From assembly GCF_000446015.1 (NCBI RefSeq), contig NC_022093.1, positions 930,001-962,000 of the forward strand: a stretch of 32,000 nucleotides of DNA, read 5' to 3'. Of the stretch, positions 1-32,000 are shown one piece after another (positions within the stretch are counted from its first letter, which is position 1; each line of letters starts with the position of its first letter). This stretch comes from Thermofilum adornatum (lineage in GTDB: Archaea > Thermoproteota > Thermoprotei > Thermofilales > Thermofilaceae). The notes beneath the pieces are model-generated. The model saw nothing but the letters and a program-made list of their open reading frames with translations. It did no database searches and had not been told where the DNA came from. The translations under genes and the position numbers were made by a program.

Positions 1-1120
1 AGCTCCTAGACTCCACGTAAACGACGGGAATAGCCCCCAGAGGGCATAGACTCTCCCCCTATACTCCTTTGGGACAAGGTCTGCCCTCAAAGAAGAATAA
101 GCCAGGCCATAAAATACGCCTGCAACTGAGCCTATAGTGGTGGACAGGAGCAATAGAGGAAGAGTGAGCCAGGAAGACGGTGGAGCCAAAACGAAGATTA
201 CTTGGCTTAATGTTCCTAGAAGAAAGCCTAGTGTTATAGAAAAGTTTCTTCCACGCGTATCAACAATCTTCCCAACGGGTAGAAGAAGCAATAGATTCAC
301 AACGCTTCCAACTGTAGCTAGGATAGCTAGACCATTCTTGTCAACCTCTAGATAATAATACATATAATAGTTCCCAAGAAAAGTCATTGCACCTACAAGA
401 TTGAGCAAAATATCGGTAGTCATCAAAAGGTATGTTTCATGGCTGATTTTTCTAAGGGCATCAATGTAGGAGAACAAAAAGTTTCCACTGGCGTTTATTG
501 TGTCTTTTGTGGTTATGGTTTCTTCTATCCAGAAAAGACGCGAAAGGGCCGTGATGATGCCTGTTAGAAAAGATAGGAAAAAGATTATCCTCACGCCCTC
601 AACTATTCCAAATATATTCACAAGGTAGGCACCGCCAAGCGGTGAAAGCGACGAGGCAAGTCCAGGCACTAGACTGAGAATCGCGTTCATCCTGCCCCTC
701 AATGATATTGGTACAGAGTCTGCCTGTATCCCCTCAAGGGCCGGCTGGTAAAAAAGTGAGATGCCATTCAGGACGTTTGAGATAGCATATGTTTGCCAGT
801 CTGGAGCTATCGCCATTAATAGGTATGTCCCAGCTACTAAGAGTGTTCCAATCCAGAGAATCTTCTTTCTGCCATACTTATCGGAGAGAAATCCGCCGAG
901 AAGCCTTGAAAAAGAGTTAGCGATCTGTGTGGCTGATTGCACAAGCGAGATGTCCTCTGGGGAAGCGCCTAGCTTGCTAACATATAGCTGTGTATATGGT
1001 CCGGCCATTGCCTGGACAGGTGACCAAACTAGCCAGCCGAATGCCAGTACCCGTATGTTTTTCGGGATTTTCGTAAAGGAGTCTTTTACCTTTGCAAGCC
1101 ACTTAGCCACAATGATGCAA
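1..1120 (-). CDS. MFS-type transporter, partial (C-terminal end lies beyond the window start)
   Basis: The reverse-strand frame is open from the window edge up to a GTG at 1120-1118 (alternative TTG at 1134). Translation begins VAKWLAKVKDSFTKIPKNIRVLAFGWLVWSPVQAMAGPY...GGFLSDKYGRKKILWIGTLLVAG... and shows many hydrophobic spans plus the MFS-like D-x-x-G-R-K/R loop. An AT-rich TATA-like box lies about 20-30 nt upstream. The listed + ORFs 137-355 and 761-1138 are antisense shadows. Confidence 0.7.
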
Positions 1121-1154
1121 AAAGCAGGACACAATTAAATCTTTTTTAGGATTC

Positions 1155-1886
1155 TTAACGCGTACTCTGCCCGAAGCTGCATGGAGCTATCTCAGTCTGT
1201 AGACCAGCCTCGTCAAGAATGTTCCTAGGGATGGGAGGTTCTCCCTCCCAAATAATCTTCTTATTGCTAAGAATGTAGACATAGTCACTTATTTTCTCAG
1301 CCAGGGCTACATCTTGGCTAGCCAGCAGTATTCCCCTCGATTTTCTGAGGTCGCATAAAAGTTTGAGGAAGAGGGCAGTGGTCTTGGGATCAAGGTTAGC
1401 AAACGGCTCATCTAGGAGGAGATATGTTGGGTCGTATATAATTATGCTTGCTAGCGCCACTCTCCTTTTTTCACCGAAGCTTAGCGCATGGACAGGTTTA
1501 TTCAACAAATGTTCTAGATGGAGCATGTTAGCTACAAGTTGGATCTTTGCCTCTACTTCTCCGCGTGTCAATTCTAACTGGCTTAACGTAAAGAGAAGCT
1601 CATCTCGGACCGTTGGGCTGAATAAATGGTCATCTGGGTTCTGGAACATTACACCAATATACCTCCTAGCGCCTGGCAACATTTCAAACAGATTTTTGCC
1701 ATCAAGTAGAACCTCGCCAGAAAGCGGCCTCAGAAGACCAGAAACAAGCAGTAACAGTGTGGTTTTGCCAGAACCATTTGGTCCCAAGACAGTTTGGATT
1801 CTTCCAGTCTTTACTTGGATAGATACATTCTCAAGCACCAAGTCATCTTTAAGGTAAGAAAATGTAAGATTTCTACCTTCCAGCAT
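1155..1886 (-). CDS. cbiO: ECF/cobalt-type ABC transporter ATPase (CbiO/EcfA family)
   Basis: Walker A GPNGSGKTT, ABC signature LSFGEKRRV and Walker B LLLDEPFANLD. It is the last gene of a tightly packed cbiM-N-Q-O-like operon. Confidence 0.85.
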   Translation of the reverse strand: MLEGRNLTFSYLKDDLVLENVSIQVKTGRIQTVLGPNGSGKTTLLLLVSGLLRPLSGEVLLDGKNLFEMLPGARRYIGVMFQNPDDHLFSPTVRDELLFTLSQLELTRGEVEAKIQLVANMLHLEHLLNKPVHALSFGEKRRVALASIIIYDPTYLLLDEPFANLDPKTTALFLKLLCDLRKSRGILLASQDVALAEKISDYVYILSNKKIIWEGEPPIPRNILDEAGLQTEIAPCSFGQSTR

Positions 1887-1895
1887 AGTGCTCTC

Positions 1896-2633
1896 CTAGC
1901 CTGCATACACAGTGTAGGCTAATAAGATTGTTGAAAATAGTACGAACAAATCTAAGGGGGTAGGTCTCCAGTGCAGGACATTATTCCCCTTTGTTGTAGC
2001 CTCTCCAAAATATCTTGACTTTGTGGATAATGATAGCCAGTAAGAGGTTCTAAAGCCTTCATATATCAAGTCCCCCACCAACGACATACCAATAATCCAT
2101 CTATTCTTTCTTGACACAGTAAATGTTCTGGCCTCTCTGGCAAGGGTGCTTGTCTGGGCTTTCCTAATAAACTCGGGAATATATCTGATCAAAACGCCAA
2201 GCTGTTTTGACAATTCAACAAAACCGAGAGCATTTAGACCCTTTACTACACCCAACCAGCCCAATCCGCCAAGCATAGAAGTAAACAATGAAGCGGAAGC
2301 CGCCACTCTCAATATGAACACTACTGGCTCTCTAGTTTCCCCAAGCAAAATTACAGGTAGAGCAACAACAAGAGCAAAGAATATAGAGATAAAAGTAACA
2401 TATAACCACTCCCTGGTCTTCTTTGTGGCAAAAGCAATGATGGACGCGAAAATTAACGCCAATATAAATGTATGAAGTGTATGAGAAAAAGAAACAATAC
2501 CCGTTACAAGCATGGATAGGACAATGCCAATGCTGGGAGTGAACCTAGGCTGGGAAGAGTCAAGAAGCTTACCTAGAACATCGCCCAGCTCAAAAAAATA
2601 ATCATTTAAAATATTGTCCAAGCTTTTCATCAT
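1896..2633 (-). CDS. cbiQ: ECF transporter transmembrane (T) component, CbiQ family
   Basis: A 245-aa polytopic membrane protein lying between the CbiN-like and CbiO genes. Its size and position are typical of CbiQ/EcfT. Confidence 0.7.
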   Translation of the reverse strand: MMKSLDNILNDYFFELGDVLGKLLDSSQPRFTPSIGIVLSMLVTGIVSFSHTLHTFILALIFASIIAFATKKTREWLYVTFISIFFALVVALPVILLGETREPVVFILRVAASASLFTSMLGGLGWLGVVKGLNALGFVELSKQLGVLIRYIPEFIRKAQTSTLAREARTFTVSRKNRWIIGMSLVGDLIYEGFRTSYWLSLSTKSRYFGEATTKGNNVLHWRPTPLDLFVLFSTILLAYTVYAG

Positions 2634-2634
2634 T

Positions 2635-2928
2635 TCATTTCCTCAGCTTGATAATGATGTAGCCAAGGAGGAGGACCACTAAGGCTCCAAGCAGACCCGA
2701 AACAATGTATCCCACTTCAGGTGGAAGTCCAGGCACAGAGTAATCTAGGAATGGCGTCCAATTGGTTTCTTCTGTCGTCTCGTTGAGACCTAGAAGCTCA
2801 GCCGCTATATCTAGGGGCTCGTGGTAACCAAGGAGGTTTGCTAGTATTACTCCGAAGATTGGACTAATAACTATGAGAAAAAGTATTAAGATGAAGGCTT
2901 TTTTATACCTAAGAACAATTTCTTTCAT
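2635..2928 (-). CDS. Small two-TM CbiN-like / PDGLE-domain component of the metal ECF transporter
   Basis: A 97-aa protein with N- and C-terminal TM helices flanking an acidic loop (HEPLDIAAELLGL...DYSVPGL) that resembles the PDGLE/CbiN pattern. It sits directly downstream of cbiM with a 4-nt gap. Confidence 0.55.
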   Translation of the reverse strand: MKEIVLRYKKAFILILFLIVISPIFGVILANLLGYHEPLDIAAELLGLNETTEETNWTPFLDYSVPGLPPEVGYIVSGLLGALVVLLLGYIIIKLRK

Positions 2929-2932
2929 TATA

Positions 2933-3541
2933 TCACCCGCTCACCAGGCCTGGATATTTATTAGCCAGATACATGTAAACACCCATAGTTATTATTCCCT
3001 CAATGATACCGAGTACTGCATGCCAGCCGCCCATTACCGGGATAGTTATAGAAAGCCCATAGAGAAACTGCTTGGATAATCCAAGCTCTAATCCTGCAAC
3101 GATACCCGCAAAAGTTATGCTTAGCCATCCAGCAAGAAAAGTAGCGAGTCTTTTGTTCGGGAGATATTTATAGATTAGCCAGCCAGTCCAGACAGCCACA
3201 ATCCCCATATTGAGTATGTTTGCACCTAGGGTTGTAATCCCCCCGTCGTGGAACACAAGTGCCTGGACCAGCAGTACAAGGGTTAGGACGATATTTCCTC
3301 CCCAGGGGCCCACAAGTATTGCTGCCAGCGCGCCCCCAACGAGGTGTAAAGAGGTGCCTCCCGGAATAGGCCAATTCAGCATTTGTGCAACAAATATCGC
3401 GGCCGCCAAGACGGGAATTAAGGTCTTCTTCTCGTCGCTTAGATCTTTGATTTTCCTAAAGGAAAGAATTACAACAATTACTGCGACTAGGTACGTTGCT
3501 ATGCAAATGTATGGATCCAGGTAACCGTCTGGGATGTGCAC
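2933..3541 (-). CDS. cbiM: Cobalt/nickel ECF transporter substrate-capture component CbiM/NikM
   Basis: Has the hallmark N-terminus MHIPDGYLD. It is a 202-aa polytopic membrane protein and the first gene of the operon. Confidence 0.85.
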   Translation of the reverse strand: MHIPDGYLDPYICIATYLVAVIVVILSFRKIKDLSDEKKTLIPVLAAAIFVAQMLNWPIPGGTSLHLVGGALAAILVGPWGGNIVLTLVLLVQALVFHDGGITTLGANILNMGIVAVWTGWLIYKYLPNKRLATFLAGWLSITFAGIVAGLELGLSKQFLYGLSITIPVMGGWHAVLGIIEGIITMGVYMYLANKYPGLVSG

Positions 3542-3648
3542 AGTAATAGATTATTGGCTTTTTTATTTAAGCATTTCGCCTAGTAATATATTTCAATCAT
3601 CTTGTATTAAAAAAAACCTTTTAATTGCCAGCCTCAGAAAAACCACGT

Positions 3649-4551
3649 ATGAAGCTCAAGGAACTGTTTATTGTGACAAGGCCATGGTCGTTTGTTATGA
3701 CCATTATATCCATTACTGGTGCAGCGGCATATACATACCTGGCTCTGCATACCTTTGATCTCCTCCTCTTCATTGTGACCCTGCTGGGCGTGACGCTACT
3801 GCATGCGGCTGCAAACGTGTTAAATGACTACTATGATACAATCAGAGGAGTAGATGTTCCAGGAGCACCCACAACCCTCTACAGGCCGCATCCAGTCATA
3901 GCTGGCATAATGACTCCAAAGCAGGTCAGGAACTTTGGATTGGTATTACTGGTTTCAGGACTGGCTTGTGCTTTTGTTTTAATAGCAATTAGGCAGATAT
4001 TGGTTATTGTACTTGCTCTTGTGGGAGTTGTTCTATTATTCACTTATTCCGGTCCCCCGGGGCTAAAATACAAGGCCATGGGAGAAATAGGTGTTTTCCT
4101 AAGCTGGGGCGTATTTATGTGGATTGGAACCTTCTATGTGCTTACGGGTCAACTTTCACTCCTGCCAGCCCTAGCCGGAACCCCGATTGGTTTACTTGTT
4201 GCAGCTGTCCTTACTGCAAACAATCTACGTGACATAGAGTTCGATTTAAGCAGAGGCGCCAAGACACTTGTCGCGATTCTTGGCAGGGGGAGGGGGCTCT
4301 ACTTCTATTTTGGAGAAATCATACTAGCCTATGTCTCCCTAGCTCTACTGGCACTATTAAACATTGTCCCCATCGCGTCACTAGTTGCCTACCTAACATT
4401 GCCTCAGGCCTATAAGCTGTACAAGACGTTCAAGACAAAAGTTCCGGAGACAGCTGATCCAATGACTGCCGCACTTGTACAGAACTTTGGAATACTATAC
4501 GTCGTTGGCATATTGATTGGAGCAGTCATCCAACAAGGCCCAGTTTTTTAA
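3649..4551 (+). CDS. UbiA-family aromatic prenyltransferase, MenA-like (1,4-dihydroxy-2-naphthoate polyprenyltransferase-like)
   Basis: A polytopic membrane protein carrying the first Asp-rich motif NVLNDYYDTIRGVD (MenA-type NxxxDxxD...D). I prefer the ATG at 3649 over the listed TTG at 3625. Confidence 0.7.
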   Translation: MKLKELFIVTRPWSFVMTIISITGAAAYTYLALHTFDLLLFIVTLLGVTLLHAAANVLNDYYDTIRGVDVPGAPTTLYRPHPVIAGIMTPKQVRNFGLVLLVSGLACAFVLIAIRQILVIVLALVGVVLLFTYSGPPGLKYKAMGEIGVFLSWGVFMWIGTFYVLTGQLSLLPALAGTPIGLLVAAVLTANNLRDIEFDLSRGAKTLVAILGRGRGLYFYFGEIILAYVSLALLALLNIVPIASLVAYLTLPQAYKLYKTFKTKVPETADPMTAALVQNFGILYVVGILIGAVIQQGPVF

Positions 4552-4573
4552 GCAGAGACAATTGGTCTTCCAC

Positions 4574-5032
4574 ATGTGGACGGCAACTCTTTGCTACCCA
4601 ATGAGAGGTAGCGAAGTACTGCTTATCTACAAGCGGAGAGGATTTGGCGCAGGCAAATACAATGGGGTTGGAGGCAAAATAGAGCCAAACGAGGACATGT
4701 GGACTGGTGTAAAGAGAGAGGTCAAAGAAGAGGTTGGACTAGAGCTTCTCCAGGTCACCTATAAAGGAGTACTAGAATTTTACGCCGAAGAGGATGTCCC
4801 AGACATAATTGTCCACGTATTTACTTCTACAAGGTTTAGGGGAGACCCTAAGCCCTCTGAAGAAGCAATCCCACAATGGTTCAAAATTGATAAGCTACCA
4901 TTCGACCTGATGTGGGAAGACGACAAGATATGGCTACCCCACGTGCTTGCTGGAAAAACTATCTATGGAAGGTTCTGGTTTAAGAAAGATTACTCAAAAA
5001 TGTTGAGCTACAAATTAGATGTCTACCAGTAA
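4574..5032 (+). CDS. Nudix hydrolase (MutT/NUDT1-like)
   Basis: The Nudix box is GGKIEPNEDMWTGVKREVKEEVGL (Gx5Ex7REUxEExGU). I prefer the ATG at 4574, because the listed 4517 start overlaps the upstream gene. Confidence 0.8.
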   Translation: MWTATLCYPMRGSEVLLIYKRRGFGAGKYNGVGGKIEPNEDMWTGVKREVKEEVGLELLQVTYKGVLEFYAEEDVPDIIVHVFTSTRFRGDPKPSEEAIPQWFKIDKLPFDLMWEDDKIWLPHVLAGKTIYGRFWFKKDYSKMLSYKLDVYQ

Positions 5033-5040
5033 CGTTTTTG

Positions 5041-5898
5041 CTAAGAGAGTGCCAGTAGCAAGAAGAACAAGCCCATAAACATGTTGACCATTTTAAAGGC
5101 TCTAAACGATGCATCACGATAGTTGCCCCTGCGTAACGACATAGCTAGGAAAACAATTGCCAAGAGCAGAGGAATTACTGAAATTACGTAGCCCCAAATA
5201 GAGATGAGGCCTAGGTAGTAAATTGCCGAAGAGATAAAGAGGACAATGAGGGCTACCAAGAAAGATCCCTGCACACCTCTTTTTTCGCCATACACCACTG
5301 GCAACATGGGGACGTTAGCTTTGCGATAATCGTCAACATAGTACGTTGCCAGGGTCCATATGTGGAGCGAGCTCCACACCGCGACGAGAAGCATAAGCAT
5401 TACTCCCCCCAGCCCAAAACTGCCTGTTGCTCCTGCCCATCCACCCAGCGCAGGCATCCCGCCGGCGAAACCGCCGAAGACAACACTCCATGGGCTCTTC
5501 CTCTTGAGGAGCCATGTATACACTCCTATGTCTATGAGGAATCCTAGAAGTCCCGAGGTTGCAACGTAAACATTTACAAGGAGCCCACATACTAGACCCG
5601 TCACAATCAATAGCATGCTGGTCACCAGCGTTTCACGCTTGGTCAGCCTGTTCATTGGGATTGGCCTATTCTTGGTCCTAAACATTAGTGAATCTATGTC
5701 TGCATCCAGAACCATGTTGACTCCTGTCGTCCCAGAAATTGTTAGAAACATAGACAACGAGACAGCTAGAAAACTCAGCGCGTCAAAAGGTTTACCAGCT
5801 ATCCTAAGTCCCTCCAGGTATGAACAAATCCCAGTTATTAACAATAGCAGTGTCTGCTTTACCTTAAAAACCTCCATGAAGTCTTTTAATTTGCCCAT
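5041..5898 (-). CDS. ctaB: Protoheme IX farnesyltransferase (heme O synthase)
   Basis: A UbiA-family membrane protein with the motif LDADIDSLMFRTKNRPIP (the D-x-D-I-D-x-x-M-x-R-T-x-x-R-P signature of CtaB/CyoE). I prefer the internal ATG at 5898 (MGKLKDFMEVFKVKQT...). Confidence 0.8.
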   Translation of the reverse strand: MGKLKDFMEVFKVKQTLLLLITGICSYLEGLRIAGKPFDALSFLAVSLSMFLTISGTTGVNMVLDADIDSLMFRTKNRPIPMNRLTKRETLVTSMLLIVTGLVCGLLVNVYVATSGLLGFLIDIGVYTWLLKRKSPWSVVFGGFAGGMPALGGWAGATGSFGLGGVMLMLLVAVWSSLHIWTLATYYVDDYRKANVPMLPVVYGEKRGVQGSFLVALIVLFISSAIYYLGLISIWGYVISVIPLLLAIVFLAMSLRRGNYRDASFRAFKMVNMFMGLFFLLLALS

Positions 5899-6024
5899 CG
5901 TAAAGGAGACCAATGAGCCCCTTATATCTTTATTATCAAAACTTGTACATAAACTGTGTCTCCTAACCAAACCTTTTTAGTTCCACGTACACATAGAAAC
6001 TGTGAAAGCGGCTTGAAGAACCCA

Positions 6025-6282
6025 ATGCGTGAATACTTCAATAAACTCCTCTGGGACAAGACAGTAGACAAGAAACAGGTCAAAGTAAAATTCGTGTCTA
6101 GAGGAACATCTACGCAAACAGACATGTTTACTGGAGAACAAGTTGTCCGGGTCTCACGCGACGGAGTAATTATACTCACAGAAAGCGGTACAGAAAAATA
6201 TATTCCCTACCACAGGATACTCGAGATAACATACTCGGGAAAAACAGTATTTAACAAAAAAGAAGAAAAATATTTTGTTTAG
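6025..6282 (+). CDS. UPF0248/DUF504-family small protein
   Basis: MREYFNKLLWD...KYIPYHRILEI matches my recollection of the archaeal DUF504 pattern (N-terminal L/INKLKWD and C-terminal IPxHRI). The start is taken at the ATG at 6025 rather than the listed 5956. Confidence 0.55.
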   Translation: MREYFNKLLWDKTVDKKQVKVKFVSRGTSTQTDMFTGEQVVRVSRDGVIILTESGTEKYIPYHRILEITYSGKTVFNKKEEKYFV

Positions 6283-7316
6283 ATACCCTTCTCGGCCATG
6301 TAGAGCAAAAGATCCACGAGACGGTTGCTGAAGCCCCACTCGTTGTCGTACCAAGCTACGACTTTTACCTTGTTGCTCTTCCCACCAAGCACCATGCTTG
6401 CCTGCGCGTCATATATCGAGGAGTGCGGGTCCCCCACGATGTCCGAGGAGACTATCGGGTCATCCACGTATTCAAGTATTCCCTTCAAGTAGGTCTCAGA
6501 AGCCTCTTTAAAAGCCGCATCTAGCTCCTCCTTTGTAACCTCTCTGCCTAGCTGAGCAACCAGATCAACAACAGAGCCGTCAGCCACAGGTACACGCATA
6601 GCCATTCCGTCCAGCTTACCCTTCACCTCAGGAATCACTAGGTGCAATGCCCTAGCTGCTCCAGTCGTTGTAGGTATAATATTTAGTGCAGCTGCACGCG
6701 TCCTCCTAAAGTCTTCTGGATGTATTAAGTCTAGGATCCTCTGGTCATTGGTATAAGCGTGGACCGTGGTCATGAATCCCCATTCGAGACCAAAGTTTTT
6801 GAGGAGAACATATACAACTGGCGCTAGACAGTTAGTAGTGCATGATGCATTTGAGATGACTTGGTGTTTCGTTGGGTCGTACATGTGGTGGTTTACTCCC
6901 ATCACGATTGTGACGTCTGCGCCTTTCGAGGGGGCGGTTACGACAACCTTCTTGGCACCGGCTTTGAGGTGAAGAGCGGCCTTGTCTCTATCGGTGAATC
7001 TGCCAGTAGCCTCCATTGCTATGTCTACTCCTAGATCTTTCCAGGGTAACTTGTCGGGGCTAGCTTCATTCAGAATGAGCATCTCGTGTCCTTCTACTAT
7101 GAGCTTGTTGTCCTTGACTTCTACTTTGTACGGGAGACGTCCAAAGACAGAGTCGTATTTAAATAGGTAGGCCAGCATCTGGGGAGAGCCTAGGTCGTTA
7201 ATTGCTACAACCTCAAATTTGTCGAAGAATTTTTCGTTTTTCAGAGCTGCCCGTAAAAAGTTCCTGCCAATTCTTCCAAAACCATTTAGTCCAACCTTTA
7301 TGGTCATACTGGTCAC
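6279..7316 (-). CDS. gap: Glyceraldehyde-3-phosphate dehydrogenase, type I (bacterial/eukaryotic type)
   Basis: N-terminal Rossmann motif VGLNGFGRIGRNFLRA, catalytic site SNASCTTNCLAP and C-terminal WYDNEWGFSNR. The start may instead be the ATG at 7307 (MTIKVG...). Confidence 0.9.
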   Translation of the reverse strand: MTSMTIKVGLNGFGRIGRNFLRAALKNEKFFDKFEVVAINDLGSPQMLAYLFKYDSVFGRLPYKVEVKDNKLIVEGHEMLILNEASPDKLPWKDLGVDIAMEATGRFTDRDKAALHLKAGAKKVVVTAPSKGADVTIVMGVNHHMYDPTKHQVISNASCTTNCLAPVVYVLLKNFGLEWGFMTTVHAYTNDQRILDLIHPEDFRRTRAAALNIIPTTTGAARALHLVIPEVKGKLDGMAMRVPVADGSVVDLVAQLGREVTKEELDAAFKEASETYLKGILEYVDDPIVSSDIVGDPHSSIYDAQASMVLGGKSNKVKVVAWYDNEWGFSNRLVDLLLYMAEKGI

Positions 7317-7336
7317 TATTAATAATGTTGCCTATA

Positions 7337-7344
7337 CATATAAA
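7337..7344 (-). promoter_or_regulatory. TATA-like box (TTTATATG) upstream of gap
   Basis: The reverse strand reads GGAATTTATATGTATAGG, ending about 20 nt upstream of the ATG at 7316. This fits a short or absent leader. Confidence 0.35.
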
Positions 7345-7413
7345 TTCCGATTAAAAAAGCCCAATATTACAAAACCCTGTTAAATTGTTCTCTGGGAAGA
7401 AGTGAAGCTTCAC

Positions 7414-7468
7414 GTATCAGACCTGCACGAGCTCTTCACATATCTGTCCTTCCGAGCGTCATCATTAC
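7414..7468 (-). ncRNA. C/D box sRNA (dual guide)
   Basis: The reverse strand reads GUA-AUGAUGA-CGCUCGGAAGGA-CAGA-UAU-GUGAAGA-GCUCGUGCAGGU-CUGA-UAC. The parts are C box (7465-7459), 12-nt guide, D' variant, 3-nt spacer, C' variant, 12-nt guide, D box (7420-7417) and a 3-bp terminal stem GUA/UAC. This is the canonical archaeal 12-nt spacing. No ORF covers the region. Confidence 0.8.
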
Positions 7469-7490
7469 AAAAAACCTAGTCATGCCCACA

Positions 7491-7498
7491 AATATAAA
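7491..7498 (-). promoter_or_regulatory. TATA box (TTTATATT) for the C/D box sRNA
   Basis: The reverse strand reads GAAGTTTATATTTGTGGGCATGACTAGGTTTTTTGTA followed by the C box. The TATA ends 25 nt before the C box, which predicts a TSS just upstream of the terminal stem. Confidence 0.5.
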
Positions 7499-7568
7499 CT
7501 TCATGGTTCTAGCCACGTAATATTTAATTATCATTTATCACGAGCTTCTGCGAAACTCAGGGCTATAA

Positions 7569-7589
7569 AAGCCTTAATTCTTTAGGCTT
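7569..7589. terminator. Symmetric hairpin (AAGCCU-9 nt-AGGCUU) followed by a U-run, downstream of the tRNA
   Basis: There is a 6-bp inverted repeat at 7569-7574 and 7584-7589. On the minus strand it is followed by UUUUAU. A T-rich tract (AUUUUGUUG) also directly follows the tRNA CCA end. Confidence 0.25.
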
Positions 7590-7621
7590 AATTCCCGAAG
7601 ACTCCCCTATGCAACAAAATA

Positions 7622-7731
7622 TGGTGCCCCGGCCGGGATTTGAACCCGGGATCTTCGGCTCGAGAGGCCGATATCCTTGCGGCCTTGCATCTTCCAGCTC
7701 GTGCAGGTTGACCGGGCTAGACGACCGGGGC
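7622..7731 (-). tRNA. tRNA-Glu(CUC), 110 nt with encoded CCA, interrupted by a 31-nt non-canonical intron in the D-loop/D-stem junction
   Basis: Hand fold: acceptor GCCCCGG/CCGGGGC with discriminator A and CCA; T arm CCGGG-UUCAAAU-CCCGG; anticodon arm UCGGC-CUCUCGA-GCCGA (anticodon CUC at 7664-7662). The D stem GUCU pairs with GGAU only after 31 nt are removed. The exon sequence closely resembles crenarchaeal tRNA-Glu as I remember it (UAGCCCGGUCAA, CUNUCGAGCC). Confidence 0.85.
7677..7707 (-). other. tRNA intron (31 nt; the register is ambiguous by up to 3 nt because CAA is repeated at both junctions)
   Basis: The intron is CCUGCACGAGCUGGAAGAUGCAAGGCCGCAA. Removing it restores an 11-nt D loop AGCCCGGUCAA and the D stem. 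It has an internal hairpin CCUGCA/UGCA(A)GG. I could not fold a canonical bulge-helix-bulge by eye. Confidence 0.65.
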
Positions 7732-7827
7732 TTAGCGCGCGCTAACGGCTTTGATGGAAAGGTGCAAAATGTAAAATGAATCTAGATTTAAAAACTTTTC
7801 ATTGGGTGGAATAAAGGAAGGAAGACT

Positions 7828-9249
7828 GTGCATTTTTTAGCTTGTCTCAGGGCTGGGAAGCCTTTTTTCTCTGAAAAAGGTTTTCTTTTGTTCAAGCAAA
7901 GGTTTTATAATTTCAGGCCTGTTAAGTCCTTGTCTACGCTTGGCGAGCAGGTGAATTGGGAAGTGGCAAGGATACGTTTCCTGGCTATATCGGATGTCCA
8001 CGGCAAAGAGGATCTGGTGGACAAGTTCCTAGAGTGGGTGCAGAAAGAAAACTTGGCATATGACTTCATAGTGGCAGCCGGTGATATTGGGAACCCGCAG
8101 CGCGCTGGAAGCATGTGCAGAATTCTACGAAAGATTTCTTTAACACTTAAGAAGAACGTCTACTATGTTAAGGGTAATTGGGACATTGAAGGGACATGTG
8201 GAGACAAGAGTGTTTTGGATCTAGACGATACTGGTCCGCTGATTTTTGGCAACATTGCACTCATTGGCCACGGAAGAATAGCTGAGCCCTACGAGATACC
8301 AAGCACAGTTAGGGTATCAGTCCTAGTCACTCATTATCCTCCTTTCAGCATCCTTGACAGGGGGAAAGTGATAGACAGCAATCATAGGTCTCTCCATGCG
8401 GGAGTCATTGATATTAACTATCTCATTGACTACTACAAGCCACGGGTACACATTTTTGGGCACAGCCACAGCTTCGGAGGGCTTGATGTCGAACACAATG
8501 GGGTCGTCTATGTAAATGTGGCCAGGCTTGACAGATTGCTGAAGAATGGAGAGTCTATTGGAAACTATGCAATAATAGATGTTTCTGATACGGGAGAAGT
8601 AAAAGTCGAATGGAGATTTATCAATGGCGCCTGGAAAAAATGTACAAGCTGTGGCCGAATAGTTCACATACCAGACAAATGGTCTCTATGCCGCAAATGT
8701 GCACACCGCACAGAACTAAAGTTCGCCAGGATCACTGGGGTACCATACGTTGCAAAGCTTATATTCAGAGACCTGACAAGTGGTCTACAAGTTGCATCCC
8801 CACAGGTAAAAATACCTTTCCACACGCTTAAGGACTACTCGACGTACGAGGAGTTCCTCGATGCATTGGTGCTCAGAGAGGCGAGAAACATGCTTTCAAG
8901 CGATAATTCGAGAGTAGTCGAGGTTCCCAAAGATAAGGTCCTTGAATTCTATAACCAAGTAAACAATAAAAGAATGACTCCCTTCAGCGAATATCTCTTC
9001 GCATGCAATGATAAAGTTAGTGGAAAGCAGTTATGCCTAGTTATGCGTGTGTTTTCCGCAGATAAGAGGGCACATGTGCTATGGAAAATAAAAGAGGATT
9101 CAGAGACAGGTAAAAGAACCCTTGAACAATACATACTCTTTAAGAACGAGCCTGCACAAGCGTTAAACTTCTTAGTAAGCCAGCTAGCCGAGTCTGGATT
9201 CAAGGTTTTAACATATAGCCTAGAGCCTGTCCAGCATGTCCAACAATAA
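7828..9249 (+). CDS. Calcineurin-like metallophosphoesterase fused to a Zn-ribbon and an uncharacterised ~175-aa C-terminal domain
   Basis: The metallophosphoesterase motifs appear in order: AISDVHG, AAGDIGN, VKGNWD, LVTHYPP and IFGHSHS. They are followed by CTSCGRIVHIPDKWSLCRKC (a C4 ribbon) and then a domain with no motif I recognise. The start is uncertain: GTG at 7828 as listed, with GTG candidates at 7951 and 7963. A TATA-like TTTAAAAA lies at 7786-7793. Confidence 0.7.
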   Translation: MHFLACLRAGKPFFSEKGFLLFKQRFYNFRPVKSLSTLGEQVNWEVARIRFLAISDVHGKEDLVDKFLEWVQKENLAYDFIVAAGDIGNPQRAGSMCRILRKISLTLKKNVYYVKGNWDIEGTCGDKSVLDLDDTGPLIFGNIALIGHGRIAEPYEIPSTVRVSVLVTHYPPFSILDRGKVIDSNHRSLHAGVIDINYLIDYYKPRVHIFGHSHSFGGLDVEHNGVVYVNVARLDRLLKNGESIGNYAIIDVSDTGEVKVEWRFINGAWKKCTSCGRIVHIPDKWSLCRKCAHRTELKFARITGVPYVAKLIFRDLTSGLQVASPQVKIPFHTLKDYSTYEEFLDALVLREARNMLSSDNSRVVEVPKDKVLEFYNQVNNKRMTPFSEYLFACNDKVSGKQLCLVMRVFSADKRAHVLWKIKEDSETGKRTLEQYILFKNEPAQALNFLVSQLAESGFKVLTYSLEPVQHVQQ

Positions 9250-9940
9250 AATGAATCTAATAGGAAAAGAACTCTACCGGAAATCGGTACACATTCTACT
9301 CACTATTATCCTGCTTCTACCATACTTAATCCATTTACCCTGGCCGCTTACACTGAACAATTATTATGCAACGGGGCTTTTCTTAGCGGCATTTATAAAC
9401 AGCCTTGTTGCACGTAGAGGCAAAGTTTTAGGCGAACTTAAAAAATTCAGAGAAAACATCGAAGGGATTATCGAGAAGACAAACAAAGAATTAAAACAAC
9501 CATTATTCCTTGTTGAGCAGGCCGTCTCAAAGCTTCAGGAGATAATTTCCACCCAAATTTCCATGCTTGAAAGAGACTATGAGAAGCGGGAGGGCTATGT
9601 CGGTTTGCTTTACGGGATGATTGGGGCCACGCTAAGTATACTTGTCTCTCCCGAGACAACTGTGTATGGTTTACTGGCGCTTGCAACTGTTGATACTGTT
9701 TCTGCACTTCATGACCTCTTTTTTAACAATAGGCAGAAATCACTCAGGGGTTCTTTCCTCGCACTTATAGTATACTTTTTTATCTTGGTGTTGGTTGGTT
9801 CCCCTCTTCTTAGCTCTTTCTTACTATCAATTATTGCCTGTATAACTGAGTACATTTCTCCAGAAGATAACCTAACTGTTCCCTTTGTGACAACACTAGC
9901 GGCCCTTTTTGTAGGAATGCCCCTTAAACCCCCTCTTTGA
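9236..9940 (+). CDS. Polytopic membrane protein, possibly a divergent polyprenol (dolichol/phytol) kinase / CTP-transferase-1 family member
   Basis: N-terminal ELYRKSVHI, then DTVSALHDLFFNNRQKSLRGS (compare the family pattern D..A...G...G....KS.EGS as I recall it) and a terminal E..SPEDNLTVP (compare E....DN..(I/V)P). A charged coiled insert of about 60 aa sits between TM blocks. The gene overlaps its upstream neighbour by 14 nt. Confidence 0.4.
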   Translation: MSNNKMNLIGKELYRKSVHILLTIILLLPYLIHLPWPLTLNNYYATGLFLAAFINSLVARRGKVLGELKKFRENIEGIIEKTNKELKQPLFLVEQAVSKLQEIISTQISMLERDYEKREGYVGLLYGMIGATLSILVSPETTVYGLLALATVDTVSALHDLFFNNRQKSLRGSFLALIVYFFILVLVGSPLLSSFLLSIIACITEYISPEDNLTVPFVTTLAALFVGMPLKPPL

Positions 9941-9977
9941 AATTCAAATAGCACAATGTTTAGAAAAAAACTTAGCA

Positions 9978-11195
9978 TTATTCTTCTATGGTCTGAAAGT
10001 CAGGGCTATGTAGGCTACTGCCGAAATCAGGAAAAGTAACAGTATTATTATAGATGCTATCCTCTTCAGAGTCGCTTTTTTCATTCTTCTCACCAATCAT
10101 TAGCCAAGTCATGATTAGAAACATGCCTAAAAATATTAGTGTTTCTGGTCTGAGTAATGACCCCAACGGAACGTTCTGTAATGAGGGAAGTCCACCTATG
10201 CTAGGTAGTGTATTGTTCATTTGTTCAAGTTCTTCTCTAGCGCCAGCCCCCTTATACAAAATTTTTCCATCACTGATGACAACAACGGTTGGGAACACTG
10301 TTACGTTAAGTTTGTAGAAGAGATTTTCTTCATCACGTGCAACGATCCATGTAATGTTGTTTTCTTTCACATATCTCTCTAGAACAGCCTGGGTATCAAC
10401 TGGGGACACTGTTAGGGAAACAACTGTGACTCCAGGAAGCCTTGAAAGATTTCTAAGGGCAGGTACAAGATACTTGCAACCGGTACACTGAGTATAGAAA
10501 AATTCAATGACGAGTATCTTGTTTCTCTGCTGGAAATCGAGGTCTAGTTTTGACGAGTTTAACATGTTGATGGAGGGGAGCTTCCCCAAGGTTTTATCAA
10601 CGCTCATGTTCATCTTGACATTCTGGATCATCTTTTTCTCTAGGAAGCCTATGACGTCTGAAATAGAGGTCGCACGTGTTACTATTAGCTTGCATGTGAT
10701 TTTGACGTTGACGTTTGTAGTTCCATTTAGTGCGTTGACTATTGGGGGTGAAGCTGAGCACTCGTAGTTCTTTGGCGCGTTGACGAGTACCTGGTAGGCA
10801 TCAACAGGCAGGGACACATTTTCGCCTGGTTTTACGGTAAGGGTGTTGTTGGTGGTGATGGATGCCAAGGAAACATTGATTCCTACAGGTGTAAAGTTTA
10901 ATGTTTCAACAATTATGTTGACCTTTTCTGGCTCCAGCTTAAAGTACACCTCGGTTGTGTTTGTTTTTACCTCGAATGTGCTCTGCAATTGTTTATACTT
11001 GGGGGCACTTATGAGAATCGTGTAGTTGCCGAGTGGTAGGTTAACGGAGACCTTGCCATTCACATTTGTTAGTGTTGTAATGTTTTCTCTTCCAGTAATT
11101 GTTATCCTGGCCCCTGGCAAGGGTTGGTCATCTTGACTAAGCACGTTTATTTGGATATCTCGCCTCTCTTCCTTTTTACGGTCAAGTTTTAACAT
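9978..11195 (-). CDS. CarboxypepD_reg-like Ig-fold repeats + thioredoxin-like (TlpA-type, CxxC) domain + C-terminal TM anchor; possibly the 3' part of a frameshifted larger gene
   Basis: DIQINVLSQDDQPLPGARITITG...GNYTILISAPKYK fits the carboxypeptidase-regulatory-like fold pattern. The thioredoxin motif is LVIEFFYTQCTGCKYLVPAL. The TM helix is LIFLGMFLIMTWLMIG. I counted 15 N-x-S/T sequons by hand, and there is no signal peptide. Confidence 0.65.
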   Translation of the reverse strand: MLKLDRKKEERRDIQINVLSQDDQPLPGARITITGRENITTLTNVNGKVSVNLPLGNYTILISAPKYKQLQSTFEVKTNTTEVYFKLEPEKVNIIVETLNFTPVGINVSLASITTNNTLTVKPGENVSLPVDAYQVLVNAPKNYECSASPPIVNALNGTTNVNVKITCKLIVTRATSISDVIGFLEKKMIQNVKMNMSVDKTLGKLPSINMLNSSKLDLDFQQRNKILVIEFFYTQCTGCKYLVPALRNLSRLPGVTVVSLTVSPVDTQAVLERYVKENNITWIVARDEENLFYKLNVTVFPTVVVISDGKILYKGAGAREELEQMNNTLPSIGGLPSLQNVPLGSLLRPETLIFLGMFLIMTWLMIGEKNEKSDSEEDSIYNNTVTFPDFGSSLHSPDFQTIEE

Positions 11196-12568
11196 GATCT
11201 GGGTGTCGCTTGTGAAGCTCTGCGTAAGAGATTTAGGCGAAAAGCTTCCTTTTTAACATTGATGTTATATGTTCCCGGCGGCACTTCAAATATTATTGGA
11301 CCATTGTTGTTAGTAATAAGAGACTGGCTTGTCCCTCCTGATGAAATTATTTCTACTACGGCGCCGGGGACGGGCCGTCCCTGGTCATCTACAACAATCA
11401 ACCTTAGTTTTATCGTGGTTAGTTGTAGGGCAGAGACAAGCATATTGTCGCCATATATACTGTAAAATCCTCCTCGAGAAGCGACGGCTGTTTTAGGCGG
11501 ACTTGGTGCGATATCCCAGGAAACCTGGTAGTAAGCAGTCCTGGAAAGTCCGCCATTATAAGAATATATCTCTACTTCATCGATTTTAAAGATGGCAATA
11601 GAGGAGCCATCGCTTGCAACAGCTACTCTTCCCAGGGGGACAGAAACAAGGTTGTTGCATTCCAGATTTAAATTACACCTTCTCAGTGTTCCGTCCGAGA
11701 AAATTGCGAGGAATGTATCATTGGTAAAAGGAATAAAACTCTGGATCTTGTCCAACATTCTTTTTACCTTGATGTTTAGGTCTGGCAAATTAAATACATA
11801 GGTCAAATAGTTGCCAGTGGAATTCTGCTGAACGCGTTGAGCAACCAAAAAATTGCCAACGACACTCTTCAAGGTTAAACCACTCTGGAAAGACGCAACC
11901 TTCTTAACATTCTGACCATCAATTCTGTAAACTTCTATCTTGTTATCCGTCAGCTGACATAGTTCACACTTAGTATCAATAGTTTCGGCAATGAGATAAG
12001 AGCCCCAAAAATCAAGCGAAAAAACATCAACCAAGATATCATTGCTGGTATCCAAGTCTCGCTCAAATATCCTGCTCTTCGACTGGGTGTCGAAAACAAC
12101 AAGCCTTGTCTCGGGATAACGCTTACCACTTACAGTTACATAATACCTGGAACTAACAGCCAGGTATCTGCCATCACTACTTAGCGAAGCCATGAGAAAA
12201 GATTCTTCATCGTTTTTCCTTGCTAGAAAGGCATCTATTATGTTTAGTGTCGAGGAATTCAGCAAATAGATGTTTCCAGATCTGTCAACTCCGACTAAAA
12301 TACGGGAGGGAGGCACATATTTGATGTAAAAAATTTCCTTGTCTGGGTTGATGAGTCGATTTGCTAAGGTGTTTCCGCTACTGTCCATGAGGCTACACGT
12401 CCCATCGCCGAAGCATAGAACAGCCTTGTTGTCCGGAAGCGCCGCCATAGAAGTTATTCTCTTTGAGAAGGCTTTTTGAATGAAATTATAGCTGGGCTGA
12501 GCATACGCTGGGCTCAGCGTCAAAACTAACATAAGCAGAAATGCTACGAGGCCTACGACCTTCCGCAT
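11189..12568 (-). CDS. Secreted beta-propeller-like protein with a C-terminal CarboxypepD_reg-like domain
   Basis: Signal peptide MRKVVGLVAFLLMLVLTLSPAYAQ. Repeated blades resemble LSSDGRYLAVSS and VASDGSSIAIF. The C-terminal LRLIVVDDQGRPVPGAVVEIIS...PPGTYNINVKK is truncated in mid-domain by the stop. Confidence 0.6.
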   Translation of the reverse strand: MRKVVGLVAFLLMLVLTLSPAYAQPSYNFIQKAFSKRITSMAALPDNKAVLCFGDGTCSLMDSSGNTLANRLINPDKEIFYIKYVPPSRILVGVDRSGNIYLLNSSTLNIIDAFLARKNDEESFLMASLSSDGRYLAVSSRYYVTVSGKRYPETRLVVFDTQSKSRIFERDLDTSNDILVDVFSLDFWGSYLIAETIDTKCELCQLTDNKIEVYRIDGQNVKKVASFQSGLTLKSVVGNFLVAQRVQQNSTGNYLTYVFNLPDLNIKVKRMLDKIQSFIPFTNDTFLAIFSDGTLRRCNLNLECNNLVSVPLGRVAVASDGSSIAIFKIDEVEIYSYNGGLSRTAYYQVSWDIAPSPPKTAVASRGGFYSIYGDNMLVSALQLTTIKLRLIVVDDQGRPVPGAVVEIISSGGTSQSLITNNNGPIIFEVPPGTYNINVKKEAFRLNLLRRASQATPRSC

Positions 12569-12570
12569 AT

Positions 12571-13005
12571 TTATTCTGTCTCCTTCAAGAGAATCCTTAC
12601 CGGAATACCATTAAGCATCTGGACAATAATAGGTAAGCCCTCGGTTTCAGAGCTAGACGACAGCGCACTACTGAGCTTGTATATAGCCTCCCTAACACTT
12701 GTCAGAGATTCCAGCGTATCTTTCTGTGACTCTAGAGTCTCTTCTAGTACGTTTAGCTCGTCAATTGCTCTGGCATTAACAACAACCTTCAACCCCATGT
12801 AGTCTATCTCGTTTAGAGTGGTAAGCTTTTCACCCATGAGGTCTTCTAGAACTTTCTCGATCATCCGCATTTTTTCAGCCCTAGCCTTTACGGCTTCATA
12901 CCTCTGCTCCAGCTGGCTTATAACCTTCTGTAGATTAGCTATTTGTGCGTCAATGTACCTTAAAAGATCGTCGAAACTATTAAACTGGTACAGGCTATAG
13001 GACAC
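12571..13005 (-). CDS. Coiled-coil protein of unknown function
   Basis: A 144-aa heptad-rich protein (IANLQKVISQLEQRYEAVKARAEKMRMIEKVLEDL) with a GTG start. Its stop lies 2 nt before the start of the propeller gene, suggesting an operon. A TATA-like TTTTTTAAATAG lies upstream. Confidence 0.5.
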   Translation of the reverse strand: MSYSLYQFNSFDDLLRYIDAQIANLQKVISQLEQRYEAVKARAEKMRMIEKVLEDLMGEKLTTLNEIDYMGLKVVVNARAIDELNVLEETLESQKDTLESLTSVREAIYKLSSALSSSSETEGLPIIVQMLNGIPVRILLKETE

Positions 13006-13123
13006 TTATCACACCTGAATAGCTATTTGTTTTTCTATTTAAAAAACTTAGCTAAAAAGTAGCAGTGGAACATTACAAATTGTAATAAAAATAATACAAA
13101 TATATTTTGCAGTTTCGCGACGG

Positions 13124-13909
13124 CTATCCTCCCCAACGCCTCTTCCTAGACTGGTAAGTTCTCACTGCTCGAAGCAGATCTATCTTGCGAAACTCGGGCC
13201 AGTACACGTCGAGAAACACTAGTTCAGAATAGGCTATCTGGTAAAGCAGAAAATTGCTTATCCTAACTTCTCCTGATGTACGTATAACCAAGTCAGGCTC
13301 AGGATATGGTATATCGCCCGTATACAGGTACCTGGAAAACAAGTTCTCGTCGATATCATCTATTGAGAGTTTCCCCGAGCATACCTCGCTGGAAATTCTC
13401 TTTACTGCATCTACTATTTCCTTCCGTCCGCCATAAGCAAGCGCAATGTTTAGGAACCTTTTATTATAGTGGATAGTATTCTTTTCAATTCTTGCAATTT
13501 TCTCTCTAAGCCTCTCAGGCAAAAGACTAGTGTCGCCTATTACTTTTATCCTGACCTCTCTTTTCTTAATCTTCTCAGAAGACTCTACTTCATCTAGCTT
13601 CTGATCCAGTAGGTCAAATATGTGTTCTAGCTCCTCCTTTGACCTGTTCTTTAAATTCTCCGTAGACAAGACATAGAGAGTGACAGTGTTTATGCCGAGA
13701 TCATAGCACCACTCGAGGACGTCTTCCACCCTGTCTGCGCCAAACCTGTGGCCAAGCCACGGGGGAAACCCGCGGCGTCTTGCCCATCGCCTATTACCGT
13801 CAAGAATGAATGCTACATGCTTCGGGATAGAGCCTTTCCGTACTTCCCGATCAAGCAGCCACTCGTAAACCTTATAGACTCCAAGCATCTCTGCAACTCT
13901 GCGCCACAT
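13124..13909 (-). CDS. uppS: cis-Prenyltransferase (undecaprenyl/di-trans,poly-cis-polyprenyl diphosphate synthase)
   Basis: HVAFILDGNRRWARRRG, the later IRTSGEVRISNFLLYQIAYSELVF, and the RRWG C-terminus are all classic UppS motifs. An alternative start is the ATG at 13888. Confidence 0.9.
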   Translation of the reverse strand: MWRRVAEMLGVYKVYEWLLDREVRKGSIPKHVAFILDGNRRWARRRGFPPWLGHRFGADRVEDVLEWCYDLGINTVTLYVLSTENLKNRSKEELEHIFDLLDQKLDEVESSEKIKKREVRIKVIGDTSLLPERLREKIARIEKNTIHYNKRFLNIALAYGGRKEIVDAVKRISSEVCSGKLSIDDIDENLFSRYLYTGDIPYPEPDLVIRTSGEVRISNFLLYQIAYSELVFLDVYWPEFRKIDLLRAVRTYQSRKRRWGG

Positions 13910-13955
13910 GGTATCATGCCACTAAGTTTTTACGCGTCTATGAAATGATAAAATC

Positions 13956-14684
13956 ATGTCTTTAAAAAATATGTTCAAGAGAGAGCTTCCCTCCGATCCC
14001 CATCAGCTAATAAAGGAAATTTCATCTATCATTGACCATACAAATCTCAAGCCCGAGGCTACGCTAAAAGACCTAGAATCTACTTGTCGTGAGGCAGTCG
14101 AACATGGCTTCTATGCGTGTTGCATCCCGAACTTTTACGTCGAGAATATCGCTAAACAGTTCGCGGGCCAAGTAAAGATTGCGACGGTAGCTGGCTTCCC
14201 GCATGGCAACATGGCTTCCACAGTCAAGGTCAAAGAGGTTGAAACAGCATACGTCAACGGGGCAGATGAGGTCGACGTCGTGGCAAACATATCCCTCTTC
14301 AAGTCTGGGCTATATTCTCAAGCAATAGAAGAGGTGGAGCGTATCCTTGATATATCGAAAAGCTACGGCGGCGTATTAAAAGTAATCATAGAAACAGGCT
14401 ATTTCTCTGAAGCAGAGATATACAGGATCGCAAGAGAACTCTCAAACATAGGCGTACACTACGTAAAGACAAGTACAGGTTTTGGTCCTCGAGGCGCAAC
14501 ACCCGAAGACGTACTCATACTTAAGAAGGCAGTCCAAGGAACAGCCACCAAAGTAAAAGCTGCCGGAGGAATACGGACAGGACTGCAGGCGTTGCTATTC
14601 TACCTGCTGGGAGTAGACAGGATAGGCACGTCGAGCAGTATCAAGATAGTAAAGGATTTGGAGGCTTCGTTTAATGTCGAATAA
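13956..14684 (+). CDS. deoC: Deoxyribose-phosphate aldolase
   Basis: IDHTNLKPEAT, the Schiff-base region HYVKTSTGFG, and KAAGGIRT are DeoC class I aldolase motifs. Confidence 0.85.
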   Translation: MSLKNMFKRELPSDPHQLIKEISSIIDHTNLKPEATLKDLESTCREAVEHGFYACCIPNFYVENIAKQFAGQVKIATVAGFPHGNMASTVKVKEVETAYVNGADEVDVVANISLFKSGLYSQAIEEVERILDISKSYGGVLKVIIETGYFSEAEIYRIARELSNIGVHYVKTSTGFGPRGATPEDVLILKKAVQGTATKVKAAGGIRTGLQALLFYLLGVDRIGTSSSIKIVKDLEASFNVE

Positions 14685-14743
14685 AGGATAAACAATTAGT
14701 GAAAGCTTTATTTACCACACCCATTGAAAAACTTTTGACAAAA

Positions 14744-15784
14744 ATGAGTGGCCTCGCTTCAATCCTAGGATGGGGAGCATACATACCCATCTACAGAATA
14801 GAGACCGCTGAGATAGCACGTATACATACAAAGGGAGGAGAAAAAGCCCCAGTACAGCGTAAAAGCGTACCGGGACCCGACGAGGACTCGCTCACAATTG
14901 CGTATGAAGCTGCAAAGAACGCCCTCAAGAGGGCAAAGATCGATCCAAAGCTTGTAGAAGCACTCTACATTGGCTCAGAAAGCCCACCCTACGCCGTGAA
15001 GCCCTCTGCAACAATTATAGCGGAGGCCCTAGGCTTTAGCAGGAAGCTGTTCGGCATCGACATGGAGTTCGCATGCAAAGCAGGCACTACAGCAATGATA
15101 AGCGTTGTAGGTCTCGTCAACTCAGGAATCATCAGCTATGGAATGGCTATCGGTACTGACACTGCCCAGGGAAGGCCGGGAGATGAGCTTGAATACACAG
15201 CAGCGGCAGGAGCAGCAGCCTTCCTCATATCAAAAACACGTAAAGATGCGGCAGCCACGATAGAGCATGCAGTGTCATATGTGACTGACACGCCAGATTT
15301 TTGGAGGCGTGAAGGAGAAAAGTTCCCTATGCACACGTTTAGGTTTACTGGGGAGCCCGCATACTTCCACCACATAGAGAATGCGGCAAAGCTATTGATG
15401 GAGGAGACTGGTCTAAAGCCATCAGATTTTAACCATGTTGTATTTCACCAGCCAAACGTAAAGTTTCCACAGAGAATGGGCGCAATGCTGGGGTTCAAGC
15501 CTGAACAAATGAAGCTTGGGCTACTCAGCAACGAGATAGGGAACACTTATGCCGCTGCCTCGCCTATGGGTCTAACAAATGTACTCGACAATGCCAAGCC
15601 CGGTGAAAGGATTCTCGTAGTATCTTTTGGAAGCGGCGCGGGAAGCGATGCTCTCAGTATTGTCGTAGAGGATGGAATCGAGGAACGGAAGGGGCTTGCA
15701 AGGCCAACGAGTTATTATCTCAATAGGTACAAATTGGTAGACTACGCTGTGTACCTGAAATATAAGGGGTTCATTTTGAGGTGA
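14744..15784 (+). CDS. Archaeal HMG-CoA synthase
   Basis: A thiolase-fold condensing enzyme (ILGWGAYIP..., catalytic-Cys region MEFACKAGT, FHQPN, SFGSGAGSD). It sits directly upstream of the thiolase and DUF35 genes. I prefer the ATG at 14744. Confidence 0.85.
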   Translation: MSGLASILGWGAYIPIYRIETAEIARIHTKGGEKAPVQRKSVPGPDEDSLTIAYEAAKNALKRAKIDPKLVEALYIGSESPPYAVKPSATIIAEALGFSRKLFGIDMEFACKAGTTAMISVVGLVNSGIISYGMAIGTDTAQGRPGDELEYTAAAGAAAFLISKTRKDAAATIEHAVSYVTDTPDFWRREGEKFPMHTFRFTGEPAYFHHIENAAKLLMEETGLKPSDFNHVVFHQPNVKFPQRMGAMLGFKPEQMKLGLLSNEIGNTYAAASPMGLTNVLDNAKPGERILVVSFGSGAGSDALSIVVEDGIEERKGLARPTSYYLNRYKLVDYAVYLKYKGFILR

Positions 15785-15789
15785 AAATT

Positions 15790-16959
15790 ATGAGTAAGGT
15801 ATATGTTGCAGGTATAGGGGCCACAAAAATAGATGAACACTGGGAAAAAGGAATAAGAGACTTAATGGTTGAAGCGGCTCTTAACGCTATTAAAGATGCA
15901 GGAATAGAAAAGAAAGAGATAGAGGCAATTTTTGTTGGAAACATGTCTTCGGGTTATCTGCAGGGACAAGAACATCTGGGCTCACTACTTGCAACATGGC
16001 TGGGCATACCTGGGGTCGCCGCAAACAAGGTCGAAGCTGCGTGTGCAAGCGGCGGCGCGGCTGTGCACAATGCCTTCCTCGCTGTAAAGTCCGGGGTCTA
16101 TGACTGCGTCCTTGTGGTAGGTGTGGAAAAGCTGACAGATGCCATTACGAGCGATGCAACTGACGCGTTGATCATGGCAGAGGACCAGGAATACGTGGCC
16201 TTTACGGGTGCATCTTTTGTCGCGCTCAATGCGTTTGTATACAAGGCTTACATGAAGAAGTACCAAGCAAAACAGGAAGACATCGCACTTTTCGCGGTAC
16301 ACGACCATAAATATGCCGCCAACAATCCGCTGGCCCAGTATCCAAAGCCAATTACACTTGAAGAGGTGCTGAAGTCCCCAATGGTTGCAGACCCTGTAAG
16401 GCTGCTTGAAAGCGCCCCGCTCGGCGACGGTAGCGCGGCACTTGTCTTATGCTCCGAGAAAAAACTAAAAGAACTGCAAAACGGGGATGTATTGGTCGAG
16501 CTTGCTGGTAGCAGTCTGTCCACGGAGATCTTTAGCGTACATGACAGGACAGACCTAACAAGTATCGGTGCGACAGTTAAGGCTTCTAGGAAGGCTTTCC
16601 AGATGGCGGGCGTTGAGCCTAAAAACGTAAATGTGGTAGAGGTTCACGATGCCTTCACTGTTCTAGGAGTCATCCACCTGGAAGACCTAGGTTTCGCCGA
16701 AAGAGGGTCTGGATGGAAGCTTCTAAAGGAGGGACAACTAGAAAAAGACGGAAAGATTCCTACAAACACGATGGGTGGGCTAAAGGCGAGGGGTCACCCA
16801 GTCGGAGCGACAGGTGTATACCAAGTATACGACGTTGTTACACAGCTTAGGGGGGAGGCCGGCAAGAACCAAGTAGATGGCGCGGAGGTTGGACTGACCC
16901 AAAATGTAGGTGGTGTCGGTGGTACGGTTGCAGTTAACATTTTGAAGAGGGTGAGATAG
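15790..16959 (+). CDS. Acetyl-CoA acetyltransferase (archaeal thiolase)
   Basis: VYVAGIGATK, the active-site Cys region VEAACASGGAA, and C-terminal GHPVGATG...NVGGVGGT. A GAGGTGA Shine-Dalgarno sequence lies 7 nt upstream of the ATG at 15790. Confidence 0.85.
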   Translation: MSKVYVAGIGATKIDEHWEKGIRDLMVEAALNAIKDAGIEKKEIEAIFVGNMSSGYLQGQEHLGSLLATWLGIPGVAANKVEAACASGGAAVHNAFLAVKSGVYDCVLVVGVEKLTDAITSDATDALIMAEDQEYVAFTGASFVALNAFVYKAYMKKYQAKQEDIALFAVHDHKYAANNPLAQYPKPITLEEVLKSPMVADPVRLLESAPLGDGSAALVLCSEKKLKELQNGDVLVELAGSSLSTEIFSVHDRTDLTSIGATVKASRKAFQMAGVEPKNVNVVEVHDAFTVLGVIHLEDLGFAERGSGWKLLKEGQLEKDGKIPTNTMGGLKARGHPVGATGVYQVYDVVTQLRGEAGKNQVDGAEVGLTQNVGGVGGTVAVNILKRVR

Positions 16960-17364
16960 ATGGCATACATGAGAAGTGTCCCCAGAGCATGGAGGGAAAG
17001 AAAAATAAAGTACCAACTGTTAGGAGGAAAATGCAAAGACTGTGGCAAGAGTTTCTATCCCTACAGGCAGATCTGTCCAGTATGCGGATCAACAAACGTT
17101 GAACAGGTAAAGCTTCCGGAAAAAGGCGTAATTGAATACTTTACAATTGTCAGAACTCCTCCTACAGAGTTCAAGGAGTATGCCCCATACGTCTTAGCCA
17201 TAGTGAAGCTAGAAGACGGCACAAAAGTTCTTGCCCAAATAACAGACGTAGAACCAAACGAGGTCTACGAGGGAATGGAGGTCGAGGCTGTATTCAGGAA
17301 ATATAGGGAGCAGGGCCCAAACGGCATCATAGAATACGGAATAAAGTTTAGACCTGTAAAATAG
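16960..17364 (+). CDS. DUF35 OB-fold/Zn-ribbon scaffold protein of the thiolase/HMG-CoA synthase complex
   Basis: Has the rubredoxin-like CKDCGKSFYPYRQICPVCGS followed by an OB-fold-sized C-terminus. Its position after the thiolase is the conserved one. Confidence 0.8.
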   Translation: MAYMRSVPRAWRERKIKYQLLGGKCKDCGKSFYPYRQICPVCGSTNVEQVKLPEKGVIEYFTIVRTPPTEFKEYAPYVLAIVKLEDGTKVLAQITDVEPNEVYEGMEVEAVFRKYREQGPNGIIEYGIKFRPVK

Positions 17365-17365
17365 G

Positions 17366-17701
17366 ATGAAAAAATTGGGAGAAGAATCCACCACACGAGA
17401 AAAAATATTGACTTTTTTCCTCGAAAACAAAGATAGAGAAATTAGTCTATACGAGCTTACTACTCACTTGGGTCTAAAACCATCAGACTACAAACGTGTG
17501 CTGGACGATATAAACCATGTGGCTAAAACTATTTACAGGAAGACCAATGGAAGGCTCGTGCTTCTAATGCAACCACCCATCTGCAAAAACTGCGGCTACG
17601 TGTTTAAGGATATGGAAAAAGCGAGATTGCCTAGTAAGTGTCCGGTTTGTAGAAGTGAAAGAATTAGTCCACCAATATTCTTACTAACAGAAAAAGCTTA
17701 G
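17366..17701 (+). CDS. Winged-HTH + C-terminal Zn-ribbon transcriptional regulator (COG3357-like)
   Basis: REKILTFFLENKDREISLYELTTHLGLKPSDYKRVLDDINHV looks like a wHTH. It is followed by CKNCGYVF...CPVCRSE (a C4 ribbon). The gene starts 1 nt after the DUF35 stop. Confidence 0.6.
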   Translation: MKKLGEESTTREKILTFFLENKDREISLYELTTHLGLKPSDYKRVLDDINHVAKTIYRKTNGRLVLLMQPPICKNCGYVFKDMEKARLPSKCPVCRSERISPPIFLLTEKA

Positions 17702-19041
17702 GCTTTCTTCATCACAGAAATAAAGAAGGCCTCTGACCTCTGTTTCTCGGGAAAAAGCCTCGTGACATTCTTGGCGAAATCGTACTTTGGATACCCGGGC
17801 TCGAAAAACAGCTTTGGACGTAGAAGTTCCGCCTTTTTCTCGGACAGGATCCTTGCAACAACCTCTTCGCCTTCTTCGGGCAAAAGAGAACAAGTAGAAT
17901 ACACAAGTTTCTTCCCGCGTTTAAGCATTGCTAAAACATTTAACAGGATAGATGATTGCCTTGCAGAATACTTTATAACCTCTTCTGTGTTGAGGTTCCA
18001 GAGAGAAAGACGCAGACCAGGGTCTGCTCCCAGTGCACCACTATTTGTACACGGAGCGTCAACGAGGGCCCCATCGAAACTCTTTCCTATACGTATGGAA
18101 AAAATTCTGGCGTCTGCGCACACAACATGTGTAGGGGACATACATTGTCTAAGGTTGTGCATTGAGTCCCTTATACGGCCCGGGGAAACATCAATAGCTA
18201 TTATTTCTTTTGGACCCGTCGGGGAACCACATAGAAGCGAGGTCTTCATGAAGGGAGCAGCGGCGGCATCAATAAACAGCTCCATGTCGGAGAGTTCGCC
18301 TGTAAGCTCGGCCACAGTGGCTATGCTGGCTTTATCCTGGTATACTCCTATCGAGCTGTCTATGCTGGGCAGAGGCTCGTATTCCGGCAACAAGAGTTCA
18401 AATAGAAAGTCGAAATCTTGATCCCTTCTATACTTTATGCCTCTTGAAGACAAGAATTCTACGACCTTCTCAATTTTCTCGGGGCCGGTTGCACGTAGCC
18501 AAACATGTCTACGCATAAATGAGACAGCAACATTTTCAGCCCGGCTACAGCCAAAGTATTCAACAAGGCGTCTAGACAACAGTGGGGGAATAGAGTATTT
18601 ATACGATACTTTTTCGACGCAAGGAAGACTTATCATTTCCTCTTTCTTTTTCTCAAGGAAATCATAAGAAATATACCTGAGGAGTGTATTGCTGAGAAGT
18701 CCACCTCTCAATGCCTCTATTCTCTTCTCGAAGTGGGGGTAGCGATTAACAAGGGAGACGGCAACCATGAAAGAGCTTTTGCGGCGGAGAGGAAGAGTAT
18801 GTTTGCCTATTCTCTCTAAGACATAGATGGATAGCCCGACATCCAGCAATGCTATTCTGGACAGATAAAAAACTGTCCTGGACTCCTGTGAAGACAAATT
18901 AAATTCTTCACGTACCTCGTTGAAAACATGTTCTAGAGATGCCCTCCACCTCGATATTTTCTCGAGTACAAGTGCACTTGCACGGAAAGTTCTAGGGCTC
19001 AAACCCTCGATAATCTCTTCTCTATCTTCTTTCTTGGACAT
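17698..19041 (-). CDS. NOL1/NOP2/Sun-family RNA cytosine-C5 methyltransferase
   Basis: Motif IV is LVDAPCTNSGALGADP and motif VI is VYSTCSLLPEEGEEVV, providing the two catalytic Cys residues. A long N-terminal helical RNA-binding-like region precedes them. Confidence 0.8.
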   Translation of the reverse strand: MSKKEDREEIIEGLSPRTFRASALVLEKISRWRASLEHVFNEVREEFNLSSQESRTVFYLSRIALLDVGLSIYVLERIGKHTLPLRRKSSFMVAVSLVNRYPHFEKRIEALRGGLLSNTLLRYISYDFLEKKKEEMISLPCVEKVSYKYSIPPLLSRRLVEYFGCSRAENVAVSFMRRHVWLRATGPEKIEKVVEFLSSRGIKYRRDQDFDFLFELLLPEYEPLPSIDSSIGVYQDKASIATVAELTGELSDMELFIDAAAAPFMKTSLLCGSPTGPKEIIAIDVSPGRIRDSMHNLRQCMSPTHVVCADARIFSIRIGKSFDGALVDAPCTNSGALGADPGLRLSLWNLNTEEVIKYSARQSSILLNVLAMLKRGKKLVYSTCSLLPEEGEEVVARILSEKKAELLRPKLFFEPGYPKYDFAKNVTRLFPEKQRSEAFFISVMKKA

Positions 19042-19043
19042 GG

Positions 19044-19910
19044 CTAAGGTAGCATCCTCTGCAGTCCGAGCGAAAGCATGAAGCTACTATAGTAAGCGCC
19101 AAATACGCATATGAATGCTCTGTCCTTTGGTAGTCCCCTGAAGACTGAAAGGGTGGCTGTTAGCAAGCCCATAGCAGAAATTTGTATAATCCTGAAGAGT
19201 ATGTTCAGAATAAAAACGTCCAATGGCAACAATGATTCCAGCAGGTTAAAGAGGGACAGGGGCAGTGTGGCTACAAAAACTGCCGCTATGTATTCTAGAC
19301 TCCACTTGGTGTGTCCACCAAGGATGCGTTGGGCAAGCTCGATTACCCCGACAAGCATGGCGACTCCGATGAGATATATGGCTATGCCTAGCAGTTGCAT
19401 CGAAGCTGGTAGAAAAAGCTGGTCGAGCATGAATATTGCACGATATGTTGCCACAGACGAAACGAGGCCTCCCAGAAAAGCCGCAACCAGCACTATGAGG
19501 CTTAGGGTTTTTTCATTATAGAGAACGGCAACTATGTTTTCGGGAACGAGAACGGGTAAAACATATTTCTCAATGTAGGCAAGGAAACCCTTCTTTTCCA
19601 TTAGCATTGAGCGGACACGTGCATCCTCGTCGATCATAAACCTGTACAGTTTTAGCCCCTTCTCAGTCAACATGTATTTGCGTTTCTCGTTTTTAGTAAC
19701 GAAGCCCGCCATGCCGTCCAGGTTGTAATAAAGGTTGCCAGTGCTGGTTTTTAGCTCTGTCTTTAGCTCGGTAAAAGATACCTCGCCCCTTTCACCTAGA
19801 ATCCTGAGTATTGACCTTTTAACTGGGTTGCTAAGTATCTCGAATACTACTTCTTGGCCAATGTTCTGTGAAGCTTCCTCATTGCTCATAATATGCTTGG
19901 TGATAACCAT
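19044..19910 (-). CDS. ArsR-like winged-HTH fused to a multi-TM membrane domain
   Basis: N-terminal FEILSNPVKRSILRILGERGEVSFTELKTELKTSTGNLYYNLDGMAGFV is followed by about 5 predicted TM helices. Its stop lies 2 nt before the methyltransferase start. Confidence 0.6.
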   Translation of the reverse strand: MVITKHIMSNEEASQNIGQEVVFEILSNPVKRSILRILGERGEVSFTELKTELKTSTGNLYYNLDGMAGFVTKNEKRKYMLTEKGLKLYRFMIDEDARVRSMLMEKKGFLAYIEKYVLPVLVPENIVAVLYNEKTLSLIVLVAAFLGGLVSSVATYRAIFMLDQLFLPASMQLLGIAIYLIGVAMLVGVIELAQRILGGHTKWSLEYIAAVFVATLPLSLFNLLESLLPLDVFILNILFRIIQISAMGLLTATLSVFRGLPKDRAFICVFGAYYSSFMLSLGLQRMLP

Positions 19911-20000
19911 GACCTGTGATATAATTATGTTTCGTGTAGTGTAAGATAGAGCACGAAGGTTAATAAATACCTGGTCTGCAACATTTAACTAGAGCAATGG

Positions 20001-20744
20001 ATGTCTGAGCCATCTGTCGCAGTTGTCCTCAGAGTCACTGATGAAAACTACTCTGAGAGCAAAGTGCAACTCCTCCGGGAGTTAGCTAAAAACAGTATAG
20101 CTGTTCAGCTACACACAGACTGGCCCATAATTGAATCTCTTGGCGTGGGAGACATATTAGACCCACTCCTCGACGAGGGCATAGAAGTAATGTCGGTAAA
20201 CGTTCCAATGAACGGCTCTATAGACTCCTTTACGTTAGAAAAACTTGTGATGATTGCCGAAGAGTCTGCAGGAAAAACTGTGATCTTTCGCGAACCCCTC
20301 AACCACACCTACCAAGATCTAAAAAGAATCGTTGACATGTGTATCACTTATAAGGTCAGAGCACTGTTAGAGCCACAATCAAAAAGACAGGCCATGAGAC
20401 AATACAGTTATATCAAGAGGCTCATCGGCGGCGCCCTCGGTTTCTCACACGTAGAGGAACACTATGCCACCACTGAGGAAATGCTGGAATCAGCCCTAAG
20501 ATTCCTCGGACTAACACACAATATCACCATAACGAATTACGATGAACAGAATGCACCAGCATCCCTCCTGACACCAAAACGCTACAACAATCCACTTCTA
20601 ATAAGGACACTTCTAGAGAAAGGATTCGACGGCTCGATAACAGTCCAATACAACCCAGACCTTGTCGATACCCCAACCCTTCTAAAAGAAGTTCTCGCTC
20701 TAAAAGAATTTATAAAAAACACCTATGAAAGAATACAGATCTAA
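20001..20744 (+). CDS. Hypothetical protein (weak resemblance to xylose-isomerase-like TIM-barrel proteins)
   Basis: A 247-aa ORF with a good upstream TATA (TTAATAAATA at 19957-19966). The alternating beta/alpha character is the only functional hint, and I recognised no diagnostic motif. Confidence 0.4.
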   Translation: MSEPSVAVVLRVTDENYSESKVQLLRELAKNSIAVQLHTDWPIIESLGVGDILDPLLDEGIEVMSVNVPMNGSIDSFTLEKLVMIAEESAGKTVIFREPLNHTYQDLKRIVDMCITYKVRALLEPQSKRQAMRQYSYIKRLIGGALGFSHVEEHYATTEEMLESALRFLGLTHNITITNYDEQNAPASLLTPKRYNNPLLIRTLLEKGFDGSITVQYNPDLVDTPTLLKEVLALKEFIKNTYERIQI

Positions 20745-20803
20745 TCCACGCATAAAAACGAAGAAAAACAAATAGCCTTAGAGCAACACGCAGGAATTGT
20801 TTA

Positions 20804-21037
20804 CTAAGTACCGGATTCTTTAGTATCGTTTTCTGGGAAAATTTCTAGGGGTGTGTACGTTGTGCGGCCACATTTCCTGCAGAGATAAAGCGGCGGTGTT
20901 AGCCCCGCGACTCCCAGCAAAACCAGGTCTGCACTACCGCAGAAGGGACAAACCAGGATGCCCCTCTTCTGTGACACCTCTATTTTTATGTCTTCTTCTC
21001 TATCATCCTCGTTACTAGGTGTTTCTCTCTCCCCCAT
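20804..21037 (-). CDS. Small Zn-ribbon protein with an acidic N-terminus
   Basis: CPFCGS...(22 aa)...CRKCG forms a C4 ribbon in this 77-aa protein. Confidence 0.5.
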   Translation of the reverse strand: MGERETPSNEDDREEDIKIEVSQKRGILVCPFCGSADLVLLGVAGLTPPLYLCRKCGRTTYTPLEIFPENDTKESGT

Positions 21038-21105
21038 ACCTTAAACCTCGTCTTTCATAGGCTACACATATAAAGGGTTTTTCTACAGGTATAAGCTGAA
21101 AACTG

Positions 21106-21654
21106 ATGTCGACAAATACCAACAGCCTAAAAACCCAAGAACCTGTGTCGTATTGGAAACTCAGAGGTCTACTTATAGTTGCTTCACTTGTCATTTTCAT
21201 TGTATCGTACCAAGTCGGATTCAACGCGAATCTTTCGCCGTCAGAAGCCAACAGTCTAATACAAGACAACACGTCCTACCTTTCAACCCTTAAGAGTCTC
21301 CCTAGCCTGGACTCTAAAGTGCTTCGCATCTTTTTAGACGAATACTCAGTTGTCCTGGCATGTAATACGCCCTTCCTAGGGCCTGCTCTCTCCATTTACC
21401 TTGCCTATGCTTCTGGAACGCTGGACAAAGCATATATGATTTCGGGAAATGTTTCTAGCTTCCAGGTAGATATCCCATCCTACGTTAATTATATCGAGTC
21501 GTTCACGTTAATACTTGCCACAGCTGAGGGATTATTGCTTTCCTATATTTACGCTAGGAAGAAAAAAATTAACTATAGCGAAACAATTTCAATACTACTT
21601 CTCCAGGCATCACTAATCTTCCTAGTAGCCTCTATTGTCGCCACGCTAATTTAG
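21106..21654 (+). CDS. Membrane protein, possibly SpoIIM/DUF95-like
   Basis: A 182-aa protein with about 4 TM segments. A TATA-like CATATAAAGG lies about 30 nt upstream. The family assignment is only a guess from size and topology. Confidence 0.4.
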   Translation: MSTNTNSLKTQEPVSYWKLRGLLIVASLVIFIVSYQVGFNANLSPSEANSLIQDNTSYLSTLKSLPSLDSKVLRIFLDEYSVVLACNTPFLGPALSIYLAYASGTLDKAYMISGNVSSFQVDIPSYVNYIESFTLILATAEGLLLSYIYARKKKINYSETISILLLQASLIFLVASIVATLI

Positions 21655-21760
21655 GTCTTTCATGGCACGCGGTTTATGTTTTCTTGAAGGCCTCAAGAAA
21701 TACACTGGATTAATTATAAAATTTAAAATAGTGAAACCGTATTAATTACCCTGAATAAAA

Positions 21761-22990
21761 ATGATTGAAGGATTAAACATCAAGACACTGGACGATGTGA
21801 ATGTTTCTAACAAAACTGTCGGCGTACGTGTAGACTTCAACTCGCCAATTGATCCAGCTACGAAAAAGATCCTTGACGACACAAGGATACGTGCACACGC
21901 GGAAACAACACTAAAGGAGCTAGTCGAGAAAAAAGCAAAAGTGGTGGTTATATCTCACCAGGGAAGAAAAGGTGACCCAGACTTTGCGAGCCTAAGCGAA
22001 CATGCCAGCATACTTGCCAAGTTCTTACCGGCAAAGGTAAAATTCGTAGACTCAATATTCGACGAGAAAGCAATAAACGAGATTAAGGGTCTAAAGCCAG
22101 GAGAAGTCCTCGTCCTCGAAAATGTAAGAATGTGGGACGGAGAAACGAAGAGCGCCTCTCCCGAGGATCATGCAAAAACACCGCTGGTACAGAGCCTGGC
22201 CCCACTATTTGACGTCTACGTTGTAGACGCTTTTTCAGCTGCACACAGGCCACACGCCTCCCTAGTCGGATTCGCGCCCGTCGTAAAACACTTCGTTGCC
22301 GGAAGGGTCATGGAAAGAGAACTGAGGGCACTCTACAAGGTAAGGAACAACCCTGAAAGACCATGCATATACGTTATAGGAGGCGCGAAGGCAGAAGACA
22401 CGGCAGAAATAATTTCAAATGTTCTCGGAAACAATATTGCCGACAAGATCCTGACAGGCGGACTAGCAGCAAACCTGTTGCTCCACGCGGCCGGCAAAAA
22501 CATTGGAGAACTAAACGTCAAGATACTAGAAGAGAAAGGCTTCTTAGAGCTGGAGCCCGAGCTACAGAAGCTTCTCAAACAGTACCCCGGAAGAATAGTA
22601 TTACCAATAGATCTCGCAGTCGAGTCCGACGGGAAGAGGGTTGACGTTCCAGTTGACAATGTTCCCAATCTACCAATAAAAGACATAGGAGTGAAGACAG
22701 CACAGGAATATTCTAAGATCATAAAGGAGTCTAGGACAGTCGTAATGAACGGGCCGATGGGAATCTTCGAGGATGAAAAGTTTAGCCTTGGAACAAAACT
22801 GGTTTTCGAGGCCATGGCGGCGTCAAAAGCCTTTACACTCATTGGTGGTGGTCACACAATTGCAAGTGCATCAAAGCTCGGATACTTGGACAAGATTTCA
22901 CACGTGAGTACTGGTGGCGGAGCCCTTATCGAGTACCTCATAAAGGGAACACTACCCGTGATCGAAGTCCTAAAGCAATACTCGAAATAA
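21761..22990 (+). CDS. pgk: Phosphoglycerate kinase (archaeal type)
   Basis: RVDFNSPI, VISHQGRKG, DAFSAAHR and STGGGALIEYL are PGK motifs. Confidence 0.92.
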   Translation: MIEGLNIKTLDDVNVSNKTVGVRVDFNSPIDPATKKILDDTRIRAHAETTLKELVEKKAKVVVISHQGRKGDPDFASLSEHASILAKFLPAKVKFVDSIFDEKAINEIKGLKPGEVLVLENVRMWDGETKSASPEDHAKTPLVQSLAPLFDVYVVDAFSAAHRPHASLVGFAPVVKHFVAGRVMERELRALYKVRNNPERPCIYVIGGAKAEDTAEIISNVLGNNIADKILTGGLAANLLLHAAGKNIGELNVKILEEKGFLELEPELQKLLKQYPGRIVLPIDLAVESDGKRVDVPVDNVPNLPIKDIGVKTAQEYSKIIKESRTVVMNGPMGIFEDEKFSLGTKLVFEAMAASKAFTLIGGGHTIASASKLGYLDKISHVSTGGGALIEYLIKGTLPVIEVLKQYSK

Positions 22991-23039
22991 ATGCACAAAC
23001 CTTAAAATCAACCTTTTTTCTATTATTTTTCGAGAAATC

Positions 23040-23801
23040 ATGAATAGACAGGAATGGGTCTTCTCCACAAAAGAGCCGATACCAAAAGGCTCCATTTTCA
23101 TTGTCGGGCTTCCAGACGTTGGTCTCGTAGGTCCAATATCTACGTCCCACCTCGTCAAGCAGTGGGACTTACACGAAATAGGCTACCTAGACTCCGAAAT
23201 GATTGCGCCCGTCATACTATACCACGAAGAAAAACCACTATTGCCAGTCAGGCTTTACGGCGGTTACAAGAAAAACGACTACATTGTGGTTCTACACTCA
23301 GACATAGCTATACCACCCGAGGCTATAAGTAGCCTGGCAACCACGCTAATCGACACGGCGAAAACAAACATGGCAAGCAAAGTAATCTTGCTTGGAGGAA
23401 TCGCCGTTCCAAACAGGCTAAACATAGACACCCCGAAAACCTACGCCGCAACAATAGACTCAGAGTCTCTTAGCGCCGCAAAGAATGCAGGCATAGAGGC
23501 CCTAAAAGAGGGCTTCATCGCCGGCATATACGCCCAGCTCCTAAAAGAGGGCCTAAAGAAAAACTACAGCGTAATAGCCCTGCTTGCTGAGTGCTTCCTA
23601 AACTACCCAGACCCAGGAGCATCTGCCTCGGCCCTACAAGCCCTATCAAAGCTTACTGGTCACGACGTGGACGTAAAAGCTCTTCTCGAACAAGAGGAAG
23701 AAATAAGGGTAAAAATGCGCGAAATGATGAAAAGAACAATGGAGACAATGCAGAAAGCCGGAAAAGAATACGAGTACACCATTCCAGCTCTCTATGTGTA
23801 G
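23040..23801 (+). CDS. PAC2-family proteasome assembly chaperone (PbaB-like)
   Basis: FIVGLPDVGLVGPISTSHLV is a typical PAC2 N-terminus. There is a coiled C-terminal segment, and the protein ends in L-Y-V, an HbYX-type proteasome-docking motif. Confidence 0.75.
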   Translation: MNRQEWVFSTKEPIPKGSIFIVGLPDVGLVGPISTSHLVKQWDLHEIGYLDSEMIAPVILYHEEKPLLPVRLYGGYKKNDYIVVLHSDIAIPPEAISSLATTLIDTAKTNMASKVILLGGIAVPNRLNIDTPKTYAATIDSESLSAAKNAGIEALKEGFIAGIYAQLLKEGLKKNYSVIALLAECFLNYPDPGASASALQALSKLTGHDVDVKALLEQEEEIRVKMREMMKRTMETMQKAGKEYEYTIPALYV

Positions 23802-23812
23802 GGGTGACCTAA

Positions 23813-24244
23813 ATGGAGGAATGGATCAGGAACGAAATCGAACAATTCTTTAAAGAAATAAGAAAAATGCGCGAAGAAATGGCAAAACTGGAACAAGAGT
23901 TCTTCAAGCCTACCCCCATAGAAGAAAAGCTCCAAGTCCCACTCTACGAGGTCAAGAGGTACTCAGACAAGCTAGTGGTCTGTGCTGACCTCGCAGGGGT
24001 TAAACGCAAGGAAGACATAAACGTCACAGTGGAAGGCGGCACGCTCAAAATAGAGGCAATACTACACAGACCAATAAGCTTCGAAGGCTTTACACTACTA
24101 CGTGAACCAATAACAAAATACAGGCTGGAAGTACCCATACCAGACAATGCAGACACAGACAACATAAAAGCATCCTTCAAGAAAGGCATCCTAGAAGTAG
24201 AAATACCGCTCAAAATACGCCGAGTAAAGGTCAACGTAGAATAA
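23813..24244 (+). CDS. Small heat-shock protein (Hsp20/alpha-crystallin family)
   Basis: The alpha-crystallin domain includes VVCADLAGVKRKEDINVTVEGGTLKIEA and ASFKKGILEVEIP. A GGGGTGA Shine-Dalgarno sequence lies upstream. Confidence 0.85.
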   Translation: MEEWIRNEIEQFFKEIRKMREEMAKLEQEFFKPTPIEEKLQVPLYEVKRYSDKLVVCADLAGVKRKEDINVTVEGGTLKIEAILHRPISFEGFTLLREPITKYRLEVPIPDNADTDNIKASFKKGILEVEIPLKIRRVKVNVE

Positions 24245-24246
24245 GT

Positions 24247-24993
24247 CTATTTAATGTTCCTCAGCTTCTCGATTAGGGCGTCTATACCTTCGATCCTTGA
24301 GACGGCTAAAGGTATATTTTCTCTCTTAGCTATCTCTAGCCCCAGCTCGTCAACCTTCTTGACACCATGAAGAACAACTAAGGCAGGTCTGAGTCCTCCC
24401 ATACCCGCCTGCATCGACTTGACTGCCACAAGCGGGCTCCGGCCATAAGCCACCCTTGTGAAAATAGCGGCTCTCTGAGTGGTTGCCCCGTAAAGCTTGA
24501 TGTAGTCATAGCTAGGCACGTCTAACACAAGCTTTACACTGTCTACCACGGTGTATCCAAGCAAAGGTGTCGCAGAGAATGCATGGCCAACGATTAGATC
24601 AGCTTCTATGGCTTCGCAAAACCTTGCGATAGAGATGGGGATGCTGAATTCTCTCATGTCGAGAACAGCTTCGCGCAGAAGATCTGAGCCGAGAAGTATA
24701 CGTCTAAGGCCACTTAGGACTATTCCTCCTCTTTCCATGTCTTTGAGTACTAGGCTTTTAACAAATTTTCTAATGAACCTAGCTCCGGGAGACTTTCTCC
24801 TCCCTGACTCATAGTCACTGATTACAGAGGCGGAGACCCCCATGATCTGTGCTAGCTCAACTTGGGTAAGGTTGAATTTTTCCCTCCATTTTTTCATCTC
24901 GGCGCCGGGATTATCAGACATTATGATTTCTCCGGCTATTTTTGAAAATATTTCTCTGATAGCTGGATCAGACATCAAATTTTCTTCAGCCAT
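24247..24993 (-). CDS. XRE-type HTH transcriptional regulator with an archaeal C-terminal domain (COG1395-like)
   Basis: Contains the HTH NLTQVELAQIMGVSASVISDYESGRR. I prefer the ATG at 24993 over the listed GTG at 25002. A TATA-like TTTATATAGC lies upstream. Confidence 0.7.
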   Translation of the reverse strand: MAEENLMSDPAIREIFSKIAGEIIMSDNPGAEMKKWREKFNLTQVELAQIMGVSASVISDYESGRRKSPGARFIRKFVKSLVLKDMERGGIVLSGLRRILLGSDLLREAVLDMREFSIPISIARFCEAIEADLIVGHAFSATPLLGYTVVDSVKLVLDVPSYDYIKLYGATTQRAAIFTRVAYGRSPLVAVKSMQAGMGGLRPALVVLHGVKKVDELGLEIAKRENIPLAVSRIEGIDALIEKLRNIK

Positions 24994-25058
24994 TTTTATC
25001 ACGTAAATATTTTCGTCAATTGCTATATAAATTTTTCACAGGCGTCGAAATATGGAGT

Positions 25059-25916
25059 TCAAGCTTTTGAGAGTATACCGTCGACGGCTATGTATACCCC
25101 TATCGCCGAGAAAGGTATAACTATAAACGTTAGAATCAGTACAAGGAGGCCGGGAGAAAGCCCAAAAACAGTTCCGCCTAACAGATCCATAATCATCAGC
25201 ATAGTGACAAACATCAGGGGTCCCGCCACCATTAGAGTGGTATATACTTCGGCGATCATGGATATAGAGTTAGTTATGTTTCGCAGTTTCTGTGTCTTGT
25301 CGGATAAGAGAACAGAGGAGTAGTGGGAAAGATAGCTTTTGAGGTTTCCACTGGTGATATAGGTTTCTCGTAACCCGAGCCACAGGGTGGTAAGCATCCT
25401 GCTGGGCGATCGCAGAGCTGCTCTCGATAGTGCAGTTAATGTGTCAAGGCCATAGACTTTTATGTCTCTGAGTATGAGAAGGATTTCTCTCTTTATCTGC
25501 GTGTTGGTCTCGTAGAGGCCTTCTCTTTCCAGAAGACGTTCGAGGCTCATTCCCGAGGATGAAAGGGCGCCCATGTATGACACAGTGAAGGGAAGGTCTC
25601 TTTCTATTTCCACTCGTCGAGAGTATCCCCTGTAAACCGGGTAATATAATAAGAGAAATAGCACTACAAGTGTAAATATAAGGGACAAGATAATGGATGC
25701 AATTATTGAGATAGGTATTGAGTACCTCAGCACAACGGTGTGGAGAAAGAAACTTAAGAAAAAAGACAGCGTAGCTACCACGGAGAGAGTAATTTTCAGG
25801 TATTTCATGTAAAGAGGGAAAGGTGTCGACAAGCCCGACTTGAAATAGTAGGACTCTAAAGCGTCTATAAGTGGCTTTAGGTAGCTTTCTAGGGGTCTTG
25901 TCTTATTGTTCATCAC
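25059..25916 (-). CDS. Single-domain T2SS-F/FlaJ/TadC-like membrane protein
   Basis: The pattern is N-terminal TM pair, then a cytoplasmic helical domain (DLPFTVSYMGALSSSGMSLERLLER...ILRDIKVYGLDTLTALS...), then a C-terminal TM pair. This matches the type IV pilus/archaellum platform-protein repeat unit as I recall it. Confidence 0.55.
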   Translation of the reverse strand: MMNNKTRPLESYLKPLIDALESYYFKSGLSTPFPLYMKYLKITLSVVATLSFFLSFFLHTVVLRYSIPISIIASIILSLIFTLVVLFLLLYYPVYRGYSRRVEIERDLPFTVSYMGALSSSGMSLERLLEREGLYETNTQIKREILLILRDIKVYGLDTLTALSRAALRSPSRMLTTLWLGLRETYITSGNLKSYLSHYSSVLLSDKTQKLRNITNSISMIAEVYTTLMVAGPLMFVTMLMIMDLLGGTVFGLSPGLLVLILTFIVIPFSAIGVYIAVDGILSKA

Positions 25917-25969
25917 TGAGGCACTAAGAATAGTGTCTTTTTGGGACTTTTATGCTTTATTTTCTCTTT

Positions 25970-27448
25970 TCACGGTGCGGGTTCGTGGATTCTTCCTCTG
26001 CTTATAATTTTTGTCGCTTTTATCTCTGCGAATTCTTTCTTTGTTTCTGGGGGCCTCGTGATATTTAGGATTACGAGGGATGGATGTTTCTTTGCTGGTC
26101 GATAATATAGCTCTAGTGCTTGCTCGAAGCTAAGCTTTTCGTGTATAGTATGTTTGCATATAGCTAGTTTCTCTGGGCATCCACGGTTGACAGCCGCGTA
26201 AATTCCAAGCCATGGGTTAATTGGTTCTACCGGGGAATCTGATGAGCCCATAAGGGTCGCGCCTCTCTCTATGAGGGTCTTGAAGGGGTAAACCCACTTG
26301 GTTCTCTCTCCGAGTCTTTCCTCTATCCACGTGTCGCTGAGGATAAAGTGTGGCTGTACAGCGATTTCTGGCTTCAATTTCGATACATAGTCTAACAGGT
26401 CTGGCGGAACCAATGAGCCGTGCTCGATTCTCACGGCGCCCTTGGGTAGCCTTTCTACTGTTTTAAGCACCTCTAGAACAGCTCGGTCCCCAATTGCATG
26501 TATAGCGGTCTGCCAGCCCTTTTCGTAGGCTTTCACGGCTACTCTGTATATTTCTTCGCTGTTTAGCCTGAGTATCCCCCTTGAGGGAGAGTCGTTGTAG
26601 TCTTCTCGCAGAGCAGCTGTTCTTCCTCCAAAGCTTCCATCGGCGAAGATTTTTACTCCTTTGACTAGATCTCTGAAACTTCCCAAATCGGCTTCCATAA
26701 GGGATGAATCGACATAGGCAAAATAGTCTATTGGCGGTGTGTCAGGTTGCCATAGTACTTCTTTTATCAGCTTGAGTTCTTCAAGTTCGACCGACATAGA
26801 GTAGAGCCCGGTTACACCTAGCGAAAAATATTCCTTGAGAACGTCCTTTATCCACTCCTTTACGAGTCCAGTTGGAGGTGGGGGAAGCCTCGACATTGTT
26901 GACTCTACAGCTTCCTCAAAGATCAAACCTGTGGGCCTGCCGTCCTCTTTTTGAAACAAGTTGCTGGGGAGCTCGTTTGCATGCGAGAGATACCCTAGCT
27001 TTTCCATAGCCCTTGTATTCAGAACGGCTACATGTCCACATATCCGGACTAGTACTACTGGATTCTCTGGCGAAGCCTCGTCTAGGTCAAAACGTGTTGG
27101 ATACCTTTTTTCCCTAAATTTTTCTTGGTCCCATCCCCTTCCAATGACCCAGGCTCCTGGCGGCACTTTCGATGTAGCCTCTTTTACTTTCTCCTTAAGT
27201 TCCTCTATCGACTCTACTTCTCTCAGATCCAGCCTACCGAAGCTTAGTGCGGTGGAATAGAGATGCATATGTGCATCGACGAGCCCTGGGATAACGATTC
27301 TTCCTTCGGCGTCAATCAGTTTGGCAGGTTTTCTGCTTAAGATTCTGTTTGAGCTACCAGTTTCTATTATTCCTTTTTCAAAGGAGAACAACAAGGCATC
27401 GGCGTCAATCTGCCACGGGATATTGGCATTTACAATGGCTATTTCCAT
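25970..27448 (-). CDS. Metal-dependent amidohydrolase (Amidohydro_3 / COG1574-like TIM-barrel hydrolase)
   Basis: IPGLVDAHMHL (the HxH metal site), later AIHAIGD, and C-terminal GSDSPVEP. Confidence 0.8.
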   Translation of the reverse strand: MEIAIVNANIPWQIDADALLFSFEKGIIETGSSNRILSRKPAKLIDAEGRIVIPGLVDAHMHLYSTALSFGRLDLREVESIEELKEKVKEATSKVPPGAWVIGRGWDQEKFREKRYPTRFDLDEASPENPVVLVRICGHVAVLNTRAMEKLGYLSHANELPSNLFQKEDGRPTGLIFEEAVESTMSRLPPPPTGLVKEWIKDVLKEYFSLGVTGLYSMSVELEELKLIKEVLWQPDTPPIDYFAYVDSSLMEADLGSFRDLVKGVKIFADGSFGGRTAALREDYNDSPSRGILRLNSEEIYRVAVKAYEKGWQTAIHAIGDRAVLEVLKTVERLPKGAVRIEHGSLVPPDLLDYVSKLKPEIAVQPHFILSDTWIEERLGERTKWVYPFKTLIERGATLMGSSDSPVEPINPWLGIYAAVNRGCPEKLAICKHTIHEKLSFEQALELYYRPAKKHPSLVILNITRPPETKKEFAEIKATKIISRGRIHEPAP

Positions 27449-27520
27449 TAGGAAATCTAACTACTCTCCCTTTATTTTAATGTTTTCAGCCGAATGTAGG
27501 TGCCAAATATAACCGCATGC

Positions 27521-28402
27521 TCAGGTGGACAAAACATATAGACCTTTGCGTGTTAGTTCTACTTGGCCTTGTCGTATCTGTATGTAGCCGTAAAGGATGA
27601 GTCTTCTCGTGGTGTCCAGCGCTTTTTGGGGAAGCATTTCGCGTGCTATGTCGAGAAAGCTTCTGTAGCTCATCACGTGTCCCGTGGACTCGAGCTCTTG
27701 CAAGATTTCGCTTACAACGTTATCGTTTCCCGGGAACACCGTGCTAAGCATGTTTGGCGGTTTTCGAGGCTCGGGGAGCCTATAATTATACATGTCTGTT
27801 TGATAAACTTCTTCGTGTTCTAGGTTTGCATCTATGGTTGTGAGTATAGGAGCCCTAATTGCTTTAGGGAATTTTTCGGCCGTGGCTATCTTGTAGCCCT
27901 TGAGGCCTTTGAGCTGTAGTTTGTTCCACTGATCAATGTATGGTGGATTGAGTAGTATAATTTCACGTGTCCCCGTGGCTATCAGCGTGTGGATTAGGCT
28001 GGATAGGAATTCGGGGTCTAAGCTCTCTGCCTCTATGCATACTTTTTCTTTTCCCAGGGCGGCGAGGGCTGAGACGTTTGGCGCGAAAGGCAAGAGACAG
28101 GCACAGTTACTTTTTAGAGGAGTCTCGTCTGTGAATGTAGCTAGGTACAAAATTCCCTCCCAGTTTGTGGGAGACACGCCAGCGGCCTTTACCGGGTTGT
28201 TAGGCCCCTCAGAGGTCTTTAAAAGCAAAGTAAGCTCGTGGGGGGAAGATAGGTATCGATCCTTGTAGAGTGCCTGGGCTAGGAGATATTCTGGCGAAAA
28301 TATGCTTGGCCTCGAGTCGCATGTCCTAGTGATCCTAAAGGCATCTTGTTCGCAGTGAGATTCTCCGTAGTGTATTTCTATCCTTGTTTCGGGGTTTTGC
28401 AC
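27521..28402 (-). CDS. Hypothetical protein with an NPPY motif and a C-terminal winged-helix-like segment
   Basis: A 293-aa ORF with a GTG start. REIILLNPPY lies at aa 146-155 (nt 27938-27949 encode NPPY). It is preceded by LLPFAPNVSALAALG, which resembles a degenerate SAM-binding motif I. The C-terminal RRLILYGYIQIRQGQVELTRKGLYVL looks wHTH-like. Confidence 0.45.
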   Translation of the reverse strand: MQNPETRIEIHYGESHCEQDAFRITRTCDSRPSIFSPEYLLAQALYKDRYLSSPHELTLLLKTSEGPNNPVKAAGVSPTNWEGILYLATFTDETPLKSNCACLLPFAPNVSALAALGKEKVCIEAESLDPEFLSSLIHTLIATGTREIILLNPPYIDQWNKLQLKGLKGYKIATAEKFPKAIRAPILTTIDANLEHEEVYQTDMYNYRLPEPRKPPNMLSTVFPGNDNVVSEILQELESTGHVMSYRSFLDIAREMLPQKALDTTRRLILYGYIQIRQGQVELTRKGLYVLST

Positions 28403-28431
28403 TCTCGATACCTCGCAGTTGGTAACCCGAG

Positions 28432-28833
28432 TTATACGTGATACTTGGTTGTGTCTTCTGGCTTTGTCTGGGGTGGTTGGGGAACAGGTATTGATGGCGG
28501 GATGCCTAGTTCTCTTAGGAGCAACATGGTTTCGAAGAAGATATTTGAGGTAAGCATCTGTAGGAGCTGTGGGTCTGTTTTACCGGTTTTAAGTTTTTCA
28601 TGGAGATCCTGTAGCTCTCTTGGAGGAGCAGATATAGAAACCTTGCCTTTAAGCGAGACTGTGAAGAATGCGGGCAGGCTTGATACATTTGCAAGAAACT
28701 CTGCTACTAATTCATCGCCACTTATACTCGTTGAGACGGGGAAGGTAACCTGGATATTAACGTTTAGCTGTGCCTCAGCTTGCTCTGAAAGTTTTTCTGC
28801 ATGGATATATGTATAGGTAAGCGAGATCTTCAC
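28432..28833 (-). CDS. Hypothetical protein, possibly SecB-like fold
   Basis: A 133-aa ORF with a GTG start. The order of predicted strands and the helix region NIFFETMLLLRELGIPPSIPVP recall SecB (NILFPYARE...G.P...LP). This rests on pattern memory alone. Confidence 0.35.
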   Translation of the reverse strand: MKISLTYTYIHAEKLSEQAEAQLNVNIQVTFPVSTSISGDELVAEFLANVSSLPAFFTVSLKGKVSISAPPRELQDLHEKLKTGKTDPQLLQMLTSNIFFETMLLLRELGIPPSIPVPQPPQTKPEDTTKYHV

Positions 28834-28866
28834 AACAATTTTAATATGTTGAGAGATTAAAATATT
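28834..28866. promoter_or_regulatory. Compact divergent promoter with mirrored TATA-like boxes
   Basis: The 33-bp spacer reads AACAATTTTAATATGTTGAGAGATTAAAATATT. TTTTAAT and ATTAAAA are inverted copies about 10 bp apart. Each lies about 20-30 nt from the GTG start on the opposite side, which implies leaderless transcripts. Confidence 0.35.
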
Positions 28867-30738
28867 GTGGCAAAAAATATTATTGAAGGTACGCCGGGCG
28901 AAGTAAAGCTTCTAATGGGTAACGAAGCCATTGCCCGTGGCGCCTTGGAGGCTGGCGTGTCGATAGCTACTGCTTATCCGGGGACACCGTCAACAGAGAT
29001 CATTGAAACATTGGCAGAAGTGGGGAACAAATACGGCGTATACGTTGAGTGGAGCACAAACGAAAAAGTTGCACTCGAAATGGCTATTGGAGCCTCTATG
29101 ATGGGCCTCAGAGCACTGACGGCAATGAAGCACGTAGGCGTGAACGTAGCTTCAGACCCCTTGATGAGCCTAGGGTACACAGGTGTCGTCGGTGGGCTAG
29201 TAATCGTAACCGCTGATGACCCAAATGCACATTCAAGCCAAAACGAGCAGGACAATAGGATTTATGGGATCCACTCTTATATACCAGTCTTTGAGCCATA
29301 TTCGCCGCAAGAAGCAAAGGACATGACAAAAGACCTCTTCGACTTGTCTGAGAAATATGCCATCGCCGTATTCCTGAGGTCAACTACTAGGCTTTCCCAT
29401 AGCAGGGGAGAAGTAAAGCTGGGCGAGGTTCAAAATCTTGGAAGGAAACCAGTTTTCCATAGGGATCCTGAGAGGTGGGCCCTACTTCCTCCCTATAACT
29501 TGGCTAAGCACCGGGAGATCCTAGGCAAGCTTGAGAGACTAGAAGCAGACCTTGCTGGCTTCAAGTATAACTGGGTAGAAGAAGGGTCAAGCGACTTCGC
29601 AGTGATCGCTAGCGGTGTTAGCTATGCATACGTAAAGGAAGCAGTTGAGAAACTAGGAGTCAAACCGACTATCTTTAAACTGTCGAGCACTTTTCCTGTG
29701 CCTAGAAAGTTTGCCTTAGAGGCTTTGAAATATGGGAAGGTTCTTGTTGTAGAAGAGCTAGAACCTATAGTTGAAAACCAGCTCAAGGTCATCGCTTATG
29801 AAGAGGGGCTAAAAACACAGATATTTGGAAAGAACCTGATACCGCGCGTTGGCGAGCTTAACACTTCTATTGTTGCCTCCGCAATAAGCAAGCTGGCAGG
29901 TATATCTTATTCTCCACCAAATGCTCCAAAGGTTAATTTAGAGCTCCCCTCCAGGCCCCCAGTTCTATGTGCGGGCTGTGGACACAGGTCAACCTATTAC
30001 GCGGTAAAGCTGGCTGCTATGCGGGCACGCGTAAAACCTGTCTATGCAAACGATATTGGATGCTACACGCTGGGCTTCTATCCGCCCTTCAACATGGCAG
30101 ACTTCACTTGGAGCATGGGATCTGCTATAGGTATAGGCATGGGAATAGCAAAGTTCAGCGAGGAGCCTGTGATAGCATTCATAGGAGACTCTACTTTTTA
30201 CCATGCTGGTATTCCCGGCCTGATAAATGCAGTCTACAACGGTATACCTCTTCTAGTAATAGTTATGGACAACGGCATCACGGCTATGACTGGGCATCAG
30301 CCCCATCCTGGCTCTGGCTATGGCCCAACTGGCGAGACAAGGCCAGTAATAAGAATCGAGGACATTGCTAAAGCAGTAGGCGTAGAATTTGTAGAAGTAG
30401 TGGATGCATACGACGTAGAAGCCGTGAGAAGCACTACTGAGAAAGCCTTGAAATTTATAAAGGAGAAAAAGAAGCCTGCAGTAATTGTTTCCCGTAGACC
30501 GTGTGCATTAATGGAGCTCAGGAGAAAGAGGGTTCAAAACGAGGAAATAGTTCCCTACTACATAGACCAAGAAAAATGTATAAAGTGTGGAATATGTGTG
30601 GACAAGTTCTCTTGTCCAGCCATTGTTCGAGAAGGAGACAGGATCGTTATTATCCCTGAACTATGTGTGGGATGCGGGGTGTGCGCACAAATCTGTCCAG
30701 CAAAGGCGATAAAGCCCGTAAAGGGTATTAAAGGGTGA
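28867..30738 (+). CDS. iorA: Indolepyruvate:ferredoxin oxidoreductase alpha subunit
   Basis: N-terminal LMGNEAIARGALEAGV...AYPGTPSTEI, a TPP-binding region GDSTFYHAG...DNGITAMTGHQ, and two C-terminal ferredoxin motifs, CIKCGICVDKFSCP and CVGCGVCAQICP. Confidence 0.9.
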   Translation: MAKNIIEGTPGEVKLLMGNEAIARGALEAGVSIATAYPGTPSTEIIETLAEVGNKYGVYVEWSTNEKVALEMAIGASMMGLRALTAMKHVGVNVASDPLMSLGYTGVVGGLVIVTADDPNAHSSQNEQDNRIYGIHSYIPVFEPYSPQEAKDMTKDLFDLSEKYAIAVFLRSTTRLSHSRGEVKLGEVQNLGRKPVFHRDPERWALLPPYNLAKHREILGKLERLEADLAGFKYNWVEEGSSDFAVIASGVSYAYVKEAVEKLGVKPTIFKLSSTFPVPRKFALEALKYGKVLVVEELEPIVENQLKVIAYEEGLKTQIFGKNLIPRVGELNTSIVASAISKLAGISYSPPNAPKVNLELPSRPPVLCAGCGHRSTYYAVKLAAMRARVKPVYANDIGCYTLGFYPPFNMADFTWSMGSAIGIGMGIAKFSEEPVIAFIGDSTFYHAGIPGLINAVYNGIPLLVIVMDNGITAMTGHQPHPGSGYGPTGETRPVIRIEDIAKAVGVEFVEVVDAYDVEAVRSTTEKALKFIKEKKKPAVIVSRRPCALMELRRKRVQNEEIVPYYIDQEKCIKCGICVDKFSCPAIVREGDRIVIIPELCVGCGVCAQICPAKAIKPVKGIKG

Positions 30739-30744
30739 AAAGCT

Positions 30745-31335
30745 ATGGGTATAAGGTCTATTGTTGTTACGGGGATTGGTGGGCAGGGGCAGATAACAAT
30801 AGGGACGATTCTTGGGCAAGCCCTCCTCAGAAAGGGCTACAACGTAAGAGTAGGCGAGGTACATGGTTTGAGCCAGAGAGGCGGCTCAGTTGTAGTCTTT
30901 GTTAAATACGGGAAAGGGGTTCCATCATCCATCGTCACAGCCGGTGAGGCGGACGCCTTGATAGGGCTAGAGATGATTGAGAGCCTGCGAAGGGTTCCCC
31001 TTGTATCTCGGGATGGGCTACTAATAGTTAACGAGTTTTTCCTGCCACCACCTGCTAGTAAGCCACTTAGCAGAAAGGATGTTGAAGATGCCTTGAAAAG
31101 CATTGGAACAAAGACTGTTTTCATTAATGCAAACGAGCTGGCACTCAAAGCAGGCTCCCAGATAGCTTCGAACATAGTGATGGTGGGGGCCCTTGTAGGA
31201 TCCGGGAAGGTAGATCTTACACTTGAAGATGTTTCAAATGTTCTCAGTGAGCGCTTCAAGGGCAAAACCTTGGAGATCAATATGAATGCATTGAGGATGG
31301 GATACGAATACGTCACTAGTCAAGGAGGACTTTAG
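30745..31335 (+). CDS. iorB: Indolepyruvate:ferredoxin oxidoreductase beta subunit
   Basis: IVVTGIGGQGQITIGTILG is the gamma-domain GxGGQG motif. The gene sits directly downstream of iorA. Confidence 0.85.
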   Translation: MGIRSIVVTGIGGQGQITIGTILGQALLRKGYNVRVGEVHGLSQRGGSVVVFVKYGKGVPSSIVTAGEADALIGLEMIESLRRVPLVSRDGLLIVNEFFLPPPASKPLSRKDVEDALKSIGTKTVFINANELALKAGSQIASNIVMVGALVGSGKVDLTLEDVSNVLSERFKGKTLEINMNALRMGYEYVTSQGGL

Positions 31336-32000
31336 ATAAAAGTTTAAACACTAGGCTTGGCTTTTCAAATAAATATTTAAAACCAATTTCTCTTATTAAG
31401 AATGCCTGTCTATCCATGGAGCCTATCCTACTAATTAATTCTTCTCCATGCATCTCTTTTACTGTCCTGAAAATCTCGTCGAGCTCGGGGTCGCTTAAAT
31501 TATTTAGGACTTTCCTCAGGGCAAATTGTAGAGTTGTCTCATGGCCTAGTGTTGCCCTGACATTTTTCTCATATAAGGTTGGATCATTTCTTATGAGAGC
31601 ACTCGCAAGTAGTCTGGCAGCAATAGAGAGGTAGACAAGTCCTCCCCCAGTCGTGGGTTTGGTTTGACCTGCCGAGTCACCTATATAGAGCAAATCGCCG
31701 CGTAAAAGGTGTTTTACTAATCCACCCGTATACACTGTGCCGCCATAGGTCTTAATGACATGTAGAGGAGTTATCCCTATTCTTTCAAGCGTCTTTAGGA
31801 CATACTTCATTCTAACTAGTGTTTTCCCCTTGGTTGCGACACCCACCTTGTATGTTTCGTCTCCAAGCGGGATAGCCCATGCAAAGAGTCCGTTGGAAAA
31901 TTTCTCTCCCATGAATATAAGAACATGAGTTGTTATGCCTATGCTGTCTTTTACCTTTATATCATATTGGAGTGCAGGCAAAAGATGTTTTTTCTTATCT
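31316..32000 (-). CDS. Geranylgeranyl reductase-family FAD-dependent oxidoreductase, partial (N-terminus beyond the window end)
   Basis: LLYIGDSAGQTKPTTGGGL matches the GGR GD(A/S)AG...P.TG.G motif. The reading frame stays open past the listed TTG to position 32000, and the FAD-binding N-terminus is missing. The 3' end overlaps iorB by 20 nt (convergent). Confidence 0.7.
   Translation of the reverse strand, partial: DKKKHLLPALQYDIKVKDSIGITTHVLIFMGEKFSNGLFAWAIPLGDETYKVGVATKGKTLVRMKYVLKTLERIGITPLHVIKTYGGTVYTGGLVKHLLRGDLLYIGDSAGQTKPTTGGGLVYLSIAARLLASALIRNDPTLYEKNVRATLGHETTLQFALRKVLNNLSDPELDEIFRTVKEMHGEELISRIGSMDRQAFLIREIGFKYLFEKPSLVFKLLSKVLLD

Follow-up and report, generated by a model that had tools for sequence, protein, structure and literature searches.

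The minus strand at 7468..7414 of the window (the whole 32,000-nt stretch of Thermofilum adornatum DNA analysed here) is, judged by sequence and conservation, a genuine box C/D sRNA gene without prior annotation. We propose that it encodes a functional sRNA whose D′ guide directs methylation of U34 in tRNA-Glu(UUC) and whose D guide docks on the intron of pre-tRNA-Glu, a reading to which we give a probability of roughly two in three. Since box C/D sRNAs are abundant in thermophilic archaea, one further sRNA would be routine annotation. The point of interest is the target assignment: a guide of the orphan type pairs perfectly with the intron of a pre-tRNA-Glu, a precursor from the same tRNA family whose anticodon loop is addressed by the other guide.

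The sRNA lies in the 314-nt spacer between gap (ATG at 7307) and a tRNA gene (3′ end at 7622). No ORF of at least 40 aa covers it on either strand. The features of the locus are as follows.

7498..7491, minus strand: TATA-like box TTTATATT, with its end 25 nt upstream of the C box, putative promoter
7414..7468, minus strand: box C/D sRNA, 55 nt with the 3-bp terminal stem GUA...UAC counted, delimited by sequence, regular expression, Rfam alignments and homologues
7468..7466, minus strand: 5′ stem half GTA, from the sequence
7465..7459, minus strand: C box AUGAUGA, with UGAUGA invariant in the homologue alignment (A1)
7458..7447, minus strand: D′ guide CGCTCGGAAGGA (as RNA CGCUCGGAAGGA), with the core GCUCG(A/G)AAGG complementary to nt 31-40 of tRNA-Glu(UUC)
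7446..7443, minus strand: D′ box CAGA, a CUGA variant, with GA invariant in alignment A1
7442..7440, minus strand: loop TAT, from the sequence
7439..7433, minus strand: C′ box GUGAAGA, a RUGAUGA variant, with UGA.G conserved in alignment A1
7432..7421, minus strand: D guide GCTCGTGCAGGT (as RNA GCUCGUGCAGGU), the perfect reverse complement of tRNA-Glu intron nt 1-12
7420..7417, minus strand: D box CUGA, invariant in alignment A1
7416..7414, minus strand: 3′ stem half TAC, from the sequence
7413..7402, minus strand: 12-nt palindrome GTGAAGCTTCAC (as RNA GUGAAGCUUCAC), probably not functional

The sRNA reads GUA-AUGAUGA-12 nt-CAGA-UAU-GUGAAGA-12 nt-CUGA-UAC, with the box order C-D′-C′-D, one mismatch each in D′ and C′, a 3-nt loop between these two, and two guide spacers of exactly 12 nt. 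Flanking nucleotides can lengthen the 3-bp terminal stem GUA/UAC to 9 bp. With spacers of 10-13 nt and one mismatch tolerated in D′ and C′, a permissive C/D regular expression matched only this locus in 64 kb (both strands), and 0/300 first-order Markov simulations with the dinucleotide transition frequencies of the window gave a match. Six archaeal C/D families of Rfam (sR5, sR23, snoPyro_CD, sR1, sR2 and sR17) aligned end to end at 7414..7469 of the minus strand. The top match, sR5, scored 25.5 bits (E = 7e-4 locally, 0.04 window-wide) against a gathering threshold of 40, and none of the C/D families reached its threshold because the guides differ. The likeness to these families is thus generic, residing in boxes and spacing, and the element is no member of them. 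The preliminary description had recognised a box C/D sRNA with two guides, a promoter of its own and a 3-bp stem closing the kink-turn, in an ORF-free spacer of about 300 nt. Its boxes, stem, spacers, TATA box and palindrome were recovered base for base at the same positions, and the covariance models it had recommended recovered the architecture, at scores below gathering. Its suggestion that the palindrome might be a 3′ end or a processing hairpin was not borne out: perfect 12-nt palindromes occur in the window at chance frequency (7 observed, 7.8 expected), and this one is absent from the homologous loci of T. pendens and lineage L106. Part of the palindrome could pair with the upstream U-run, giving a longer terminal stem.

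A homologue of the sRNA adjoins gap in ten Thermofilaceae lineages, with gap identities down to 64% (93% for T. pendens). The conservation at the gap locus on which the preliminary description had staked its reading was therefore found. Across these lineages the boxes and their order are kept, the distance from C to D is 49-51 nt, and one of the two guides varies. The spacers are 12/12 throughout, except in L087 (12/14). The sequences of the terminal stem covary (GUA/UAC, ACG/CGU, CGCA/UGCG, GGGCCG/CGGCCC and GCGGGC/GCCCGC); flank pairing with differing sequences was present in L088, L090, L169, L170, L106 and L001 and weak in T. pendens and L087. Most homologues have a TATA-like box 30-39 nt upstream of the C box. 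In L106, the spacer between tRNA and sRNA is about 55 nt and likewise contains a TATA box. An oligo-T run (7621..7612) directly 3′ of the window tRNA makes separate transcription of the sRNA plausible, and the sRNA is probably transcribed from its own TATA promoter. In GTDB genomes, GAPDH-based synteny gave a best match of 64% identity, and the regular expression found no sRNA in 80 loci; a looser search of the GTDB GAPDH loci found one, in L001.

The tRNA gene upstream of the sRNA was missed by ARAGORN and, at the gathering score, by Rfam because it carries an intron at position 20b/21. Its features, together with the sites complementary to the two guides, are listed below.

7622..7731, minus strand: tRNA-Glu(CUC) gene, 110 nt, CCA encoded, intron-interrupted, from in-silico splicing and ARAGORN
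7678..7708, minus strand: 31-nt bulge-helix-bulge (BHB) intron at D-loop position 20b/21, from BHB structure and relatives
7697..7708, minus strand: predicted D-guide target ACCUGCACGAGC, intron nt 1-12, a perfect complement with intron G5 (7704) at N+5
7657..7668, minus strand: anticodon stem-loop of the adjacent tRNA-Glu(CUC), GCCUCUCGAGCC, a near-target of the D′ guide

In-silico splicing yielded a 79-nt tRNA-Glu(ctc) that ARAGORN recognised, and the spliced tRNA-Glu(CUC) is identical in four species (window, T. pendens, L106 and L165). The intron forms a BHB with a central 4-bp helix (CGGU/GCCG) and two 3-nt bulges on opposite strands (CAA and CAA); all pairs are canonical, and the cloverleaf plus BHB has a predicted energy of -37.7 kcal/mol. 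The position and the cleavage rule (after the second bulge nucleotide) follow PMC4307357 and PMC5829648. The same helix and bulge geometry was found in seven relatives' tRNA-Glu genes. A metagenome scan for TAGCCCGGTCAACYTGC returned 71 matches, 64 of them chance and 7 real tRNA-Glu genes. An intron at 20b/21 of tRNA-Glu is known from S. tokodaii, where it is verified in both isoacceptors, and from M. kandleri, in which modifications come before splicing and the D-loop intron is the last to be removed. The 20b/21 intron of tRNA-Glu is therefore old and retained. It contains no C/D boxes. A route through the neighbouring metallophosphoesterase gene towards tRNA-Glu of the L088 type led in L163 and L164 to a tRNA other than tRNA-Glu, and in L165 to one further intron variant. 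For annotation of Thermofilaceae MAGs, the practical point is that such a tRNA-Glu gene is invisible to ARAGORN and Rfam at default thresholds. The D-loop intron, its complementarity to the D guide and the match of the D′ guide to the anticodon loop had all been overlooked in the first reading of the locus.

The D′ core GCUCG(A/G)AAGG is invariant in all homologues and in Sac-sR114 of S. acidocaldarius; its sole variation, A/G opposite U35, is neutral. With tRNA-Glu(UUC) as encoded in relatives' genes (L157, L116 and L110), the core pairs without interruption over 10 bp, at nt 31-40. This places the wobble nucleotide U34 at N+5 in a Watson-Crick A:U34 pair, from which 2′-O-methylation of U34 is predicted. 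With the adjacent CUC isoacceptor, pairing amounts to 3 bp, a mismatch and 6 bp (-13.6 kcal/mol), the mismatch being A:C at C34, the predicted methylation site. As an alternative perfect target, tRNA-Gly(UCC) CCUUCCGAGC was considered and provisionally rejected, since tRNA-Gly is known to have A37. Seven 16S/23S sequences of other archaea contained no match to the D′ guide. Um34 derivatives have been found in thermophilic archaeal tRNAs, and guide-directed methylation at position 34 of a single tRNA is described for several Pyrobaculum sRNAs (PMC6009581).

The only other perfect match to the D guide in the window is the intron start at 7708..7697, where 0.05 matches would be expected at no more than one mismatch. 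The duplex has a predicted energy of -24.6 kcal/mol, with C:G at N+5. Against the neighbouring intron, the D guide pairs at 12/12 positions in the window, over 11 bp in T. pendens and over 10 bp in L106; shuffled guides did as well in 0/2000, 0/2000 and 20/2000 cases, respectively. We assembled a matrix in which the D guides of the window, T. pendens/L106, L001, Sac-sR114 and Iho-sR306 were tested against introns and 16S helix 17 (h17). All five paired over 8-12 contiguous positions with tRNA-Glu intron 5′ ends, the comparison for Sac-sR114 and Iho-sR306 being cross-order, with an L110-type intron from a different organism. An intron start at 20b/21 complementary to the D guides of these two RNAs would read ACCUGCGCGGG. 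At two guide positions, U versus C tracks A versus G at nt 7 and nt 10 of the intron. These complementarities suggest that the guide RNA docks on the intron. Searches of the literature and by sequence string, for guide and target alike, returned unrelated primers only.

The alternative that survives best, although we consider it doubtful, is that a genuine sRNA methylates U34 of tRNA-Glu while the true target of its D guide is an rRNA, a pre-rRNA spacer, 5S or another ncRNA, the intron match being incidental or a relic of shared ancestry. In five lineages (L087, L088/89, L090/91, L169 and L170), the D guides lack a match to known introns, so that intron pairing is dispensable there or their introns differ, and pair instead over 9-10 positions with h17 of Pyrobaculum and Thermoproteus 16S (UUUUGCCCGG(U)). 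The A/G variation within these guides sits opposite U's of h17. In L106, the two 5′-most guide positions are conserved and yet unpaired with its own intron, a hint of another constraint. Orphan second guides are moreover common, occurring in about 80% of the tRNA-targeting sRNAs of Pyrobaculum (PMC6009581). The window match itself argues against coincidence: the chance of matching, at 12/12 positions, the very pre-tRNA on which the other guide acts is about 6e-6 per guide. Window-type, L001, Sac-sR114 and Iho-sR306 D guides pair over no more than six contiguous positions with h17, and the latter two carry related D guides without a predicted rRNA target. An rRNA site matching the D guide would read ACCUGCACGAG(U/C); CCUGCACG and UGCACGAG were absent from seven 16S/23S sequences of other archaea (alignment of PMC4644070). 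A 16S pattern matched no viral contig, and a chimeric translation of Pyrobaculum/Thermoproteus 16S reading frames, used to reach Thermofilum 16S through spurious ORFs, likewise matched nothing. Helix 71 of 23S rRNA, which reads ACCUGCACGAAUGG in E. coli (same alignment), was rejected as a target for crenarchaea, whose 23S reads GGCGUGCAUGAAUGG / GGCGUGCAUGAA. A recent origin of the intron-matching guide in Thermofilum from a 16S guide was also considered; the intron-type guides of L001, Sac-sR114 and Iho-sR306 reversed this order and indicate that the intron-type guide is widespread.

The closest known RNA is Sac-sR114 (Dennis et al. 2015, PMC4644070, Additional file 1), an abundant RNA of S. 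acidocaldarius with 24,853 RNA-seq reads. Its elements follow one another as in the window (C, tRNA guide, D′, C′, second guide, D), with 12-nt spacers, but both outer boxes have degenerated (AUGAAGA, CGGA). The D′ core GCUCGAAAGG is shared, the window having GCUCGGAAGG with A to G opposite U35. The window also has the D′ box and a second guide of the form CCCG(N)GCAGG (CUCGUGCAGG) that mark the Sac-sR114 type. The Sac-sR114 D guide, UCCCGCGCAGGU, is related to that of the window, which has G1, U3 and U6 in place of U1, C3 and C6. Of these differences, the two U/C changes (positions 3 and 6) match the A and G variants of the intron. In that work, which predicted rRNA targets only, Sac-sR114 is listed without a target for either guide (NP/NP), and the portion of the paper available to us states no link to tRNA-Glu or its intron.

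Pyrobaculum sR51 is likewise a C/D sRNA predicted to methylate tRNA-Glu (Lui et al. 2018, PMC6009581), listed among the position-34 guides with its target printed as C24Glu. In our reading, the D guide of Pca sR51 (..GCUCGAGAGG..; PMC4644070) complements the CUC isoacceptor at nt 31-40 and puts C34 at N+5. The tRNA guide of sR51 is thus in the D position rather than D′, and its other guide is unrelated in sequence. Because only mature tRNAs were scanned in that study, intron targets could not have been seen.

Other archaeal systems share parts of the proposed arrangement. In Haloferax and Pyrococcus, according to the summaries in PMC7994747 and PMC11408192, the C/D RNA within the pre-tRNA-Trp intron (Clouet d'Orval 2001; Singh 2004) also places two guides on one intron-containing precursor, acts in trans and methylates position 34. 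There the intron (at 37/38) is the guide RNA, whereas here the intron (at 20b/21) would be the target and the guide comes from a gene of its own, 153 nt past the 3′ end of the tRNA. H/ACA sRNAs proposed for pseudouridine-35 of pre-tRNA-Tyr in Sulfolobales and A. pernix would similarly act as trans guide RNPs on an unspliced pre-tRNA, although RNP class and chemistry differ and the intron is canonical (PMC2651775). An S. acidocaldarius sRNA predicted for U34 and G18 of tRNA-Gln, as cited in PMC7668247, has both guides on the anticodon loop and D-loop region of one tRNA, with both targets exonic, unlike the intron target of the window. Dicistronic tRNA-C/D sRNA units (Tripp et al. 2017) have the sRNA directly downstream of the tRNA on the same strand; the summary in PMC7994747 describes no functional link between the two. 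The window differs from such units in its 153-nt spacer, the oligo-T after the tRNA and the TATA box before the sRNA.

In the proposed mechanism, the sRNA is assumed to assemble with L7Ae, Nop5 and fibrillarin. The D′ guide would pair with nt 31-40 of tRNA-Glu(UUC), so that U34 is 2′-O-methylated, and the D guide would pair with the first 10-12 nt of the 20b/21 intron in pre-tRNA-Glu genes, including the CUC gene 150 nt upstream. With one guide on the anticodon loop and the other on the intron, the sRNP would grip the unspliced precursor at two sites. Docking may make the short anticodon-loop duplex tighter and more specific at about 85 °C. Since the guide masks the third bulge nucleotide and also the inner helix of the splicing motif, modification would have to come before splicing. 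By the N+5 rule, intron G5 should be methylated as well and then lost when the intron is removed. A methylated intron nucleotide has no obvious use, which counts against the proposed mechanism.

The same footprint could mean that regulating or chaperoning splicing is the main purpose of intron binding by the sRNA, with wobble methylation secondary. Within the splicing motif, the D guide extends over the third nucleotide of bulge 1 as well as the h′ strand, and in 15-nt introns also the first nucleotide of the central helix. In M. kandleri, the D-loop intron is removed last and cleaved inefficiently in vitro; where conserved guide interactions have a mismatch at N+5, binding by itself is considered to be their mode of action. 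We regard this explanation as improbable, since conservation within the RNA is highest in the D′ guide, whose N+5 pair with U34 is Watson-Crick, which argues for methylation as the primary function, and since lineages whose D guide misses known introns still keep the D′ guide. The brevity of the boxes, the sub-threshold Rfam scores and an unstable predicted fold (z = +1.27) might point to short motifs that came together by chance in an AT-rich spacer. This reading is effectively refuted by the conservation of boxes and spacing in ten lineages and an expressed Sulfolobus RNA; the simulations also speak against it, and an unstructured fold is expected of guide RNAs.

Extended beyond the window, the docking reading would imply that the ancient 20b/21 intron of tRNA-Glu (Thermofilaceae, Sulfolobus and Methanopyrus) has been retained as the docking site for the orphan second guide of a Sac-sR114 family that methylates U34, and that one Thermofilaceae subclade re-aimed this guide at 16S helix 17; for this wider scenario we consider the odds even. 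Orphans make up about 28% of Pyrobaculum guides and most of the second guides in tRNA-targeting sRNAs, and published guide-target screens used mature, intron-less tRNAs (PMC6009581). If the docking reading is correct, some orphan guides would lack a target simply because searches omitted introns, and the intron would be the first conserved archaeal C/D guide target outside mature rRNA and tRNA. S. acidocaldarius, which carries the homologue sR114, is genetically tractable. The finding would amount to RNA-guided tRNA modification that depends on an intron, through pairing of guide and intron. It would give a function to a puzzling, deeply conserved non-canonical intron, and would mean that modification can be ordered before splicing without compartments.

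The preliminary description had proposed a dual-guide C/D box sRNA with its own promoter in the spacer between gap and tRNA-Glu, and its string of boxes, guides and stem matched the minus strand exactly. The D' guide occupied 7447..7458 and the D guide 7421..7432. The features of the locus are as follows.

Features of the tRNA-Glu–sRNA–gap region
7731..7622, minus: tRNA-Glu(CUC) gene, D-loop interrupted by 31 nt
7708..7678, minus: 31-nt tRNA-Glu intron at D-loop position 20b/21, HBh' motif
7621..7612: oligo-T run 3' of tRNA-Glu
7595..7565: hairpin and U-run
7498..7491, minus: promoter-like TATA sequence TTTATATT
7468..7414, minus: sRNA, GUA-AUGAUGA-CGCUCGGAAGGA-CAGA-UAU-GUGAAGA-GCUCGUGCAGGU-CUGA-UAC, starting with GUA (7468..7466) and ending with UAC (7416..7414)
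7413..7402, minus: palindrome GUGAAGCUUCAC
7344..7337: separate TATA of gap

Zero ORFs of at least 40 aa covered the sRNA, as had been claimed. The locus was the sole match in the window for a permissive C/D-box regular expression; when the window was simulated 300 times with a first-order Markov model, the expression matched nothing. The covariance-model check was divided: the sRNA had no Rfam match at gathering score, but six archaeal C/D families aligned end to end at relaxed thresholds (7414..7469, minus; top family sR5, 25.5 bits). The minimum free energy fold was no better than shuffles (z = +1.27), as expected where guides must stay single-stranded. The palindrome, suggested to be a 3' end or processing hairpin, could not be upheld as a functional element, since it showed no conservation and perfect 12-nt palindromes occurred at chance level (7 observed, 7.8 expected). 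An extended terminal stem of 9 bp (−5.2 kcal/mol, equalled by 0/500 shuffles) can form when an upstream U-run GUUUUUUGUA pairs with a downstream UACGUGAAGC (7405-7478, minus), a feature that may matter for processing or circularisation. A segment at 7520-7552 (minus, CGCAGAAGCUCGUGAUAAAUGAUAAUUAAAU) shared AGCUCGUG with the C'-box/D-guide junction, included a C-box-like AUGAUAA and differed in the near-identical strain L112; it could represent a degenerate copy of part of the sRNA or a chance similarity.

The search for homologues was anchored on gap and on the metallophosphoesterase gene next to it, and was complemented by one metagenome scan. They were found in T. pendens (L085), strain L112 and the relatives' loci L106/L166/L167, L087, L088/89, L090/91, L169, L170 and L001, with gap identities from 93% down to 64%. 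The outer boxes (UGAUGA and CUGA) were identical in all, and the C-to-D length was 49 nt in every homologue except L087 (51 nt), as the proposed conservation of boxes and spacing predicted; the loop and the D' and C' boxes were variable. The flanks were complementary within each lineage while their sequences differed (GUA/UAC, ACG/CGU, CGCA/UGCG, GGGCCG/CGGCCC, GCGGGC/GCCCGC), and most homologues had a TATA-like box 30-39 nt 5' of the C box. The RNA-seq catalogue of Sulfolobus acidocaldarius contains Sac-sR114 (24,853 reads; rRNA targets "NP/NP"), GAGC-AUGAAGA-GGCUCGAAAGGU-CUGA-AAUU-AUGAUGA-UCCCGCGCAGGU-CGGA (PMC4644070), which shares the architecture and the first guide. The sRNA is thus a conserved dual-guide gene and a homologue of Sac-sR114, which supports the reading in the preliminary description apart from its palindrome.

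Two NCBI MAGs and Logan contigs contained the identical locus. The order metallophosphoesterase, tRNA-Glu(CUC), sRNA, gap was common to the window, T. pendens and L106. In L087-L091, L169 and L170, a PGK-PAC2-HSP20-HTH (HTH_3) block, which lies at 21761-25002 in the window, approximately 14 kb from gap, was directly followed by sRNA-gap; in L001 the sRNA was located just downstream of gap on the opposite strand. The sRNA was therefore persistently linked to gap, and adjacency to tRNA-Glu was specific to Thermofilum sensu stricto, where a rearrangement placed sRNA-gap beside it. Given the oligo-T run, the hairpin with U-run and the TATA of gap, tRNA-Glu, sRNA and gap are likely three separate transcription units. 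The gap product (6279-7307, minus) was a bacterial/eukaryal type I GAPDH (Gp_dh_N, Gp_dh_C), 93% identical to that of T. pendens. Beyond Thermofilaceae relatives it had approximately 60% identity to proteins of many bacterial phyla, a pattern suggesting that Thermofilaceae and other archaea acquired the gene horizontally long ago. Elsewhere in the window (9978-12568, minus), ORFs of 405 and 459 aa with CarboxypepD_reg and thioredoxin-like domains overlapped, and the pair corresponded to a single 863-aa gene in L081 (99.96% identity, one 1-nt indel). This frameshift marks a pseudogene or stems from an assembly error. At 28743-28916 (plus), Rfam weakly matched the FdoG-1 5' UTR thermometer (23.5 bits against 50, E = 0.05), probably by chance.

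The D' guide core GCUCG(A/G)AAGG was invariant across all lineages, Sac-sR114 included. Its complement CCUU(U/C)CGAGC corresponded to nt 31-40 of tRNA-Glu and was absent from seven archaeal 16S/23S sequences. The tRNA-Glu(UUC) genes of relatives (L157, L116, L110) read GGCCUUUCGAGCC, giving 10 contiguous pairs. The fifth guide nucleotide upstream of the D' box, an A, faced U34, and the sole variable core position (A or G) faced U35, as neutrality opposite a U predicts. With the adjacent CUC isoacceptor the guide had an A:C mismatch at position 34; a mismatch at the methylation site prevents methylation, according to work summarised in PMC6009581. Position-34 methylation by guide sRNAs is established for several archaeal tRNAs, and Um34 derivatives are present in thermophilic archaea. 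Pyrobaculum sR51, a tRNA-Glu guide, is grouped with position-34 guides, yet its target is printed as C24Glu (PMC6009581).

ARAGORN detected no tRNA in the window, and the Rfam tRNA model matched only the 3' part of the tRNA-Glu gene, below gathering score (27.3 bits). The intron motif is a relaxed bulge-helix-bulge (HBh'), with a 4-bp helix (CGGU/GCCG) between two 3-nt bulges (CAA, CAA) and an inner helix, every pair being canonical. In-silico splicing after the second bulge nucleotide (rule of PMC4307357) gave a 79-nt tRNA-Glu(CUC) recognised by ARAGORN. The genes of T. pendens, L106 and L165 yielded the identical mature tRNA despite introns of 17, 15 and 18 nt, respectively. A second intron (approximately 29 nt) separated the variable region from the T-arm in T. 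pendens and L165. In Sulfolobus tokodaii, both tRNA-Glu isoacceptors have a 20b/21 intron with verified cleavage (PMC4307357). The L106 (CUC) and L157 (UUC) genes, from the same metagenome (Ga0080004), were identical in the 5' half, the intron and at least 80 nt of upstream flank. Differences were confined to the anticodon stem and the sequence beyond it, pointing to a recent event, duplication or gene conversion, that covered the promoter and 5' half. A perfect palindrome in the 5' leader of the window gene (UAGCGCGCGCUA, 7733-7744, minus), one of the 7 at chance level, ended one base before tRNA position 1; its position beside the RNase P site is notable.

The D guide GCUCGUGCAGGU was the exact reverse complement of intron nt 1-12 (ACCUGCACGAGC, 7708..7697). 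Apart from the sRNA's own locus, no further perfect match was present in the window (0.05 expected even at one mismatch). The nucleotide opposite the fifth guide position was intron G5, paired with C. Each species' guide was folded with its own pre-tRNA, with 2000 guide shuffles as control.

D guide–intron duplexes (energy; pairs; shuffles as good)
Window: −24.6 kcal/mol; 12 bp; 0/2000
T. pendens: −21.6 kcal/mol; 11 bp; 0/2000
L106: −17.2 kcal/mol; 10 bp, one G:U; 20/2000

An rRNA target for the D guide was considered seriously. In L106 two 5' guide positions were conserved although unpaired with the intron, a weak point of the intron reading. The 23S site was rejected for crenarchaea: E. coli reads ACCUGCACGAAUGG and crenarchaeal 23S GGCGUGCAUGAAUGG, and CCUGCACG was absent from every archaeal rRNA in the PMC4644070 alignments. 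Two types of D guide emerged from a pairing matrix. Type II (L087, L088/90, L169, L170) paired at 9-10 positions with UUUUGCCCGG(U) in 16S helix 17 of Pyrobaculum/Thermoproteus and at ≤6 with introns, its A/G variation facing U's of the helix. Type I, which was phylogenetically wider (window, T. pendens/L106, L001, Sac-sR114, Iho-sR306 of Ignicoccus hospitalis), had 8-12 contiguous pairs with tRNA-Glu intron 5' ends and ≤6 with helix 17. Intron nt 7 and nt 10 varied between A and G in step with U and C, respectively, at two guide positions. For example, the Sac-sR114 D guide and the L110 intron ACCUGCGUGGG (a Thermofilum-like MAG lineage) paired at 11 positions; such cross-order comparisons, with guide and intron taken from different organisms, are a second weak point. 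The type I guides of S. acidocaldarius and I. hospitalis had no predicted rRNA target. The Iho-sR306 D guide (GCCCGCGCAGGG) was close to that of Sac-sR114 (PMC4644070, Additional file 1), and with its D' guide (GGCUUUCAAGGC) the fifth position would fall on U34 of a UGA-anticodon tRNA (Ser); an intron-type guide may thus combine with different wobble guides.

With the intron as the D-guide target, we infer that the sRNP would bind unspliced pre-tRNA-Glu through both guides. The D' guide would direct methylation of U34 in the UUC isoacceptor, and the D guide would dock on the intron, gaining affinity at high temperature; guides that act through binding alone are an accepted concept (PMC6009581). 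The complex could bind the CUC isoacceptor but should not methylate C34. The UUC gene L157, from the species of L106, carried the same intron, so one precursor there has both guide targets, 14 nt apart. Within the splicing motif the D guide would also cover the inner helix and the third nucleotide of the first bulge, so that modification would precede splicing. This order agrees with Methanopyrus kandleri, whose tRNA-Glu has a 20b/21 intron and in which excision of the D-loop intron comes last, after modifications. No description of such a target assignment was found in the literature searched, and the predicted targets, U34 and the D-loop intron of tRNA-Glu, would be an addition to the known Sac-sR114-type sRNA.

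Follow-up and report, generated by a model that had tools for sequence, protein, structure and literature searches.

In Haloferax volcanii, the box C/D sRNA sR-tMet is said to act on the intron-containing precursor of tRNA-Met, where a single guide duplex reportedly lies over the anticodon loop and adjoins the canonical 37/38 intron. In the Sulfolobales and Aeropyrum, H/ACA sRNAs guide formation of Ψ35 in pre-tRNA-Tyr by pairing with both the anticodon loop and the intron; these guides show compensatory guide/target changes between species and have no rRNA target (Muller et al. 2009, PMC2651775). In pre-tRNA-Trp, the intron itself encodes a box C/D guide for methylation of positions 34 and 39 (Clouet-d'Orval 2001; Singh 2004; both as presented in PMC7994747). 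Pyrobaculum sR51, a C/D sRNA of the Thermoproteales, has one guide against the anticodon loop of tRNA-Glu, predicted to target C34, and a partner guide that was called an orphan when mature tRNA and rRNA alone were scanned (Lui et al. 2018, PMC6009581). Finally, double-guide sRNAs acting on rRNA have been proposed to serve as folding chaperones (Dennis 2015, PMC4644070; Lui 2018, PMC6009581).

The dual-guide sRNA described here, encoded in a 32,000-nt stretch of Thermofilum adornatum DNA (the window; positions count from its first nucleotide), is best read as a variant of this already known intron-dependent guided modification. As with sR-tMet, the predicted substrate is a precursor that retains its intron and, as with both sR-tMet and the H/ACA Ψ35 guides, one guide (D) pairs with that intron. 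Instead of a single duplex that encloses the modified exon base and extends over both exon and intron, however, there are separate D' and D duplexes ~15 nt apart: unlike in sR-tMet, the intron, a non-canonical one in the D loop and upstream of the other target, has a whole guide to itself, and the N+5 site of this guide is itself intronic. The Ψ35 guides are likewise crenarchaeal guide RNAs pairing with pre-tRNA intron sequence, but theirs is a pseudouridylation at a canonical intron, with both guide strands flanking a single modified exon base. The pre-tRNA-Trp system, in the account cited above, also couples a tRNA intron to C/D methylation of position 34 and brings two guides to one pre-tRNA; there the intron is the guide, whereas here an sRNA encoded elsewhere would use it as target or docking site. 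Like our sRNA, sR51 has one guide against the tRNA-Glu anticodon loop, yet it targets the CUC isoacceptor and does so through its D guide; intron pairing is unreported for sR51. The double-guide rRNA sRNAs resemble the present case in binding one precursor RNA at two sites separated by less than 100 nt and in a pairing proposed to matter beyond methylation; they differ in that the substrate here is a pre-tRNA, one site of which is spliced out.

The sRNA ('sR-tGlu' family; 7414–7468, on the minus strand, as are all features below unless stated otherwise) is ~53 nt long and closes with a short terminal stem, GUA/UAC. It has the architecture of an archaeal box C/D sRNA, with terminal C (RUGAUGA) and D (CUGA) boxes and internal D' and C' boxes, and the same architecture is found in 8 orthologs. 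Its elements are the C box AUGAUGA (7459–7465; the TGA and GA positions are invariant in the 8 orthologs), the D' guide CGCUCGGAAGGA (7447–7458), the D' box CAGA (7443–7446), which lies 12 nt past the C box in every ortholog, the C' box GUGAAGA (7433–7439), the D guide GCUCGUGCAGGU (7421–7432) and the D box CUGA (7417–7420), read from the box layout. Both guide spacers measure 12 nt, as they do in every ortholog. The terminal stems of the orthologs (GUA/UAC, CGCA/UGCG, GGCCG/CGGCC, ACG/CGU) vary in both strands and still complement each other, so that the stem appears to be maintained with differing sequence. The TATA-like element GAAGTTTATATTTG (7489–7502), ~25–35 nt upstream, may imply that the sRNA has its own promoter; similar TTTAT/ATTTAA elements precede the orthologs.

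The sRNA lies upstream of a type I GAPDH gene (6279–7307), whose product is 93% identical to the GAPDH of T. pendens Hrk5, and it holds this place in every Thermofilaceae genome examined, namely in T. pendens, in Infirmifilum KC_020 and at loci L014, L015/16, L017–19 and L025. A model of the family scored the window copy at 59.9 bits (E 5e-17), and further copies were absent from the 960 kb searched. Rfam at gathering thresholds and ARAGORN detected neither the sRNA nor the tRNA gene of the window, since intron-containing tRNAs and lineage-specific sRNAs escape these tools. Under relaxed settings, Rfam assigned the sRNA to generic C/D families only, the best being sR5, whose 25.5 bits fall short of the gathering score of 40; a score of this order is expected, because the guides are family-specific and the family is undescribed. 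Judged from its sequence, the family is conserved across Thermofilaceae, and Sulfolobus has an expressed homolog, Sac-sR114, included among the S. acidocaldarius sRNAs derived from RNA-seq (at 669612, minus strand, with 24853 in the abundance column; Dennis et al. 2015, PMC4644070). The sRNA of T. adornatum itself is probably expressed as well.

The neighbouring pre-tRNA-Glu(CUC) gene (7622–7731; 110 nt, CCA encoded) scored 27.3 bits with the Rfam tRNA model at a relaxed threshold. Its 5' exon (7709–7731) comprises the 5' strands of the acceptor and D stems and the D loop as far as C20a-A20b, and is identical in T. pendens and at loci L005, L006 and L025; the 3' exon (7622–7677) carries the anticodon CUC at 7662–7664. 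[quoted passage not shown] The motif consists of a 4-bp central helix, in which CGGU (7711–7714) pairs with GCCG (7680–7683), and of two opposite 3-nt bulges CA|A, with cleavage predicted after the second base of each. Pairing with a 2+1-nt bulge on each side recurs in all 12 of the related genes, orthologous or paralogous, the 3' strand of the helix being GCCG, GCUG or ACCG. The outer helices are weak, so that the motif has to be classed as relaxed. Removal of the intron restores the cloverleaf of a 79-nt tRNA-Glu(CUC), CCA included, with the D stem GUCU/GGAU and the anticodon and T arms. A TATA-like element upstream of the gene (7784–7799) may belong to its promoter.

The tRNA gene neighbours a metallophosphoesterase gene (7930–9249, plus strand), and lies upstream of it not only in the window but also in T. 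pendens and at loci L005–L008 and L025; in the sister clade (L022, L024), the metallophosphoesterase neighbourhood is without tRNA-Glu. The intron occupies the same BHB-defined site in tRNA-Glu(CUC) orthologs of seven further lineages, that is, in every Thermofilaceae ortholog found, and the metallophosphoesterases adjoining these orthologs are 55–79% identical to that of the window. These introns range from 15 to 31 nt and keep a 5' core, (A/G)CCUGCAC, while the remainder varies. An intron hairpin, CCUGCA/UGCAAGG, had been described in the initial annotation. It is present in the expanded intron of this species, but the 15–20-nt introns of relatives cannot form it, and so it does not explain the conservation of the 5' core.

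The same annotation had reported a perfect 13-bp match between sRNA and pre-tRNA. Indeed, AGCTCGTGCAGGT (7433–7421) is the exact reverse complement of ACCTGCACGAGCT (7708–7696); A7433, however, is the final base of the C' box, which leaves a usable D guide of 12 nt. Nor does the duplex span the exon-intron junction, as was thought: that register is equivalent in sequence owing to an A/A ambiguity, but in the BHB reading 7709 and 7708 flank the 5' splice site, and the duplex therefore covers intron nt 1–12 (7697–7708) and adjoins the junction without crossing it. The contention that the match is not random was borne out. The 12-mer ACCTGCACGAGC occurs, with at most one mismatch, at only 2 sites in the window; in shuffles 0.05 matches were expected, and at least 2 were seen in 0 of 100. 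Likewise, the N+5 nucleotide is G7704, nucleotide 5 of the intron, which places the predicted methylation inside the intron. It also holds that sRNA binding would be in competition with precursor folding: the nucleotides taken up by the duplex are needed for the bulge at the 5' splice site and, in T. adornatum, for BHB helix B as well.

The calculated energy of the duplex is −24.6 kcal/mol for the window D guide with its own intron, −21.6 kcal/mol for that of T. pendens (11 bp) with its own, and −21.3 kcal/mol for the D guide of Sac-sR114 with a UUC-type intron, the lowest values being obtained where guide class and intron class match. At L025 there are 9 Watson-Crick pairs and one G·U, and in Infirmifilum the pairing is reduced to 7 contiguous bp; in every class, the register of complementarity begins at intron nt 1–2. 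The persistence of the intron position and of the 5' core in 8 Thermofilaceae lineages, together with conservation of the guide in the T. pendens/Infirmifilum clade, speaks for evolutionary maintenance. No relative was encountered in which the intron was absent while the guide was unchanged and matched 23S rRNA equally well. No covariation is seen inside the T. pendens clade, where the paired core does not vary.

The D' guide forms 10–11 contiguous pairs with GCCUUUCGAGCC of tRNA-Glu(UUC) genes, at −17.7 to −23.2 kcal/mol. C31–C40 of the anticodon stem-loop are paired, and a Watson-Crick U34-A pair stands at N+5; a guide for nucleotide 34 is recognized by at least 9 bp and such a pair. With the neighbouring tRNA-Glu(CUC), in contrast, an A·C mismatch falls at C34. 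The D' core, GCUCG(A/G)AAGG, is invariant across 8 orthologs, Sac-sR114 included; opposite U35, four lineages have A and three have G, either of which pairs with U. This complementarity points to a guide for modification of tRNA-Glu specifically and sets the intron pairing in a functional context. Since D' misfits CUC at C34 and D fits the CUC intron best, each guide appears optimal for a different isoacceptor. Metagenomic tRNA-Glu(UUC) genes with Thermofilum-type exons have an intron at the same position (for example GCCUGCGCGGCCGAC and GCCUGCGCAGGCCGCA); these genes lie on metagenome contigs and are assigned by exon similarity alone, and none from the same genome as any sRNA copy was recovered. 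Intron nt 1 and 7 are A or G depending on the isoacceptor, CUC or UUC; the D guide faces both with U and would thus pair with the UUC introns through G·U. The fit of D' to the anticodon loop had been overlooked in the initial annotation. As a D' target, tRNA-Gly(UCC) was rejected: it presumably carries A37, which would be a mismatch, against the 10–11 pairs formed with tRNA-Glu(UUC).

In the sister clade, the D guide is altered at 3–4 positions. The changed guide, UCCCGGGCAAGU, makes 10 contiguous Watson-Crick pairs with the variant intron CCCUUGCCCGGGCC (−21.5 kcal/mol), a match that was reached by 9 of 5000 shuffled guides, and this suggests that sister-clade guide and variant intron co-vary. 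Co-variation had been singled out earlier as a check on the pairing; the 10-nt match to a tRNA-Glu intron speaks in its favor, although the variant intron could not be assigned to a sister-clade genome and the core is invariant within the T. pendens clade. The variant intron is found on contigs L034, L123 and L159, where it looks like an insertion beside a partial tRNA copy. The 29-kb contig L159 has no genes in common with any reference locus, and homologs of a 337-aa ORF beside the variant intron were metagenome proteins only, with no link to sister-clade genomes. Co-transcription of sRNA and tRNA was rejected as the cause of the match: in Infirmifilum and in the sister clade the two genes lie apart, and yet the family persists.

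These pairings suggest that the D-loop intron serves the tRNA-modification machinery as a docking site. The reading that we prefer, with slightly better than even confidence, is that a dual-guide sRNA dedicated to tRNA-Glu acts on the precursor and that the intron provides its second docking site. The D' guide, paired with the tRNA-Glu(UUC) anticodon stem-loop, would bring 2'-O-methylation to wobble U34, while the D guide would pair with the first 10–12 nt of the pre-tRNA-Glu intron, perfectly in the case of CUC and with G·U pairs in that of UUC. The sRNP would thereby recognise intron-containing pre-tRNA-Glu. Docking at the intron would raise its affinity, and its binding would keep the GC-rich pre-tRNA open. 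Cleavage by the splicing endonuclease would also be delayed until the sRNP departs, since the third bulge base at the 5' splice site and the strand next to it lie within the duplex. Methylation at intron G5 would be a by-product, or else a mark on the excised intron. Whereas the anatomy of the two RNAs, their complementarities and the conservation of both are matters of observation, the actual methylation, the simultaneous binding at two sites and the order relative to splicing are what we infer from them, and the sRNP might act as a chaperone or timer.

Alternatively, the pairing could be a non-functional coincidence or a relic, with the D guide an orphan or drifting and the intron 5' core kept for reasons unrelated to the sRNA, be it recognition by the endonuclease or a recent spread of the intron by transposition or gene conversion. 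We consider this unlikely, whichever of these causes is invoked. Within-clade covariation is indeed lacking and the pairing in Infirmifilum is weak; moreover, archaeal sRNPs accommodate ~10 bp of guide duplex, so that the eleventh and twelfth pairs of the window may be unusable. Target-less guides are also common, one being present in ~80% of the tRNA-targeting Pyrobaculum sRNAs (PMC6009581), and transposition is known to have left Thermoproteales introns with sequence in common (Fujishima 2010, as cited in PMC4090602). On the other hand, a perfect match of 11–12 nt is very improbable by chance and is kept in T. pendens, L025 and the window, in an sRNA whose other guide targets the same tRNA family. 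The identical register in every class, the guide U residues opposite precisely those two nucleotides that distinguish CUC from UUC introns, and the want of internal structure that might constrain the core of short introns all argue against coincidence. A role unrelated to D' seems to us less probable still, whether the sRNP regulates splicing by timing or licensing removal of the relaxed-BHB intron, or the intron, possibly once excised, is a decoy that titrates the sRNA. The duplex does take in the bulge base at the 5' splice site and, in T. adornatum, all of the 5' strand of helix B; the minimum free energy structure predicted for pre-tRNA-Glu(CUC) lacks the cloverleaf and is more stable by 10 kcal/mol than the fold that allows the BHB motif; and the D guide fits best the intron of the very isoacceptor whose C34 D' cannot methylate. 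Yet we know of no mechanism by which a C/D sRNP licenses EndA cleavage, and the invariance of the D' guide implies that the selected function of the family includes the anticodon loop. Crenarchaeal endonucleases, as described in PMC3488258, process relaxed BHB motifs unaided.

That the D guide is an ordinary rRNA guide, for 23S helix 71 or another rRNA site that the intron resembles or mimics, appears very unlikely to us, even though archaeal C/D guides mostly target rRNA (PMC6009581). The initial annotation had raised this as a caveat, which did not survive comparison: crenarchaeal helix 71 reads GGCG(U/C)GCAUGAAUGG, not ACCUGCACGAAUGG, and GACCUGCACGAAUGG is bacterial. The comparison used as proxies for Thermofilum the four crenarchaeotes in the 16S/23S alignments of Dennis et al. 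(2015). P. calidifontis and T. tenax have GGCGUGCAUGAAUGG, S. acidocaldarius and I. hospitalis GGCGCGCAUGAAUGG; ACCUGCACGAAUGG is thus lacking at helix 71 in 4 of 4, and 'CCUGCAC' occurs there in E. coli only. On these proxy sequences, the longest run of pairs made by the D guide is 7, a mismatch lies 2 nt from the target, and the energy is −13.0 kcal/mol for the first two species and −9.6 kcal/mol for the others; this falls short of the duplex of at least 9 bp by which Dennis et al. recognize a target (PMC4644070). Bacterial helix 71, in the form ACCUGCACGAAU from the LSU gene of locus L028, would allow 10 contiguous pairs at −18 to −19 kcal/mol. Elsewhere in rRNA, the best 7-mer is CUGCACG in 16S, and nucleotide 11 of the guide, a C, suits the G of the intron rather than the A of rRNA. 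So far as the published crenarchaeal rRNAs go, then, a comparable site is absent. rRNA motifs were absent from the 1.1 Mb of loci examined, helix-71 pattern scans of viral contigs returned one bacterial LSU and non-rRNA matches with no archaeal 23S, and string searches of the literature for the archaeal 23S site yielded bacterial primers only, while the I-DmoI target site was missing from the texts searched. An invariant rRNA site would also forbid the 3–4 changes in the sister-clade guide, although sister-clade guides do fit a variable 16S segment, UUUUGCCCGGU, of Pyrobaculum/Thermoproteus (8 Watson-Crick pairs plus G·U pairs, −16 to −18 kcal/mol). Sac-sR114, which has the same D' guide, is without rRNA target in Dennis et al. 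2015 (PMC4644070).

The intron-docking reading bears on an old question, namely why archaea, and especially Thermoproteales/Thermofilales, have so many tRNA introns at odd positions. The leading explanations so far invoke protection against integrating elements or transposition by accident. If the docking reading is true, one D-loop intron gains a biochemical role as the binding site of a tRNA-specific guide, part of the 'orphan' class to which the ~80% figure given above refers is explained, and ideas of guide RNAs as chaperones or ordering factors reach from rRNA to tRNA maturation. It is tempting, if rather doubtful, to extend the reading further and suppose that, wherever an archaeal box C/D sRNA targets a tRNA with one guide, its seemingly 'orphan' other guide is in general an intron-docking guide, and that crenarchaeal non-canonical introns are maintained and co-evolve as handles for these guides, making modification of the anticodon loop specific to the precursor and ordered ahead of splicing; such guides would then have been overlooked because target searches scan mature tRNA sequences. 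The docking reading itself is testable in a tractable organism, since S. acidocaldarius has the expressed homolog Sac-sR114. As a lead rather than as evidence, we mention that the D' guide of PCAsR51 (PMC4644070) matches, over 8 nt, the 5' end of the D-loop intron in a single metagenomic tRNA-Glu gene (L096).

The sRNA at 7414-7468 (−), as read from the window sequence, has the textbook archaeal box C/D layout: a C box AUGAUGA (7459-7465), a 12-nt D′ guide CGCUCGGAAGGA, a D′ box CAGA, a 3-nt linker, a C′ box GUGAAGA, a 12-nt D guide GCUCGUGCAGGU (7421-7432) and a D box CUGA (7417-7420), all on the minus strand. Its segment AGCUCGUGCAGGU (7433-7421, −) is the exact reverse complement of 7708-7696 (−), in the neighboring pre-tRNA-Glu(CUC). 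The initial annotation counted 13 perfect pairs; the complementarity is indeed exact, but the 13th pair belongs to the last base of box C′, and the guide is 12 nt long. Even with one mismatch allowed, the 12-mer occurs at only these two sites in the 32-kb window, and dinucleotide shuffles of the window give 0.05 expected matches, bearing out the judgment that the match is not random. The complementarity between D guide and intron is thus confirmed beyond chance; the interpretation first placed on it is partly supported, with a functional model that is plausible as a prediction. Three nt past the D box lies a perfect 12-nt palindrome, GTGAAGCTTCAC (7402-7413, −), followed by a pyrimidine run, which may be the 3′-end or terminator hairpin of the sRNA transcript. 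Between tRNA and sRNA, AGAAGCTCGTGATAAATGATAA (7528-7549, −) repeats AGCTCGTG of the C′-box/D-guide junction, is followed by ATGATAA, and may be a degenerate leftover of an sRNA duplication.

The tRNA-Glu(CUC) gene (7731-7622, −; CCA encoded) was not detected in the window by ARAGORN or Rfam because a 31-nt intron splits its D loop. Splice sites were set from the bulge-helix-bulge (BHB) core. The central helix CGGU (7714-7711, −)/GCCG (7683-7680, −), with a 3-nt bulge on either side (CA/A, the slash marking the predicted cut), places the intron at 7708-7678 (−). The guide duplex therefore spans intron nt 1-12 rather than the exon-intron junction originally proposed, and N+5 falls on intron G5 (7704), inside the intron as anticipated. 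The RNAfold minimum free energy (MFE) structure of the GC-rich, repetitive precursor (7622-7731, −) is a non-cloverleaf fold of −49.1 kcal/mol, in which CCCGG of the D loop is paired to part of the T arm; at −38.6 kcal/mol, the BHB/cloverleaf structure lies 10.5 kcal/mol higher. The predicted fold is compatible with a chaperone benefit from the sRNP but falls short of showing one.

Downstream of the sRNA, the GAPDH gene matches that of MAG GCA_038873655.1 exactly and shares 93% identity with its Thermofilum pendens Hrk5 counterpart; upstream of the tRNA is a metallophosphoesterase gene with relatives from Infirmifilum, Thermofilum and other Thermofilaceae. Orthologs of the pre-tRNA were found in seven further lineages, all seven with an intron at the same BHB-defined position. 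Sequences include ACCUGCACGAGGCUGAG (T. pendens), ACCUGCACGGCCGAC (related locus L025), ACCUGCACAAGGCUGAA (Infirmifilum KC_020), GCCUGCACGAGGGCCGCG (Thermofilum sp. P1), AGCCUGCACGGGGCACCGAA (L007) and AGCCCAGCCCUGCACGGGUACCGAA (L008). In length and toward the 3′ end the introns differ freely; their 5′ core, CCUGCAC, is constant, although the adjacent protein is only 55-79% identical. The hairpin in which the initial annotation placed the paired segment is peculiar to the window species' expanded intron; it is absent from the relatives' 15-17-nt introns, which have essentially no self-structure (−0.1 to −2.3 kcal/mol), and therefore cannot account for conservation of the core. The T. pendens tRNA (L011, 2496-2617) has an extra 29-nt intron, located between variable region and T stem, that the window species lacks, and those of L007 and L008 have a second intron on the 3′ side of the anticodon arm. 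In other Thermofilaceae, tRNA-Glu(CUC) is followed by an intron-bearing tRNA-Thr with anticodon CGU, or UGU in L006 (L005-L007, ~9560-9700, −; L022, ~1160-1260, +; L024, ~9780-9880, +). The arrangement of these loci indicates a local rearrangement, this slot holding the sRNA and GAPDH gene in the window species and T. pendens.

sRNA copies built in this way sit upstream of the GAPDH gene in T. pendens, L025, L014, L015/16, L017-19 and Infirmifilum; they adjoin the tRNA only in the T. pendens clade. Each copy has a TATA-like element ~30 nt upstream, and the terminal stems are complementary while differing in sequence between orthologs. Sac-sR114, from the RNA-seq-defined sRNA list of S. acidocaldarius (PMC4644070, Additional file 1; 669612, neg), reads AUGAAGA-GGCUCGAAAGGU-CUGA-...-AUGAUGA-UCCCGCGCAGGU-CGGA. 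Its D′ guide core is the same as in the window sRNA, its D guide (UCCCGCGCAGGU) is related, and it has in common with the Infirmifilum copy an unusual C box, AUGAAGA, and D box, CGGA; by these features it is a clear, expressed Sulfolobus homolog.

The feature overlooked at first reading is the D′ guide, whose conservation makes this family, on sequence grounds, a tRNA-Glu guide. Its core, GCUCG(A/G)AAGG, is invariant in 8/8 family sequences, and the tRNA-Glu(UUC) anticodon stem-loop reads as its complement, CCUU(Y)CGAGC; genes for this tRNA were found by scanning metagenomes for the same acceptor stem. C31-C40 of this tRNA form 10-11 contiguous pairs with D′, placing N+5 at wobble U34; opposite U35, four lineages have A in the guide and three have G, and each of these pairs with U. 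The guide that matches the intron is therefore the second one in an sRNA specific for tRNA. Against the window's CUC isoacceptor, D′ has an A·C mismatch exactly at C34. In vitro work has established that such a mismatch at the target should block methylation. The roles are thus mismatched, the D guide fitting the CUC intron best and D′ being able to methylate the UUC isoacceptor only. A different sRNA, Pyrobaculum sR51, is predicted to methylate C34 of tRNA-Glu (PMC6009581). Some metagenome contigs (L061, L069, L076, L082, L119, L130, L133, L135, L143) carry a 3′-only tRNA-Glu(UUC), from ~nt 27 and including the anticodon, with AT-rich promoter-like DNA where a 5′ half would be. Halves of split tRNAs or remains of attachment sites are possible explanations.

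Thermofilum-type tRNA-Glu(UUC) genes have an intron at the same position as CUC (e.g. GCCUGCGCGGCCGAC in L036/51/55/75, GCCUGCGCAGGCCGCA in L043), and an Infirmifilum-type gene has ACUGCACAAGGCUGAG. At nt 1 and 7, CUC introns have A and UUC introns G; opposite each of these the guide carries U, so it can pair Watson-Crick with CUC and G·U with UUC. The D guide of Sac-sR114 forms nine contiguous Watson-Crick pairs with the UUC-type intron (−21.3 kcal/mol). GAPDH identity defines a first clade (window, T. pendens, L025), a sister clade (L014, L015, L017) and Infirmifilum as outgroup. Outgroup and first clade have the D guide ACUCGUGCAGGU; in the window, a G at its first position supplies pair 12. 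In the sister clade the D guide is AACCGGGCAGGU (L014) or UCCCGGGCAAGU (L015-19). The latter forms 10 contiguous Watson-Crick pairs with a variant tRNA-Glu(UUC) D-loop intron, CCCUUGCCCGGGCCGCG (L123, L159), in almost the same register, a match equaled by just 9 of 5000 shuffled guides; the duplex has −21.5 kcal/mol, versus −5 to −8 with first-clade CUC and −8 to −11 with first-clade UUC introns. This looks like guide-intron co-variation at three positions, CCCUUGCCCGGGCCGCG being known from metagenome contigs only; a link between these contigs and sister-clade genomes was sought and none was found. In L159 (9700-11200; also L123, L034), a two-intron tRNA-Glu(UUC) has as neighbors a 337-aa ORF and a partial 3′ copy of tRNA-Glu in inverted orientation. 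Flanking genes are 99.6-100% identical to L109 (98.8% for the flank-most ORF, over the part present in L109), which has a different, intron-less tRNA-Glu(UUC) at the matching place; the arrangement suggests an inserted or mobile segment at a tRNA-Glu gene.

The D guide might instead target rRNA, and the initial annotation named a conserved 23S segment as a candidate. That sequence, GACCUGCACGAAUGG, proves to be bacterial (L028); the 23S alignment of Dennis et al. 2015 (PMC4644070) reads GUUCCGGCGUGCAUGAAUGG in P. calidifontis and T. tenax and GUUCCGGCGCGCAUGAAUGG in S. acidocaldarius and I. hospitalis, and none of the seven archaeal sequences aligned there, 23S or 16S, contains CCUGCAC. With the proxy Thermoproteales 23S the window guide forms seven contiguous pairs, below the 9-bp criterion of that study, with a G·G mismatch two positions from the target and −13.0 kcal/mol, against −24.6 with the intron. 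Sac-sR114 has no mark on the 16S or 23S methylation maps of the same paper, and no rRNA target there. The change of D guide in the sister clade is at odds with an invariant rRNA target. Guides of that clade also match, with −16 to −18 kcal/mol, a variable segment of Pyrobaculum/Thermoproteus 16S. Judged on these proxy rRNAs, from crenarchaea other than Thermofilum, rRNA is weakened as an alternative to the intron.

With the intron as D target, one could envision the sRNP using both guides to dock on the precursor, together or one after the other. Some 15 nt separate the D site (intron nt 1-10) of pre-tRNA-Glu(UUC) from its D′ site (C31-C40), and the two are co-linear and antiparallel to the sRNA's D guide, 14-nt C′/D′ module and D′ guide, a spacing and order that would allow two-guide docking. 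At the 5′ splice site, the D duplex takes up base 3 of the bulge together with the strand next to it, which in the window species amounts to all of helix B's 5′ strand. Guide pairing would therefore preclude recognition by the endonuclease and vice versa, which might place modification ahead of splicing.

Guide RNAs that use tRNA introns are already known; a separate guide for a D-loop intron is the new element here, and we found no description of such pairing in the searchable literature. Sulfolobales H/ACA guides for Ψ35 of pre-tRNA-Tyr also use intron sequence, with compensatory changes (PMC2651775), as does H. volcanii sR-tMet, reported to act on pre-tRNA-Met; the pre-tRNA-Trp intron is itself a C/D guide (PMC7994747). 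Unlike these, the present sRNA gives a whole guide to a non-canonical D-loop intron, has its predicted methylation site within the intron, and pairs this guide with an exon-only guide for the wobble base. The largest comparative study sought targets in mature tRNA and rRNA only, and ~80% of its tRNA-targeting sRNAs have one guide without a target (PMC6009581). In PCAsR51 of P. calidifontis, the D guide targets C34 of tRNA-Glu(CUC) and the "orphan" D′ guide AGCUAGGCGCUGC can pair over 8 nt with the very start (GCCUAGCU, intron nt 1-8) of a metagenomic tRNA-Glu(UUC) D-loop intron, that of L096, a faint hint that intron docking might be more general.

Follow-up and report, generated by a model that had tools for sequence, protein, structure and literature searches.

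A stand-alone box C/D sRNA of Thermofilum adornatum predicted to guide wobble U34 methylation of tRNA-Glu(UUC) and to pair with tRNA-Glu D-loop introns

The genome of Thermofilum adornatum (1,750,259 bp, 46.5% GC) carries a box C/D sRNA gene whose two guides are predicted to converge on tRNA-Glu. The D' guide very probably pairs with positions 31-40 of tRNA-Glu(UUC) and directs 2'-O-methylation of the wobble uridine, U34. The D guide, in this lineage, likely pairs with a motif in the introns of both tRNA-Glu precursors. Taken as a whole, U34 methylation of tRNA-Glu(UUC) combined with intron docking by the D guide is the explanation that we favor, at somewhat better than even confidence. The wobble-guide part alone is ordinary, wobble guides being already known. 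The less ordinary part is the second arm, which appears to match an intron and to have reached it through a traceable switch from tRNA-Leu.

The sRNA locus and its surroundings

The window, meaning the whole 32,000-nucleotide stretch analyzed (positions 930,001 to 962,000 of NC_022093.1), holds the sRNA gene about 155 nt downstream of a tRNA-Glu(CUC) gene on the same strand. The sRNA outline and its boxes were read from the sequence, and the following features are given in window coordinates.

6279..7316, minus strand: gap, the type I GAPDH gene, a neighbor of the sRNA conserved across many relatives
7414..7468, minus strand: box C/D sRNA, 55 nt, with a 3-bp terminal stem GUA/UAC
7417..7420, minus strand: box D, CUGA
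7421..7432, minus strand: D guide, 12 nt, with C7425 at +5
7433..7439, minus strand: box C', GUGAAGA
7443..7446, minus strand: box D', CAGA, degenerate; orthologues have CUGA, AUGA, UUGA or CCGA in the same register
7447..7458, minus strand: D' guide, 12 nt, CGCUCGGAAGGA, with A7451 at +5 facing tRNA-Glu position 34
7459..7465, minus strand: box C, AUGAUGA
7490..7501, minus strand: TATA-like A/T-rich element about 25-30 nt 5' of the sRNA, called from sequence only
7622..7731, minus strand: pre-tRNA-Glu(CUC), mature length 79 nt, anticodon 7664-7662; missed by default ARAGORN
7658..7667, minus strand: tRNA positions 31-40 (pre-tRNA nt 65-74, intron removed), opposite the D' guide, with an A:C mismatch at C34 (7664)
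7678..7708, minus strand: non-canonical intron, 31 nt, at 20b/21, in a bulge-helix-bulge with helix CGGU/GCCG and 3-nt bulges

Boxes C, D', C' and D follow one another in the archaeal order within the usual ~50-60 nt, and the guides are 12 nt each. The terminal stem that belongs to the K-turn fold has 3 bp here; by eye, many orthologues have longer stems of other sequence, and these stems stay complementary although their sequences differ. Genes for fibrillarin, Nop5 and L7Ae-family proteins are encoded in the genome. Among the curated Rfam sRNA families, none reaches its gathering threshold for this sRNA, and the best C/D match, sR5, is weak (E=0.0007, under the gathering score). The sRNA carries every feature of C/D membership that could be tested, and in its predicted working is a canonical C/D guide.

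The TATA-like element is a possible promoter of the sRNA's own; a sigma-70 promoter scan is inapplicable to archaea. A metatranscriptome contig from a ~96% identical strain covers 7446-7711 with the intron unspliced, at a depth of 3.6, but it is possibly DNA and therefore provides no evidence of sRNA expression.

The neighboring gap gene (loci L037-L066) encodes a bacterial-type (type I) GAPDH. The GAPDH of G000 and G004 clusters with genus g9 (86% identity to G018) and not with its own genus (64-67%), which suggests gene replacement; unlike the GAPDH, the sRNA beside it follows its own genus in both genomes. An open reading frame of 473 aa on the plus strand (7828-9249) has a weak metallophosphoesterase N-terminal match and a CxxC...CxxC motif.

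The D' guide and the wobble position of tRNA-Glu

A sequence-only reading of the window had aligned the D' guide with the anticodon arm of the adjacent tRNA-Glu(CUC) and predicted that a UUC isoacceptor would pair in full. Both alignments were reproduced. Counted from +1, the guide forms eight Watson-Crick pairs (+2 to +4 and +7 to +11) and one G:U pair (+6) with the CUC arm, is mismatched at its two ends, and has the A:C mismatch exactly at +5, where it faces C34. The tRNA-Glu(UUC) gene was located ~214 kb away, at G000:C1 723441-723348, with a 15-nt intron; its arm pairs with +2 to +11 contiguously (nine Watson-Crick pairs and one G:U), placing U34 at +5. The G:U pair is a wobble pair between G7452, at +6, and U35.

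Across all tRNA loci, 16S, 23S, pre-rRNA, 5S, SRP RNA and RNase P RNA, tRNA-Glu(UUC) is the best D' target with a score of 19, followed by tRNA-Arg(UCG) at 16 and by 23S and tRNA-Glu(CUC) at 15. The rRNAs (best score 15) and 5S, SRP and RNase P RNA (11 or below) were rejected as targets, and the better rRNA match that the earlier reading had said would argue against it is absent from this set. One 17-point match falls in the upstream flank of a gene. Against a 10.4-kb stable-RNA set, 17 of 300 shuffled guides score equally well (p ~0.06), so the single-genome match taken alone is only borderline.

What is decisive for the predicted D' target, tRNA-Glu position 34, is conservation rather than this single-genome match. 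The pattern of C box, guide and D' box was matched in 66 of 120 genomes of the class (at least one of these matches, in G052, being spurious) against five matches in a reversed control. The register of the D' guide is constant in the 43 parsed orthologues. Position +5 is A, matching U34, in 41 of the 43 and G, matching C34, in the other two; G at +5 also occurs in Thermoproteaceae-like genomes, and in genera g23 and g34 the guide has exactly the C34/CUC form. The critical base thus toggles only between partners of the two Glu wobble bases. At +6, A (26 of 43) and G (17 of 43) both pair with U35, and in four orthologues an A at +2 produces an edge mismatch. Nine continuous Watson-Crick pairs, the strict rule of PMC6009581, are found in the A-form orthologues; the sRNA here passes the relaxed rule only. 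The G form at +6 is confined to one clade plus G000 and G004 on the gap tree, and its link with the intron may therefore be a single event.

A Watson-Crick pair at N+5 is reported to be essential (PMC6009581), so with A:C at this position the adjacent tRNA-Glu(CUC) should stay unmethylated by this sRNA. The proposal of a wobble-34 guide for tRNA-Glu is consequently upheld for the UUC isoacceptor, by its pairing and by the 43 orthologues, and not for the CUC isoacceptor next door. One search pattern found no separate C34 guide for tRNA-Glu(CUC) in this genome, which leaves the absence of such a guide unproven. Both Um34 and s2Um34 have been measured in crenarchaeal tRNAs (PMC7668247).

Several neighboring observations concern the same guide. 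tRNA-Gly(UCC) was rejected as the true D' target, as it has two mismatches here and its arm is independent of the A/G state of the guide. In genus g23 (L149-L157) the Glu C34 guide lies upstream of box D and not of D', which suggests guide shuffling or an independent origin. In orthologues from the same genus (L049, L053, L054, L056, L058, L062) box sequences have degenerated (D' CCGA or CCGC, D CGGA, C UGAAGA), and the activity of one half or of both may be reduced in them.

The D guide, tRNA-Leu G47 and the tRNA-Glu introns

Families without a D-loop intron in their Glu genes have conserved the same D guide. In these families it pairs at the variable-arm/T-stem junction of tRNA-Leu, with G47 at +5 and a score of 16-20 of 20, and in Pyrococcus G47 of tRNA-Leu(UAA) has been predicted as a C/D target (PMC7668247). 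The ancestral target of the D guide, as predicted from these pairings, is tRNA-Leu G47; neither this target nor the intronic position of the second site figured in the sequence-only reading. In families f1-f3, tRNA-Leu G49 has changed to C. The D guide of g6, g7 and g9 tracked tRNA-Leu, its +7 now being G and the pair with Leu C49 restored, and the D guide of g1, g2, g4, g5, g8, g10, g11 and g17 is mismatched to tRNA-Leu at +7. The five Leu tRNAs of the present genome pair along most of the D guide with one mismatch. For five g6/g9 genomes, none of the matches listed was a tRNA-borne CUUGCCCGGG target. Leu stretches of some g1 genomes were assumed to be identical to those of the listed g1 genomes.

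Related sequences occur elsewhere. Genus g34 (L141-L148, L160) has a different D guide, which by eye matches the variable arm of tRNA-Leu in antisense, with the register shifted. Near position 1500, G025 and G032 (L202, L207) have another C/D-like sRNA with a D guide ending in CCCGGCAAG, like the g9 form. Outside the window, a structured GC-rich stretch on the minus strand of G000:C1 (649560-649720) contains the CCUCUCGAGC 10-mer and an apparent permuted tRNA-iMet at its end; a permuted tRNA-iMet has been described for Thermofilum pendens (PMC3218864).

In the present lineage, C7425 (D guide +5) lies opposite intron nt 5 (G7704) of pre-tRNA-Glu(CUC) or the corresponding G in the UUC intron; alternatively it lies opposite G47 of tRNA-Leu, then with the mismatch at +7. 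The first 13 nt of the CUC intron (7708-7696) are perfectly complementary to sRNA nucleotides 7433-7421, and the 15-nt UUC intron pairs over 10 nt (eight Watson-Crick and two G:U). Because this site lies inside the intron, it exists before splicing only. The distance between the sites of the D and D' guides is 40 nt in the CUC precursor but 24 nt in the UUC precursor. The earlier claim that both guides map about 40 nt apart on one tRNA species is thus correct for the CUC precursor only, since in the UUC precursor the distance differs and the D site is intronic. That such an arrangement is typical of archaeal dual guides proved mistaken: it is rare for both guides of an sRNA to target one tRNA, and in ~80% of the sRNAs that target tRNAs one guide is an orphan (PMC6009581).

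Covariation between guide and intron was scored across relatives; pattern-search matches supplied the intron sequence of G034 and the Leu stretches. Of the 25 genomes that have the sRNA together with a D-loop intron in a Glu gene, 18 score at least 16 of 20, ten of them perfectly, and seven introns score below 16, six of these at 8 or less. Cognate guide-intron pairs average 14.96 against 13.0±0.34 for permuted pairs (0 of 20000 permutations, kinship ignored); with one genome per genus the values are 13.9 and 11.95 (p≤0.0007, uncorrected for phylogeny), and shuffled introns score 6.2. Compensatory states occur at +7 (C:G, U:A, G:C), +10 (C:G, U:A) and +3 (G:C, A:U), and the register of the intron motif is constant despite varying intron length and motif offset. 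The gap tree on which changes were placed is not a species tree, as it puts G000 and G004 with g9. Compensatory changes were accordingly counted only roughly and, kin not being independent, amount to only about 3-4 events.

Compared with the spliced tRNA, the intron makes D-guide pairing ~6-9 kcal/mol stronger at 80 C. Within this genus, the D guide usually has its better partner in the CUC intron, though the wobble base of that isoacceptor is mismatched at +5; the UUC intron scores 11-19 of 20 in relatives, which makes a dual-anchor model weakest on the isoacceptor that can be methylated. Seven g6/g7/g9 genomes keep the guide, and a matching Glu intron was not found in them; in three of the seven, one Glu gene was not recovered. 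In G025, an intron match at +8 had been predicted and failed: the D guide follows tRNA-Leu there, not the intron. On the plus strand, the antisense of the Glu D-loop exon and intron start (7696-7712; L209, L210) reads as the D guide followed by CUGA or UUGA. This stretch resembles the 3' end of the sRNA and may bear on the origin of the intron, or may be due to chance.

Proposed mechanism, alternatives and known systems

In the favored explanation, the stand-alone sRNA would load L7Ae, Nop5 and fibrillarin. Pairing of its D' guide with tRNA-Glu(UUC) would yield Um34, possibly on a further modified U, as may be inferred from PMC7668247. The pairing partner of the D guide would be a CCUGC-N-CG-R-G motif that both Glu precursors carry close to the 5' end of their D-loop introns, and an RNP docked in this way would act on precursors. 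On the UUC precursor, the D guide may serve as a second anchor, with the RNP opening the anticodon arm before splicing, a step to which we give slightly less than an even chance. The D' duplex, weakened by its G:U pair at +6, may depend on this anchor. The RNP would bind the CUC precursor as well, leaving C34 unmethylated there. The evolutionary counterpart of this mechanism, also held tentatively and just short of even confidence, is that the D guide switched from tRNA-Leu G47 to the Glu intron motif and that the intron became a co-evolving landing pad coupling U34 methylation to the unspliced state.

The alternatives overlap in part with the favored explanation. One is that the guides are independent, D' acting on U34 of tRNA-Glu(UUC) and D still acting on tRNA-Leu G47, with the likeness to the intron inherited (from a Leu-like or antisense-guide origin) and roleless. 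The outgroup families without a Glu intron pair with Leu G47 and follow Leu variants, the +7 change of g6, g7 and g9 and the guide of G025 likewise follow Leu, the Leu tRNAs here still pair along most of the guide, and the G47 prediction for Pyrococcus fits as well. Against this, the guides mismatched to Leu at +7 are mismatched right beside the target, at a position where most matching introns pair, and the g1 change at +10 weakens the Leu pair to G:U and makes intron pairing perfect; we consider independent guides unlikely. A comparably modest probability attaches to a D guide/intron duplex that works as a chaperone or splicing timer, chiefly on pre-tRNA-Glu(CUC), where the sRNP would hold the 5' end of the intron against the inner helix of the bulge-helix-bulge and no wobble methylation would follow. 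The perfect 13-bp match is indeed to the CUC intron and includes intron nt 1 in the 5' bulge, and conserved +5 mismatches have been proposed as a mark of binding without modification (PMC6009581). However, the CUC intron alone already forms a complete bulge-helix-bulge, and the Glu introns of many relatives are without a match.

The literal reading of the coordinates first proposed, in which a strong intron anchor lets the RNP tolerate the A:C mismatch and C34 of the neighboring tRNA-Glu(CUC) is methylated too, seems quite improbable. The summed duplex energy of pre-CUC is as good as that of pre-UUC (-39.8 vs -37.6 kcal/mol at 37 C) and the search for a separate C34 guide came up empty with the pattern used, but the requirement reported for +5 (PMC6009581), the G:U pair adjoining the mismatch and the G found at +5 in C34-targeting lineages all count against it. 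The G at D'+6 might extend the reach of the guide to further tRNAs in which U34 is followed by C35, for example tRNA-Arg(UCG) or tRNA-Gly(UCC). With G, tRNA-Arg(UCG) has nine Watson-Crick pairs and one mismatch, at -16.3 vs -12.5 kcal/mol with A, but it retains a G:G mismatch at +7; the Gly(UCC) arm is perfect only in A-form genomes and has two mismatches in the G-form genomes listed, and broadening of this kind is very unlikely. That the element or its match arose by chance is hardly credible: the borderline single-genome null and Rfam scores uniformly under the gathering level would permit it, but the boxes, the 12-nt guide spacing, the synteny with gap and the complementary terminal stems are conserved in 43 genomes.

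After scans of mature RNAs only, 28% of Pyrobaculum guides are without a known target (PMC6009581). A guide arm that covaries with an intron motif would offer one answer both for the tRNA introns retained in Thermofilum and its relatives and for such targetless guides. If the favored explanation is true, the non-canonical tRNA introns of Thermoproteota would gain a selected function, and some "orphan" guides would be intron-targeting. The literature searched, of which coverage was partial, contained no account of an archaeal guide that acts in trans and pairs within a tRNA intron; intron targets could not have appeared in PMC6009581, which scanned mature tRNAs only.

Pyrobaculum has several wobble guides, namely sR26, sR27, sR45, sR46 and sR51 (Lui et al. 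2018, PMC6009581), which like the sRNA here are stand-alone C/D sRNAs with +5 on position 34. sR51 is assigned to tRNA-Glu (given as 'C24Glu' where the text deals with position 34; PMC6009581), and genus g23 has a guide with the same 10-nt antisense in which +5 is G. The g23 look-alikes share only the guide with the present sRNA and have it upstream of box D, whereas the guide here lies upstream of D' and is predicted to target U34 of tRNA-Glu(UUC). The Sulfolobus Gln guide (U34/G18) likewise combines a wobble uridine with a D-loop-region site of one tRNA. There the methylations are observed and the second site lies in the mature tRNA, whereas here the second site lies inside an intron and is present in the precursor only. 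In Pyrococcus abyssi, sR47 is an experimentally shown trans-acting wobble guide for Cm34 of tRNA-Leu(CAA) (PMC5558902), and the predicted G47 target in tRNA-Leu(UAA) (PMC7668247) corresponds to the ancestral D-guide register found here; these cases concern another tRNA and lineage, and the available parts of the two sources report no intron involvement.

The intron guide of tRNA-Trp, which the sequence-only reading had cited as precedent, is a loose parallel, and stand-alone wobble guides such as Pyrobaculum sR51 (Glu) and the Sulfolobus Gln guide are closer. An intron-encoded guide of the tRNA-Trp type was rejected for this locus, where the sRNA lies outside the tRNA gene and a set of C/D boxes is absent from the 31-nt intron. 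The euryarchaeal pre-tRNA-Trp guide (Cm34 and Um39; PMC4090602, PMC7994747) likewise ties a tRNA intron to ribose methylation at the wobble position; there the intron is the guide, whereas at the present locus a separate gene encodes the guide and the intron is its predicted binding site.
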